Source of the DNA: an uncultured Planctomycetota bacterium
Lineage (GTDB): Bacteria; Planctomycetota; Planctomycetia; Isosphaerales; Isosphaeraceae
Direction of reading: 5' to 3'
Length of the DNA stretch: 64,000 bases
Assembly: GCA_963845755.1 (NCBI GenBank)
Contig: CAWJTV010000026.1
Coordinates: 64,001-128,000 of the forward strand
Position 1 is the first letter of the stretch. Each line of letters begins with the position of its first letter. Shown piece by piece: positions 1-64,000 of this stretch. Both the position numbers and the translations under genes were made by a program. The notes under the pieces were generated by a model, which made no database searches, was not told the DNA's origin, and saw nothing but the letters and a program-made list of their open reading frames with translations.

Positions 1-36
1 ATCGCTCGGATGAGCGCGAATAGGGAGATGTCGGCG

Positions 37-2260
37 ATGGTGCAGATCAAGCTGCCGGATGGGTCGGTGAAGGAATATCACGAGGGGGTCAGTCGCGCGA
101 GGTTGCCGCGGGGATCGGCAAGCGGCTGGCCGAGGCGGCGATCGCGGCGACGGCCGGCGGACGGGTCGTCGACCTCGACCGGCCGCTCGAGGATGGTCAG
201 GACACCCCCATCGAGCTGAGGATCCTGACCCCCAGGGACCGCGAGGCGCTCGACGTGCTGCGTCATTCGACGGCCCACATCATGGCTCGCGCCATCATGC
301 GGCTGTTCCCGGGCGTCCGGTTGGCCTTCGGGCCGACGACCGCCAACGGCTATTACTATGACATCGACATTCCCGAGCGGAGCCTCTCCGAGGACGATTT
401 CCCGGCGATCGAAGCCGAGATGGGGCGGATCACCAAGGATGCCGAGCCCTTCGAGCGGTTCAGCCTCCCCGTGGCCGAGGCCCGCCAGTTCGTCGCCGAC
501 CTCGGCCAGACCTACAAGGTCGAGCACATCGACGACGAGCTCCATCAATATGGCATCCTGAGCTTCTACCGGCAGGGTGAGTTCGTCAACCTCTGCCGAG
601 GCCCGCATATCCCCCATGCCGGCAAGGTCGGGGCGTTCAAGCTGCTCTCCATCGCCGGCGCCTACTGGAAGGGTCACACCGATCGGAAGATGCTCCAGCG
701 GGTCTACGGCACCGCGTTCTTCGACAAGAAGGACCTCGAGGCCCATGTCGCCCAGGTGGAAGAGGCCAAGAAGCGCGATCACCGCCGGCTCGGCCGCGAC
801 CTGAACCTGTTCACGATCTCCCCGCTGGTCGGCCCGGGGCTGATCCTCTGGATGCCCAAGGGCTCCATCATCCGCGGCATCCTCGAGAACTTCATCAAGG
901 AGGAACTGGTCCGGCGCGGCTATCAGCCCGTGTACACTCCGCACATCGGCAAGATCGAGCTCTATCAGACCAGCGGCCATTATCCGTACTACAAGGACTC
1001 GCAGTTCCCCACGCTGAAGATGCCGGCCGATTCCGCCGCCAAGGAGCTGCTCGACGGGCTCATCGCCGGGAATCTCGCCGACGACGCCCAGCGCCTCCTC
1101 CTGGCCAAGGCGGGCATCCCCGAGCGGATGCCGGCTCCGGTCGCTGGTCCCGAAACCCCAACCGCCGGCGCCTCGCGCTCGTATTTCGAGATGACCCCGG
1201 CCGAGCGGATCGGCTACCTCGAGCAGACCTGCGACTTCGAGGAATATCTACTCAAGCCGATGAATTGCCCGCACCACATCCAGATCTACGCGGCGCAGCC
1301 GAGGAGTTACAAGCGAGCTGCCCCTGCGACTGGCCGAGTTCGGCACCGTGTATCGCTACGAGCAGTCGGGCGAGCTGTCGGGTCTCACCCGCGTGCGCGG
1401 GTTCACCCAGGACGACGCCCACCTGTTCTGCACCCACGAGCAGGTCCGCGGCGAGTTCCGCTCGACGATGGAGATGACCCAGTTCTTCCTGAATTCCTGC
1501 CTGGGACTCTCCGATTACCGCGTGCGATTGTCCCGGAGCGACCCGAAGGATCCCAAGTATCAGGGCGCGGCCGGCGAGATCTGGCGGCGCGCCGAGGACG
1601 ACATCCGCTCGGTGCTCGACGAGATGGAGCTGCCCTATGAAGAGGCGCCGGGCGAGGCGGCGTTCTACGGGCCCAAGGCGGATTTCATCGTCAGGGACTG
1701 CATCGGCCGGCAATGGCAGCTCGGCACGGTCCAGCTCGACTACGTGCTGCCGGAACGGTTCGGCCTCCACTACACCGGGCCGGACAATCAGCCGCACCGG
1801 CCGGTCATGATCCACCGCGCACCGCTGGGGAGCATGGAGCGGTTCATGGGCATCCTGATCGAGCACTTCGCCGGCGCGTTCCCGCTCTGGCTGGCCCCCG
1901 AGCAGGTCCGCGTGCTGCCGATCTCCGACAAGGTCGCCGAGTATGCCCAACACGTCCTTGGCCAGCTCCACAACGCGGGCTTCCGCGCCTCGACCGATCT
2001 CCGCGCCGAGAAGATCGGGGCCAAGATCCGCGACGCGCAGCTCGAGAAGATCCCGGTCATGCTGGTGGTCGGCGCCAAGGAGGCCGAGAGCCAGGCGGTG
2101 TCGTACCGGGATCGTCAGGGCGGCGACCTGGGCGCCATGCCGCTGGGCGAGGCCCTGAGCCCGGCTCAAGTCCGAATCGGAGACGCGCCGGGCCCCCCAG
2201 GCTGCGCCTTCCCCGGCCGTCCCGCCGACCGAAGAGACCGCCGAGGATCATACGTATTGA
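37..2260 (+). CDS. thrS: Threonine--tRNA ligase (apparent frameshifts near 90, 1315 and 2160)
   Basis: TGS start [10 protein letters not shown], editing motifs LRHSTAH and LCRGPH, catalytic [41 protein letters not shown], anticodon domain [10 protein letters not shown]. Pieces lie in ORFs 10..219, 255..1640 and 1348..2379; probable end EDHTY-TGA at 2260. Confidence 0.95.
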
Positions 2261-2563
2261 TAGAGATTGTCCCACCTGTAGTTGAAATGTGGGGCGGCTC
2301 CTCACGGACATTTTCACACCACGTCCGTGTTGGCATCAAGCCCCTCGCTGCGGGACAAGGGATTCTATCGCGCCTCTAGCATCGACGTCATGCGATGTCC
2401 TTCCCCATAAGGGTGGCCGAGATCGGCTTGGCGGCGAGACCTCCTCGGCCGTGTCGTTGCTTCCTCGATGTCAGCTCAAATGGTTCGAGTCGCGATGCCT
2501 GCGGCCGGCACGGGGGCATTCACGTCCACGACCCCCCGGCAGGCTAGCCGATCGCCCCTACGC

Positions 2564-5500
2564 TCAGCGGGCGAACGGGTCGGCCGGGAACTCGAGGTCG
2601 AGGAGCAACTCTTGGAAGTCCCTTCGGGCACGCAGCGGGTCGAGGTTCTGATGGAATCTCATGTGGGCCACATCGTTAAAGCCGGCGGCGACGGCACGGC
2701 GCAGCACGGTCATCGCCCGATCGGCCGCCGCCGTCCGTATTCGTTGCACCTGGTCCGCCGGCACAGTCTTGTCGAGAGGGCCCAGGCCACTCAGGACCGA
2801 ATAGAGGCAGGCCAGGTCGTACAGGTCGAACGGCATCCGTCGGGTCGGGAGATCGCTCCAGTCGTTGGTTGAGCTCGCCGAGCGCGGTGTGCATTTCGGG
2901 GCTCACCGCTCCACCGACTTCGCGCTCGAGGCCGGCCAGGGAGGCCAGGGCGATGCCCCAGGGGTACAGCCGATCCACGTCGTCGGGCTTCTCCTGGAGC
3001 CAGTCCGCCGTGATCGCCAAGGCCCGCCGGCCCGAAGACAGCGCTTCGGCCGTATGGCCGGTCGCACGCTGGAGCTGGCTGATGTAGCCGAGATCGAAGA
3101 GTTGGGCCTTTTTGACGTAGGGCAGATCGTCAGAGTCGCCCGCGAGCTGGGGGGCGAGCGCATCCCAGATGGCGAGCCTCTCTTGGAAGGCGCCAGTGCC
3201 TTCTCCGGCCGGTGGCGGGACAGCTCAGAGATCGCCACCCTGGCGAGGATCCGGTTGGCCACGGCGTTCCACCTCTCTTCGCTGCCGAGCCAGCCGCCCC
3301 GGCGCAAACCCTCCGCGAGTCGGAAGGCCTCGTCGAATGCCCGATCCGCCTCGTCGCCCCGCCCGGCGTGATGTTGCAGCCCACCGATTTCGACGAGGAC
3401 GAGGGCGAGCTCCTTGCGGTACTCTTCATAGCTGTCGGGATCGGCGGCGATCAGACCATCCCACAGGCCGCGAGCGCACTCGAGGGCCGCCAGGATCTCC
3501 GCCAGTGCCGCCGTACGCGAGTCGGCCAGCTCACGCGCCTTCCTTCGTGACTTCATAGGCTCGTTCCACCTGGTTGAGCCATGCGTATCGGTCGCCGAGC
3601 CGGCCGGCGATCTCGATCGCCGCCTGGCGGACGGTGGCCGGCAGCGTCGTGTCGGCCTCGATCTCATGGATCACCGCCGGCTCGCCCAGGGGCTTCTTGT
3701 AAAGGGGTTCGACGCGACTCCATGGCCTCGCGCCGGTAGATCGTCTCGGCCTGGATCGGGTCCAGGTCCCAGACTCTCGCGGTCCAGTCGATGCTCCCGG
3801 AGACGATCCGCCGGCCGTCGGGGCTGAACGCGATGCAGAGCACGCCACTGGTGTGGCCGCGCAGGGTGAAGACCTCCTGGCCGGTGGCCGTGTCCCAAAG
3901 CTTGATGGTCCGATCGAGGCTGGCGGTGGCGAGGCGGTGGCCGTCGGGGCTGAAGGCCACGCCTGCGACCAGATCCGTGTGACCGCGGAGCTGGATAGAG
4001 CGGTCGGCCCGTGGTGGGATCCCAGACCTTCACTTCACCGCCCTTCCAAGAGTCCCCGCCGGCCGAGGCGAGCTGTCGGCCATCGGGGCTGAAGGCCACG
4101 CTCAGGACCGGGAACGTATGTCCCGTGAGGATCAGGAGCGGCTGGCCCGTCTCGGCGTCCCAAACGCGGGCACCGTCTGGTCCAGGCTGGCGGATGCCAG
4201 CTTTCGGCCGTCGCGACTGAAGGCCACGCCGTTGGCCTTGGCGGTATGGCCCTCGAGGACCACGAGCTGTCGGCCGGTCATGGTATCCCACAACTTCACC
4301 GAATGAGTCATCATCGGCCAGGGCCAGGCGCCGACCGTCGGGGCTGAACGCCAGGCTGGGATACTGGACCGCATCTACGGAGGTGCACTGCCCCTTAGCG
4401 TAAGAAGCTTCTTCCCTGTGGCTGCATCCCAAATCGTGGCCCCGCTTGAGTCGGCTGAGGCCAGCCGGTGACCGTCGGGGCTGAATGCGACCGCGTGGAC
4501 TGTTGCTGGTCTGGTCGGGAAAGGACAGGATCGGTTCGCCCGTGAGAGGATCCCATAACTGGAGGAAACGTGGCCTCGCAAAGATGGTCGATCCTGAGGC
4601 AACCTGTCGGCCATCGGGGCTGGGCGCGCACGCTTCTGACCCAGCCGTCATGTCCACCGAAGATGAGCTGGGGACTTGGCGTCGCGTACCAGAGCTTGAC
4701 GGTTTGATCCGCGCCTCCCGGAGGCGATCCGAAGACCGTCGGGGCTGAAGGCGACGCAGATCGCGTAATGCTGGTGGCCGTGGAAGGCGGCCAGTTCGCG
4801 ATCCGAGTCCACCGACCAGAGCCTCAGGCTCTTGTCCTCGCTGGCCGAGACGATCCGCCAGCCGTCCGGGCTGAAGGCCAGGCCGCGGATGAAGCCCTCG
4901 TGCCCGGAATAGGTCCGGACCTTCTCGCCGGTGGCGCGGTCCCAGAGCCGGATCGTCTGGTCCCAACCCCCCGAGGCGAGATACCGCCCGTCGGGGCTGA
5001 AGGCCACGGCGTAGATCTGCCCCTTGTGTCCCCGCAGCGCGGGGAGCGGTTTGCGGGTCTGGAGATCCCAGACCTCCACCAGTCCCTCGCTCGTCAGGGC
5101 GACATGTTTGCTGTCGGGGCTGAAGGCCACGCTCCAGACTCCCGACTCGTGTCCGGGGAGCGGCTCGATCAGCTCCTCCCCGCTCATGACATCCCAGAGC
5201 TTGGCATAACCGCTACCGCCGCTCTTGTACGACCCACACCCTGCGATGATCCGCCGGCTGTCAGGACTGAAGGCCAGGCTGAGGATCGGGCGGCGGCCGC
5301 TTTCTTTGCGGAACGTTCGCTCCTGGCCTGTGGCGGCATCCCACAGGGTCAGAGTCTTGCCGTAGCCCGCGGCCAGCCAGCGACCATCAGGGCTGAAGGC
5401 CACGGCACGGATGCCGCCCGGGAGCCCGCAGTGGGCGAAGACCTCCCGGCCGGTCGCCACGTCGCGGACCATCAGGTCGCCCGTCCCCTGATCCTCCCAG

Positions 5501-7381
5501 AAGCCGCCGGACCCGCTGGCAATGCGCCGGCCATCGGGGCTGAAGGCCACGGCGTTGACCACCGGCGTCAACTCGCGGAACGTGTGCAGATCGAGATGGC
5601 ACTGGCGGTCAACGTAGGACCATTCCCAGTCGCGCAGGTCCTCCGGGCAACCCTCGAGGAGCTCGAGGGCCTGGGCGACGTTGTTCGCCAGGCACTCGCG
5701 ATAGGCCAGGTTGACCCGGCTGACGTAATCCTGGCGGCGCAGGTCCTCCGCCCGGTCGTTGGCGATCTTCGCCTGGTTCTGGGCGATTCTCGTCTGTTCC
5801 TGCACTGGCCCCGCGCCGGGCCTCGATCCCCGCGTTTTCTCGGCGCGGCCCAGAGGATCGCCATGGCGACGAATCCGACGGAAAGCACCATCGCCAGCAG
5901 GGCCAGCAGGCCGGCGATCGCCCTGTTCCGCCGGGCCCATCGCCAGGCCACGCCGAATGGACCGAGCCGCCGGGCCCGGATCGGACGGTCTTCCAGGAAT
6001 CGCCCAGGTCGGCCGCGAGGTCGCCGGCCGTCAGGTAGCGATCGGACGAATCGCAGGCGATCGCCTTGTGCACGATCGTCGCCAGGTCGCGCGGAATCGC
6101 CGGGTCGAGCTTCAACAGGCGGGGCAGCTCTGCTCGCGTGATCATGTCGATCAGGCGGGACCGGTCGGTCTCCTCGAACGCCGGACGCAGGGCCAGCAGC
6201 TCGTAGAGCGTCAGGCCCAGCCCGTAGATGTCGGAGCGGATATCGCCCCGGCCGCGGAATCGCTCGGGGGCCATGTAGCGGAGGGTCCCCAGGATGTCGC
6301 CGGTGTGGGTCAGGTCCTCGGAGTCGGACAGCTTGGCCAGGCCGAAGTCGGTGACCCAGAGGGTGCCGCGGACGTCGAGCAGGAGGTTGGACGGCTTGAC
6401 GTCGCGGTGCAGCACGCCTTGCTGCGCGGCGTAGTCGAGGGCCTCGGCCGCCTGGATGCCCAGCCGGGCCACCGTCCGGGCATAACGCCACCCCGAGTGC
6501 GCCGGCGTGGCCGAGCGGACCAGGGCGTTGGAATCGGGCCGGGGACCGCCCGTGGCCTCGAGCGGCGCAGGCGACGCCTCCGGCTGGGGCCCGGCGGCGG
6601 TCGGGAGCACGGCGTCGGTCGAGCCCGGGTCACCCGCAGTGGGGGCGAAGGCATCGACCCAGAGCGAACACGCCACGTCGGCGGCCGACGGCGGCCCGGT
6701 CGGGTCGGCCGGAGCCGCACCCCGTCCGGCCCCCGCCTTCGCCGCCCCGAGCCCCGCGGCCGCGCCGGACCCCTGGCGGAGCCGCCGCAGCTCGGCCAGC
6801 ACCTCGCTGAGCGGCTGGCCCTGGATGTACTGCATTACGTAGTAGTGCGTATCGCCCTCGCGGCCCACGCCGAAGACGGGCACGATATTGGTATGGTGCA
6901 GCCGGCCCGCGGCCCGGGCCTCGCGCTCGAACCGCCGCACCTGGACCGGGTTGGCCAGGGCCCGGGGCGGGAGGACCTTCAGCGCCACGCGGCGGCCGAG
7001 CGAGCCCTGCTCGGCCTCGTAGACGACCCCCATGCCGCCGTAGCCGATCTCGCGGAGGATGTGGTAGTCGCCCAACTGCTGGCCCGGGGCCGGCCCGGGC
7101 TCGGACCCGGGCCCATCCACGGTCACCGCCGCTCGGTCGCCCCTCGCGGCGGGGACGCCCAGCGAGCCCGCGCCGAGGTTTTCCATCAGGAGCAGGGCCG
7201 GGAAGAGGTCGCGGATCGCCGCGGCCAGCTCCGGGTGCCGCGCCTCGTATTCCTCCACCGTCGGCCGCTCCCCGCGCCGATGGCGCTCGAGGAATTCCTC
7301 GGCCAGCAGTTCCACCGGCTCTCGCACCCCGCTCGAGCTGTCCAGCATCGGCGGCATCTCGCGGCTGGATGGCATCATCAT
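2564..7381 (-). CDS. Ser/Thr protein kinase with transmembrane segment, WD40 repeats and C-terminal TPR-like region (several apparent frameshifts)
   Basis: [33 protein letters not shown] in ORF 5609..7381; hydrophobic [20 protein letters not shown]; many AFSPDG...WD repeats at 3700-5600; helical end YDLACLYS...[14 protein letters not shown]. Confidence 0.88.
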
Positions 7382-8031
7382 GTGAGTTCCTCTCGCAGAC
7401 CGGGGATGGTCGAAAGGACATCCTTCAGCCGCTTCAGCGCCCGTACGTACCGCTGGCTGGTCGCCGACCGCTTCAAGCCCAGCGCCAGCGCCGCCTCGTC
7501 GTTGGACAGGTATTCGAAGTGGCGCAGGACCAAAATCTCGCGATCGATCGGGTCCAGGCCGTTGAGCGCCTCCTGCACGATCAGCCGGTGCTCGGCCCGG
7601 ACGGCCGCCTGCGAGGCGCTGGTCAGGGTGCCGAGCAGTTGCGCCGCCAGCGAGGCCGACGACGCCGCCGGCATCGCCCCGCGGTGGAGCGAGATCTCCA
7701 GGCCGGCATCGCGCATCCGGGTGCCGAGGTGGCGGCGGTGGAGGTCGGTCAGCTTCTGACCGGTCACCAGCCGTAACCAGAGGAAGAACGGCAAGTTCGG
7801 GTCGGCACCGCCGGCCCCCATCCGCGTGCCAGCTTCCAGGTAGACCTCCTGGAGGATGTCTGAGGCGTCAACCCGGCCGGTCAGGCGTCGGTCGAGCCGG
7901 AGGTGGATCATCCGCCGCAGCCGCTCGCGATAGTGGGAGAACAGCGTGGCCAGGGCCGACGAGTCGCCGGCGCGGGCGCGGCGGAGCAGGTCATCCAGGG
8001 GTTCGGAGCTCGTTGCCATGACGGGGTCCAT
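7378..8031 (-). CDS. ECF sigma-70 factor, planctomycete kinase-associated type
   Basis: LLRRARAGDSSALATLFSHYRERLRRMI, RVDASDILQE, region 4 LDPIDREILVLRHFEYLSNDEAALALG; stop overlaps kinase start (ATGA). Start at 8031 or 8019. Confidence 0.92.
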   Translation of the reverse strand: MDPVMATSSEPLDDLLRRARAGDSSALATLFSHYRERLRRMIHLRLDRRLTGRVDASDILQEVYLEAGTRMGAGGADPNLPFFLWLRLVTGQKLTDLHRRHLGTRMRDAGLEISLHRGAMPAASSASLAAQLLGTLTSASQAAVRAEHRLIVQEALNGLDPIDREILVLRHFEYLSNDEAALALGLKRSATSQRYVRALKRLKDVLSTIPGLREELT

Positions 8032-8337
8032 ACTCAGATACCCGCGTGCGGGTGCCGCCAATCCACCGGGACCTCCGATTTTTCTGCCCCACGCCGATCG
8101 TCGGCTCGCGCCCGACCACCGCCCGAGAGCCGAGACTGTCGCGTGGACTGACCACTGCGACTGGGGCGCGAGCTGACCGCCCCGACGGGCCCATGACGAC
8201 GGCGGCGGAACGCGGAGCAAGTCTCGATCAGGATACGGGTCAAGACGTGTTGGTTGAAGAGGCCGGATTCAGTAAGATCGGGATAATCTCCGTACGGTAC
8301 TGACTCAATCATCCCTCGCATCGGAGTGACCGGCTTC

Positions 8338-9330
8338 ATGAACACGACAAACCAGGACGCGCCCGCGATTCCCATCGGGCTCGAGGACATCCGGCGCACG
8401 GCCGAGCGGATCGCGCCGTGGGCGCATCGTACGCCGGTGATGTCATCCCAGGGACTCGACAGCCGGTGCGGCGGCTCGGTCCATCTCAAGTGCGAGAACT
8501 TCCAGAGGGTCGGCGCGTTCAAATTCCGCGGGGCACTCAACGCGGTCCTCCAACTGGGCGACGCCGAGCGCCGCGCCGGCGTGATCACGCATTCCTCGGG
8601 CAATCACGCCCAGGCCCTGGCGCTGGCGGGGCGGTTGCTCGACGTTCCGGTCACCGTCGTCATGCCGCGCAACGCGCCGGCGGTGAAGCGCGCGGCGACG
8701 GAGGGCTATGGCGCCCGCGTCGTCCCCTGCGAGCCGACGCTCGCTTCGCGCGAGGCGACCGTCGCGGCCGAGATGGAGCGTCATGGCTTCGCGCTGGTCC
8801 ATCCGTTCAACGACTGGAACGTGATCGCCGGCCAGGGGACCGCCGCCTGGGAATTGCTCGACCAGGCGGGGCCGCTCGACCTGGTCCTCTGCCCCGTCGG
8901 CGGCGGCGGACTGCTCTCCGGGACCGCGCTGACCGTGCGGGGCCGATCGCCGCAGACTCAGGTCATCGGTGCCGAGCCCGCCCGCGCCGATGACGCCAGG
9001 CGGTCGCTCGAAGTCGGCGCGATCCAGCCATCGAACGATCCTCAGACCATCGCCGACGGACTGCGGACCTCGCTCGGGCCCCGCACCTTCGCCGTGATCT
9101 CCCGCCAGGTCGACCGGATCGTCACGGCCACCGAGGTCGAGATCGTCGAGGCCATGCGGTTCGTCTGGGAGCGGTTGAAGATCATCATCGAGCCGTCGAG
9201 CGCCGTGCCGGTCGCGCCCCTCTGGAACGGACAGCTCGACGTCAAAGGGTTGCGCGTCGGCATCATCCTCAGCGGCGGGAATGTCAACCTCGAGCCGCTG
9301 TTCCAGTCGCTGGCGGCGAAGTACCTGTAG
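8338..9330 (+). CDS. PLP-dependent serine/threonine dehydratase / serine racemase-like ammonia-lyase (no ACT domain)
   Basis: LKCENFQRVGAFKFRGA (PLP lysine), HSSGNHAQA, PVGGGGL, TIADGL, EPSSA, ILSGGN. Confidence 0.9.
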   Translation: MNTTNQDAPAIPIGLEDIRRTAERIAPWAHRTPVMSSQGLDSRCGGSVHLKCENFQRVGAFKFRGALNAVLQLGDAERRAGVITHSSGNHAQALALAGRLLDVPVTVVMPRNAPAVKRAATEGYGARVVPCEPTLASREATVAAEMERHGFALVHPFNDWNVIAGQGTAAWELLDQAGPLDLVLCPVGGGGLLSGTALTVRGRSPQTQVIGAEPARADDARRSLEVGAIQPSNDPQTIADGLRTSLGPRTFAVISRQVDRIVTATEVEIVEAMRFVWERLKIIIEPSSAVPVAPLWNGQLDVKGLRVGIILSGGNVNLEPLFQSLAAKYL

Positions 9331-9411
9331 CACCCGCTACGGCGCTTATGCGACCTCCGGCGAGACGGGCCGCCGGGATCGTTCGTCCGGACGCTCGATG
9401 AGGGGCACCGT

Positions 9412-10423
9412 ATGTTCACAGCCCGACGTCCCGAACTACGCAATCGACCTTGGTCAAGTCGAAATGAAGCGATGGGAAGACGTGATCGACCGGGAGAAGA
9501 CTGTCGCCAGCGGCCTGGTCCAGGAGGCCGGCGCCGCATTTGCGCGAGTTCCCGAACTCTTCCGGTGGGTCTTCGCACGCCTTTACCAGACCTCTGGGGG
9601 CCTCTACCAGGGCGAGATCGCCTCGTGGGCGGATGCGCTCGGCGTGTCGATGGGAACGGTCACGCTCTTGAACTGCGCGTACGAGCTGAGCCACCTGCGC
9701 TGGCCGAGGGTCTTCGGTTGTACGGCGGGTGTCCGCTGGGTCGAAGGCTTGGGATTGGTCCATGTCCGAAGCCTGGACTGGCCGTTGGCCACGATGGGCG
9801 GCGCAACGCGGTTGTTCCGGTTCCGATCGCGGGGCCCGTGAGTTCGTCTCGGTCGGGGTTCCCGGGCAGGTCGGTATACTCTCAGGCATGCTGCCGAAGC
9901 GTATTCCGTGACAATCAACTGGGCTCCACCGGCGTCTTTCCCTTCGTTCGACTTCGGCCCGACGTTCCTGCTGCGCGACACGCTGGAGACGTGCGACAGC
10001 TACGATGCAGCCGTCCGTACGCTGAGCGAAACGCGGCTCTCCACGAGCGTGTTCTTCACGATTTGCGGCACCGTGAAGGATCAGGCGTGCGTCATCGAGC
10101 GAACACCGCGTGAAGCGGTTGTTCGCTCGATGACAGGACCAGTATTGGTTCAGGCCAATCACCATGTCGCGGGACAGTTCGGCGAGAACAACGAAGACAT
10201 CCGTGAGGCGGAGGAGGGTGAGGAAGTGTTTTCTCTCGACGGGAGTGGTCGCCGAGCGGATATCTTGGCCGGCTCACTGACCGAGCTTGGTCTTCCGTGC
10301 AACCTGGAGAATACCGCGCGGGTCTTGGATCTCCCGACTGTCCTCAATACCTTTACCTGTCAGCAAATGGTGTTCTGCCCTGCTACGGGCGATGTGAGGG
10401 TATGGCGCAGGGTCGAGGGTTAG
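9412..10423 (+). CDS. Acid ceramidase/NAAA-like N-terminal-nucleophile cysteine hydrolase (apparent frameshifts near the start and about 9835-9900)
   Basis: VPNYAIDL..RW, EIASWADALG..LLNCAYEL, nucleophile segment GCTAG, HVRSLDW, then FLLRDTLE, ACVIER, LVQANH; ORFs 9281..9841 and 9908..10423. Confidence 0.75.
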
Positions 10424-10616
10424 ATCGCCGATCACTTGCCTTGCGCATCGGGCTGCGCTATGGCGGCATCGCACGACCCCGCCGCGGGCCGGACCGCAGG
10501 TCTCCTTGACGCCTTCGCCGTCTGTGGAGACTTTCGGTCGGCCGGGTGGCCAGGTCGGGAGACCTGGCCACGCGTCCGCGGCGTGCGCAATGCAAGTGAT
10601 CGGCGCTGAATCGAAG

Positions 10617-12893
10617 CTACTCGAGAACCACCTCGCCGAAGATCTTCTCCGGGAATCCCGAGATCGCGCGAGGCCATCATGCCGGTCATCACCGACGCCT
10701 CGATGCTGCCCAGGATGCCCGTGAAGACATAATCGCCGGCCACGTAGATATTCGCAAACGGCGTCTTCCCTTGCTTCATGCGGAACTCCTGGTCGTTGGG
10801 AACGCACAGGACATATCGTTCGGAGGGAGAAATGTTCGCCCGGAAGAACTGCGCATTGAAGCGCGCCGGATTGCCGCCGTTCCTGGGGTCGAACAGCTTC
10901 TCCCAGTCCAGCCCGCTGGGATCGAAGGGAGAACTCGCCTTGGGCCAGATCACATCGGCGTTGTCGGAGAGCCACTGCCAGGCCATCGCCTTGACGCGCT
11001 CCTGCTGCAAGCGGGGGAAGCTGTGGTCCGAGAAATCGGGGATGGACTCCGGATCGGGGAGGTTGCCGCAGAGATACGAGACGCTCCCCGGGGCGTTGTC
11101 CGCCGGCCACGATTCGCGCGGTAAGACCTGCGAGAAATCGCCCCAGGTCTGGATCGGCTGTGCGTAGGCCGTGATCAGGGGCGTCTGGTAGGCCCAGCCC
11201 AGTTGCTCCCACGTGGACTTGCACCAGATCTGCACGCCGACCGTCTGCGTCGTCTTCAACCGCTCGACCATGTTCCGCCAGCTCGCGCTGGCGGCGATCA
11301 ACTCCTGCGTCAGGTACTTCAAGGGATCGAGCGACATGGCGAGCACGACGAGATCGAAATCCTGCCCGCAGGCGAGCGTCCGGGTCTTGACGCCATCCCA
11401 GTCGGCCCAGGGACACTCCAGGTCGATTCGCTTCTCCTCGAGGATCGGCCCCTCCGAAGAGCTGGTCGTAGAGGGGCATGGCCGGCCAGCACGGGAGATC
11501 CTTGACGTCGAACGAGCGGCCAGTATTCTCCGGAATAGTCGCGCCCCTGGACCGTGTGCACCTGCTTCCTCGCCTCGTCGGTGACCGTCGCCTGGACTTC
11601 CACGTCGATCCGTTCGACGAAGACCTTGTCCGGGGAGAGGTGCAAGTCCTTCACCTCCTGGAAGAACTCGAACTTCACGCCGAGGTCGCGCAGGACCAGG
11701 TAGAGCGGCGTGAACACCGTGTCGCCCATCCCGGCCTGCATCTTCCAGAAGATCGCCCCGGTGTCCTGCATGGTCAGCCGCATCAGGTGCAACAGGGCCG
11801 TCCCGGCCGCCATCGAGGGCCTGGAGGGATCGCCTCGTTCATACGCGAAGCAGTAATCATAGTAGCCGCGGACCAATCCCGAGTACGCGGTCGTATCGTG
11901 GGCCCCGTGCAATTGCAGCCACTGCCGGAAATCATACCGATCGATGACCGTGGTGCCGTGCACGAGCACGCCGTCGCGGATCACGCCGCAGATCGTCGTG
12001 CCGATGAGGTTGAACCAGGATGAAGAGCCGGCGCAATCGGGTGTTTTTCATCATCAAGTGTTCGAGACTATTCCCCAGCCATTTCAGGAACTCGCTGATG
12101 AGCCAGTCGATCGCGCGATGGGAGGCGGCGGGATGGTCGACCGGCTGCGTTTCGAGCTTCCCCACGATATGCAGGGCCAGTTGGACGAACTCCCGCTCCA
12201 TCACGATGAAGAGCGACGCCCTGGCCGGAGGCGCCGGGTTCGGGGGGGCGCCTGGGCGGCCAGCGGATCCTGGCCCGACCCGAAGAGCAAGTCGGCCTCG
12301 GCCCGGATCTCCCTCACAATGGCCTCGATCCAACCCGGCAGGGGCCGGCCGGCCGATGCGCAGGCGAACAGGCTCGGGGCGATGAGGTCCTCGATCAGGT
12401 CGCCCATCCAGCCGAGTGCGATCTTGAAGTAATCCCAGAGCGACAGCTCGCGGCCGGACCCGGGCAGCAGGTCGTTCGAGGGCGTCACCTGGACCCAATT
12501 GAGCCACTGCCCCTCGATGAACTCCTGGATCACGACGCAATTATGCTGACGGAAGGCCGGGCTGACTTCCGGCCGGCCGGGCACGGGGAAGACCGTCGCC
12601 AGCGGGTCCTCGCCGGGGACGCGCCTCAACTGCGGGTAGCAGCGCCGCATCAAGGCAAACGCATTCTCATAGAAGCCGCTCCAGACGTGAAGGCCGTGCT
12701 CCTCGACGCGATCGCCGGCATCCGCGTTTCGCCCGCTGGCGCCCTTGCCGCCGAGCCGCCAACCCATCTGATAGACGGTGACGTCGTAACGGTCCGGGCC
12801 CTGGGGCTGCGAGATCAATTCGTAGGCCGCCGCCAGGCCCGAGATCCCGCCCCCGAGGATCGCGATCTTCGTCTTCCGGTCCGGCTGATTCAT
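10617..12893 (-). CDS. FAD/NAD(P)-binding oxidoreductase of the amine-oxidase/carotenoid-desaturase-like superfamily, paralog 1 (apparent frameshifts)
   Basis: IAILGGGISGLAAA, YQMGWRLGGKGASGR, EEHGLHVW, MQAGMGDTVFTPLY, RANISPSERYV, YVAGD; re-framed end FPEKIFGEVVLE-TAG at 10617. Confidence 0.85.
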
Positions 12894-13117
12894 GCGTTCC
12901 CCCGCTCGAGGCCGGGCACGCGGCGCCCGCTTCGATCACCATGATGGCGAGACGCCGTTATGCGGACAATCGAGCCAGAATACCAGAAACACGTTGGCCC
13001 GCAAGAATCCGGGAGAAAGTCGGCGAATGGCTGAAACCCCGATGCCCTTCTGGTATAACGGTCGCGACGAAAGCTGGTGGAACGACTTCGGCCGTGGATC
13101 CCCCCGAGGATGCGTCG

Positions 13118-15301
13118 ATGAGCACCGTCGCGGAACCCAAGAAGCGAGTCGCCGTGCTGGGCAGCGGGCTGGGGAGCCTTTCCACGATCATGGCCCTGAC
13201 CGAGCAGCCGAACTGGCAGGACCAGTACGACATCACCGTCTACCAGATGGGTTGGCGGCTCGGCGGCAAGGGCGCCAGCGGGCGAAACGCGGCGAAAGGC
13301 CAACGCATCGAGGAACACGGGCTCCACGTCTGGATGGGCTGCTATCATAATGCCTTTGAGATGATCAAACGGGCCTATTGCGAATGCAAGGAGCACCAGC
13401 TCACGCCCACGAGCCCGTTCCAGGACTGGACCGACGCGTTCAAGCCGAACGGCCTGGTTACGGTCATGGATCACTTCGACGGCGCCTGGAAACCCTGGAC
13501 CGTCACCTTCCCCGCCAACGGCGAGGTGCCCGGCACCGGCGGAATCTGGCTGACCCCCTGGGACTATCTCAAGGAGCTGCTCGGGTTCATGGTCGGGCGG
13601 GTCGAGGCGGCGGGCCACGCGCTCGTCCAGAACTTTCTCGAGGCGCACAAGAGTCACACGATCACCGGGTGGGTCCTCGACGTGATTGCCGGCGTCCAGG
13701 AGGTCGCCGCGGCCGTCTTGCACGTGGCGGAACATCCCCTGACTTTCCTGCACCGAGCCCGCGACCTCGCCGGTTCCCTCCATCCGGATCCGAGCCGGCA
13801 CACGGCGGGCCAGCACTGGGCCATCGTTTCCCTCGTCGACAACTTCCTGAAGAACTTCCTGGGCGCCATCGAGAAGGACCTCGCGACCAGCGTCGAGCTG
13901 CACCGCCTGTGGACCTTGCTCGATCTGGCCGGCGCGATGGTCAAGGGGATGATCCGCGATGGCGTGCTCTATTCCGGGTTCGACGTGCTCGACAAGTACG
14001 ACTTCATCCAATGGCTCCGCGCCAACGGTGCCACCGAAGACCATGCCCGGTCCGCCCCGGTGCGCACCATCTATGACCTCATCTTCGCCTATGAACAGGG
14101 CGATGACCGACGCCCCAACCTGGCGGCCGGCGTGGCCATGCGGATCTGCCTCCGCGTGACGCTGGGATACCGCGGCTCGGTCATCTATCGGATGCAGGCC
14201 GCGATGGGCGACACCGTCTTCACGCCCATGTACAAGGTCCTGAAGCGGCGCGGGGTCAAGTTCCAGTTCTTCCAACGGGTCGACCAGTTGCACCTCTCGC
14301 CCGACGGACACTACATCGAGGCGATCGACCTGGGCATCCAGGCCACACTGACCGAAGCGGCGAAGCAGGCCAACCCCGATGGGGAGTACGCGCCGTTGAT
14401 GCCCCCCCTGCATGGGCTGGAGTGCTGGCCGAGCCTCCCGTTCTACGGCCAGCTCGTCCAGGGACAGGCGCTCGAACAAGGGGGCTACGACCTGGAATCG
14501 GCCTGGACGAACTGGCAGGACGCCGGCAAGGTCTCGCTGCAACGCGGCAAGGATTTCGACCTCGTGGTGCTGGGCATCTCGATCGGGGCGCTGCCGTACC
14601 TCAGCGGGGAGCTGGCGAACGCGAACCCGGCCTGGCAGCGGATGCTCGACGGGATCAAGACGGTGCAAACCGAGGCCTGCCAGGTCTGGGGCAACCACGA
14701 CAGCCAGGCGATGGGCTGGAACGCGCCGCAGCCCAACATCTGGGCGGCCTATCCCTGGTCCGGCGCCGACATGAGCGAGCTGATTCGCATGGAAGACTGG
14801 TCGGTCGCGCAGGGAGTGCGCAACATCTCCTATTACTGCCGGCAATTGCCCGACGCCGCCGCGATCCCGCCGCCCTGTCCCGATCCCGAGTTTCCCAGGT
14901 CCCAGCGCGATCGGGTGAAACAGGACTCCGTCGCGTTCCTCACGACGCAAATCGAACCGATCTGGCCCAGGGCGGTTTCCCCCGGCGACCCGAAGGGTAT
15001 CAACTGGGATTGGGTCGTCGATCCCGAGAACCGGGCCGGTGCGCAGCGGTTCAACTACCAGTACTGGCGGGCGAACATCGACCCGACGGAGCGTTACGTC
15101 ATGTCCGTGACCCACAGCACCCAGGATCGCCTGACGTCCGAGACCTGCGGCTTCCTGAACCTGTACATTGCCGGCGACTGGACCCTGAACGGCTTCAACG
15201 CCGGTTGCGTGGAGGCGGCGGTGACCTCGGGCCTCATGGCTTGCCGCGCCCTGTGTGGTTCACCGAAGACGATCGTCGGCGAGCCGGGCCACGAGTCCTG
15301 A
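13118..15301 (+). CDS. FAD/NAD(P)-binding oxidoreductase, paralog 2 (intact)
   Basis: VAVLGSGLGSL, YQMGWRLGGKGASGR, EEHGLHVW, MQAAMGDTVFTPMY, RANIDPTERYV, AGDWT..NAGCVEAAV; GAGG before ATG at 13118. Confidence 0.9.
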   Translation: MSTVAEPKKRVAVLGSGLGSLSTIMALTEQPNWQDQYDITVYQMGWRLGGKGASGRNAAKGQRIEEHGLHVWMGCYHNAFEMIKRAYCECKEHQLTPTSPFQDWTDAFKPNGLVTVMDHFDGAWKPWTVTFPANGEVPGTGGIWLTPWDYLKELLGFMVGRVEAAGHALVQNFLEAHKSHTITGWVLDVIAGVQEVAAAVLHVAEHPLTFLHRARDLAGSLHPDPSRHTAGQHWAIVSLVDNFLKNFLGAIEKDLATSVELHRLWTLLDLAGAMVKGMIRDGVLYSGFDVLDKYDFIQWLRANGATEDHARSAPVRTIYDLIFAYEQGDDRRPNLAAGVAMRICLRVTLGYRGSVIYRMQAAMGDTVFTPMYKVLKRRGVKFQFFQRVDQLHLSPDGHYIEAIDLGIQATLTEAAKQANPDGEYAPLMPPLHGLECWPSLPFYGQLVQGQALEQGGYDLESAWTNWQDAGKVSLQRGKDFDLVVLGISIGALPYLSGELANANPAWQRMLDGIKTVQTEACQVWGNHDSQAMGWNAPQPNIWAAYPWSGADMSELIRMEDWSVAQGVRNISYYCRQLPDAAAIPPPCPDPEFPRSQRDRVKQDSVAFLTTQIEPIWPRAVSPGDPKGINWDWVVDPENRAGAQRFNYQYWRANIDPTERYVMSVTHSTQDRLTSETCGFLNLYIAGDWTLNGFNAGCVEAAVTSGLMACRALCGSPKTIVGEPGHES

Positions 15302-15362
15302 ACCGGTCGAGACGAGACGAGACCGGCCGGAACCCGTCCGATATTTCAAGAGGGGAGAAATC

Positions 15363-16361
15363 ATGGGAGACGACGGCGCGCCGCGATTTGTCCAGCCTGG
15401 CGGTTCCCAGACCTATCCGCAGCCGCTCGACCTTCAGAATTGCCATCTCTTCAGCTTCGTCCTGGAAGCGGACGCGACGGCACTCCGCAAGATCTGCGAG
15501 ACATTCCTGAACGACCCGGTCAACGGCCAGGTCACGTATGTCCCCCTGGCCTCCTTCGCCATGCTGATGGTCGCCATGATCGGCAAGATTTCCTGCGTCA
15601 ACCTCCCGCCCGACCAGCAATTCTGGCTGCCCGAGTCGGACATCGCCTTCTGGGTCCCCGTCCTCAAGGGGAAGACGGAGGGCGGGCTTTTCGTCGCGGA
15701 GTCGTTGCAGTGGTTCCTCCCTTATGTGTTCGTCAATAACACGTGGGCCGCCGCCTCGGGTCGCGAGATCTACGGCTATCCCAAGGCCATGTCCGCCTTC
15801 GAGCTCCCCTCCCCGGACGACCCGGACCACTTCCGCGTCAACACGTTGACCGTCAAGACCTTCGGCCCGGATGCGGAAGCGACCTGGCAGCGATTGTTCG
15901 AAATCGACCGGATCGGCAGCCCGGGCGGCGGCCTCCTGAGGAGGACCTTCCACAGCGTGGTCGAAGCCGGAGAAGCCTTCCTGAAGGCCGCGATCGCGGA
16001 TCGGCTCCTGCCGATCCCCGGCCTGGGACTGCTCGAGGAGCTCTTCCAGTTCGTCGTTCACGGGACGATGCCGATGGTCTTCCTGAAACAATTCCGCGAC
16101 GCCCGGGTCGGCACCAATGCCTGTTATCAGGCCGTGGTGGAATCGCCGGCCCAGATCACGAAGTTCCGCAAGGCCGGCGAGATCGACGCAGATTACGAGG
16201 TGACGATTCATGGCTTCGCGAGCCATCCGATCGTGGCCGACCTGGGTCTCAAGGGGACGGTCACCGCGGCGACCAGCGACTGGATCGGGAACGTCCTGAG
16301 CGCCTGGTACGCCGATTTCGACTTCCAGACGCTCGACGCCACGCGGACCTGGACGGCGTAG
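15363..16361 (+). CDS. Acetoacetate decarboxylase-like superfamily protein
   Basis: YVFVNN..A...GREIYGYPK motif with the Schiff-base lysine, VFLKQFRD; SD GAGGGGAG upstream; co-oriented about 60 bp after the oxidoreductase. Confidence 0.8.
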   Translation: MGDDGAPRFVQPGGSQTYPQPLDLQNCHLFSFVLEADATALRKICETFLNDPVNGQVTYVPLASFAMLMVAMIGKISCVNLPPDQQFWLPESDIAFWVPVLKGKTEGGLFVAESLQWFLPYVFVNNTWAAASGREIYGYPKAMSAFELPSPDDPDHFRVNTLTVKTFGPDAEATWQRLFEIDRIGSPGGGLLRRTFHSVVEAGEAFLKAAIADRLLPIPGLGLLEELFQFVVHGTMPMVFLKQFRDARVGTNACYQAVVESPAQITKFRKAGEIDADYEVTIHGFASHPIVADLGLKGTVTAATSDWIGNVLSAWYADFDFQTLDATRTWTA

Positions 16362-16412
16362 CCGGCGTTGATGGGGTCAACATCCGTGGGATCCCTGCTC
16401 GTCGTGCGGATC

Positions 16413-16645
16413 TTGGGAAGTCCTGATTCGAGATTCCGGATCAAATAATCCTTGAATATCGAATCGAGATTCATTCCGTGGGATCCCCGCTCGGTATGCA
16501 GATATTGGGAAGTCCTGATTCGAGATTCACGATTATATATCAAAACAATCTCGAATCTCGAATATCTCGAATCTCGAATCTCGAATCTCGAATCTCGAAT
16601 CTCGAATCCTGATTTCCTCATTGGGTTGCGACCGTCCGCCGCGAT
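16413..16645. repeat. Heptamer tandem repeat (AATCTCG)n with upstream complementary units and a short direct repeat
   Basis: About 8 AATCTCG units at 16547-16604 (one is AATATCTCG); TTGGGAAGTCCTGATTCGAGATTC occurs at about 16413 and 16505. Confidence 0.9.
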
Positions 16646-16936
16646 CGGGAGGGCCGGCGGGCTGGGTACCCGCGATACGCGCCACCGCGAGAGCGCCGAC
16701 GGTCCCGCACAATCGATTTTTTCCGCACTTCCGCGCCTCCATGGGCTCGGCCGAATGTACGCTCCTCCTGGGAAAAGGGGCCGGCCAGGAGCACCTGGAC
16801 GTTTAGATGATCTGGAGCGTTGGCGGCGACGGGCAAAACTGAGCGCCACGGGTTGTCTTGACGATAGCTAGAGTACGACGCCGCTGGGGGGAGACCGAGC
16901 GGCACTGAGCGAGGCAGAACAAGCCGGGAGGCGACG

Positions 16937-17947
16937 ATGACGCGGGCGGTGTTTTGCGGGGTTCTGGCGTGCGGGATGCTGCTGGGGACCGGTGCCGGGT
17001 GGGTGCGAGCCGGGTCGTGGACCAACGGGTTATTCGCGGAGAACCGGCACGATTTCGGGATGGTCCCTCGGGGCGCGAAGGTCAAGCACGAGTTCCTGAT
17101 GGTGAACCGGCTGGCGGAGCCGATCACGATCTTGAATCTCCGACCGTCGTGCGGCTGCACCAGCGGGCGGGCGAGTGCGTCGCTGGTGGGGCCGGGCCAG
17201 TCGGCGGTGATCGAGGCGCAGATGGACACCCGGAACTTCGTCGGCCCGAAGTCGACGGTCTTGTACGTGAATCTGATCACCGCCGGCGGCCGGGAGGCGG
17301 AGGTCGGCCTGGGGGTCAGCGCCCAGATCCTCAGCGACATCGTGCTGAATCCGGGCTCGATCGACTTCGGGATGGTGGCGCGGGGCCAGTCGCCGGTGCA
17401 GGTCATCACGATCGATCGGATCAACGCGGACGGCTGGCGATTCGTGCGGATGGTCTCGGGTTCGCGAGTGCTCAATGCGCAGCTCGCGGAGACCGGCCGG
17501 AAGGAAGGCAGCGTGAGTTATTCGCTCTCGGTGAGCTTGAAGCCCGACGCGCCCGCCGGCCCGGTCCGGGATGAGATCCGGATGCTCAGCAACGACCCCG
17601 AGACACCGAGCATCCCGGTCCTGGTGACCGCCTGGATTCGCGGCGAACTGACCGCCGCGCCCTCGGTCCTGGCGCTGGGACCGGTGAATTCGTCGGCCGG
17701 GGTGCAGGGCCGGTTCATCGTCCGAGGCCCGCGCCCGTTCGCGATCCAATCCATCGAAGGGGACGGCGACGGTTTCTCCACCTCGACGCCCAAGGGGACC
17801 CGCCAGGCGCTCCATGTGGTCACGGTGGCCTACAAGCCCGACGAAGGGACCACCCGCGGCGACATCCGCCGCGTCTTCCGCGTCCAGACCGACCTGCCGG
17901 GCGAGCCCCCCATCGACCTGACCGCGACCTTGCACGTGGTACCGTGA
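16937..17947 (+). CDS. Secreted DUF1573-domain (Ig-like) protein
   Basis: Signal peptide, HDFGMV...HEF..N, RPSCGCT motif, repeated beta-sandwich segments; SD GGAGG. Confidence 0.85.
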   Translation: MTRAVFCGVLACGMLLGTGAGWVRAGSWTNGLFAENRHDFGMVPRGAKVKHEFLMVNRLAEPITILNLRPSCGCTSGRASASLVGPGQSAVIEAQMDTRNFVGPKSTVLYVNLITAGGREAEVGLGVSAQILSDIVLNPGSIDFGMVARGQSPVQVITIDRINADGWRFVRMVSGSRVLNAQLAETGRKEGSVSYSLSVSLKPDAPAGPVRDEIRMLSNDPETPSIPVLVTAWIRGELTAAPSVLALGPVNSSAGVQGRFIVRGPRPFAIQSIEGDGDGFSTSTPKGTRQALHVVTVAYKPDEGTTRGDIRRVFRVQTDLPGEPPIDLTATLHVVP

Positions 17948-17998
17948 CGTGAGCCCGCCCGTGGCTGAGTCAGCGCACCACGGAAATGGGATCGGACT

Positions 17999-18065
17999 TC
18001 GGGAGTGCGAGCCTCCGTCCGAGCCGGCATCAACCCGAGGCTCGGACGGAGGCTCGCACTCCCGA
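17999..18065. repeat. Perfect palindrome (27-bp arms), REP-like or terminator
   Basis: TCGGGAGTGCGAGCCTCCGTCCGAGCC - 13 nt - GGCTCGGACGGAGGCTCGCACTCCCGA, about 50 bp after the DUF1573 gene stop. Confidence 0.85.
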
Positions 18066-18600
18066 GGGAATTCCAGGCCGTTTCTCTGTGGTGCGGTACT
18101 GAGGGCCCATGACCTGCGCGACCTGATCGGATCCAGGCCACCAAGAACCGAGCGCGCATTTCCTGGTCAGAAAGCGACTTCCGTCGAATCAATGGCGACG
18201 ATCGGCGCGGTGTCCCCGATGGGTTTTTCGCCATCCGGAACCTCGGAGTGACCGCGCGCAATCTCTCGCTGATTGCGGCGAGGCGAATTTTTTTATGTCT
18301 TTTTCAATTAACGATTTACGACGAAAGATTTTCCCGTTTGGCGACTAGGTGCATTTCGTTTTTTTGAAAGTTGCGGCATCCTGATTAATAGACCCTTCCT
18401 CCGCAACGCGAGCCGCGGCCGCAGCCCGGCCTCGCCATCGCTTCGAGACCGTTGGAACCGCTGTTCATTATGGACGCCTGAACCCTCGCGAGCCCCTGCC
18501 TGCCTCCGCGAGCGTACCGGTTCAACCGATCGCGAGTCGAGCAACCCCGGTTCGGCCCACGAGCCTGCCGGGACCCCTTTCTCCTACACAATGAGCACCC

Positions 18601-19026
18601 ATGGCTGAATCCAATCGCAAGTTGCTGATCCAAGAACTCGCCCAGACCGTGGCCATCGGCGAGAACACGTCGACCTGGTGCGAAACGCACGGGATCGAGC
18701 CGGCGACCGTTCACGACTGGCAACGGAGGGATACGTTCCAGCAGATCGTCGCGGAGGTCCGAAGCCGTGCCGTGGACCATTCCATCGGAAAGATGGCCAA
18801 GAACCTCGGCGCAGCCGTCGAGCGGATCGTCACCCTCGTCGAGGAAGCGGAGAGCCAGAGCCTCCAGCTCACGGCCGCCAAGACCTTGATCGACAAGCTG
18901 CTGCTCGTCCAGAACCATGCCGAGCTCCGGAATGAGCTCCGACAACTCGAGGAACGGCTGACCGTGCAAGAGGAACGACGGGGCGTCGGCCTTCCCAGGT
19001 CACGGGGTGCGGGTCGTCCGGCGTGA
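18601..19026 (+). CDS. Hypothetical protein with N-terminal HTH-like segment and C-terminal coiled coil
   Basis: WCETHGIEPATVHDWQRRDTF resembles an HTH; ELRNELRQLEERL coiled coil; coding-like codon usage. Confidence 0.7.
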   Translation: MAESNRKLLIQELAQTVAIGENTSTWCETHGIEPATVHDWQRRDTFQQIVAEVRSRAVDHSIGKMAKNLGAAVERIVTLVEEAESQSLQLTAAKTLIDKLLLVQNHAELRNELRQLEERLTVQEERRGVGLPRSRGAGRPA

Positions 19027-19273
19027 GGCCCCGGCTCATCGACCCACATCGCTGCCGGGCTGAACCACGACCAAACCGCGACGGGACCCCGACCTCGCGG
19101 TGCACCGAGACAACTCTTGTGGCCTTCGGACATCAATTCCGATCGAAATGTCGATCTACGGCAACAATCCCGGTCCCTGACCTACACTCAGGATTCACGC
19201 GAGGGTGTCACCAGGCATGGAATCGACCGTTAGTCTTGGTGGGACTATCAAAAACTTGATTGTGCGAGCGTTT

Positions 19274-19849
19274 ATGATCTATCGTGCGGGAATCTTCACC
19301 GTGGTCGTGTGCCTCGTCCTGGGCGGCGGCCGTGAACTTTCGGCGGGGAGCATCCATCTCCGCTATCCGGTCAACGCGCCTGAGAGGCTGGCCGGCGCGA
19401 ACGAGCGCTATACGCGCGAGGTCCTGAGCCTGGACCGCCGGCATCCGGAGTGGTTCGAGCACACGCACCCATTCTATGCTCACATGTTCACTAATCCAGA
19501 GATGATGGACCGGCTCATCGCGCGCTGGGAGGCCCACGAGCAGCGGTTCGAATACTGGCACAACAGCCTGTGGAAGATTCTGGACGCCTACGCGATCGGC
19601 CTTGAGCATTCGCTTCCTCTCCTGCCGATCGACCTTCCGGCCTCCCGCAGTGCGGTGTCTGACGACCCGGGAGCCGGTCCGGGCGGGGTCGGACCGGGAG
19701 GCGGGACCTACGGGAATGTCGGCGGCGCGAGCGTCCCGGAACCGTCGAACGGAATCCTGATGGTGTCGGGGCTGATCGTGGGACTCCTCGGGCTCGCGTG
19801 GCGACGGATTCTCCGGCGTTTCTCGACGGACAAGCGAGTGCCGGGATGA
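19274..19849 (+). CDS. PEP-CTERM sorting domain protein
   Basis: Signal peptide, Gly/Pro linker, VPEPSNGILMVSGLIVGLLGLAWRR. Confidence 0.85.
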   Translation: MIYRAGIFTVVVCLVLGGGRELSAGSIHLRYPVNAPERLAGANERYTREVLSLDRRHPEWFEHTHPFYAHMFTNPEMMDRLIARWEAHEQRFEYWHNSLWKILDAYAIGLEHSLPLLPIDLPASRSAVSDDPGAGPGGVGPGGGTYGNVGGASVPEPSNGILMVSGLIVGLLGLAWRRILRRFSTDKRVPG

Positions 19850-19961
19850 ACCCACCGGCGCGTGATCAGGACGCTTCGTCGAAGCGACGGCGATCTCCTT
19901 CCCTCCGCGGGGATTCGACCCAGTCAGAATCCACCTCCGTAAGTCACTCCGAGGTCTCGGA

Positions 19962-20935
19962 TCACGAGCCCGCGGCCTGGAGCTGGATGTTGATCTGCAA
20001 GGTCAGGTCGATCGGGCTGGAGGTGTCCGTGCCGGCGCCCGAGGAGGTGATGGTCCCCTTGATCTTGGTCCGTTCCCGGGCCTCGACCACGCAACCGGCT
20101 TCGCGGTCGAAGACGATCGTCCCCTCGGAGGACTCGACCTTGAGGGTGCTCTTGGTCACCTTCAGCGGCGACGCGGCATTCGGAATCGGGCGGCAGGCAT
20201 GTGACCTCGAGCACCTTGCTGGTGATCTTATCGAGCGTCTGCTTGCCGCGCTTCTCGGTGCCGGTGTACTCGTATTTCTTGCGGAAGCTCAGCGGCTGGC
20301 CGCCGTAGTCGACGACCTCGGTCCGCTCCCACGACTCGCCGGGCTTGGCCGGGGCATCGGGGAGGTTCCGGTGCTCCTGCTCGAACTGGGCCTTGAGCCG
20401 GTCGGCCTCGATCCGGCCGCGGATCTGCTCCCGCGCGATCGCGTCGAGTTTGCTCGCCTGCTCCCGGAGCTTCTCGATGCCTTCGATCGCCTTGACCTTG
20501 TCCTCCTTGTCGAGCACGACCGAATAGCTCGCCGCGCTCTCCACCTTGTAGGGAGCCATCAGGAGGGCGAGATCGGGGTCGTCGATCTTGGCGTCGGGCT
20601 TCTTCGAGTCGAATTTCAGATCGATGCCGCCCTGGATCCTCAGCTCGACGCGGAGCGATTCGACCTTCACCTCGACCGGCAGGGTGGAATCCCCCCGCCG
20701 CTTGCCGATCGATTGCGTCCAGAGAACCGTCTTGTTCTCCCGGCTCTGGAGCTCCTGTCCCATGTTCGTCACGGTCTGGAACGCGGTCCAGTTCGTCCGA
20801 TACCGGAGCGTCTTCCCCTCGGGGAACTTGTACTGGAGCCTGACCTGGGCCCGGGCGAGTTTGCGCCCCGAAGAGCGTCAGGCAGGCGACGGCGGCAACC
20901 GCCGCTCCCATGCGACCGGCACGATGTAGCGTCAT
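19962..20935 (-). CDS. Secreted DUF6263-like protein, tandem copy 2 (apparent frameshifts)
   Basis: Colinear with the upstream paralog: AQVRLQYKFPEG, GKRRGDSTLPV, RNLPD..KPGESWER, FRKKYEY, VTKSTLKVESSEG..FDREAGCVVE. Confidence 0.75.
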
Positions 20936-21014
20936 GATCGATCTCCTTGGCTTACGATCATGATATCGCGAGCCGGCACCCTGCGAAAGGCGTCGGGGGG
21001 AAAGGCTTCGAGGA

Positions 21015-21076
21015 AAGGATGAAGGATGAGTCAGGACCGGATTTATTCATCCTTCATCCTTCATCCTTCATCCTTC
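21015..21076. repeat. Heptamer-based inverted repeat (GGATGAA)n / (TTCATCC)n
   Basis: AAGGATGAAGGATGA followed by four TTCATCC units, between the two DUF6263-like genes. Confidence 0.85.
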
Positions 21077-21092
21077 CCGAAACGATAGCGGC

Positions 21093-22061
21093 TCACTTCG
21101 CCGCCGGCTGTTTCTCGATCTTCACGTCGATGGTCAGGTCGAGCTCGCCGGGGATCTCCATCCCGTTGATGGAGAAGGTCATGCTCCCCTTGATCTGGGT
21201 CTTACCCTGGGACTCGACCACGCAACCGGCCTCGCGGTCGAAGAGCATCGTCTCGCCGGAGGACTCGATCTTCAGGTCGCTCTTGGTCACCTTGAGCGGC
21301 GACGGGGTGTCGGCATCCATGTTGTATTTGACCTCGATCGCCTTGCTGGTGATCTTCTCGAGGGCCTTGTCGCCTTTCTTCTCGGGTCCCGCATACTCAT
21401 ACTTCTTGCGGAATGTGAGGGTCTGGCCGCCCCCGATGTCGATGTTTTCGTTCCGGTCCCAGGTATCGCCGGGCCGGGTCAGGACATCCGGGAGGTTCCG
21501 GGTGGACTGCTCGAAATTCCTCTTGAGCTTATCGGGGTGTAGCTCGCTGCGGATGGCGGCCTTGGCCCGCTCATCGAGCTTCTCGGCCTTCTCCATGACC
21601 TTCTCGGTCCCCTCGATCGCCTTGAACTTGTTCTGGCCGTCCAGCACGATCGTGTACACGGCCTCGCCGGCCAGCTTGAATACATCGTTGAGGAAGTCGA
21701 CCTGAGCGTTCTCGATCTTGGCGTTGGGGTCGCTCGAATCGTAGGCGATATCAATGCCCGGGGCCGTCAACTTCAGGCGCATGGATTCGGGCTTATGGAC
21801 CACCGGCAGGGTGGAGTCATCCCGCCGCTTGCCGACCGCCTGCGAATCGACCGTAGTCGAGTCGATGTCCGTCGGAATCTCCTGGCCCATGATCGTCATG
21901 ACTTGCTGCATCTTCGTCGTGGTCTTGTAGGTGAGCTTCTGCCCCTCGGGATACTTGTACTCCAGCTTGACCTGGGCCTGAGCCGCCTGGGAAAAGACCA
22001 TCGCCACAAACCCGGCTCCCACGACCCCCAACAGACCCGCACCCCCGCGGCGAATCCTCAT
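21093..22061 (-). CDS. Secreted DUF6263-like protein, tandem copy 1
   Basis: Signal peptide ending AQA-QVKLEYKY; SD GGAGAGGAG; strong similarity to the neighbouring gene. Confidence 0.8.
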   Translation of the reverse strand: MRIRRGGAGLLGVVGAGFVAMVFSQAAQAQVKLEYKYPEGQKLTYKTTTKMQQVMTIMGQEIPTDIDSTTVDSQAVGKRRDDSTLPVVHKPESMRLKLTAPGIDIAYDSSDPNAKIENAQVDFLNDVFKLAGEAVYTIVLDGQNKFKAIEGTEKVMEKAEKLDERAKAAIRSELHPDKLKRNFEQSTRNLPDVLTRPGDTWDRNENIDIGGGQTLTFRKKYEYAGPEKKGDKALEKITSKAIEVKYNMDADTPSPLKVTKSDLKIESSGETMLFDREAGCVVESQGKTQIKGSMTFSINGMEIPGELDLTIDVKIEKQPAAK

Positions 22062-22345
22062 GACCGAACTCCTCTCCTGATTGCAAGTGCCTTGATCCTG
22101 GTGATAATCGGACAGAATTCGACGCGACCACACGGAGCGCGCCGGACCATTCTCGCCATCCGCGACCCTCGGCCGCCCCGGGCGAGACGTTCCGGAGAAT
22201 GGGACAGCGCCATCGCGGAATCTCTGCGAGTATTCGCCGGACGATCGATCTTATTCCCTGCATGGAGTGGTTTTGAGACCGGCTTGAGGCCGCGGCGCGG
22301 AACCGCGACCGGGAAGATGAGCCGGGAGGCTGTGAAAGAATCGAT

Positions 22346-22413
22346 TCAGAGTCGGTTCCCAAACCTCCGGCGGGCAACCGGACGTAGCCAGTGGTGTCAG
22401 CCCCTGGACGATC
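22346..22413. repeat. Degenerate half copy of the MITE at 33592-33846
   Basis: TCAGAGTCGGTTCC...CCGGACGTAGCCAG.GG.GT.AGCCCCTGGACGATC matches the reverse complement of 33781-33849. Confidence 0.8.
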
Positions 22414-22503
22414 TCGAGCCAAGAATGGCCCACGATGTGCTGGTAGAGCACACCGCCGGCCATTTTCTTTACCCATCGGCTCTCATCACTCAATGAATGG
22501 GGA

Positions 22504-22660
22504 ATGGATGATTTGGACCGCGCACCGGCGGTCGGTTCGAGTGCCGGCCTTCGCGCCGGACACGTCGGGAATGGACGGTCGAGTCGCTCGAAGGACGGAC
22601 GCTCCTGTCCAGCTATACTGTGAACAGCCTCAACGACTCGGGTACAGGAGCGCTTCGCCA
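22504..22660 (+). pseudogene. 5' remnant of a LEPR-XLL-leader surface protein
   Basis: Reads RRTRREWTVESLEGRTLLSSYTVNSLNDSGTGALR, then breaks off. Confidence 0.7.
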
Positions 22661-22760
22661 TTCCCCGGCTTCGGGAACCGGACGAACACTTCCGGGTCGT
22701 GTGCCGGGATGATCAGACGAGGACTCGTCGCGGTTGCAAGGTCGGCCATCAGGCCGTAGA
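22650..22760 (-). pseudogene. 3' remnant of a metallo-beta-lactamase-fold (AHL-lactonase-like) gene
   Basis: Reads ATSPRLIIPAHDPEVFVRFPKPGNG, like the IPGHD C-terminus of that family. Confidence 0.5.
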
Positions 22761-22908
22761 TTCGGCCCCCGGCCCGGCGTCGATGATAGCGTCAATAAGG
22801 CAGCCGGCACCATGGCCTGACGCCGCGCGGTACAATCGCGGCGGCAATCGTCTCGGCGATGATTGGTCTTTTCATTGAGTTGCAAACGCACGTGCTGGAG
22901 GTGGGTCC

Positions 22909-23793
22909 ATGACAGCGTCACGAGTGACCTGGCCGATCCTATCGAGCCGGCGGTGCGGGTTCTCGAGCCGATTCCTGGGGCCCGGCGTGGTCGGGCGGTG
23001 CATTCGCCTCGCGATGGTGTCGATCATCATCCTGGGACCGGGCCGGCTGCATCGGCCGGCCGAGGCGGGCGGGGCGACCCAGGCGGGATCGACGCAAGGG
23101 CCCGACAAACCGCGTCTGGCGGCCGAGTTCCACCAGGACTTCCGGGACGGCACGCTCGACACCCGGAACCTGAGGCGGGTGGGCGGGTATGCCGAGCGGT
23201 TCGTCCGGCCCGGGCGCGGCGGCCTCCGTATCCTCATCCCCTCCGGCCTCAAGAATCCCGAAGCCATGGGTGTCGCCCCCCGCTTCCAGGTCCACGGCGA
23301 CTTCGAGATCACCGTATCTTGTACGATCGTCAAGGCCGACGAGCCCACCCGAGGCTACGGGCTCGCGGCGGCCCTCTGGGTCGAGACCGATACGCCGACG
23401 GACGAGGCGGTGACGATCGAGCGTGGCATCATCCCCAGGGAGGGGGAGCGATTCACCTCGACCCGGATCTCCGGGCCTTCGGAGGCCCGCAAGTATAACG
23501 TGAGGCGAGCGCCGGCCAAGTCCCAATCCGGAAAGCTCCGGATGGAGCGCGTCGGATCGAAGGTGACCACCTCCTTCGCCGATGGCCCACGGCCCTTTCG
23601 CGTCCTGCGCACCGTCGAGCTCGGGCCGGAGGACCTCACGCTGGTCCGCCTGGGAGCCGACACCGGGGTGTCGGACCACGCGCTCGAGATCCTCCTGGAA
23701 GACGTGACCATCCGCGCCGAGGCTTTGCCCGGCTTGCGGGCACCGGCGCCGGCCTCCGGTGATTCCTCTGGACCCTCGCGACCGGGGCCGTGA
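22909..23793 (+). CDS. Secreted beta-sandwich protein, DUF1583-like
   Basis: FHQDFR, GLRI, FQVHGDFEITVS, GKLRMERVGSKV; start may be 23014. Confidence 0.65.
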   Translation: MTASRVTWPILSSRRCGFSSRFLGPGVVGRCIRLAMVSIIILGPGRLHRPAEAGGATQAGSTQGPDKPRLAAEFHQDFRDGTLDTRNLRRVGGYAERFVRPGRGGLRILIPSGLKNPEAMGVAPRFQVHGDFEITVSCTIVKADEPTRGYGLAAALWVETDTPTDEAVTIERGIIPREGERFTSTRISGPSEARKYNVRRAPAKSQSGKLRMERVGSKVTTSFADGPRPFRVLRTVELGPEDLTLVRLGADTGVSDHALEILLEDVTIRAEALPGLRAPAPASGDSSGPSRPGP

Positions 23794-23826
23794 CGGGCAG
23801 TCGCGACCGCGAGGACCTCGACCCGG

Positions 23827-25152
23827 CTATGCCGCGAGGTCGACGACCACCGGGGCTCGCTCGAAGTCGTCGGCCGTCATCAGGGCCTGCGGCTTCGCGG
23901 CGCCCAGCGCCGCGATGAAACAATCGGGGATCCTTTGCAGCCGGTTATTGTAGAACGTCGCGATGTCATTGAAATAACTCCGCGCCAGCGCGATGCGCTG
24001 TTCCGTATCCACCAGGTTCTGGTGCAGGTGGCTGAAGGAACGATTGGCCTCGAGCTCGGGATAGCGCTCCACGATGGCGCCGACCAGCTCGGTCGCCGCT
24101 TGCGGATCGGGCCCGGGTTCGCCCGGCGGCGTGGCCTTCAATTGTGCGCGAAGCCGGGCCAGCTCGGTTTGCACGGTCCTTTCGTAGTCGCGCATGCCCT
24201 TGACGATCTCGACAAGATTGGGGATCAGGTCATGGCGCCGCTTCAGTTGCACATCCACATTCGACCACGCCTGCTGAACCCTTTGTCGCAGGGCGATCAA
24301 GCTGTTGTAGACCATGCCGATCCAACCGAGGAACCATGAGAGGGCAAGGACCACCCCGACAAGGACATACTTCGGCACGGATTCGTTCAAGGGATGGTGT
24401 TGGGTCGCGTCGGGGATGATGAATCCGCCGAGGCCGAGTCCTACGGCAAGAACTCCGCAAAGCCAGAACTGCCAGGCCAGGCCGCGCCGCACCTCGTCCT
24501 CGGAGCGCGTGGAGATCAGGAACATCTCCGCCCGGGGATCGTGGGCGATCTCGGGCGCCACCACATCGGCCCGCTCGCGGGCCTGGCCGACGACGTAGAG
24601 CGGGGCATGGAGGGGGATCGCGGACTCGACAAACCGGCGGCGGTAGGTGGAGTTGGCAACGGCTCCGGACGGGCCCTTGCCGTAGTACAGGTCATCGCCG
24701 GGGCCGCAGCTATGATCGAACACGGTCCGCGATTCCACCTTGGCTTGGTCCGGCTGGATGCGGATCACGCCGCAGTCGTCCTGCAGGTAGAACGCGATTC
24801 GCTCTCCGCCCTGTGCGACGGTGGTCCAGCCGGTTTCGATCCGGGTGCGCGTCTGCATACGACCTTCGCTGTCCCTGTAGGTTTCCACGACAGTCCGCAA
24901 CCAGTGCTCGTCCACCTGCCAATGATAAGAGACGCAGCCTGTCTCGGCGAGGAAACTGACGAGGGGCTCTTCGGCCTCGGCCGTGCCTTTCAGCTCGACC
25001 AGCCCGATGAAGACGCCGGTGGTCTTGGAGGTCGGTACGTCGGAAACCAGGCGTTGCCGCCGGCCGGCAAGCAGGCAGAAGAAGAACAGCAGAAGCGCCA
25101 GCAGGCCGCCGAGGGCTGGGATGCCGTAGGTGATAAGGAGTTGCTTGTCCAT
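23827..25152 (-). CDS. GIDE/BAM-domain plus LemA fusion membrane protein
   Basis: TM, then DVPTSK...GLVELKG, FYLQDDCGVIRI, RRRFVE..I....LYVVG (GIDE-like); two TMs; LemA motifs YNSLIALRQRVQQAWSNVDVQLKRRHDLIPNLVE, ERYPEL, TEQRIALAR..FND. Confidence 0.85.
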   Translation of the reverse strand: MDKQLLITYGIPALGGLLALLLFFFCLLAGRRQRLVSDVPTSKTTGVFIGLVELKGTAEAEEPLVSFLAETGCVSYHWQVDEHWLRTVVETYRDSEGRMQTRTRIETGWTTVAQGGERIAFYLQDDCGVIRIQPDQAKVESRTVFDHSCGPGDDLYYGKGPSGAVANSTYRRRFVESAIPLHAPLYVVGQARERADVVAPEIAHDPRAEMFLISTRSEDEVRRGLAWQFWLCGVLAVGLGLGGFIIPDATQHHPLNESVPKYVLVGVVLALSWFLGWIGMVYNSLIALRQRVQQAWSNVDVQLKRRHDLIPNLVEIVKGMRDYERTVQTELARLRAQLKATPPGEPGPDPQAATELVGAIVERYPELEANRSFSHLHQNLVDTEQRIALARSYFNDIATFYNNRLQRIPDCFIAALGAAKPQALMTADDFERAPVVVDLAA

Positions 25153-25263
25153 GTCTCACGGCCTGGACCGCGTTCAGGGCCGGCAGAACGTCGCCGACAA
25201 AACGGCTGAATGCGGCAGTCGGAATCCCCTGCGGATTGTCTCGGAACCGGCAACAGGCGCGCA

Positions 25264-25848
25264 CTAACCAGGTGTTGGTTCCGTCGCGCGACCGGCATCG
25301 GTGTCGACTCCGAAGTCCCGGATCGTGAAGACGGCCCGGTAATTCTCGATCCCGTTCTTCCGGAAGAGGTCCGCGGCCCCTTGTAGTCGGTCCACCAACG
25401 CCAGCACCAGGACGACCTCGCAACCCAGCTCCCGGGCGGCCTCGACCGCCTTCAGGGCCGAGCCGCCCTTGGTGAAAACGTCATCCACGATGACGACGCG
25501 GTCACCCTTCTTGAGCCCGCCCTCGACCTGCTTCTGAGTGCCGTGTGCCTTGATCTCCTCACGAACCCAGAAGCCTTCCATCGGGCGCCCGTGGCGATGG
25601 TAACTGATGACGGCCGCCGCCGTCAGGGGCACGGCCCCGACCTGGAGTCCGCCGATCGCGTCGACGTCCAGGTCCTTGGTCCGTTCGTACAGCACTTCAC
25701 CGATCAGGTAGGCGCCCTCGGAGTGGACCGCGGTCATCCTTCCATCGATGTAATAATCGCTGGTCGCCCCGGATGCCAGCCGAAACGTGCCGCGTTTGAA
25801 GGACCGTTCCTTGAAGATTTCCAGCAGTCGTTCTTCGTTCTCGGACAT
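25264..25848 (-). CDS. pyrE: Orotate phosphoribosyltransferase
   Basis: GTFRLASGATSDYYIDGR, KAHGT, PRPP-binding VVIVDDVFTKGGS, LVDR. Confidence 0.95.
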   Translation of the reverse strand: MSENEERLLEIFKERSFKRGTFRLASGATSDYYIDGRMTAVHSEGAYLIGEVLYERTKDLDVDAIGGLQVGAVPLTAAAVISYHRHGRPMEGFWVREEIKAHGTQKQVEGGLKKGDRVVIVDDVFTKGGSALKAVEAARELGCEVVLVLALVDRLQGAADLFRKNGIENYRAVFTIRDFGVDTDAGRATEPTPG

Positions 25849-26608
25849 CGTTTGGTATCGCTCGCCCGTGGTCTGGAGGGGGGCGTCCCATGGGCCGCCA
25901 CCCGCGCAAATCGCTGCCCGCAGGGGTATTCGGATTATCTCTTATGACCGAGTGCCTGGCAACAAGTCGCTTCGCGGATCGTGCCGCGCCCGTGAGCGAG
26001 CAGCCATCTCGAGAGTGGCCCCGCATCGAGCGCGGCGATTTGGCCTTCCGAAGGATGCCCCGGCGAGGATCGACCCGAGGCCGTCGCCCGATTTCGGGGT
26101 GATCTCTGAAATCGGTTCTAGGCTACGCCATAGATATTTGGCTGCTCGTCGTCTCGCCGGGTCGCGACGAACCCTGGGACGAGGACGATCCCGATAGCCG
26201 GCGGTTGTCGGTCATATCGCGCACGGAAGGGCTGACCACTTTCTCGTGACCTTGCCCCGGCGCCACACCGGTTGGTGCGCTCTCTTGACGGGAGTAGCAA
26301 CGAGCTTTTGCGCGAAGACGGGTCGGCCGCGCATCGCCCGAGTGATGCGCGGCGGACCCTGTTTCCCGAAGTGAACGCGCTGTTGCATCGAGAAATCACC
26401 GCCCCTGAATCCATGGCGAGCGTTCGGTATAACCATACCTGCTGCACCACCGCCAGCGAGCGTCCGAGCCGTGATCGGCATGGTCCTTGCTAGAATGTTT
26501 CCACAGGGCTTCTCAGATCGGTGGTATGCATGCTCACTCGACCCATGCGCGAGTGTAGGCAGGGACGGGCGAGCGGTGACCCATCTCAAGTGAAAGCTGT
26601 ACATTACC

Positions 26609-27211
26609 ATGCGAACATATACCAAGAATTATCGACGTGCGCAACTGCGGGTTGAATCACTCGAAGGCAAGACTCTGCTCTCGACGGGCTCCGTGATGCA
26701 TCACGTCGCGCCCCACGTGGCGGTCGCTCCGATCGTTGCTCAGGCCACTCCATTCAGCGGTACGTTGCAGGGGTCCTACAGCAACGTGAACGTGCCCGGC
26801 TTCTCGCATATTCTGAGTTATGCGACCTCCGGCACCTTAAACGGCGTTGGATCGACACGTCTGCACGGCACACTGATTCCACGCGGTGGCGCTCGGCCGC
26901 ACCGGCTGATCGGCCAGCTCCTCATGCACAACAACGGCGGCTCGATGACGGTCAATGTCTACCAGTCGACCACGCCGGGAAATTACACCTACAAAGTTGC
27001 TCGAGCGAGAGGCGGCGACACGGCGTTCCGAGGCGGTACCGGCGAGCTGACGATTACCCAGGTCCCGTCCTTCAGCGCCGCCCTTCTACGTCTCCGGTCA
27101 AACGACGATGACGTTCACTCCGGCCTGACAACCAGTCATCATGAGAAGAACCATGTGAATTTCGATGGATATTTGGCCAAACCCGCCCTGGCGCGTGGCA
27201 GCTTGGCCTAG
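26609..27211 (+). CDS. Small secreted protein with LEPR-XLL-type leader
   Basis: RRAQLRVESLEGKTLLS leader; beta-rich body; true end may be TGA at 27128 after a frameshift near 27080. Confidence 0.75.
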   Translation: MRTYTKNYRRAQLRVESLEGKTLLSTGSVMHHVAPHVAVAPIVAQATPFSGTLQGSYSNVNVPGFSHILSYATSGTLNGVGSTRLHGTLIPRGGARPHRLIGQLLMHNNGGSMTVNVYQSTTPGNYTYKVARARGGDTAFRGGTGELTITQVPSFSAALLRLRSNDDDVHSGLTTSHHEKNHVNFDGYLAKPALARGSLA

Positions 27212-27282
27212 AGCGTAGAACGAGACCCTTTCATGATGCCCCGTTCCACAACCCGCCTCAATCCCTTCCCGAAGAGATTGAG

Positions 27283-27558
27283 GTGACGGATCCGACTCAC
27301 CCCCTCTTCCGCCGGCGTTTTGCCGTCGTCTCGATCTCCCGACCACCCCACGGCTCCGGCCATGTACTCGTCGCCTATCGCGACGGGATGCAGCTCCGCA
27401 TCCCCGTCGCCTCGACCAGCGCGATGGTAAGCCAGATCACCCTTCCCGGGACAAAATGGACTCCGGACGCCATCCGTGAGCTCCTTTCCCTGATCCAGGA
27501 GGATGAAACGCCGTGTCCCTGCCCCAAGACGTCTGGTCGAAGCTCCCCAAGACCGTGA
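27283..27558 (+). CDS. Small recombinase-associated protein (Y4bD/DUF5372-like)
   Basis: VTDPTHPLFRRRFAVVSI...RIPVAST...IRELLSLI pattern, as seen upstream of this recombinase class. Confidence 0.65.
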   Translation: MTDPTHPLFRRRFAVVSISRPPHGSGHVLVAYRDGMQLRIPVASTSAMVSQITLPGTKWTPDAIRELLSLIQEDETPCPCPKTSGRSSPRP

Positions 27559-27746
27559 AACAGCAAGCCATCGACGACATCTCAGCGATCTGCGCGGAGG
27601 TTATTCATGAATATCTCAGAACTCGTAACGGCTTTCCACCGGGGCCGCCAGGCCCTGATCTACATCCGACAGTCCAGCCCTCATCAGGTCCTGAACAATC
27701 TGGAGAGCCAACGGCTCCAGTACGATCTCAGGCAACGCGCCTGTGA
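27513..27746 (+). CDS. Short helical ORF overlapping ORF1 and the recombinase start
   Basis: LPQDVWSKLPKTVKQQAIDDISAICAEVIHE; contains the recombinase SD GGAGG. Confidence 0.45.
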   Translation: MSLPQDVWSKLPKTVKQQAIDDISAICAEVIHEYLRTRNGFPPGPPGPDLHPTVQPSSGPEQSGEPTAPVRSQATRL

Positions 27747-29652
27747 GTGCGGCTGGGATCCCCAGGACGTCGAGATCATCGATGCCGACCTGGGAAAGAC
27801 CGGCAGCACCGTCGTGGGACGCGAGGGGTTGAAGGAACTCATCACTCGGGTCACACTCGGCCAGGTCGGCATCATCTTCTCCTACGATGTCACCCGTCTG
27901 TCACGAAACTGCACCGAGTGGTATCAACTGCTCGATCTTTGCGGCTACCGTCATTGCCTCATCGGCGACCGCGATGGGATCTACGATCCCTCCACTCCCA
28001 ACGGTCGCCTTCTGCTCGGGCTCAAAGGCCAGATCTCCGAGCTGGAGCTCCATACCCTCCGGGGTCGGCTGATCGATGGCGTGCTCAAGAAGGCCCAACG
28101 CGGGGAACTGGCACTGACTCTGCCGACCGGCCTCATCCGTGATCCGCTGGGACGCGTCACCAAGCATCCGGATCGCGAGGTCCAGGGACGCATCGATCTG
28201 GTCTTCGCCACGTTCCTCCGCCTGCGGTCCATTGCCAAAGTCGTCCGGTACTTCAAAGAGCGAAACTTGCTCATTCCTCGACGCGACTCCTTCGGCGACG
28301 TCGCCTGGAAGAGGCCCTCGGTCGCCGGTCTGGGCTCGACCCTGAAGAATCCCGCCTACGCGGGCGCATTTGTCTACGGGCGCACCCGCTCGGTCCGAAC
28401 CGGTCCCAACCAGCCGGCCGTGCAGAAACTCCAGCCGATGGCCGGGTGGCGAATCCGCATTCCGGACAAGTATCCGGCCTACATCGACTGGGCCACTTAT
28501 GAGAAAATCCAGGCCATGATCCGCGACAATTACAGCGAGTATGATCGCAATCGGACCCGAGGCGTTCCCCGGCCGGGAAAAGCCTTGTTGCACGGCATTG
28601 TCTACTGCGGCGAGTGCGGCCACCAGATGGTCGTGCAGTACAAACCGAAAACTCACTATATCTGCAATTATTTGCGCCAACAACATCAGGTCCCGGTTTG
28701 CCAGTACCTCCCCGCGGACCCGATCGACGACCATGTCGTGCAAGTCTTCTTCGCCGCCTTGGCGCCTGCGGAGCTCGACATCTACGAGCGCGTCCTGGGG
28801 TCTCTCTCGGAGGAACACGAACAGATCCATCGGGCACGGCAGCAAGAGTTGGAACGACTTCGTTACCAGGCGCGACTGGCCGAACGCCAGTTCCAGAAGT
28901 CCGATCCAGACAACCGGCTGGTGACGGCGGAACTCGAGAAGCGTTGGGAGATCGCCTTACGGGAACTCAAGCAGGCCGAAGAGGCGCGGGCACGAGAAGA
29001 GCCGCAGCCAGCGACCTGGGCTCGACTCGACAGCGCGACACGCCAGGCGCTGAGTGACGCCGGGCGGACGATCCCGGAATGGTGGGAGGCCAACCGCTTC
29101 TCACAGGAGCAGAAGAAGGCGCTATTGCGATGCCTGATCGACAAGGTCGTCGTTGATCGGAGGGTCCCGGACACGGTCCACTGTCGCGTCGTCTGGAAGG
29201 GGGGTGACGTGTCGGAGGCCGACCTCGCAGTCACGGTGGGCGCCTTGGCCCGACTCTCAGGCAGCCGAGAGATGGAGGACACGATCCTGCGGCTGGCGCG
29301 GGAAGGGAAGACCGATGAGGAGATCGCCGGCCAGTTGACCCAAGATGGCTTCCGTTCGCCCAGGGGCCGAACCGTTCTGCCCAGCACGGTTCAGCTCCTT
29401 CGCCTGAGCCACGGTCTGATGCGCGACCGCCATCAATCGCACCCACGCCAGATCCCCGGCTTCTTGACAGTCCCACAGGTGGCCATGAAGCTGAATATCC
29501 CACGACACTGGATCTATGATCGAATCCACAATGGAACAATTCAAATTGACATCAATTTCGAGAGAAGGACTTACCTGTTTCCCGACACTCCCGAGACCCT
29601 GGCCCGGTTCCGGCAACTGCGGGCAGGAGATCTCAACAACTTACGTTTTTAG
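27607..29652 (+). CDS. Large serine recombinase (resolvase, recombinase, Zn ribbon, C-terminal HTH)
   Basis: YIRQSS catalytic serine, DVTRLSRN, LKNPAYAGAFVYGR, CGECG...YIC...C, coiled coil, LTVPQVAMKLNIPRHWIYDRI. Confidence 0.93.
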   Translation: MNISELVTAFHRGRQALIYIRQSSPHQVLNNLESQRLQYDLRQRACECGWDPQDVEIIDADLGKTGSTVVGREGLKELITRVTLGQVGIIFSYDVTRLSRNCTEWYQLLDLCGYRHCLIGDRDGIYDPSTPNGRLLLGLKGQISELELHTLRGRLIDGVLKKAQRGELALTLPTGLIRDPLGRVTKHPDREVQGRIDLVFATFLRLRSIAKVVRYFKERNLLIPRRDSFGDVAWKRPSVAGLGSTLKNPAYAGAFVYGRTRSVRTGPNQPAVQKLQPMAGWRIRIPDKYPAYIDWATYEKIQAMIRDNYSEYDRNRTRGVPRPGKALLHGIVYCGECGHQMVVQYKPKTHYICNYLRQQHQVPVCQYLPADPIDDHVVQVFFAALAPAELDIYERVLGSLSEEHEQIHRARQQELERLRYQARLAERQFQKSDPDNRLVTAELEKRWEIALRELKQAEEARAREEPQPATWARLDSATRQALSDAGRTIPEWWEANRFSQEQKKALLRCLIDKVVVDRRVPDTVHCRVVWKGGDVSEADLAVTVGALARLSGSREMEDTILRLAREGKTDEEIAGQLTQDGFRSPRGRTVLPSTVQLLRLSHGLMRDRHQSHPRQIPGFLTVPQVAMKLNIPRHWIYDRIHNGTIQIDINFERRTYLFPDTPETLARFRQLRAGDLNNLRF

Positions 29653-29676
29653 GAGGGTATCAAGATGCCCGATCCA

Positions 29677-29760
29677 ACAGATGGGTTGCGCACGCTCTGT
29701 CAGCCGATGTTCTGCGGCCTGAAGGGCCGCGGGAACCTAGCCCAGGGTGAAACCCTGGGA
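29677..29760. repeat. Partial MITE/REP unit related to 46517-46812
   Basis: ACAGATGGGTTGCGCAC is the reverse complement of the subterminal 46784-46800; followed by GCGGCCTGAAGGGCCGC and CCCAGGGTGAAACCCTGGG hairpins. Confidence 0.75.
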
Positions 29761-30134
29761 CTCGTGCTGCGGAAGACCTGATCGAGGGCCCAACGGAGGT
29801 AGCCGCATCGAGTTCGCTAGGGGATCAGGCAACAAATCCCGCTCTGTCAGATTCCTGACGTCGATTCATCACTCAAGCTTGCAGGTTCGCTGGTGTTTCA
29901 CAGAAATCTTGAAAAATGCTGCGACCCCGTTCGGTTTCTCGAACTTGTGGTTCTTATCAATGAGGTCGTGACGCACTCGATCGCCGAACGCACTCAGGGA
30001 AGGAAGAACGGACGTATCGGACGTCCCGATCTCAGGGGTCTCAATATCCTCGTTCGTATGCGGCCATCCGCACGACCAGGCCGGTGAGGTCGAAGGGATC
30101 CTCGGACCTGGACTGACAAGGAAACGGCCCGATC

Positions 30135-33100
30135 ATGAGCACCGAGAAGTCAACCGATCGTCAGCATCTGCCGATCGACGTCCTCGAGCGGCTCGCAACG
30201 GAGCAGCCCGGCGGAGGACCCGTCGCGGCGGAGACCCTGCCGGACATCTGGCGCTGCCTGCTCTTCGGCCTGCTGGCCTATCAGAACGGACTGATCGACC
30301 AGTCGGTCCTGATCGATGCCCTGCGCGCCATCGCCAGGGGCAAGTCCGGCTCGGTGGCCGAGACGCTCGTCGTGCAGGGCGCTCTCGACGCCAGCCACCG
30401 CGCCTTGATCGAGAGCGTGCTCGTCGAGAATCTCAGGCTCCACGGCGGCGATGTCGAAGGGAGCCTTGCGCCGATGCCGATGGACGGGAGCACCCGGGAC
30501 CAGCTCGTGGCCCTGAACGACACCGGGCATGATACCACGATCACCGCTGCAGGCGACAGCCCGCGATCGACCGTACTCAAAGGAGACGGCGCGGACCGCG
30601 GCCTCACATTCGCCGCCCCGATGTTCGCCGCCCCGGGGGAACGGTTTCGCGTCCTCCGTGCCCACGCCCGGGGTGGCCTGGGCGCCGTCTTCGTCGCGCT
30701 GGACCAGGAATTGCACCGCGAGGTCGCGCTCAAGCAGATCCTCGACCGTCACGCCGACGACCCGACCAGCCGCGCCCGGTTCCTCATCGAGGCCGAGATC
30801 ACGGGCGGGCTGGAACATCCCGGGATCGTCCCCGTCTACGGCCTGGGGATCTACGCGGATGGCCGGCCCTATTACGCGATGCGGTTCATCCAGGGCGATT
30901 CGCTGAAGGAAGCCATCGAGCACTTCCATGCCGATGAGCCGCTGAAGACCGACATCGGGCGGCGCTCGCTGGAGCTGCGGAAGCTGTTGCGACGGTTCCA
31001 GGACGTCTGCAACGCCATCGAGTACGCGCACAGCCGCGGGGTCCTGCACCGCGACCTGAAGCCGGCCAACGTGATCCTGGGAAAACACGGCGAGACGCTG
31101 GTTGTGGATTGGGGCCTGGCCAAGCCGCTGGGTCGAACCGAGCCCGACGTACCCGGCGACGAGCGGCCACTGACGCTCTCGTCGGCCAGCGGGTCGGCCG
31201 AGACGCTGCCGGGCAGCGCGATGGGGACTCCGGGCTACATGAGCCCCGAGCAGGCCTCCGGGGAGCTCCATCGCCTTGGCCTGCGGTCGGACGTCTACAG
31301 CCTCGGTGCGACCCTGTACTGCCTCCTGACCGGCCACCCGCCGTTCGAGGGGGACGACGTCATCGCCGTGCTGCGTGCCGCGCAGCAGGGCGAGGTCCGA
31401 CCGCCCCGGCTGATCGACCCGACGCTGGACCGGCCCCTGGAGGCGATCTGCCTGAAAGCGATGGCCCGGCGGCCCGAGGATCGCTACCCGAGGGCGCGGC
31501 GCTGGCCGAGGACCTCGAGAGGTGGCTCGCCGACGAGCCGGTCTCGGCCTACGCCGAGCCGTGGACCAGGCGAGCCCGTCGCTGGGCGCGGCGGCATCGC
31601 ACTTTGGTTGTCACCTCGGCCTGGCTCCTGGTCAGCTCGGTCATCGGCCTGGCCGTCGGCCTGATCCTGCTCCAGGACAAGCAGCGCCAGACGGAGGCCG
31701 CGAGGCGGGAAGCCGTGGACAACCTCTACGCCGCTCAGCGTGCCCGAAGTGCCGCCGACGCCTCGCGCCACGAGGCCGAGGCGAACTTCGCCCGCGCGAT
31801 GGATGCCGTGGAGACGATGCTGGTGCGCGTCAGCGAGAAGCATCTGGTCAACCTGCCCCACTTCGAGCCGGTCCGGCGGCGGCTCCTGGAGGACGCCCTG
31901 GCCTTCTACCAGGACTTCCTCGCCCGCGCGGGCCATGAGCCGGGCGTGGCCCTCCAGGCGGCCCGCGCATATCGTTTTACCGGCGTCGTCCATCGCGAGG
32001 TCGGGCAGCGCGATCCGGCACACCAGGACCTGGTCAAGGCATCCGACCTGCTGGGCCAGATCCCCGTCGGACCCGAGCGCGACCGGGAACTGGCAGCCGT
32101 CCACCAGGCCCGCGCCCAGGTCTGCATCGACGAGAGTCGCCGGACCGAGGCCGTCGACGAGCTGCGGCGCGCGCTGGCGCGTACTCGACCCACTGCGGGA
32201 TGCTTCCGTCGAGGTCCGCGATCGCCGTGCCTTCCACGTCCAGGAGGCCGACGCGCACTCCAGGCTGGCCCTCCAGCTTTCCTTCCTGAACCGCTTCGAT
32301 GAGGCCCGCAAGGCCTTCCGACAGGCTCGTTCCTCGCTGGAGCGGCTCATCGCGACGGATCCCGACGAGTCTTTTCGATATCGGTTGTCCGCCCTCGAGC
32401 ATAACGAGGCGCTCGCGGATATGCTCCAGACCGACTACGCCGCCGCCGCGGGGCACCTGGGCCGCGCCGTCCAGCTCCAGGACGAGCTCCGCAAATCCTG
32501 CGCCGGACGTGGTCCACTACCGCCGGGACCAGGCCAACTCGCTCCAGGGGCTCTCTAGGGCCCTGGGACAACTGGGGAGGCTCGCCGAGGCCATCGAGGC
32601 GAGCCGTCGGGCGATCGACCTCCTGGGGCACCTCGCCGCCGACTACCCGACCGTCCCGGAATACCGCTTCCTGCTGGCTGCGGCACACCACAACCTGGCT
32701 GCCGCCTTCTACGATAACAGCCGCCTCGAATCCGCACGGGAGGAATACCGGCGCGCGATCGAAGCGATGGACGTGCTGATGCGGCGCGAGCCGACGAACC
32801 CGGCCTATCTCCGCGACCTGGCCAACTCGCACATGTGGCTGGGAAATGTCGAGAAGAGGCTTCGAGAACCGGACGAAGCGGCCCGGGAGATTACCCGGGC
32901 CCGCGACCTCTTCGCCGAGGCGGCCCGCCTACGCCCTGAGTCGCCCGAGTATCGCTTCAGCATCGCGGCAGCCGAGCACAACATGGCCGACGCCCTCGAG
33001 CACACCGGCCGTCTGGATCTGGCCGAGCAGGGATACCGGCAGTCTCAGCGGATCCTCACGGAGTTGTTCGCGCACGCCCCCGATAACGGGCTCTACGCCC

Positions 33101-33591
33101 GTGACCTGGCCAATTCCGGCGCCCACCTCGGCCGCAGCCTCCTGGCCCGGGGCCAGCGCTCGGGCGCCATCGTGGAGCTGACTCGGGCCCTGGAGCTCTG
33201 GGATGGGCTCCTCGCCCGGACGCCCCGCGATCCGGACGACGTCGAGAGTCGTGCCTGGACCCTGATCCTCCTCGGCCGGATCGATGAGGCCATCCAGGCC
33301 GCCGAAACGCTGGCCGACGGGAAGCATCCCTACGCGGCCGCCTGCATCCTGGCGTACCACCTGGCGCGACCGGGCCGCGACCCGTTCGCCGCCGCCCGGA
33401 TCCCCGAAGACCGGGGCGACGCCCTCGCCGATCGCGCCCTGCCTCTCCTCGCCCGGGCCGTCGCCCAGGGCGAGGCCACGCGCCAGCGCATCGAGGACGA
33501 CGAGCAACTCGACGCACTCCGCGCCCGCTTCCCGGCATTGTTCGACCTCCTGCTCGACCGCAACTTCCCGTCCGACCCGTTCGCCCACTGA
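30135..33591 (+). CDS. Ser/Thr protein kinase with TM segment and TPR array (apparent frameshifts near 31495, 32180, 32500)
   Basis: HARGGLGAVF, VALK, HRDLKPAN, VDWGLAK, GTPGYMSPEQ; TM LVVTSAWLLVSSVIGLAVGLILL; repeated PEYR..LA....NL helices. Confidence 0.88.
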
Positions 33592-33846
33592 GAGTCTGTT
33601 CCCTAAGTCCCCTCCTGAGCCCCCGGATGGGGGCGGAAGCACGTAGCCAGGGGCGTGAGCCCCTGGACGCGGGGAGTTCCTCCGATCCGGGGAGCCCCGG
33701 AGGGGCGACAGACACCCTCTGGCCCTGAGGACGTCTGTCGCCCCTCCGGGGCTCGAACGAAGGGCGAGGGGGTCGCGGTCGATCGTCCAGGGGCTCACGC
33801 CCCTGGCTACGTCCGGTCGCCCCTCTGGGGCTCTTGGAACCGACTC
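33592..33846. mobile_element. MITE with GAGTC(T/G)GTTCC ends, TGA duplication and nested REP-like palindromes
   Basis: TGA|GAGTCTGTTCC ... GGAACCGACTC|TGA; internal CGTAGCCAGGGGCGTGAGCCCCTGG and its inverted copy; GAGCCCCGGAGGGGCGACAGAC/GTCTGTCGCCCCTCCGGGGCTC. Confidence 0.8.
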
Positions 33847-33967
33847 TGAGCGGTTTCCCCGCGGTCTCAAGCGGTCGGCAGGAATTCAGTGACCCAGGGT
33901 CGGGATGTCGTCGGCTCCTGCCGAAGGGCCATCGGGGCTCGCAGGAAGGGAGGGAGCCGGCGGTTGC

Positions 33968-34001
33968 CCGTTACCGCAGACCCGGGAGTCTGCGGTAACG
34001 G
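33968..34001. terminator. Strong hairpin between convergent genes (terminator or REP)
   Basis: CCGTTACCGCAGAC-CCGGGA-GTCTGCGGTAACGG; no U tract. Confidence 0.45.
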
Positions 34002-34066
34002 ACTGATCCGCTCGGGGTTCTTCGCTCGATAAGTCAGGCTTGGGCCGTAGGGCTGAGCGGGTAGGC

Positions 34067-34789
34067 TCAGGCACCCGAAGCCCTTCGTCGCCTCAAACCG
34101 CAGCCGATCAGGCCCAGCGCGGCCGTGCAGCCGAGCAACAGGCTCGAAGGCTCGGGGACGGACGCGGTCATGATCGTCCCCGAAAACGAGGTCTTCTGGT
34201 CAGAGTGGTTGGCAGTGAGTTGGGTGAGGCTCTCTGCCGGGAGAAATTGGAATGTGATCGAGACGACGCCACCACTGAAATTCGCGTCGTTGCGAACCTC
34301 AACCAGGTCGGCGTTTGTGCCGGTGTAGACGACATTCGACAGATTGATGGCCCCGGACACGTCAACCGTCCCGCCCGTCCCCACCGTGTCTATGTCCACG
34401 CCGGTGATCGTTGCGGTTAACGAATGCAGGGCGCCATCCGTGATCGTGAGGAGGCCGCCGCTCGTGGAGACCGGCGCCATCTGCAACGGACCGAGTGTAA
34501 CGATCGACGCCTTCGTATACGAGAACGTCCCGCCGATCGTCCCGTGAAGCCCGACAGAATCACCGACCCCGTTACTGGAGGTGATGTCGAAACCTTGACC
34601 CGATCCATTGTTATTGAATTCAAAGGTTGTCCCCGTCCCCGAGCCCTTGAATTCGACATTCGCCCCTACGTCAGAGGATATGTCCAGGGTCAGACCCGCT
34701 CGGGCATCCGGTCCGAAGCAGAGTCCGAGGAGGGCTGCCAGCGCCCAAGTCAGCGACTTCGTTCTTGCAATAGCGCAAAGATGTCTCAT
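34067..34789 (-). CDS. PEP-CTERM sorting domain protein
   Basis: Signal peptide ending ARA-G, Thr/Ser/Gly-rich beta body, VPEPSSLLLGCTAALGLIGCGLRRRR. Confidence 0.9.
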   Translation of the reverse strand: MRHLCAIARTKSLTWALAALLGLCFGPDARAGLTLDISSDVGANVEFKGSGTGTTFEFNNNGSGQGFDITSSNGVGDSVGLHGTIGGTFSYTKASIVTLGPLQMAPVSTSGGLLTITDGALHSLTATITGVDIDTVGTGGTVDVSGAINLSNVVYTGTNADLVEVRNDANFSGGVVSITFQFLPAESLTQLTANHSDQKTSFSGTIMTASVPEPSSLLLGCTAALGLIGCGLRRRRASGA

Positions 34790-35022
34790 CTAGGTGGATC
34801 TACCTTTCTGGGGCCACGCCCCAGCTCTCGGCCTCCGATGTTCGGAGTTCGTATTGAGAGAGCCAGGTGGAGACCATGCCCGAACCGCACTCTATCGGGG
34901 ACACCGAACCGCAGCAAGCATGGTTGCAATAAAGGAGCGCCCGGATCGAGAAATGTTGAAATCGCAGGACAGAGTGTCGGCTTTCGGAAGCATTAGTCCG
35001 TGTCGATCCGGCGGCGGACCCC

Positions 35023-35126
35023 GATTCGTGATTCGCCATTCCCGATTCCCGAATCATTCCCCGTTGGGAATCTGGAATCGCGAATCGGGAATCCCGATGG
35101 GGTTGCGGCCGAAGGTCGCGTTAGGT
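35023..35126. repeat. Degenerate heptamer inverted array (GATTCNN)n/(NNGAATC)n
   Basis: GATTCGT GATTCGC CATTCCC GATTCCC ... GGAATCT GGAATCG CGAATCG GGAATCC, ending in GGTTGCGGCCGAAGGTCGCGTTAG. Confidence 0.75.
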
Positions 35127-35571
35127 TGCCGGCCGGTCTCTTGGTGTGCCGTTGCTATGTCCTCCCGCGCGGCACACTGGACGGGTCCGGCGAATCGACG
35201 AGGCGGGAGTGTCGGCCGGCCCGGCCTGATGGCGGCTTGTAACCTTCGAATCAGCGACCGCCCGAACGCCGTTCGACCCCTTCGGCCGAGGTGGACACCG
35301 TCATCAACTGTCCGGCCTCGGCATTATTCCTCGACGGAGAGCGGGACATGACAACAACGAGGATCGTGATTGTTCTGCTGATCGCGATCTTGGGCGTCTT
35401 GCTGATACGATATGCCATGAAGCGGGGCGGCACATGATCGGTCGAGATCCGTGGGTCTCGGCGCCATCCACCAGGCGGAGCCACAATGTTCCGAGTCGGC
35501 CGCCAGGGCGAGGGCATCGCCGCTGGGTCGTTTTGGGCGCTCTTACCAAAAGCGTGTCGGTACCAGGCTGA

Positions 35572-35985
35572 CTACCCGGGAGAAACCGGCGCCGCCTCGC
35601 TGTTCGGAGCCCGCTTGGCGGGATTACGCCCGGCGCGAGACGTGCGTCGCCACCGGGGGGCCGACCGGCCGACGTAACGGGGCTCGCCGCCTTGCTCATT
35701 CTCCTGGCCGTCGCCGAGGGAACCGGTCTGATCGGATCTGGACTTGACTTGCAGGAAGCTAGACCGCGACCTGATGAAGCCGGCGCCCGCCGTCAGACAC
35801 GCCAGGTTCGCCACGATGATCAAGGCCACCAGGATCGTCGTCGCTTCCGACTTGCCCCGCCGCAGCCACGAATAAACACATGCTGTCAGCGTGGCGATCA
35901 AGACCGCCAGGATCAACGCCCCGATGAGCGTTTCCGGCCCTAAATCCAGGAGCAGGTCGATCGTCAATCCGACCGGTTGGGGCAT
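35572..35985 (-). CDS. Hypothetical membrane protein (2 TM)
   Basis: SD GGAGG before ATG; TMs LIGALILAVLIATLTACVY and ILVALIIVANLACLTAGAGF. Confidence 0.7.
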   Translation of the reverse strand: MPQPVGLTIDLLLDLGPETLIGALILAVLIATLTACVYSWLRRGKSEATTILVALIIVANLACLTAGAGFIRSRSSFLQVKSRSDQTGSLGDGQENEQGGEPRYVGRSAPRWRRTSRAGRNPAKRAPNSEAAPVSPG

Positions 35986-36010
35986 GCCTCCAACTCCTTC
36001 TTTCTTACTG

Positions 36011-36072
36011 GCTGTTTCAAAACGGGGACTGGCTCCGAGTCTTCGAGGTGCCTGTCCCCCTTTTGAAACAGC
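36011..36072. repeat. Mini palindromic element
   Basis: GCTGTTTCAAAA-CGGGGACTGGCTCC...GGTGCCTGTCCCCC-TTTTGAAACAGC. Confidence 0.75.
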
Positions 36073-36487
36073 TCCTTCATGCTGCGAGCGCGGTGGCGAG
36101 GCCGTAATGCTCCCCCGCTGAAAAAGCCACGTGCAGGGCGGCTTCGCTACCGTCCTTGCCGGAATACCTAATTCTCTCAGCGTCGTCCGCTCGCGCTGTG
36201 TCCCCAAAAAACCGTGTCGGCTCGGGCGGCGAGAATCGGAAATCGCTCCCGCAATCGCCGCGCAGCTCGTCGCGACGCGCCGTGGACCAGGAGAATGCGC
36301 CGGCATGGTGCCGGACGGCGGCGATCCTCCACCGATTACCCCACAAGAGGCAACGTGTCTCGCTCCGTTCCCCGCCGCATTCATATCGATGAACGTCGAA
36401 CACCTGTTAGAGCCGCCGCCTCGCCACGGGCAGGCTCCGCTCGTAATGCGGCGATCCCGGCCCGGTCCGCCGCTGAGGGCCACTCGA

Positions 36488-37510
36488 TCATGGGCCACCG
36501 AGGGCCTGGATTCGATCGGTCGCCGTCCTGGCCTCCGTCGTCCCCGGAAACTCCCTGGCGATCCTGCGATACCGGACAATCGACGCGTCAGGCTTGTCCG
36601 ACTTCTCCAGGTTCCGCGCGACGCGCAGCAGCATGGTCGCCCGGTTCGACTTCGGCGCCGGCTTGCGGGCCGCCTCGCGCAGGGTCGGCCCCGGAATAAT
36701 TCGTGGCAGCGCGATTTCCAGGCTTGAGACCGGGATCCTGACGAACTTGGCCAGCGTCCAGCCGATCCGGCCTTTCCAGGGGCCTTCGACGATCCGCAGT
36801 TCCGCGACGTCGCGATCGTCGATCTCGTGGCGTTTCACGACCCGCACCCCGGTCATCCACTCGAGGCTGGCGACCCGGCCGCTGGCGATCAGCTCATCCC
36901 TCGCGGCGTAATCCTTGGCCTCCATCGATTTGAGCAATTCCCGGAACGCGAAGTCATCCTCCGCGACCAGCGTCGGGGCGTGATCGCCCGTGCTCAGCGA
37001 TCCGAGCTTTCCGGGGGTAGGATCGGCGAATTCGTGCCGGATCGCAAGGGCGGGGGATCGGCCCAACTCGGGATTCGGCCCGTCGTGGTCCGCGAGGTAT
37101 GGGGCGGGAATCCAGCGGGGTTGCGGGAATCTCTCCGCGTAGACCGCGTCAAGGAACTTGATCCGGGCGAGCCCCCCGGAAACCTCGACGACCTCGACCT
37201 CCGTCCCATTCGCGATCGCTTCCATATTGTCGTGCCACAGCGCCCGGATGTGAGACGCGTCCCTTTCCCCGGCGGCGTCAAGGAACTCGCGATAGGCGGC
37301 CTCGTCGCGGAAGGCGGGAACACGGCCGTCGAGATCGTCGATCCGGCCGTTCGGCGCCCGGACCTTGACCCTGTCCCCCGGCTTCGGCAACTCCGCCGCG
37401 GGGTTGACATCGGCCTGGACAGCGGCCTTCACTGCGGGCATTCCCGGCGCCGAAGCCTTGGCTAGCGGGGCCGGGGCGACGAGAACCGAAGCGATCAACG
37501 CGGAGAGCAT
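36488..37510 (-). CDS. Hypothetical secreted protein with two internal repeats and a C-terminal TPR-like hairpin
   Basis: Signal-like MLSALIASVLVA; repeats PGDRV...GTEVEVV..ARIKFLD..WIP and PGKLG...TGVRVV..AELRIVEG..WTL; start may be 37543. Confidence 0.7.
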   Translation of the reverse strand: MLSALIASVLVAPAPLAKASAPGMPAVKAAVQADVNPAAELPKPGDRVKVRAPNGRIDDLDGRVPAFRDEAAYREFLDAAGERDASHIRALWHDNMEAIANGTEVEVVEVSGGLARIKFLDAVYAERFPQPRWIPAPYLADHDGPNPELGRSPALAIRHEFADPTPGKLGSLSTGDHAPTLVAEDDFAFRELLKSMEAKDYAARDELIASGRVASLEWMTGVRVVKRHEIDDRDVAELRIVEGPWKGRIGWTLAKFVRIPVSSLEIALPRIIPGPTLREAARKPAPKSNRATMLLRVARNLEKSDKPDASIVRYRRIAREFPGTTEARTATDRIQALGGP

Positions 37511-37884
37511 CGGATCGACTCCCGTGGGCAAGATTCGGATCATGAGGGGATTCGTCCACTCTCTCGGAAGATTACCGATTCGGCGCCCGTGTCCACAAGC
37601 CAGTGCAAGAAGCCCTGACCAGACTTCTCCATCGCCTGGTCGGCAACCGCTCGGCACGCCCTGCCTACGCAGGGCCGCTCAGTCTATAGAGGGGAGGTCG
37701 GACGAGGGACACAGCACACTCCCAGCCCACCCAGCCGATATGTGTGCTGTCTCCGTTTTCTCGTCCGTCCCCGAGCGTCTCCTGTCTACCCCCTTTGATC
37801 TACGCCCCAATCGTTTCCGAGCTCTATACCACCGGCCTACCCGGCCAAACCATTCTCCGATAGGATGATCTCGGGAGGACTACC

Positions 37885-38085
37885 ATGACGACCACGAACC
37901 ATCCATCGAATACGCGAACGGACCTGGAATACGCGCTTCACCTGATCATGACGGGCCAGAAAGCCCCGGCGTTTGCGGCGCGCGTGCAAGCGCAGACGGA
38001 GAAGATCGCCGAAGACATCCAGAGAAAACACGGCATCCTGAACGTGGCCGTGGATCTGATCCGCGAAGTTCGTGACGAAGCATGA
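37885..38085 (+). CDS. Putative type II antitoxin
   Basis: 66 aa, SD GGAGG, ends VDLIREVRDE, ATGA overlap with the PIN toxin. Confidence 0.7.
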   Translation: MTTTNHPSNTRTDLEYALHLIMTGQKAPAFAARVQAQTEKIAEDIQRKHGILNVAVDLIREVRDEA

Positions 38086-38739
38086 GATACGTCCTGGACA
38101 GCAACATCGGACTGGAATGGGTGCTGACCGAGGCCGACTCGGACAAGGCGCGGCGGCTGAGAAGCGAGTATCAGAACCAGGTTCACGAATTACTCGCTCC
38201 CGATGTGTTTCCTGTGGAGGTCGCGCACGCCCTTGCGAAAGCGGAGCGACGGGGAATTATTGACACTCCTCGCTCATCACCACCTCGGTTCGACAGAGTT
38301 CTCTACGCCAACGGCGTTGCACAGCAAAGCCCAGGGTCGCCGCAGGCGCACCCTGGGAACGTCGAGTCGCCACCGAGTTCCGGTTTCCCTCTCCTCCGGC
38401 GCACCCCAACGGGGTTTCCCCAGCCCGACGCTCCGGTTCGCCTGGGGAGGAAGTTCCCGACCCAGGGTGCGCCTGCGGCGAACCTGGGCTTTGCTCTTAA
38501 CGCCTTTGGCGTAAGGGTTGCCGCGGAATCCCGCTCGTCGGTTCATGAACCGAGTGGTGTTCGGCGAGAAGTGTCGAATTATTCCCCAGGGGGACGCGGA
38601 CCGGCTGTTGACGAACGTCCTCTCGACGCCACCATAACTGCATACATATCTGCCCTTGCTCAAGAGGGCACCCGACATCGCCTCCCCGGAACGCATCGGA
38701 GTTTATGATTGTCTTTACGTGGCTCTGGCGGAGCGGGAG
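38082..38739 (+). pseudogene. vapC: VapC/PIN toxin disrupted by a MITE, an in-frame stop and IS66
   Basis: MRYVLDSN...PVEVAHALAKAERRGII | MITE | PQGDADRLL...PP(TAA 38635)...RIGVYDCLYVALAERE | IS66. Confidence 0.88.
38262..38575. mobile_element. MITE (GACACT ends, 8-bp duplication GAATTATT) carrying an inverted REP-like doublet
   Basis: GAATTATT|GACACTCCTCGCTCATCACCAC ... GTGGTGTTCGGCGAGAAGTGTC|GAATTATT; removal restores the vapC frame. Confidence 0.92.
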
Positions 38740-40274
38740 GTATCCGTTCACACCCCTCGAACCTTTTGTACAGTCAGTTCGTATTACTGTATATGAACCC
38801 GCAGCCTCCGATCCCTGAACCCCTCTGGAACACCATACCGGCGGACGCCCAGGCTGCCCTTCGGGATGCCTGGAAATCGCTGGAGGATCGGATTGCCGAG
38901 TTGGAGGCCACGGTGCGCGATCTCCAAGCCCGGCTCCAACTCAATTCCACCAACTCGTCCAAGCCGCCTTCGTCCGACCCGATCGGCCTGAAGCGAAAGC
39001 CACCGACTCCGCCCTCTCCGCGAAAACGGGGTGGGCAGCCCGGCCATCGCAAGGCGTTTCGCGCCTTGGTCCCTCCCGAGAAACTCCGCTCCTCCCAGGA
39101 CTGCAAGCCCTGCGCCTGTCGGCGCTGTGGGCATGCGCTGCTCGGTGAGGACCCCAATCCCCGGATTCATCAGGTCGCCGAACTGCCCAAGATCGAGCCC
39201 CTGGTCGACGAATACCGGTTGCATCGCCTGGCGTGCCCGGATTGTGGGGAGACCACCTGCGGCACCCTGCCCGAGGGCGTTCCCACGGTCAGCTTTGGCC
39301 CCGACTTGCAGGCCACCTTGGCCACCTTGGCTGGGGCCTACCGCCTGAGCAAGCGGCAGATCCAGCAACTGGCCAGCGACCTGTTCGGGCTGTCGATCTC
39401 CACCGGGATGATCAGCAAGCTGGAGCGGCAGTCGGCTGGGGTGTTGGAGGCCCCCTACAACGAATTGGCCACCGCGGTCCACACGGCGGGGGTGATCCAC
39501 GCCGATGAGACCTCGTGGCGTCAGGAGCGGGGCAAGGTCTGGCTGTGGGCGACGGTCGCCGGGCTGATCACGGTCTTCACGATCGCCCGCAACCGTAATG
39601 CCCAGGTGGCCCAGGCCGTGCTGGGGACCCAAGAGGGCTCGATCGCGGTGACCGACCGGTTGGGCTCCTATGACTGGATCGTCGGGGCCAACCGACCGAT
39701 CTGCTGGAGTCATCTCCGCCGCGATTTCCAGGCGATGATCGACCGAGGCGGCGACGCCGAAGCGATCGGCAAGGCGCTGTTGCGACGGTCGGACCGGCTG
39801 TTCCGGTGGTGGCATCGCTACGCGGCCGAGAAAGTGGACTGGGGGCAGTTCCGCACGGCGATGGTCCGGTTGAGGCGCGAAGTCAAAGCGGCGCTGGAAG
39901 ACGGAGTGCGCTGCGAGTGCCCGCGAACGCGGGGGACCTGCGCCGAGATCCTGCGCGTCGAGGAGAGCCTGTGGACCTTCGCGCGGGTTCCGGGAGTGGC
40001 GCCGACCAACAATGCGGCGGAGCGGGCGGTACGGCACGCGGTGATCTGGCGTCGGATCCGCGGGGGTACCGACAGCGCGCAGGGAAGCCGGTTCGTGGAA
40101 CGAATGTTGACGGTGGTGGCCACGTGCCGCCAACAGGGGCGGAACGTGCTGGACTACCTCACATCCTGTTTCGCGGCGGCTCGAAGCGGCCAAGCGATCC
40201 CCTCCCTCTCGCCAGCGACTCCACCAAGGTTCAAAGCCGCTTGATTTCAGCTATCCCGCCCTATGAACCGGTAC
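38740..40274 (+). mobile_element. IS66-family element, single-ORF type
   Basis: Ends GTATCCGTTCA / TGAACCGGTAC; no target duplication seen. Confidence 0.85.
38793..40244 (+). CDS. IS66 family transposase
   Basis: NSTNSSKPPSSD, GGQPGH, C..CG..L Zn finger, HADETSW, CWSHLRRDF, PTNNAAERAVR. Confidence 0.93.
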   Translation: MNPQPPIPEPLWNTIPADAQAALRDAWKSLEDRIAELEATVRDLQARLQLNSTNSSKPPSSDPIGLKRKPPTPPSPRKRGGQPGHRKAFRALVPPEKLRSSQDCKPCACRRCGHALLGEDPNPRIHQVAELPKIEPLVDEYRLHRLACPDCGETTCGTLPEGVPTVSFGPDLQATLATLAGAYRLSKRQIQQLASDLFGLSISTGMISKLERQSAGVLEAPYNELATAVHTAGVIHADETSWRQERGKVWLWATVAGLITVFTIARNRNAQVAQAVLGTQEGSIAVTDRLGSYDWIVGANRPICWSHLRRDFQAMIDRGGDAEAIGKALLRRSDRLFRWWHRYAAEKVDWGQFRTAMVRLRREVKAALEDGVRCECPRTRGTCAEILRVEESLWTFARVPGVAPTNNAAERAVRHAVIWRRIRGGTDSAQGSRFVERMLTVVATCRQQGRNVLDYLTSCFAAARSGQAIPSLSPATPPRFKAA

Positions 40275-40633
40275 GATCGAGAACATCGGCTTATCATGAG
40301 CGGATTAAGGTGGTCCGAGCCAAGCTGCGCGGCGAGCGTCTACTCCTGCCCTTGACGGTAGCCCCGGACACCAGCCAACCGCGGGCGGCCATCAGGCGGC
40401 CTCGGCTTGGGCACTCTCTCCGTCCCCCAAGAGCCGCTCGCCCACCCTTGCACCGCCAACCCGACGCGGCTACGATGATCGTACGCCCAAGGCACGCTTT
40501 AACACTGGCTTAATGACGGATCACGTTATCAGCACTTCATTGGCCGGTTCTAGGTTCCCTCGCAAAGCCGGCGTCGCCGGGCAGGATTCCGGCGAGCGAA
40601 TTCAGCGGAAGACATCAAAGGGAGGCACGCACC

Positions 40634-41437
40634 ATGACCGCGCGAGATTCGGGCAAATCAATGGCGGGAATCAAGAGACAAGGTTTTCGCCTCATTATCG
40701 TGGGCTCGATCGTTGCGGCGTCGCTGTCGACGCTGGCAAGACCAGCAGCAGCACAACCACCGGGTGTCACGATCGATCAGCCAAGTCCTCCGACGCCGAT
40801 CATGTTGGAATACTTCGTTGATTCTGACAAGCCACGGACGGTAACGATCCCGGCGAACAGCAGCGCATTAGCGGCTGCCACGATAATTGAGATGGATTAC
40901 AACAAAGCCTTCGGACATGGCGCGGTGCTAACGGACGACACCGTGACGTTCCCCGGTCGGGTCGGTATTTCAGTGGATAATCCTACGCCCGGAGCAGCCT
41001 GGTCGCCCGATTACCTGACAATATCAACTGAAGATGTTACCCCTGCCCTAAAGGGGACGGCCAGTTTTGGACCTGAGGATGGCGACTCGCTAACATCCCC
41101 AGGCAGCTTCTCCTTCACTGGCCCCGCCGGTCTGAATGTGTCGTTCACTGCCGGGATCGGCACGACGGGCGCCGAACTGGCGAGCGAATTGGCGGCGCTG
41201 ATTAACGCGGCGGTTCCGTCTTACGCGGCGGTTGCAGACGGGTACCTAGTAAACTACACCATTCCTCAGGCCGGTACGATGGCGTTCTCACCCAGCGGCC
41301 AAGGGATCGTTTACGACCTGACCGCTGTGCCGGAGCCCTCCGCTCTGATCCTCTCGTGCACGGGCATCCTCGGTCTTTTTGTCTACGTGAGTTTTCTCAG
41401 TGCAAAGGGCCGCCTACGCATGTGGGACCGCACGTGA
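40634..41437 (+). CDS. PEP-CTERM sorting domain protein
   Basis: SD GGAGG, signal peptide, VPEPSALILSCTGILGLFVY...K.R; visibly lower GC than neighbours. Confidence 0.85.
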   Translation: MTARDSGKSMAGIKRQGFRLIIVGSIVAASLSTLARPAAAQPPGVTIDQPSPPTPIMLEYFVDSDKPRTVTIPANSSALAAATIIEMDYNKAFGHGAVLTDDTVTFPGRVGISVDNPTPGAAWSPDYLTISTEDVTPALKGTASFGPEDGDSLTSPGSFSFTGPAGLNVSFTAGIGTTGAELASELAALINAAVPSYAAVADGYLVNYTIPQAGTMAFSPSGQGIVYDLTAVPEPSALILSCTGILGLFVYVSFLSAKGRLRMWDRT

Positions 41438-41535
41438 ATTTACGCGCTCCATCGGCGCGGTTTCTGAATGTCGTGCCGCCACTGTCCTGCCGTAATGCGG
41501 TCTGCATTCCGTTGCGAACCCCGTGACGCCGGACG

Positions 41536-42019
41536 CTATGCTCCCGTGCGCAGCACAAGATCGGGCTGGGGCTCGCCGGAACTTGTTGTGATGGTCACCG
41601 TATACGGCAATTGGACGCCCGTACCTGAACCAACTTCCGCCCCGGTGATGGTGACAAAATAATAGTGGCTGCGGTCTCCAGTGACAGTCGGGAGCGCGAC
41701 GGTGCCCTTCCCAGAGTTAGACGCATAGACATCCGCATCGCCGTATCCGCCATAAGGCTCGTCGCTTAGAGCGGCGGAAAAATTTGCAGATGAATCGCTC
41801 GATCCCGCCTGAACCGACACGTTGATCGACGCACCCTGGCCAACCGTGAAACGATAGGTGTCGCCAAGGGGGTCTACCGACGAAACGCTTGTGGAATTGG
41901 AGTACGTCCCCGCTGCATCACCCGTCAAGCTGGTAACGTAAACGGTTAAAAGACGGCGATCCTCCAAACTCTCGCCGCAGGGTCGGAAGCGTATCCGATC
42001 ACGCTGCTTACCAGAGACT
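41536..42019 (-). pseudogene. Truncated LEPR-XLL surface protein interrupted by IS3
   Basis: VSGKQRDRIRFRPCGESLEDRRLLT leader, a pre-peptidase-C-terminal-like beta domain (DTYRFTV...HYYFVTI), ends at QPDLVL. Confidence 0.7.
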
Positions 42020-43281
42020 TGAGGTGGACCCCTAAAACTGGACCACTCGGGATGTTAAACTGATCAGAGATCACTGTTCCATCCCGAGGAGCATCATGAC
42101 AGGCACACGAACGCGACATCCGGCAGCCTTCCGGGCTCGGGTCGCTCTGGAGGCCGCCAAGCCGACCAAGACCCTGGCCGAGCTGTCCACGACCTTTCAC
42201 GTCCACTCGGTCCAGATCAGCCAGTGGAAGAAGCAACTCCTGGACGGGATCGAATCCCTCTTCCAGGACGGACGCCGCCGCGACCACGACGAGAGCCAGG
42301 CGATCCAGGCCGAGCTGTACGAGCAGATCGGCCGGCTCAAGATGGAGGTCGAGTGGTTGAAAAAAAAAGCTGCCCGCGGCGGCTGACCTCAAGCGGCCTC
42401 TGATCGATCCATCTCATAGTTATCTGAGCATCCGTAGACAATGCGAACTGCTGGGTCTCAACCGATCGAGCTACTATCTCCCACCGGCTGTCGAGTCGGA
42501 GGAGAACCTGCGCGTGATGCGGCTGATCGACGAGCAGTTCCTCAAAACCCCGTTCTACGGCAGCCGGCGGATGACGGCGATTTTGGAGCGTTCTGGGGAG
42601 ACGGTCAATCGCAAGCGGGTCCAGCGACTCATGGCTTTGATGGGCCTGGAGGCGCTCTTCCCCAGGCCACGGACCACCACCATCGCATCGGACGCGCGGG
42701 TCTACCCGTACTTGCTCCGCGATCGGGTGCTGACCCACGTCAACGAGGTCTGGAGTTCAGACATCACATATATTCCGATGCGTCATGGTTTCATGTACCT
42801 GACGGCGGTGATCGACTGGTTCAGCCGGTATGTGCTCTCGTGGCGGCTGTCGAATACCCTGGAGGGGCGATTCTGCCTGGAGGCCCTCGACGAGGCGTTG
42901 TCGCTGGGCCGGCCGGAGATCTTCAACACCGACCAGGGGTCCCAGTTCACGGCGCAGGAGTACACCAGCCGCCTGGAGGAGGCCGGGATCGCGGTGAGCC
43001 GGGACGGTCGGGGGCGGGCGTTGGACAACGTGTTCGTGGAGCGGCTGTGGAGGAGTGTAAAATACGAAGACATATACATCAAAGAGTATGAACGAGTTCC
43101 AGAGCTAGAGTCGGGCTTGAGGTCCTACTTCTGGTTCTACGATGAGGAGCGTCCCCATCAATCACTCGATTACCGGACCCCAGGCGAGGTCCATCGGGCC
43201 GGGTTAAACGGAGGGCTGAAGGGGGAAAAGCCTTAACAAATGCAGGTGGCCTGAGTGGTCCACCTTTTGGGGTCCACTATA
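42020..43281 (+). mobile_element. IS3-family element with 3-bp duplication ACT
   Basis: ACT|TGAGGTGGACCCCTAAAACTGGACCACT ... AGTGGTCCACCTTTTGGGGTCCACTATA|ACT. Confidence 0.92.
42096..43236 (+). CDS. IS3 transposase OrfA/OrfB joined by a slippery A-run at 42360-42368
   Basis: OrfA HTH (FRARVALEA...QISQWKKQL, LYEQIGRLKMEVEWLKKK); OrfB WSSDITY, NTDQGSQF, DNVFVERLWRSVKYE. Confidence 0.92.
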
Positions 43282-43526
43282 ACTCTCGAAGGTCATCTCC
43301 TCTTCGGCGGTCAAGCGGATCTTGCCGTCAACCGCATTGAGCACCCAAAGGAAGAACCCGAAGTGGCGACAAGAGAGAGCCTTCCAGAGTAACCACGCCA
43401 TGAGCATTCGGGCTCGCCGCTCGCCGGCGTCTTCACTCCCGCCGTCGAGCCAGGCCCGGAGTCTGTGAGCGAGCATGGTCGGCGATGGGCGATCCGTCGG
43501 CTTCATGACGATCCCCCGGTATTGAG

Positions 43527-44312
43527 TTGAGCGATCTGTTGCTGATGAGCCAGGTTGATTTGCAGGGCAGGAACGGCGAGCCGGCGCACTATGGCGTGGG
43601 AATCGCCCTGCACGGCTATGGGATCATCCCCGACCGCCGCAGGGCGAAGCTCGCCCTCGCCGACGAAGCGGGGCGTGAGTTCATCGTGGAGGCCCACGCC
43701 CTCGCGCCGAACGCGAAAATCACGTGGGTGCCCGTCTTCAAAGAACCGCCGTTGTTCCGCCAGAGGGCCGGTGAGTCTTGCTGGTACACTTACCTGCCGG
43801 AGGCACGCACCGTGTATTGTGCCTTCCGCGGATACAATGGCCTGGGCAAGCACTCGGCCGGCCTGTTCAAGCTGGTCGGCGAGCAACACCCCATCAAGTT
43901 AGTCATCGACATGCGCGAAAATGGGGGCGGCGATTACACGGTGGGCCTGCGCCATTTGGTCCATCCCGTTCGCGAACTGCCCGACATCAACCGCAAAGGC
44001 CATTTGTATATCCTGATTGGTCCGCAGACGTTCTCGGCCGCCATGTCCAATGCCGCCCACTTCCGCACCCAGACGGCCGCTCTTCTGATTGGTCAACCGA
44101 TCGGCGAAAAGCCCAATAGCTACCAGGAGAGCCGACGGACCAAGCTGCCCAACTCGCAATGGAATCTCTGCTATTCGGTCCGCTATTACAAATTTGTCGA
44201 GGGCGGCGAGAACCTCATTCGGCCCGATCGCGAGATCATCCCGTCGTGGGAAGAATACAAGGATGGCCGCGACCCCGTACTGGAATGGGTCTTGAAGCAG
44301 GAGGCCCAGTAG
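43527..44312 (+). pseudogene. C-terminal part of an S41-peptidase-like protein, N-terminus apparently lost
   Basis: LVIDMRENGGG, LIGPQTFSAA, IGQPIG, IRPD...GRDPVLEW; no convincing start or signal peptide; lies between IS3 and IS1634. Confidence 0.7.
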
Positions 44313-44465
44313 AGATTCGCTGGACGCGTTCATCGTAGGATGCCCGCTCCTCCTCCCGCGTCAATCTGGTCAGGTTCGCTCGCCTCGACTAAACTCAGGC
44401 ACGTGCACTAGCCCCGACTGAGATCATGCCCAGATCATCTCGCTATGCCGTGTGCGCAACTCTAG

Positions 44466-46516
44466 CCTATGTTTGGGGTGACGCAGCCGGGGCCGGCTGG
44501 TCCTGTGCGTAAAAAACCGCTATTTTTCCAGGCTTTTCGCTTGGGTTGTGGTCTCGCTGGCCCCAAAAGCGTAGTGACAACTCTACGCGGGAACTTCCAA
44601 TTGAATCCCGATCAATCACCTTGATTTCGCCAGAATCTGTCGTGATAATGATTGCGGTGCATCTCCGGACATCCCCTCGCCAGCGATGCCAGCAACCAGT
44701 CATGTATCCAAGAACCGTCAAAGTCCGCTCCCAGAACGGCACCGTCCACGAATACGTCCGCGTCGTCGAAGCTTACCGCGACGGCGGCAAGGTCAAGCAA
44801 CGTGTCGTCGCCGACCTCGGTCGCAAGGATCTCCTTGTCGCGCTGCTCCCCAAGCTCCGTCGGCTCCTCGACGGCGACGCCCCGTGCGACTCCGGCGATC
44901 CCGCCGACCCTCACGTGATCGATGCCTCTACCTGGGGGCCGATCCTCGTCGTTCGGGCCCTGTTCGACCAACTCGGCCTCTGGGCGATCCTCGACCAACA
45001 CCTCGGGCTCGCCAAGGGCGTCCCCTTCGCTGACCGCGCCTTCGTGCTCGTCGCCAACCGGCTGATCGCTCCGGCCAGTGAGCATGGCCTCGCCGGCTGG
45101 CTCGAGACCGATTTCGTCTGCGACCGCAAGGGTCGTCGCTTCGTCCCTCATTGGCACCACCGCCGACGGGTCCGCGTCCATCCCCGTCAGCTCGACGCCT
45201 GGTATCGCACCCTCGACCAGCTCCACGCGGCCAAAGATCGCATCGAAGTGGCCCTGTACCATCGCCTCCGCGATCTCTTCAGCTTCAAGCCCGAGTTGGT
45301 CCTCTACGATATGACCAGCACCGATTTCGAGGGCGCCGGCCCGCACGACTTCGCCCGGCACGGCTACAGCCGCGATGGCAAGCCGCAGAACGTCCAGGTG
45401 GTCGTCGGCGTGGTGATGGTCGCGGGCTGGCCGATCGCTCATCATGTCTGGGCGGGCAACCGCATCGACCATTCCACGGTCCAAGACGTCATTCGCGACT
45501 TGCGCCAGCGGTTCGCCTTCGGCCGGCTCGTCTTCGTCGGCGATCGGGGTATGGTCACCGATGAGAACATCGAGGCGATTACGAAAGATGAGCATGGGTT
45601 CCTGGTCGGGGTCAAGCGGCGGCGCAACGCCCAGCTCGACGGTTGGCTCGACGCCGTTGACGACACCCAGTGGGTCCGTTGCCCCGGGGGCATCAATACC
45701 CAGGAACGGAAGACCAACCCCCGGCGCACCCGTGCCCAGGAAGTCGCCTCCGGAGATCCCGACCTGCGCGTCATCGTCATCGACTCGGACGAGCGCCGCG
45801 GCTACGAGCAGGCCAAGCGGGAACAGGCGATGGAGCGAGCCCGCCAGCGCCTGGAGAAGCTCAAGGGGCGCGTCGCCGCGGGGGACTTGAAGCGGCCCGA
45901 GAAGATCGGGGCGGCCGTCGAGCGGATTATGCAGAAATATCACGGTTATCGCTACTTCGATTGGAAACTCAAGGATGGGACGCTGGAGATCACCGAGAGC
46001 GAGGCGCGGCTGGGGCGTGAGAAGAAGATCGAGGGAAAATATGTGATCATGACAAGTGAGAAAGGGCTGAGCGTGCTGGACGCGGTGGCGATGTACAAGG
46101 AATTGACCGAGGTCGAGAGCGGGTTCCGCCAACTCAAGGATGTGCTGGCGCTGCGGCCGATCTATCACCAGATCGAGATGCGAGTCAAGGCTCATATTTT
46201 TGTAGCGGCGTTGGCGTTGTTGGTTCAACGCCTGCTGGGCCGCCGGCTCAACGAGGCGGGGGTGGATCTGTCGCCGGCGCGGGCCATGCAAGCATTGGCG
46301 ACCGTGAGGCTGGTGACGTTCCGTCTGGAAGGCCAACCGGAGCGGCGTGGGCTGGCCGGCGGCTGTCCCGATGCCCGGATGGTGCTGAAGGCGCTGAAGC
46401 TGGTCGACCAACGCCCTCCGGCGCCGCCGGAGGGGGAGAATACGGCCATGTAGTGACTAATGGAAAATCCGACCCTTGCGCCGCAAGGACTTACGATGCG
46501 CCACCCCAAACATGGG
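44466..46516 (+). mobile_element. IS1634-family element flanked by CTAG
   Basis: CTAG|CCTATGTTTGGGGTGACGCA ... TGCGCCACCCCAAACATGGG|CTAG. Confidence 0.9.
44702..46453 (+). CDS. IS1634 family transposase
   Basis: YVRVVEAYRDGGKVKQRVVADLGR, LYDMTSTDFEG, GYSRDGK, VGDRGM, YKELTEVESGFRQLK..L..RPIYH...RVKAH. Confidence 0.93.
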   Translation: MYPRTVKVRSQNGTVHEYVRVVEAYRDGGKVKQRVVADLGRKDLLVALLPKLRRLLDGDAPCDSGDPADPHVIDASTWGPILVVRALFDQLGLWAILDQHLGLAKGVPFADRAFVLVANRLIAPASEHGLAGWLETDFVCDRKGRRFVPHWHHRRRVRVHPRQLDAWYRTLDQLHAAKDRIEVALYHRLRDLFSFKPELVLYDMTSTDFEGAGPHDFARHGYSRDGKPQNVQVVVGVVMVAGWPIAHHVWAGNRIDHSTVQDVIRDLRQRFAFGRLVFVGDRGMVTDENIEAITKDEHGFLVGVKRRRNAQLDGWLDAVDDTQWVRCPGGINTQERKTNPRRTRAQEVASGDPDLRVIVIDSDERRGYEQAKREQAMERARQRLEKLKGRVAAGDLKRPEKIGAAVERIMQKYHGYRYFDWKLKDGTLEITESEARLGREKKIEGKYVIMTSEKGLSVLDAVAMYKELTEVESGFRQLKDVLALRPIYHQIEMRVKAHIFVAALALLVQRLLGRRLNEAGVDLSPARAMQALATVRLVTFRLEGQPERRGLAGGCPDARMVLKALKLVDQRPPAPPEGENTAM

Positions 46517-46812
46517 CTAGAGCGCATATCAGTTGCGTTGCGCACGCGATCGCTGCTGGGGAACTTCTCTGGCGGCCCGAAGGGTCGCGGGAACCCAGCC
46601 CGGGGTGGAACCCCGGGAACCGGTCCCACCGCGCCCCCCTCTTGCACCCTGGAGGGGTGCCGGAGGGCTCTCCTGCGGCCCTTCAGGCCGCCGGAGTTGC
46701 GAGTTGGCCGCACGGCCCCCGGGTTCCACCCGGGGCTGGGCTCCTGGCGGCCCTTCAAGCCGCCAGAAATCGTCTCTCCTCGTGTGCGCAACCCATCTGT
46801 GAAGCGCTCTAG
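46517..46812. mobile_element. MITE with CTAGAGCG...CGCTCTAG ends carrying an inverted REP-like doublet
   Basis: CTAGAGCGC...GTTGCGCACGCGA and TCGTGTGCGCAAC...GCGCTCTAG; internal CCAGCCCGGGGTGGAACCCCGGG and an inverted copy. Confidence 0.8.
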
Positions 46813-46842
46813 GCGGAGCCCTGTTGACGCGGAGGTCCGGCG

Positions 46843-47163
46843 ATGGCCGAAAGCCGCTTGCAAAGACGGCTGGAGCGGTTGCCCCTGCGGGCTCAGTTGG
46901 CATTCGCGGCCCGTTGTGCCCGTCGCGTGCAGCCGCCGTCCACGAGGTTCTCGGACGGTCTCGGAAATCACGAGGCCCTCGAGCGGGCTATCCAGGTCGC
47001 CGAGCAGTTTGCCCGGGGGGATCGGGTGACGCAGGTCGAGGCCGCCTCCGCTTACGAGGGCGCCCGAGCCGCCGCCAGGTCAGCCTGGAACGCCGGCGAT
47101 CCTCCGTGCCCGAGACGCCGCCGCCTATGCGGCCCAGGCCGCCGGCCACGCCACCCGGGTTAA
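46843..47163 (+). pseudogene. Degraded fragment of a helical planctomycete domain
   Basis: SD GGAGG; LERLPLRAQLAFAARCARRVQP...ALERAIQVAEQFARG, then loss of frame. Confidence 0.5.
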
Positions 47164-47899
47164 TTAGTTTTTGACGTTACGGCGCCGCCGCCAGGCCAGG
47201 GCCGCCAAGCCGAATGCGCCGATGGCGAGCAGTGACAGGCTCGTGGGCTCGGGTACTGACGACAGAACCGTCAGGCCCTGAATCGAGGCGTCGCTGATCG
47301 AGACCCCGCCCGTGCTGGTCAAACGAAACTCGGTCAACGTCTCACCCATGAACGACGACGGGAGCACGATCTGCTGCTTGTCCAACCGGCTCTCTTGCCC
47401 AGGACCACCCCCTGAGCTGTAGACGTTGACCGTGGTCGTACCGTTGATGGTGTTTGTCCAGCCCCCGTAGAAATGATCGCGGACATCAACGTCGCCGATC
47501 AGGTCCTTCCGGTAGTAGGCCCCACCCGTGCCGAAGAACTCCAATTCCACGTACGACGTGGGACCAGGCTGGCCGTAGAACGTGTTGATCAGGGTATCGA
47601 CTTCCTGGGCATTCGCGATGTTCAAGGCAACGTCTAGCACGTGGGGGTAAGCCCCGGGGACGAACTCCGCGTTCCACGCGTTGTTGCCGCCAACCTTCTG
47701 GATGTTGAACGGCACCCCGCCCAGCGTCACCAGGCCCTCCGGGTAGCCCGCGGAACTTGGCTGGTAGTTCTGAATTCGGGCGTTGGCGTAGGGCGAAAGG
47801 TCCACCAGGACATAACCGGCCGACACCGGGCGGCCGGCGGCACAAGAACATGGCGAGAGTGGTCGCGGCAGTGAAGGCGAAGCTCGGTGCGAGTCTCAT
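47164..47899 (-). CDS. PEP-CTERM sorting domain protein (apparent frameshift in the signal peptide)
   Basis: SD GGAGG, MRLAPSFAFTAATTLAMFL, end VPEPTSLSLLAIGAFGLAALAWRRRR. Confidence 0.88.
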
Positions 47900-48076
47900 G
47901 GGTAATGACCTCCTAAAAGAGACCGGTAAGGACGGGCGATGTACGTTCGGACGACGATCGGGGCGCGACGCTCGGCGTGATGTCGCGCGGTATGGGCTGT
48001 GAGACCGGGCCCAACGGACCGACCCACCGTGAGGAAATCCGGCGCCAGCGGCTGAAATCGGACACAATCCCGCGGG

Positions 48077-48526
48077 CTAGAAGTCGGGGCGGGGCCCGAC
48101 CGCGAGCACGTCAGGCGTCATCAAAGCCCAGGTCTCACCCGACCGGCGCAGACGGACCTTGCGGCGAGGCGGTACCGGTATGGGCTCGCCCCCGCCTGGC
48201 GGGGCGAAAAGGGCGTCGAACGAGACGATCACATCGTCGCCCGACCGTTCGGAGCCGGTGACCAGGATCGCGCGGGGAGAACTGTCCAATCGGCGCCGCC
48301 TGGCGTGAAAGTCGGTGAACCGTTTGAGTGGTAACGCGGCCTTGACCTCGGGGTGGAGACGGGCGTACGCCGTGCGCCAATCGCCGCGAAGGAGGGCGGT
48401 TGCGTGTGATTCCAGGAACTCGACCGCCTTCGGTTCTCCCGGTTCAGCGGCCGGTTCTCCCGGTCCCGAGCAACCCGGTGGGGCGATCAGCAAAAGTAAC
48501 GGGACGAGGAGTCGCATGCGGGACAC
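48077..48526 (-). CDS. Putative lipoprotein, NTF2-like fold
   Basis: MRLLVPLLLLIAPPGC; ALLRGDWRTAYARLHP; VRLRRSGETW. Confidence 0.7.
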   Translation of the reverse strand: MSRMRLLVPLLLLIAPPGCSGPGEPAAEPGEPKAVEFLESHATALLRGDWRTAYARLHPEVKAALPLKRFTDFHARRRRLDSSPRAILVTGSERSGDDVIVSFDALFAPPGGGEPIPVPPRRKVRLRRSGETWALMTPDVLAVGPRPDF

Positions 48527-48841
48527 AGGTCACCTCGTTCAGGGCCAGGCCTGATGTGCGGGATCCGTGAGAAGGGGCTGGACCCTCGCGGGTGGGGGGA
48601 CACCCGCGAGGATCACCGGCGCGGGGAATTCAACGCTCGGTTAACACTACAACGCTAGCGATCAATCGAGGCCGAACTGACCCCCGTATCCGCACCCCTG
48701 AAAAAACAAGACTCGGCTGGGCATAAAGCGTTTAGTTCTTATAAATGGATATCATAAATTCATTCGAATTCGCCGTGTTTCAGTCGGACGTGTTCGACGA
48801 GAACCCCTATTTTTTCTAGGGTTCAATGTGGTCCTACTTTT

Positions 48842-48949
48842 GACACTCCTCGCCGAACACCACCACGGGAAGAAGGCGGCCCACTCTCGTTCCCACGCTC
48901 CGCGTGGGAACGAGGAGGCAACCGGCGGTGGTGTTGAGCGAGGAGTGTC
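48842..48949. mobile_element. Short MITE (GACACT ends) carrying a 13-bp-arm palindrome
   Basis: CTACTTTT|GACACTCCTCGCCGAACACCACC ... GGTGGTGTTGAGCGAGGAGTGTC|CTACTTTC; internal CTCGTTCCCACGC-TCC-GCGTGGGAACGAG. Confidence 0.88.
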
Positions 48950-48973
48950 CTACTTTCCGATAGCGTTGTAGTG

Positions 48974-49972
48974 TTAATCAGTAGTCCGAAGCCGAGACGA
49001 CCTCGACACCAGCTCGGGTTCCCAGGGCCGCCAAGACGTGCGCAGGTCGGTGCTCTCCTTGACGAACCTCACCGAGCCGTCGCCGAACGCGAAATTCGCG
49101 CCGCCGGGATGGTACGAGCCGAAACCCATGTAGCTTTGCGGACCTTGGAGTGGAGGCTGGGCTGGCGGATTCATCCTGTCGGCGAATGGCAATGGTGCGG
49201 TGTAAGGACGATTGATCCCGGCGATCGAGACGCGCTGCACGGATGCCTCCCAGGCCACAAACCAGTTGCCGATTCCGATGTTCCCGGGGCCACGCCCGAA
49301 CTCGCCGAGAAGCAAGGTGTTGGACGTCCCGTCCTGAAGTTCGACGAGCTTGACCGCGTGGAATTCGACCATGGCTCCGTTGTCACTCGCCGTGGAGGGA
49401 CCGGCACCTCCCCACGTATTGCCGAGCGCGATCTTGGTGCCCGCGCTGGCGACGTAGTTGGAGTCGGGGACGATGACGCCGGTCCGACCCGCCCCGTAGT
49501 CGGTCACCCCCAGGACTCCCATGCGGTCGCTCGGACAGACGAAGACGTTGACGAGAGTCCCCGCCACCGTCGTGTTGACGGGGACCGCGGCGACGTCGCC
49601 GAACCCATACGGCGAATAGAGATACGTAAAGTTGACCGCGTTGTAGAGCGAACCCTGCTCGAGCTGGGCGAGCATCAAGGTTCGGAACGTGTACAGCGCC
49701 CCATAGCCGCATCCGATGCAAGTCGGGTCACCGAGATACCGCACCGAATTAACGGGGAAGCTCCCGAGCTGGTCCTGGTACGAGTGCAGGGCGAGGGCCA
49801 TCTGCTTGAGGTTGTTGGTGCATTGGATCCGCCGCGCCGCCTCGCGGGCCGCCTGTACGGCGGGCAGCAGTAGGGCGATCAAGACGGCGATGATCGCGAT
49901 GACGATCAGCAGCTCGATGAGCGTGAATCCCACGGCTCGTGAGCGCGCCCGATTTGGCAGAGTGTGCAACAT
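48974..49972 (-). CDS. DUF1559 prepilin-type N-methylation protein with H-X9-DG motif (apparent frameshift near the C-terminus)
   Basis: [69 protein letters not shown]. Confidence 0.92.
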   Translation of the reverse strand: MLHTLPNRARSRAVGFTLIELLIVIAIIAVLIALLLPAVQAAREAARRIQCTNNLKQMALALHSYQDQLGSFPVNSVRYLGDPTCIGCGYGALYTFRTLMLAQLEQGSLYNAVNFTYLYSPYGFGDVAAVPVNTTVAGTLVNVFVCPSDRMGVLGVTDYGAGRTGVIVPDSNYVASAGTKIALGNTWGGAGPSTASDNGAMVEFHAVKLVELQDGTSNTLLLGEFGRGPGNIGIGNWFVAWEASVQRVSIAGINRPYTAPLPFADRMNPPAQPPLQGPQSYMGFGSYHPGGANFAFGDGSVRFVKESTDLRTSWRPWEPELVSRSSRLRTTD

Positions 49973-50216
49973 CGCAGGGTTCTCCGGTCATGTCATGGAT
50001 CTCACTTCCATAGCATGATCCGGAACAATCGTCGGAAACCTGACAGCGAGTTTTTCTTCGCGGTCGATCGATGCGGCCGCGGCTCGCGACTGTCTCGTCG
50101 TCGCGGTCGCGACCGGCGCAACGAGGAACCGAGGCCGATCATGCCGGTTGCCGCCAGCTCGTGGCACCGGTCTGGCCATTGCGATTCGAACCGAGGCTTC
50201 GTCGCCCCATTGGAGG

Positions 50217-53200
50217 TCACCAGCCGAGACCGAGTTTCGTGAGCTGCTTGTTGATCTCGACAAGGTCGAGGACCGAGACCGTGCCGTCCTTGCGCCCGAC
50301 GATCGCATGGCGGCCATCCGGGCTGAAGCTGAGCTGTCTGGCCTGGATATCCTGGACCATTCGCATGGCCGGCAGTCCCGTCGCAAGGTCGTAGAGAGCC
50401 AGCGCGGGCGGTTGATCCGGGGTAACCCCCATCGACCATCTTGCATCCGGGCTCAGACAGGCCATCGGTGCTTTGGTGACTCCGCGATATTCCAAGCTTG
50501 GGAGGCTGAACAGTGTGATCGCATCGTTCTCTACGTCCAGGGGCACCGCGAGTACCTTGACGCTCGGGTCGAAGAAGAAATGGGATCCCGTATCGAGTCT
50601 TCCGCCGCGCAATGGCCAGCCTCGCACCTGTTTACCGCTTCCACATTCGTAGACCTTAAACATTCGCTGCATCTTTCCCTGATGAGTCTCCAGGCCATCG
50701 ACCGCGAATACGGAACCGTTCGACGCGATCCGGATTCCATGGACGTGCCAGTTAAAGTCGTCGATCTCGGCCAACGGCCGGGTCGGCGTCGCGCTCAGGA
50801 GATCGTAGAGCCGGACCGTTCTGGGATACTTGTTAGCCGGAAACCGGTTCGACGGTTCGCCTTGACGACTCTTGGTCTCCTGACGAACCAGAAACAAGTG
50901 ATCGTCGCCAGAGAACGCCATGGAGTCACAGAGCCCTTCGGGTAGATTCCATCGGCCAATCATCCGGTGCCGTTCGATGTCCCAAAGCCTGACCTCGTGC
51001 CCAATTGAGCAGGCGAAGCGGCGGCCGCCGGGATCGAAGGCCATGCCGATGCTGTCCGCAAAAAGACCGACCGAGCCAGGCAACACGCCCAGCAGACGTC
51101 CGGAATCCCGTTCCCAAAGGCCGACATCCCACTCGTGACTCGCCGCCGCGACGAGGCGGCCGTCAGGAGAGAAAGCCGACCTGTCCACCACACCGCGAAG
51201 TCCATACAGCGTTCGGATACCGTGCCCGAGCTCCAGCTCGACGATTGTCCCGCCGGGCTCAGCCGCCTTGGGCGATATCTCAGAGCTGAATGCACAATGC
51301 CGGCCGTCCGGAGCAAACGAAACGGACTGGAAAAAGTCGCCGATGATCAGGTCCAGAAGGCCATTTCCCGTCGCAACGTCCCACAGCCTCGTCGGAGTGC
51401 GGCCTGCCGTGAGAAGTAATGCGCCATCGTCGCTGAAGTCCATCGCCCATACAGCGAATTCCGATCCGTGGCAGACGCTACGGGGCCGATTCTGGCGGAG
51501 GTCCCAGACAGTAACCAGCCCGCTCGACTCCGCCACGGCGAGAAGCCACGGAGCGACCGAGTCATCCTCGTGCCAGACTGGGTCACGGCCAAAGGCCAGG
51601 CAGGATACGGGGCAACGACCCACGCGGAAGGGAGAGAGTCGCTTGCCATCCGGCATGGTCCAGACCGTGATCTCGCCCGTGTCGTCCCAGGCCGCCAGGA
51701 GTCGGCCGTCGGGAGAGAGGACGAGATCCTGGGTTGCCTTGTGTTCGAGGATCTTGATCGGCTGTTCGGATGCGGCGTCCCAGACGACGATGCTCGTCTT
51801 ACCGTCCCCCTCGGGAACAACCACCTCTTTCTCCCGGTGGGCCGGACAGGCCATGGCGGCGAGCCGCGAGCCGTTGCGGGAAAGGGTCAGGGCTGGGAGG
51901 GCCGAGGTCCCAGCCAGGGGAGAACGGAACGCGCGGATCTCGTTTCCCGACTTGACGTCATACAAATGAAGTCGAGCGGGATCGTTACGGTCCCCTGACA
52001 ACTGGAGTGGTGTCCCATCGGGCCGGAAGGCGGGAACTCCGCCTCCCAGATCGCGCTCGACGAGAGTCCGATGGGTCGTGCGCTCCCACAGCATCGTCCG
52101 CGACCAACGCGAACCTTGTTCGGTAGCTTCGGTTCGGACGATGAGGAGATGTTGGGAACTGGGATCAAATTCCAGCACCCCGCTTCCTCCGGGGAGGGAC
52201 TTCTCCATGTGGGAATCGATCCCTTCCAGCGCAGCGGCGGCGTGGCTCTGAAGCTGAAGATCGGCCACGGTGCTGGCACCTCGCAGGGAGCGGATGTGCT
52301 GCCAGGACTCCTGGAACCACTCTTGCTTGCGGATCGGCCCGCGAAGCCGGGGCAGCGCGAGGATCTTTTGCTCGCGCTGCGCTGCTTCGAGCTGGGCCTT
52401 CGTCAACTGGGCCTGCTGCTCGGTCACCTGAAATTTGACTTTGTTCGTCTCGGCCTCGGCACGGGCATTGTGCAGATTGAGTTGATTGACGTGAGCGGTG
52501 TACGCGGTGCCCAGACCGCCAATCAGAAGGAAGGCCAGTACCAGGCCGGCCGCGGCGGGCCGCCGTCGAGACCAGAAACCGAGCCGTCGCAGCCCGACCC
52601 GGATCCAGCCCAGGAAGCGGTTGGTCTTGCGGCGAATGGCAGCCTCGCCAGCCGCGGTCGGGCGGATTTCCAACCAGCGATGGAGATCGTCGGCCAGAGC
52701 ATGGGCCGTCGGATAGCGATCCTCCGGATCCTTTTCCAGGGCCTTCAGACAGACCGCCGTGAGCTCCCGCGGAAATGAGGCCACGATCCGGCGCGGTGGA
52801 TGGGGCGGCTCGGTCAGGATTTGCTCGACCCTGGCGAATGGGCGGCGGAGGGTCAGCAGCTCGTACAGTGTCGCGCCCAGCCCCCAGACATCGGTGCGAT
52901 GGTCGATCGCCGGGGGCGGGTCGACATCGGGTGGGCGCCGCGACGGGGGCACCTGCTCCGGGGCCCAGTACAGCGGTGTACCCACTCCCACGGTCGGCCC
53001 GCCCGGGTCCGTCGTCCCGTTCGATTCCGCGATCGCGGGCGAATTCGCGACCTCGCCCAGGAAATGGGCCAGGCCGAAGTCGAGCACCCAGGGGTGCCCC
53101 TGGCGCTCGACCAGGATGTTCGCCGGCTTCAGGTCGCGGTGGATGACTCCGGCCTGGTGGGCGTGATCCACGGCCTCGGCGACGTCGGCCATCAGTGCGG

Positions 53201-53903
53201 CGACCCGACGGTGGTAGTCGCGCGGGACGTGAAGGGGCGCGGGACGACCGTTCTCCGACTCGACCACGTCCGGATGTCGGGGTCCCTCGACCACGGTCAT
53301 CGCCCGGCTGGCGTGCTCCTTCACCTCCTCGGCCGAGGCCTCGTCGACGAGCTGCTCGAACGTCGAGGCCGACGGCGGTGACGCGGACGCCGATGGCCAT
53401 GTCGAGGCCGTCTTGATGAGGGCACGGAGCGAGGGGCCATGGATCCTGGGCATCGAGAAATAGAGGAGCTGGGCCTCCTGGCCGGTGGCGTAGATGGGCA
53501 CGATGTTCGTGTGATGCAGCCGCGCCAGCGTCCGGCGCTCGCGGTCGAAGCGGTCCAGGAGATGCGGGTCGGCGGTCCGGCCAAACTTGATCGTCTTGAC
53601 CGCGACGACGCGATGAAGCTCGTCCTCCTCGGCTTCGTAGAGCTTCCCCATGCCGCCGACGGCCAGGACCCGGCGGATCCGATACGGCCCTAACCGCTCC
53701 GGGTCGCGCAGGCCGCGCAGGTTCTTGAACCCGGTGGCCAGGGCGCCGAACTCATCGGCCCGCGCGGGATCGCTGGCGATGGCCCGCGCCAGCAGATTCG
53801 CGATGGTGTCTTCGTCGCGCGCGTTGTCAAGCTCTTCGAGGAACCGGCCAATCACGGCATCGTGGCTTCTCGTCGTCTGCGACGAGGTCTGCGAGTCTTT
53901 CAT
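50217..53903 (-). CDS. Ser/Thr protein kinase with TM segment and WD40-like propeller (intact, 1228 aa)
   Basis: GGMGKLY, VAVK, HRDLKPAN, DFG, GTPLYWAPEQ; TM AAGLVLAFLLIGGLG; FSPDGR repeats. Confidence 0.93.
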   Translation of the reverse strand: MKDSQTSSQTTRSHDAVIGRFLEELDNARDEDTIANLLARAIASDPARADEFGALATGFKNLRGLRDPERLGPYRIRRVLAVGGMGKLYEAEEDELHRVVAVKTIKFGRTADPHLLDRFDRERRTLARLHHTNIVPIYATGQEAQLLYFSMPRIHGPSLRALIKTASTWPSASASPPSASTFEQLVDEASAEEVKEHASRAMTVVEGPRHPDVVESENGRPAPLHVPRDYHRRVAALMADVAEAVDHAHQAGVIHRDLKPANILVERQGHPWVLDFGLAHFLGEVANSPAIAESNGTTDPGGPTVGVGTPLYWAPEQVPPSRRPPDVDPPPAIDHRTDVWGLGATLYELLTLRRPFARVEQILTEPPHPPRRIVASFPRELTAVCLKALEKDPEDRYPTAHALADDLHRWLEIRPTAAGEAAIRRKTNRFLGWIRVGLRRLGFWSRRRPAAAGLVLAFLLIGGLGTAYTAHVNQLNLHNARAEAETNKVKFQVTEQQAQLTKAQLEAAQREQKILALPRLRGPIRKQEWFQESWQHIRSLRGASTVADLQLQSHAAAALEGIDSHMEKSLPGGSGVLEFDPSSQHLLIVRTEATEQGSRWSRTMLWERTTHRTLVERDLGGGVPAFRPDGTPLQLSGDRNDPARLHLYDVKSGNEIRAFRSPLAGTSALPALTLSRNGSRLAAMACPAHREKEVVVPEGDGKTSIVVWDAASEQPIKILEHKATQDLVLSPDGRLLAAWDDTGEITVWTMPDGKRLSPFRVGRCPVSCLAFGRDPVWHEDDSVAPWLLAVAESSGLVTVWDLRQNRPRSVCHGSEFAVWAMDFSDDGALLLTAGRTPTRLWDVATGNGLLDLIIGDFFQSVSFAPDGRHCAFSSEISPKAAEPGGTIVELELGHGIRTLYGLRGVVDRSAFSPDGRLVAAASHEWDVGLWERDSGRLLGVLPGSVGLFADSIGMAFDPGGRRFACSIGHEVRLWDIERHRMIGRWNLPEGLCDSMAFSGDDHLFLVRQETKSRQGEPSNRFPANKYPRTVRLYDLLSATPTRPLAEIDDFNWHVHGIRIASNGSVFAVDGLETHQGKMQRMFKVYECGSGKQVRGWPLRGGRLDTGSHFFFDPSVKVLAVPLDVENDAITLFSLPSLEYRGVTKAPMACLSPDARWSMGVTPDQPPALALYDLATGLPAMRMVQDIQARQLSFSPDGRHAIVGRKDGTVSVLDLVEINKQLTKLGLGW

Positions 53904-54508
53904 GGCAGCCCGCCCTCCGTCTCGTCCCCATCGGGCTTAATCAATTTGACCAGGAGCTTGTGCAACGCACGGTGGTAGCGCTGGGTGACCGTGTTCTCCG
54001 TCTCGCCGAGGACGTTTCCGATCTCGGGAAAGGTCAGATCATCGAAGACTCGCATGGTGATGATCTCAAGGTCGCGGGGCTTCAGTTCGGCCATGGCGCG
54101 GCGCAAGAGTGCGGCTTCCTCCCGGCGGATTGCGGCTCCGCTGGGTGTGGTCTGCGACCGGACGAGTCCGATGACGACCTCGGCCACGGAGTCGTCGGGC
54201 AAGGAGATTTCCCGCTCGAGGCTACGGGTGGGCCCGAGTGCCTTGCGGATCTCATCCTGGACCTGGTTGTGTACGATCCCGTAGAGCCAACAGAAGTGAC
54301 TCTCCGGCGCCGGGGGCCGTGCGACCCACTGTGATCGAGCCCGTACAAACGAGGCCTGGAGCACATCCTCGACATCGATACGTGCGGCCAGTTGGTGACC
54401 GATCAGCCGACGCACCATGCCGGAGAGCTTGAGCTCATGCTCCGAGAAGAGCCGCGCCAGCGCGGTCTCGTCGTTACCAGGAGACGCCGATTGACCGTTG
54501 CCATCCAC
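53900..54508 (-). CDS. ECF sigma-70 factor
   Basis: ALARLF, RIDVEDVLQ, WLYGI, LKPRDLEIITMRVFDDLTFPEIGNVLG; ATGA overlap with the kinase; probable GTG start 54508. Confidence 0.9.
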   Translation of the reverse strand: MDGNGQSASPGNDETALARLFSEHELKLSGMVRRLIGHQLAARIDVEDVLQASFVRARSQWVARPPAPESHFCWLYGIVHNQVQDEIRKALGPTRSLEREISLPDDSVAEVVIGLVRSQTTPSGAAIRREEAALLRRAMAELKPRDLEIITMRVFDDLTFPEIGNVLGETENTVTQRYHRALHKLLVKLIKPDGDETEGGLP

Positions 54509-55478
54509 AGCCGATCTCTCCGAGGCCCGATGATAATTTGGTATCGCCTTCCATCTTATCCGGACCTCGGGCGCGAAACCTGACAAAGCCACAAAGGCTC
54601 AAGCGGGGAATCTGGTGATAAGCCGTGCGAGGGCCTTCGGTCGGAGGTGGGCCGCGATCCTCCCTGGTGTCCAGAAAGTCTTTGCGATCCCCTCGACCAC
54701 TACACCCATGATACGATGCACAAAGACCGGATTCCCGTTCGTGGGGCTGAACAGCTCCTCAACAGAACTGGCGATCAGACTCGACGCGAAGCACGGCCGT
54801 GTCGTTTCGGCCACAAACGATTTCAGGGCAAGGTGTTCCGATCAAGTAGCCGAGGGCTGTACGCCGCCAAGTGTTATCCAGGTTTAACCAGGCCGCAATC
54901 CCCAGGCCTTTCTTTTTTCTTGATTTTTCTATCTCCCGCCGCGGTTGAGAGTTCGGGAGCCGAGAAGCCCGATTTAGCGACTAGGTGCATTAACGGTTTT
55001 AAAAAGCTACGGCATACTAATAATAAGGACTACGCAAGACTCCATCAAGCGCGAGCCAGGCCCATCAGAAACCCAGGACGCCAGCAAACTTGACCATTTC
55101 GCCTTCCACAACCACAGGTTGCCGGTCCGGAGACGGGACCGCTCCCTTTCGGCATGCGTTCGTCCTGAAGTCGTTTCAACTTAGAAAGATGGGAGATGGC
55201 GGCCCGCCGAAATGTAGTACAAAGTGTGCCCGTTCGTGCCACCCTCCGATGATACGGAATACATCGATTCTGCGGATCGTCCGCAATAATCACGTCCTGA
55301 CGGCTGCCTCGTCGTCGTATGGCACCCTCTCATCCCCCCCCGCACAGGTGCCTTGCCCCACCCCGATCGCTCCGTTACATTATTGTTTAACACCCATCGA
55401 GAATGGGAAGACCGTCCAGGAAGGCAAGGGACCGAAGCGGGTCTGGCCTCGACGCGACGCGAGAGGAAGGGTTCGATC

Positions 55479-56836
55479 ATGCTGACCTTGTGGGGACCGG
55501 GTGGAGGCACGCGGTATTGCGACGGCCAGTCGCGACGGTCGTTCCTCAAGATCGGCGGGCTGGCGATGGGGGGGCTGGGTCTTCCCGGGCTGCTCCAGGC
55601 CGAGGCGCGGGGAGCCGGCGGCAGTCCGTCGCGGGCTGCGGGGTCGCCGCACAAGTCGGTGATCATGATCTACCTCTCGGGAGGCGCCGCGCACCAGGAT
55701 ACCTTCGACCTCAAGCCCGACGCCCCCGACGGCATCCGCGGCGAGTTCAAGCCGATCGCGACCCGCGTGCCGGGCGTGCAGATCAGCGAGATGCTGCCCC
55801 GGATCGCCGGCGTCATGGACAAGGTCGCCGTGATCCGGTCGATCGTCGGCCTGCGCGACGAGCACTCGAGCTTCCAGAACGTCACCGGCTACACGATGGG
55901 CCAGAGTCAGCGCGAGGGGAGGCCCAGTTTCGGCTCGGTGATCGCCCGGACGCAAGGGGCGGCCGATCCCGTCGTGCCGCCGTTCATCGACCTGTTCCCG
56001 GTCATGCAGCATAAGCCGTACAACAGCCCGGGGCCCGGGTTCCTCGGCCCTCTCTACAGGGCCGCGCGGATGGAAGGAGACGACCTGGCGCTCTTGAAGC
56101 CTCCGGTGGACGTCGCGCCCCCTCGGTTCGACCGCCGCCGCGCATTGCTCGGCCAGTTCGACCAGTTCCGCCGCCGGATCGACAACGCCGAGACCGGCGG
56201 CATGGACGACGTCTATCGTCGGGCGTTCGAGGTCCTGACCTCGGACAAGGTCGCCCGGGCGCTGGACGTCAGCCGCGAGGATCCCCGGTTGCGCGACCGC
56301 TACGGCATCGGCTCGAAGCAGCCGCTGGGCGACGCCGCGCCGATGTGGAACGACCAGTTCCTGATCGCCCGCCGATTAGTCGAGGCCGGGCGCGGTGCGT
56401 CACGGTCGCCTACGGCTTCTGGGACACCCACGGCGGCAACTTCCCCTGGCTCCGCCAGTATCTACCGCTGTTCGACCGGGGCGTCTCGGCGCTGGTCGAG
56501 GACATCCACCTCCGCGGGCTCGACCGCGACGTCACCGTGGTCGTCTGGGGCGAATTCGGCCGCACGCCCAAGATCAACAAGGACGGCGGCCGCGACCACT
56601 GGTCCCGGGTCAACTCGGCCCTCCTGTTCGGCGGCGGCATGAAGGTTGGCCAGGTCATCGGCTCGACCGACAAGCTCGGCGGCTCGGCCGCCAGCCGGCC
56701 GGTCCCCTATCAGGACGTCCTGGCCACCATTTACCACAACCTCGGCATCGATCCCCACGCCTTCATCCAGGACAAGGCTAACCGGCCGGTCCCCATCCTC
56801 CCCGGGACCGCCGAACCGATCCACGAGGTCGTCTAG
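55479..56836 (+). CDS. DUF1501 family protein (apparent frameshift near 56390)
   Basis: SRRSFLKIGGL, YLSGGAAHQDTFDLKP, ARRLVEAG, WDTH, WGEFGRTP, GRDHW. Confidence 0.92.
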
Positions 56837-56863
56837 TCCAGGAGTCGGTGGCGGGATCGAGGA

Positions 56864-58045
56864 TCACGCCGCCTGGAGCCACCGTCGGATGCGGCCCAGC
56901 TCGTCGTTCCAGCCGTTGCCGATCCGGCGGAGCAGATACGCTTCGAACAAGAGGTCCAGGGACTCGCTCAGATGGCGAAGGCTGTCGATCCGCGCGATCC
57001 GCTGTTCGTGCCGCGAAAGGCCCGCATCCTCGGGCTTCGGGAGTGCGGCCCCGGTGACGGCCAGGGTCTCGGCCTGGAGCGTCAGCTCGTACTGGGCGCC
57101 GTGGCGCACCAGGATCATGCCGGCCTTGCGCGGCAGCTTGCCGGCCTGGAGGGCACGGAAGGCCTCGGGGAGTCGGGTCGGAGCGTCGTCGGTCAACTGG
57201 TCGCGGCCGGTCTCGCCGCGCGGGCAGTCGAGCGTCAAGGTCTTGGCCAGCATGACCGTGATCTCCGAGCCGTCGGAGAGCTTGACCGTCTCGCCGTCGT
57301 TCTGGAGGACGTGCCAGATCCAGACGAGGAACTCGTTGCCCAGGTAGTCGAGGCTGGTGGGGTCGTCCCCGGCCCAGGCGACGGAGGACACGACCCCGAC
57401 CGGCTGACCGGCCACGGCGATCGGGCCGGAATCGAAGATCGCGAGCCCGCGATCCGGGTCGGTCGGATCGCCGGGAGCCAGCCCTCTCGCCAGATTGCCG
57501 GCGGTGATCGGCTCCAGCGGTCGGTCGAAGGTCTCGCGGAACAGCGCCTGGAGCCGTTCCAGGACGCTCGCACTGGTGGCGCCCACATAGAGGGTCTGGT
57601 TCTGGCCGTCCCAGAGGACCGGGTAATGATTATGACGCCGGTATCGGCCATCGGCCGCCTCGGCCAGGGCCCGTTCCTTGGCGGCCTCCTTGGCTTCCTC
57701 GCGCTGGGCCTTGGTGGCGACGCCGCTGGGGTTGAGCTGGGCCCGGGCCTCGATCTCGATCTGGGTGTAAGCCTTGAGGATCGCGCCGGGGACCTTGTCG
57801 CTGTCGATCCGGATGGCCAGGTGAGCGGCGTCGTGGATGAGGTTCTTTTCCCGATCGATGGTCAGGTCGAGCACGTGATCGCCGCCGGCCCAACCGGTGA
57901 CGATCCCATCCGCCGGATCGCCCGAGCCATGCCGCCCGAGCAACTGCTGGCGTGCCTGCTCCAGGACCTCGTCGCCGAACGGAAGCGGCGACGGCCCGCC
58001 GACCCGATACCGCGTGAACGTGACGCGACCGCTCAAGAACGCCAT
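56864..58045 (-). CDS. RdgC-like recombination-associated protein
   Basis: MAFLSGRVTFTRYRV, RIDSDKVPGAIL, EAKEAAKE, YLGNEFLVWIW, EAFRALQAGKLP; SD GGAGGAG. Confidence 0.65.
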   Translation of the reverse strand: MAFLSGRVTFTRYRVGGPSPLPFGDEVLEQARQQLLGRHGSGDPADGIVTGWAGGDHVLDLTIDREKNLIHDAAHLAIRIDSDKVPGAILKAYTQIEIEARAQLNPSGVATKAQREEAKEAAKERALAEAADGRYRRHNHYPVLWDGQNQTLYVGATSASVLERLQALFRETFDRPLEPITAGNLARGLAPGDPTDPDRGLAIFDSGPIAVAGQPVGVVSSVAWAGDDPTSLDYLGNEFLVWIWHVLQNDGETVKLSDGSEITVMLAKTLTLDCPRGETGRDQLTDDAPTRLPEAFRALQAGKLPRKAGMILVRHGAQYELTLQAETLAVTGAALPKPEDAGLSRHEQRIARIDSLRHLSESLDLLFEAYLLRRIGNGWNDELGRIRRWLQAA

Positions 58046-58206
58046 GATTCGCTCTCCTCCCGAAGTCTCTCGCCTGCGCAACCGCCAGCACGCCGGTGAC
58101 GGGCCACGGTCCGGACCCCTATTCCATCGGGCTGACCCGACCCGGTTCTCCAGCCCTGATGCCGGCCGCGACGCCCCGACCCTGAGCGATGCCGACATCC
58201 TGCCAA

Positions 58207-58702
58207 TCACGAGAAGTTGACGAATTGGAGCGGGTATTCCGGCCCATTCTCCTTGAGGTGGGCGATCACGGCCTGCAAATCATCGATCTTCTTGGCGGTA
58301 ACCCGGAGCTTGTTCTCCATGATCTGGGCCTGGACCTTGATCTTGAGCTGCTTGATCTCCTTGATCAGCTTGCGCGTCGTCGCTCTCGATGCCGGTGTGC
58401 AGGGTCACGACCTCGCGCACCGTGTCGTGGGTGGCATCCTCGATCTTCCCGCGCACGACCGCCCCGACCGGGACGCCCCGGCGGGCCATCTTTTCCTTGA
58501 GGATCTGGAGGACCGTCTCGAGCTGTCCCTTGTGATCGGCGAGGATCGTCAGGGCGTTGTCCTTCTTGTTGAACTCGATCGAGGCATGCGTCCCCTTGAA
58601 ATCGAAGCGGACGGCCAGCTCGTGCTGGGCCTGGACGACGGCGTTGTGCATCTCCGCGTGGTTGATCTCGCTGACGACGTCGAATGCGTGATTATCGGCC
58701 AT
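58207..58702 (-). CDS. yajQ: YajQ family nucleotide/c-di-GMP-binding protein (apparent frameshifts)
   Basis: FDVVSEI..EMHNAV.QA..E...RFDFKG, then [26 protein letters not shown] and PLQFVNFS in shifted frames. Confidence 0.9.
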
Positions 58703-58894
58703 GGTGCAAAGCTCCTCGTTATTGTGAAGGAATCTTACCATCTTCCCGGATCGATGCCGGTCGCGGCAAGCTCCCCGCGGCCTGCCCCGCGACGCGATTC
58801 CCAAGAATCTTGAGGGTCCTTCCCGTGCTCGACGTCACTCCGATACGATCGTGACGGGAACCTGTCCTTGTCCTTTCAGCGCAAAGGAGTCACC

Positions 58895-60081
58895 ATGTCG
58901 GAATTCTCTCGACGAATGTTCATCGGTTCGGCCGCCGTCACCGCGAGCCTGATCGGGCGAGATGCGGGCGCCGACGCCGCCGATCAGACGGATTTCGCCT
59001 TCAAGAACAACGTCCCCGATGAATTACTCGCCGGCCACGAGCTGCCGACCTTCAAGTTCGAGATGGAGAAATCGGTGGCGGGCAAGGTCGTGGGGGGAAC
59101 AACGCGCGCGAGGCGACGGTCAAGCAGTTGCCGATCTCCAAGGGGCTCGCCGGGGTCTCGATGCGGCTGGAGCCCGGCGGCCTCCGCGAACTGCACTGGC
59201 ACGCCACCGCCGCCGAGTGGGCATTCGTCGTCGAGGGACGCGTCCGGACGACGGTCATCGATCCGGCGGGGAACTCCGAGACGAACGACTTCGGGCCCGG
59301 CGACATCTGGTACTTCCCGCGCGGTTACGGCCATGCGATCCAAGGGATGGGACCGGGGACCGCCCACTTCATCCTGATCTTCGACAACGGGTATTTCTCC
59401 GAGTTCGGCACGTTCAGCGTGACCGACTGGATCGGCCACTCGCCCCCGGAGCTGGTGGCGAAGAACCTCGGCCTGCCGCCAGACGTGGTCCAGAAGCTGC
59501 CCAAATACGAGGTCTACTTCGGCCGGGGGCCCGTGCCGCCCGAGGCGCAGGCGCTCCCGCTGGGCGGCAACCTCAAGTCGCCGCCGCTGACCCATAAGTT
59601 CGAGATGCTCAAGCAGGAACCGCACTCGATCCAGAAGGGCGGCCGGGAGTGGCGGGTCGGGGCCGACAAGTTTCCGGTCTCGGCGACCGTCACCGGCGTG
59701 GTCCTCGAACTCGAGCCGGGCGGGCTCCGCGAGCTGCACTGGCACCCCACCTCCGACGAGTGGCAGTACGTGCTTTCGGGAAAAGTCCACGTCACGATGT
59801 TCGGCTCTCACTCCCGATATCGGATCGAGACGCTCGAAAAAGGGGACGCCGGCTACATCCCGCAAGGCTACGGCCACTCGGTCGAGAACGCCAGCGACAC
59901 CGAGAAGGCCCGCGTCCTGATCGGCTTCAATACGGGGCACTACGAAGCGATCGACCTGTCCAGTTGGCTCGCCGGCAACCCGAAGCATATCCTGGCGAAC
60001 AATTTTCAGACCTCGGAGTCCGTCGTTGACCAATTCCCCCACGATCGGGTCTTCATCGCGCCGAAGGGTGGCCCTTCCTGA
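58895..60081 (+). CDS. oxdC: Oxalate decarboxylase-family bicupin with Tat signal (apparent frameshift near 59100)
   Basis: SRRMFIG; two Mn sites RELHWH..AAEW..H and RELHWHPTSDEWQY..H; lid FSEFGTF. Confidence 0.85.
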
Positions 60082-60432
60082 GAGGCCGAGTGCCATGGAA
60101 TCTTCGGGAGTCCTCTCCGTAAGATCCCTGCGCCGTATACGCATCCGGAGAATCCTCGATCCAAGATTCCACATTGCCGATTCTCACCGGAGATGAATTC
60201 GGTGTGTTGGAATCTTGAATATTAAATTCTTCGTTGGTGCGGTCTCTCAGGTGGATATTTCCCCGGCCGACGATTCTGCATCCAATTCGAACTCGACACC
60301 AGGGGTCAATTAAATCTCAGATTTTATATCAAATCGGGGGATTGCCCTCTTGCGAACCGCTCGCGAGATGGTAGTTATTAAGCTTTGGATCAAGGTGGTC
60401 TCATCCTTCTCTCTCTCCGGAGGTCACAGATC

Positions 60433-61569
60433 ATGCGCGCGACGTGGCGTCGAATCGGTCGGGGTTTCACCCTGATCGAGCTGCTGGTGGTCATCGCGAT
60501 CATCGCGGTCCTGATTGCGTTGCTCTTGCCAGCGGTCCAGGCGGCCCGCGAGGCGGCCCGCCGGGCTCAGTGCACCAACAACCTGAAGCAACTCGGGCTA
60601 GCGGTGCATAACTATCATTCAACGTATAATACCATCCCCGCTGAAGACATGTGGATGGGTGCGACCAGGGGCAGCGGCGCGGGCGGGGGGAGCTGGGGGT
60701 GGAATGCCAGTTGGCCGGTCTGCCTCCTGCCCAACATCGAACAGTCGCCGCTCTATAACGCCTACAACCAGGATTGGACGCCGGATTTCCCCCAGAACTC
60801 GACCGTGGTTTACACGGCCCTGACGGTCCTGCTCTGCCCTTCGGACAACCAGAAAGCACGCCCCAACAACCCCTGGGCGCCGATGAGCTATCACGGCAAC
60901 CAAGGCGGCCCGGGAATCATCCGGCAATGGAGCGGCACCTTCGAAACCCCGTTCACCTGCTCGACCACCAATCAGATCCCGATCAACGGCTGGCCCGTCG
61001 GCACCTGCTGGTGGGGCTCGGACAGCAATCTCGCGTACTTCGGCCTGGAAGGCGTCACGGACGGCAGCTCGAACACCGCACTGTTCAGCGAGCTGCTGCT
61101 CGGCGCCTCGACGTCCGACCCGCAACCGCTCATCTCCTCCAATACGGCCAAGCGGGGTGTTTACTTGCCAGGCGCGTTGAATCCCAATTACCAGACCGGC
61201 AACCAGGCGTTGGCGATCACGAACATCCAGATCTGCAATAGCCAGCCGGGGACGACGGCGGGCAACACCAGTTGGTTGCTGGGGTTCTCCTGGGCGATGG
61301 GATACCCCTGGCACGGCGCCGTCAACCGGTATGACCATTACAACACGCCCAACAAGTACACCTGCATCGTCGCAGCCGAGACGACCGGCAGCGGCGAATG
61401 GGGAGGAGCCGCCGGACTGGTGACGGCCACCAGTAACCATCCTGGCGGGGTCAATGTCTGCTTCACCGACGGCTCGGTCCGTTTCGTGAAGGACTCGGTC
61501 CAGCCGCAGACCTGGTGGGCCATCGGCACGAGGAACGGCGGCGAGACCGTCAGTTCCGACTCGTACTGA
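60433..61569 (+). CDS. DUF1559 prepilin-type protein with H-X9-DG motif
   Basis: [81 protein letters not shown]. Confidence 0.95.
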
Positions 61570-61997
61570 GGCCAGTGGCCCTCATCGAGACCGCAGACTT
61601 AGCCGACGGATGACTTCCAGATTCCGAATCCTTCCGATCTCCCCGGTTTCGGTTCATTCGGGATCTGGACGTCCGGCCTTGCGGATCATCTGGGTTTGGC
61701 TCGGAACCGAGGATGTTGCTGATCCACCCCCCGAACCGCTCGGGTACGGATTTCCGATCTTCCGCCGATGTCGGCCGAGAGGCTTTGCCTCATCGACCGA
61801 GATCTGGAATCACCTTCCATCAAAAAGACCATGGGGTCGGTGCAGCCCATCATCCATCTTGGGGTTGCGGTGGGTTGCACGCATTCGACCAAGACCGTCT
61901 GGTTCGCGGCGTCTGCGGGTGATGCTGGTGTCACGATCCGTCGAGACGATTCCGGCCGGATTCTGTCGTATCTTCATTGAGACTGGAGACCTTCCTG

Positions 61998-62234
61998 ATG
62001 AAACGCATCCTGTTGAGTGGACTGAGCGTCGCTTTTCTGATGGGTGTCGTGGGCTGCGGAGGTGGAGGAATGGATGCGGGAACGCCCAGTGACCTGACAC
62101 CGGGCGTGAAAATCGATCCCAACCTGACGAGCCCGAGCGGAAAGTTTGGCGTCAAGGCCGCCCAGACCGCGTCTAACAAGTCGCAACAGGCGCAGTCCGC
62201 TCCAGGTGGCGAGGCGCCGGCTGAACCGAAATGA
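61998..62234 (+). CDS. Small lipoprotein
   Basis: SD GGAG; MKRILLSGLSVAFLMGVVGC lipobox. Confidence 0.8.
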   Translation: MKRILLSGLSVAFLMGVVGCGGGGMDAGTPSDLTPGVKIDPNLTSPSGKFGVKAAQTASNKSQQAQSAPGGEAPAEPK

Positions 62235-62327
62235 GGTGAGGCCGGCGGGCGGCTTCGAGGAGTCGAAAACGGGTGTCCAAGGGAAGGTCGGCGTCGGGGC
62301 CGACCTCTCCAGATGGCCAACGAATGG

Positions 62328-64000
62328 TCACGAGGCGGGGGTTGTCAGCGGACGACGGGGCAGTGTCTCGTAGGAGCCGGCCCCCTCCGTCACCACGACC
62401 GTTCGGTCGGCGGGAATCTTGCGGAACACCTGATGGCTCCGGCTTGCCGGCCAGGTCACTTCGACGGCTTCGGCCGTCTCCGCCTGGTCGAGTCCGATGT
62501 GCTGCACGAAGCTGTTGCCGCCATAGCTGGACCCGGAGCTCACCTCGCGGTAGATCGATCGCATCTTCCCATCACGATCCTTGACGTCGACCCGCAGCCG
62601 GGCACCGATGGCCGCGCGATTGGTCGTGACGCCGACGAGCTTCAGATCCAGCCAGTGGCGCCCATGACCCGGGTTCTGGAAGAGGACGTTGTGCGCCCGG
62701 TCGCCCGGCGCCGCGCCGCCCATCTCCTCGAACAGATCGAGATCTCCGTCGGCGTCCCAGTCGGCGAAGGAGACGCCGTGTCCCTTCTGGAGGTGCGCCG
62801 TTCCCGACGACACGCTGATGTCCGCGAACCGGAGTCCGCCGACATTCTTGAGCATCACGTTCGGGGTCAGGGTGGAGTAGTTCGGCCGCCCGGTCCCGAA
62901 ATAGACATCAAGATAGCCGTCATTGTCGATGTCGCCGAAGTTCGAGCCCATGGTCAGGGACACGCGGCCGAGCCCGACCTCGTCGGTCACGTCGCGGAAG
63001 CCCGCATCCCCCAGGTTCTTGTAGAGGCGCGGGCGCTCGCCCTCGTGCGGCCGGCCGAGCCCATCGGCGATCACATCGTAGAGGTAGCCGCGAAAGGCGG
63101 CGACGAACAGGTCGAGCCGCCCATCGTTGTCGTAGTCCCAGAACCAGCACGAGAAGCTGTCCTGCGGCTCGGTGACGCCGAGCTCGGGGGCCACGTCGGT
63201 GAAGGTGCCGTCGCCGTTGTTGCGGTAGAGGCGATTCGCCGAGGTCATGTTGGAGACATAGAGGTCGGGCCAGCCGTCGCCATCGTAATCGCCCCACGCG
63301 GCGCCCTTGCCGAAGCGGTCGTTCCGGACGCCTGCGCGCTCGGCGACGTCGGTGAAAGTGCCGTCGCGGTTGTTGTGATAGAGCCGGCCGCTGTTGCGGG
63401 AGTCGGGAGGCCCCGAGATGTGCTGTTCGCCCACCACGTAGAGGTCCACGAACCCATCATGATCGAAGTCGCCCCACACGCCCGCCTGCGACTGGATTGG
63501 TGTTGCCAGACCCGCGGCGGCGGTCACGTCCTTGAAGGTACCCTCACCCTGGTTTCGCAGGAGCGAGAGCGGGTAGGGAGCCTCCCATCCACCGCGGATC
63601 AGCAGGATGTCGAGTCGCCCGTCGTTGTCGAAGTCGGCGTGGCTGGCGTTGGCGGCCAGATCCTGCCCGGCCAGCCCGGCCGCAGGGCCGCGGTCCTCGA
63701 ACCGGTCGCCTCGATTGACGAACAGCGCAGCATCCAGGTCGCAGTCGGCCGAGCAGACGAAGATGTCCGCCCGGCCGTCGCCATCGAAATCGTCGAAGAG
63801 GCTCCCGCCGAACATATTCGGGCCCCTCGTCTCGAGCCCGACCTGCGGCGCGACGTTGCGAAACTGGCCGATGTCGAGCGCGGAGGCAAACAGCTCCGGC
63901 GGCAAGCGAAACCTGGCCGGGATCCCCTCGGGGTATTCGCCCAGGGTCCTGGCGGCGATCCCCAGGAGCCATCGGGCTCCGAGATCCTCGGGCCGTTGGT
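62328..64000 (-). CDS. CRTAC1/ASPIC-UnbV FG-GAP repeat protein (5' end outside the window)
   Basis: Repeated DFDNDG.LDL, LY.NNGDGTFTDVA, HLQKGHG, NRAAIGAR, HIGL...VTWP. Confidence 0.93.
   Translation of the reverse strand, partial: QRPEDLGARWLLGIAARTLGEYPEGIPARFRLPPELFASALDIGQFRNVAPQVGLETRGPNMFGGSLFDDFDGDGRADIFVCSADCDLDAALFVNRGDRFEDRGPAAGLAGQDLAANASHADFDNDGRLDILLIRGGWEAPYPLSLLRNQGEGTFKDVTAAAGLATPIQSQAGVWGDFDHDGFVDLYVVGEQHISGPPDSRNSGRLYHNNRDGTFTDVAERAGVRNDRFGKGAAWGDYDGDGWPDLYVSNMTSANRLYRNNGDGTFTDVAPELGVTEPQDSFSCWFWDYDNDGRLDLFVAAFRGYLYDVIADGLGRPHEGERPRLYKNLGDAGFRDVTDEVGLGRVSLTMGSNFGDIDNDGYLDVYFGTGRPNYSTLTPNVMLKNVGGLRFADISVSSGTAHLQKGHGVSFADWDADGDLDLFEEMGGAAPGDRAHNVLFQNPGHGRHWLDLKLVGVTTNRAAIGARLRVDVKDRDGKMRSIYREVSSGSSYGGNSFVQHIGLDQAETAEAVEVTWPASRSHQVFRKIPADRTVVVTEGAGSYETLPRRPLTTPAS

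Follow-up and report, generated by a model that had tools for sequence, protein, structure and literature searches.

A minimal large serine recombinase element with a small gene apparently split between its two ends

Within the 64,000-nt stretch of DNA analysed here (the window), we observe three overlapping genes on the forward strand: ORF1, ORF2 and a large serine recombinase (LSR). The recombinase gene (27607..29652, + strand) encodes 681 aa, with the nucleophile Ser23 in a YIRQSS motif, and matches the Pfam families Resolvase (PF00239, E 2.3e-19, residues 16-167), Recombinase (PF07508, E 2.5e-15), representing DBD1, and Zn_ribbon_recom (PF13408, E 6e-8), representing DBD2. The C-terminal extension of ~150 aa contains two HTH-like segments, and residues 619-647 give a weak HTH_17/excisionase-like match in both Pfam and NCBIfam, in agreement with the extra C-terminal HTH described in the initial annotation of this DNA. 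NCBIfam classifies the enzyme as XisF-like. Y19, R21, Q22 and S23 are invariant in all nine aligned recombinases (alignment A2), and Cys 334/337 and 365 are likewise invariant in the alignment. Several features that characterize LSRs are found at this locus: an N-terminal catalytic domain with a Ser nucleophile, DBD1 followed by a zinc-ribbon DBD2, a 2-bp core and inverted attP arms. ORF2 (27513..27746, + strand), which encodes a small protein of 77 aa, overlaps both the 3' end of ORF1 (by 46 nt) and the 5' end of the recombinase gene, and has its own Shine-Dalgarno sequence (SD; GGAGG at 27497-27501). The first ~34 residues of its product are kept in relatives (QDVW..LP..RQQ.IDDI..I..EV.HE) and its frame is open for 79 codons also in AT-rich Wolbachia copies, with no match in NCBIfam or Pfam. 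ORF1 was initially called, like ORF2, as a conventional open reading frame (27283-27558), and both are present as called. Pfam returns nothing for an upstream 200-aa ORF or for a 38-aa ORF that runs outward at the right end. With these three genes and no cargo, the element appears to be an autonomous, IS-like mobile unit; its original description as a minimal serine-recombinase mobile element is supported.

The extent of the element can be read from a second copy in the same genome (C11), which is identical to the window copy, with 0 differences over 2459 nt (27219-29677). The flanks of the two copies part company exactly outside an AA dinucleotide at each end, and at five other loci in the genome, the C11 flanks are found at 100% identity (300 + 300 nt) with only AA between them. 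Because of this identical copy and the five uninterrupted paralogous target sites, we place the ends of the 2459-bp element at 27219 and 29677. The occupied site has AA at both ends versus a single AA at the five empty sites, and a target-site duplication is absent. The AA is therefore the 2-bp crossover of the serine recombinase, with the attL core at 27219..27220 and the attR core at 29676..29677 (both + strand). In the window, the insertion interrupts a REP-like genomic repeat of ~105 nt, of which 19 other copies are unbroken and read ..CTAGAGCGCAT-AA-CAGATGGG.. across the same position. The left target remnant (27208..27218) comprises the first 11 nt of this repeat, while the right remnant (29678..29767), also outside the element, yields >50 genome matches that begin exactly at the AA and contains a sub-threshold Rfam match to Acido-Lenti-1 (minus strand, 29715-29759).

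The placement of the ends differs from that in the initial annotation. The unit had been described as lacking TIRs and as bounded by the 11-mers TCATGATGCCC (27231-27241) and TCAAGATGCCC (29660-29670), with recombination inside the shared TCA(T/A)GATGCCC. Both 11-mers are present, and a 10-of-11 repeat between two 60-nt ends exceeds chance (reached in 5/500 shuffles), but the identity with C11 extends past them, by 12 nt on the left and 7 nt on the right, to the AA at 27219-20 and 29676-77. The ends also carry imperfect inverted arms: GGGTATCAAGA (29655-29665) resembles the reverse complement of 27231-27241, and a spacing of 21 nt separates each of the two from its AA core. The left putative recombinase-binding arm (P', 27221..27245, + strand), which includes 27231-27241, is an inverted repeat of the right putative arm (P, 29652..29675, + strand), and TCG-AA-CGA forms the centre between them. 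Across 16 copies, 11-16 of the 24 arm positions agree, symmetrically about the core, and each side has a GGG[TC]ATCA motif at a distance of 21 nt from it. The 11-bp repeat thus appears to be a near-palindromic recombinase half-site that lies inside the element, symmetrically 21 nt from each AA, rather than its boundary.

The two parts of ORF1 lie at opposite extremes of the element. At the right end, an SD (29651..29657, + strand) overlaps the recombinase stop codon TAG (29650-29652) and is followed by an ATG, 8 nt and the AA (29665..29677, + strand), which would supply the start codon and the first 3 2/3 codons of ORF1. The body of the gene, from codon 5 to the stop (27220..27558, + strand), lies at the left end, where the frame is open from the second base of the element, and in the integrated state, both a start codon and an SD are absent upstream of it. 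In the computed joint, the right-end ATG is in frame with this body in the window, C11 and C6 copies, giving for the window copy a protein of 116 aa. The frame runs straight through the joint, and we take the right-end ATG to be the true start codon of ORF1. With the SD, ATG and first 3 2/3 codons at one end and the remainder at the other, ORF1 would therefore be translatable only from a circle or a head-to-tail tandem. The initial annotation had come close to this arrangement. The AGGAGG (29651-29656) and ATG (29665-29667) that it noted at the right end are present, as is a 16-codon ORF from the ATG at 27236, with a TGA that overlaps the GTG at 27283, and it proposed that excision joins the right-end SD to ORF1 by way of this leader. 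The joint would bring the SD and ATG to ORF1, but the start would be direct, without leader coupling.

Conservation of this split gene extends well beyond the window. Of 18 aligned copies from related genomes, 16 have an open, in-frame junction ORF, with a product of 115-118 aa, and the right-end SD (TAGGAGGG or TAGAAGGGG) is kept in 16/18. The leader and its overlap are not: the leader ATG is ATA in 10/18 copies, and the GTG at 27283 is GTA or GTC in 16/18. The junction ORF is likewise in frame in the G029 clade. In the G011/G055/G077 clade, the ATG lies 14 nt from the core versus 11 nt elsewhere, a difference that keeps the frame, and more generally, the frame is held despite 3-nt length differences on either side of the joint. 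In a wider set of 71 loci from five phyla, including Wolbachia, the ORF is in frame in 39 of the 41 loci where both ends are recognizable (30 by strict rules and nine, namely L135 and eight Wolbachia copies, by a wider left window); the two exceptions, L134 and L136, are out of frame. The looser placement rule was used solely for those nine loci, with the Wolbachia copies checked by eye. At L109, L121, L129, L158 and L159, its placements were spurious, and the strict rule was used instead. No recognizable right-end box was found at eight of the 71 loci, and in the G053/G031 clade, four consecutive A's at the joint leave the frame ambiguous.

The N-terminal portion of ORF1 shows further signs of being coding sequence. 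The segment PEE[IV]EVTDP, which lies upstream of the GTG 27283 codon, is kept through synonymous changes, and the N-termini assigned to ORF1 homologues by gene callers are unrelated, diverging at the joint. A codon-position test finds only a modest third-position excess in this region. Some of the conserved N-terminal stretch coincides with the recombinase-binding arm, where constraint on the DNA may account for it.

Circle formation and the silence of ORF1 in the integrated state are what we infer from this arrangement. In the genome, there are 0 matches to the circle joint and 0 to the empty window site, and none of the contigs of four sequencing runs bridges either one, although assembled contigs cannot show rare forms; the window's own flanks are without cover in these contigs. 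The sole joint listed in them, at 28518-28589 (one contig, depth 2.2), falls within the recombinase gene. Four element-sized contigs (L120, L130, L143 and L118) were considered as assembled circles and rejected, as their ends carry a few flank bases and do not overlap. A search for sigma-70-like promoters gave 0 in 27000-29900 and none spanning the computed joint, although promoters of this phylum may differ; three weak matches (8 of 12) occur 186-214 nt upstream of the joint.

The ORF1 protein is DUF5372-like. Its Pfam match (PF17342, E 0.008) is below the cut-off, and two divergent members score 16.6 and 17.1 bits versus a cut-off of 25. Six of the 101 homologues listed carry a precomputed PF17342 match or the DUF5372 name, while 29 of the 30 nearest Atlas clusters are DUF5372. 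An NCBIfam scan returned nothing. The predicted fold is an SH3/KOW-like barrel with a helix, for which Foldseek against the PDB finds nothing at E <= 0.001 and a wide VIA-align search finds generic SH3/KOW/Tudor barrels alone (Z about 5). Because these structural matches are generic barrels only, the fold names no function, and neither the sequence nor the fold of ORF1 matches any solved recombination directionality factor (RDF). The predicted complex of ORF1 with the recombinase has a median ipSAE of 0.63 in three runs versus 0.00 for the best of three controls, with at least 71% of contacts agreeing between runs and a partner pLDDT of at least 63. This score is a measure of model confidence, obtained from custom-built input alignments (nine rows for the recombinase). 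Among solved complexes, 116 of 157 reached this mark, against 2 of 215 for mismatched pairs. The predicted contacts involve recombinase residues 333-339, 384-400, 474-489 and 502-535 and the invariant DPTHPLF motif of ORF1, and the whole PEE[IV]EVTDPTHPLF segment at this predicted interface is invariant or nearly so. ORF1 most likely binds the recombinase at the junction of the zinc domain and the coiled coil, where directionality factors bind; in the available part of PMC12286644, known RDFs are placed at this DBD2-coiled-coil junction. The predicted complex thus lends support to the initial suggestion that ORF1 may be a directionality or accessory factor.

Three full copies of the element are found in the genome, and metagenome contigs contain the identical element against a third flank, while related genomes have 5-9 ORF1 matches each. 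The C11 copy lies on the opposite strand inside a gene for a 615-aa RVT_1/maturase/HNH protein, adjoining an Rfam group II intron match. At 13 of 16 complete insertions, the flanks read ..D[IL]...[FYC]FD.I.H in antisense. Most copies lie antisense in DNA that codes for the YFD motif of group II intron reverse transcriptases, which is the preferred site. The window copy, as described above, splits a REP-like repeat. A literature search of articles returned zero papers on DUF5372 and no published account of this element family or of any serine-recombinase element with a split start codon.

Taken together, comparison of the copies shows where the element ends, its AA core, its empty sites and its target motif, as well as the conservation of the in-frame split. 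That ORF1 binds the recombinase, and in which direction it acts, are further steps that would follow in a working model. The recombinase would cut at the AA of each end, excising a 2457-bp circle and restoring the target, and the circle would re-insert at sites resembling the circle joint. Integration would physically divide ORF1, such that the 116-aa DUF5372-like protein is made from the circle or a head-to-tail tandem only. By binding at the zinc-domain/coiled-coil junction, ORF1 would become a directionality cofactor that operates in the circle state alone. Overall, a circle-completed ORF1 that encodes such a cofactor is the explanation that we consider probable. Within it, we prefer a reading in which ORF1 biases the enzyme towards re-integration, for example by overriding an excision-promoting ORF2; this direction is a guess, because a canonical RDF made only after excision should hinder re-integration. 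A bolder version, which we put forward tentatively and regard as somewhat more doubtful than not, is that the elements are a widespread, undescribed family of cargo-free LSR elements, mainly hyperparasites of group II introns, in which ORF1 is a topology-gated "anti-RDF" that flips the recombinase into integration mode, the reverse of phage logic.

Several other readings account for part of these observations. ORF1 could be a conventional excision RDF made from a rare first circle, which releases sibling elements in trans, in a burst, until recombinase bound at the joint stops its synthesis and allows integration. The predicted binding site is that of known RDFs, many hosts have 5-9 copies and the binding arm overlaps the SD and ATG, all of which fit. 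This scheme, however, requires a first excision that is RDF-independent, continuous RDF expression would inhibit attP x attB recombination, and the intact ORF2 is available for an excision role in the integrated state; on balance, we find it unlikely, if still worth serious consideration. Less likely again is that ORF1 is an ordinary gene, expressed while integrated from an internal or non-canonical start, with the right-end frame reflecting constraint on the att arm. The window copy and its twin do have the in-frame GTG at 27283, from which a truncated ORF1 of 91 aa could therefore be made while integrated, the N-terminal conservation overlaps the binding arm, and for each independent lineage the chance of an in-frame arrangement is 1 in 3. 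Against this, other copies lack any in-frame ATG, GTG or TTG before ~residue 60, and the near-invariant PEE[IV]EVTDPTHPLF lies upstream of the supposed start and at the predicted interface. Moreover, the frame survives 3-nt differences in length to either side of the joint, and an SD always precedes the right-end ATG.

Two further proposals can be given almost no credence. The first is the original model, with ends at the 11-bp repeats, recombination within them and an SD placed before a 16-aa leader that couples into ORF1. Every sequence feature on which it was built exists in the window and the repeat is non-random, but it is refuted by the empty sites, which differ in form and hold none of its predicted DNA; its predicted junction and predicted empty site have 0 matches each in the genome, and the leader ATG and GTG are poorly kept, as noted above. 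Similarly, the right-end SD and ATG might serve as an outward translational signal that drives flanking host DNA. In the integrated state, they do point outward, as originally noted, and open a 38-codon ORF into the flank (29665-29781). This ORF reads into junk, entering the REP-like repeat in the window, and each insertion site has flanks of its own, in most cases RT gene sequence in antisense.

The preferred reading, a cofactor gene completed by circularization, has partial parallels in known systems. In Clostridium, the elements Tn4451 and Tn4453, reportedly studied by Lyras and Rood in 2000 and by Lyras and colleagues in 2004, encode the large resolvase TnpX; they form a non-replicating circle on excision, and the joint creates a promoter for the recombinase. 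The element described here is similar in having a large serine recombinase, a circle as the predicted product of excision and an element gene that would be switched on by the joining of ends. Whereas the joint is a recombinase promoter in Tn4451/Tn4453, here it would complete the ORF of a separate cofactor by supplying its SD, ATG and first codons. Tn4451 is also larger, at about 6 kb, and elements of the Tn4451/Tn5397 type have GA ends and cargo and mobilization genes, in contrast to the AA ends, cargo-free 2.46 kb and DUF5372 gene observed here. Integrase genes that contain their own attP are found in SSV1-type archaeal elements and as intP in the Myxococcus phage Mx8. In both cases, as here, integration splits or alters an element gene, but there it is the tyrosine recombinase itself, whereas here it is an accessory gene that loses its start, and the recombinase gene is left whole. 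Junction-activated expression is known from the circles of IS911, IS30 and IS110/IS1111, and in the available part of PMC13023037, it is described for the circular forms of the integrative elements ICEclc (Pcirc) and ICEKp1 (P3'end). Like these IS circles and ICEs, the circular form considered here would place a signal from one end next to a gene at the opposite end; in those systems, however, promoter elements are joined to the gene of a DDE, DEDD or tyrosine recombinase, whereas here the split falls within a coding sequence, that of a gene other than the recombinase. The phage LSRs with RDFs (SPbeta SprA/SprB, phiC31 gp3, LI and Bxb1) share with this element a common domain set, a 2-bp crossover and inverted attP arms, and their RDFs bind where ORF1 is predicted to bind (PMC12286644, in the part available). 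In a prophage, the RDF gene is whole and its expression triggers excision, while here the cofactor gene would be broken by integration and whole only after excision. Finally, the IS607 family, in the available portions of PMC4058570 and PMC6188088, comprises serine-recombinase insertion sequences that, as here, lack a target-site duplication. IS607 TnpA has an N-terminal HTH, a C-terminal catalytic domain and little target specificity, in contrast to the 681-aa enzyme described here, which has an N-terminal catalytic domain and the LSR domain order.

If the preferred reading is true, this element would be a clean natural case of a gene gated by the integrated versus free state of its own mobile element, with the physical split in the coding sequence, and not a promoter, acting as the gate, and ORF1 would be a candidate for a new class of LSR cofactor. 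LSRs find wide use in genome engineering, and how their directionality is controlled is still under study. For the compact 681-aa recombinase, the att sites and the core dinucleotide are now defined, as is a natural target that is conserved, the YFD-coding RT motif. The preferred target would also mean that group II introns have DNA parasites of their own, in hosts that range from planctomycetes to Wolbachia.

We located every feature listed in the initial annotation within 26900-30000, using the sequence and the ORF list: the 11-mers at 27231-27241 and 29660-29670, the right-end AGGAGG (29651-29656) and ATG (29665), a 16-codon ORF running from ATG 27236 to a TGA that overlaps GTG 27283, ORF1 as called from that GTG (27283-27558), ORF2 (27513-27746), and the 681-aa recombinase ORF (27607-29652). 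The source genome (14.3 Mb, 49 contigs) contains further copies by DNA search: a second on contig C11, one with 74% identity on C6, and an incomplete copy on C9. The C11 and window copies have 0 differences across 2459 nt, and the two loci diverge directly outside 27219 and 29677, while the C11 flanks occur at five further loci with 100% identity over 300+300 nt, separated solely by AA. Because copy identity has these limits and the C11 flanks are joined by AA alone, the element is delimited, on sequence comparison, as spanning the AA at 27219-27220 to the AA at 29676-29677. Insertion thus adds 2457 bp without target duplication, as is characteristic of a 2-bp serine-recombinase crossover. The ends had been placed at the 11-mers, inside these limits, and the circle junction and empty site predicted from them have 0 matches each in the genome; the joint computed from the AA model (right end, AA and left end fused as in an excised circle) and the repaired window site likewise have 0. 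Searched genome-wide for joints and empty sites, the assembly displays the integrated form alone, and no circle form was seen in the genome or in metagenome contigs. The C6 copy (34137-36596) and a relative, L066, are 2460 rather than 2459 nt long, with the N-terminus of the recombinase in a different frame from the remainder; these are probably dead copies or homopolymer sequencing errors.

When the ends are joined in a script, ATG 29665 falls in frame with ORF1: four right-end codons are followed by AA and then by the frame opening at 27220, giving a junction ORF of 116 codons in the window, C11 and 74%-identical C6 copies. Of 100 further genomes from the same family, 18 contain ORF1 relatives; 20 of the loci were retrieved, and 15 were aligned with the three copies of the source genome. 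In 16 of these 18 copies, the junction ORF is open and in frame (115-118 aa) with TAGGAGGG or TAGAAGGGG ahead of it; the other two lack the right end, as L062 is truncated by the end of its contig and L076 differs. The segment PEE[IV]EVTDPTHPLF is conserved upstream of the GTG codon, with synonymous differences inside it. The proposal that a 16-aa leader is coupled to the ORF1 GTG did not survive this alignment: the leader ATG is ATA in 10/18 copies, and the position of GTG 27283 holds GTA in 15 and GTC in one, GTG occurring solely in the twin and in the window copy, the latter of which could translate a truncated ORF1 from there. The same split layout is found in the G029 clade and in the G011/G055/G077 clade, where the recombinase stop overlaps the ATG, which lies 14 nt, not 11 nt, from the core. 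In public gene calls, the 18 homologues inspected have start codons at unrelated positions in the flanks, and their sequences come together at the joint. In one member of the G011/G055/G077 clade (L072), an apparent deletion has joined the ORF2 N-terminal part to the recombinase in a single 719-aa open frame.

Scanning the genomes of 185,579 species yielded 71 loci from Planctomycetota, Chloroflexota, Alpha- and Gammaproteobacteria, Cyanobacteria and Acidobacteriota. Under strict rules, 30 are in frame and two (L134 and L136) out of frame; 18 are cut by a contig end, eight lack the right-end box, four lack the ORF1 motif, and nine fail the left-window limit alone. All nine are in frame once the left window is widened, and eight of them are Wolbachia copies of 2445 bp with 99.96-100% mutual identity, in which the ORF1 frame stays open from the second base of the element onward, in AT-rich DNA. 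These copies (L146-L153) lie on the complete chromosome of the endosymbiont of Cantharis cryptica. Several share a left or right flank in differing combinations, which suggests rearrangement between copies, and in L146, the copy translated, an in-frame stop divides the recombinase into parts of 569 and 117 aa.

The arms flanking the computed joint are imperfect inverted repeats, with 11-16 of 24 positions matching across 16 copies, around the centre TCG-AA-CGA. The motif GGG[TC]ATCA[AT]G is found at 21 nt from the core in both arms and is itself near-palindromic, which is why the 11-mers, originally taken as the core, also appear as a direct repeat (10/11 match, a level attained in 5/500 shuffles). 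The core dinucleotide is mostly AA; in the strict-rule scan, L133 has GA and L125 has TT, with the split gene still in frame. In an element-sized Wolbachia contig (L143), it appears to be CA.

The window copy interrupts a ~105-nt REP-like repeat, 19 other copies of which run intact through AA at the same point. This repeat (27208-27218 plus 29678-29767, and again within 46530-46800; consensus start CTAGAGCGCATAACAGATGGGTTGCGCAC) has >50 genome matches, frequently paired in inverted orientation at a spacing of 140-180 nt, folds stably (z -3.1), and has a sub-threshold minus-strand match to Rfam Acido-Lenti-1 at 29715-29759 (34 bits; gathering score 37). A 615-aa ORF (RVT_1, Intron_maturas2, HNH) adjoining an Rfam Intron_gpII match contains the empty paralogue of the C11 site, and the element at C11 is oriented opposite to this ORF; at the C6 locus, Rfam gives a match to group-II-D1D4. 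The six loci with C11 flanks (C42:404201-404802, C36, two on C34, C7 and C11) are 100% identical over 600 nt, and C11 alone is occupied; at the C42 locus, the one examined, these flanks fall inside a group II intron whose RT/maturase/HNH protein has 615 aa. In 13 of 16 complete insertions, the antisense flanks encode ..D[IL]...[FYC]FD.I.H, and the crossover falls on TT within the Phe codon; the RT assignment comes from Pfam and Rfam for C11 and C6 and from the motif for the other eleven. The other three (window, L065, L073) are located elsewhere. Soil-metagenome contigs (runs X1 and X3) carry the identical element on the C11 flank and on a third flank foreign to this assembly, which by our reading of its sequence encodes a motif of the same type. 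The window's own flanks had no cover in these contigs.

The recombinase has the three large-serine-recombinase domains in Pfam (Resolvase, Recombinase, Zn_ribbon_recom) and a weak HTH_17 at residues 619-647; its best NCBIfam model is XisF-like, accompanied by a weak excisionase-type HTH. Past the zinc domain lies a conserved C-terminal extension of ~150 aa (residues ~536-681) with two HTH-like segments, one weakly matching the excisionase/MerR type, which may read an extended target or serve as a built-in accessory domain. ORF1 scores slightly under the DUF5372 cut-off, and DUF5372 is found in 29/30 of its nearest Atlas clusters. Its AlphaFold model (mean pLDDT 76, core 89-96) shows a small SH3/KOW/Tudor-like barrel with an added helix, for which structure searches gave no informative match. 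ORF2 has its own SD, overlaps the recombinase 5' end and, by 46-49 nt in the planctomycete copies examined, the ORF1 3' end, and is conserved over its N-terminal ~34 residues; its frame is open for 79 codons in Wolbachia.

Co-folding of the recombinase (alignment A2, 9 rows) with ORF1 (alignment A1, 64 rows) gave a median ipSAE of 0.63 over three runs versus 0.00 for the best of three controls, with at least 71% of contacts common to runs and partner pLDDT of at least 63. The same mark is reached by 116/157 solved complexes versus 2/215 mismatched pairs, counts that are only approximate here because we used our own alignments. The model thus supports, rather than demonstrates, binding of ORF1 to the recombinase. 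On the recombinase, contacts are predicted at the zinc ribbon (333-339), along both proximal coiled-coil limbs (384-400, 474-489) and in the latter half of the zinc domain (502-535); on ORF1, they include the invariant DPTHPLF motif. Known recombination directionality factors (RDFs) bind at the zinc-domain/coiled-coil site, where AlphaFold2-multimer also places them (PMC12286644); the predicted ORF1 site is the same.

Full-text literature searches gave no description of this element family. The nearest published logic to a circle-completed ORF1 is that of promoters specific to the circle, one of which is reportedly formed at the joint of Tn4451. Circle-specific integrase promoters are described for ICEclc and ICEKp1 (PMC13023037). 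A sigma-70-like search of the element (27000-29900) and the computed joint found no promoter.

Comparison among copies establishes the ends, core, target and conserved split. From these, we infer that the recombinase would excise the element as a circle, that full-length ORF1 would be translatable from the circle alone, and that ORF1 would bind the recombinase and set its direction. The reading that ranks second, and is rather improbable, has ORF1 working as a conventional RDF that affects sibling copies in trans, and the remaining likelihood falls to autoregulation or a host-directed role. Our leading reading, to which we give slightly less than an even chance, is that ORF1 promotes integration or counters an RDF. 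It is favoured because ORF1 would be added when integration is the task: in the integrated state, ORF2 and the recombinase would be available for excision, and in the circle, ORF1 would join them for integration.
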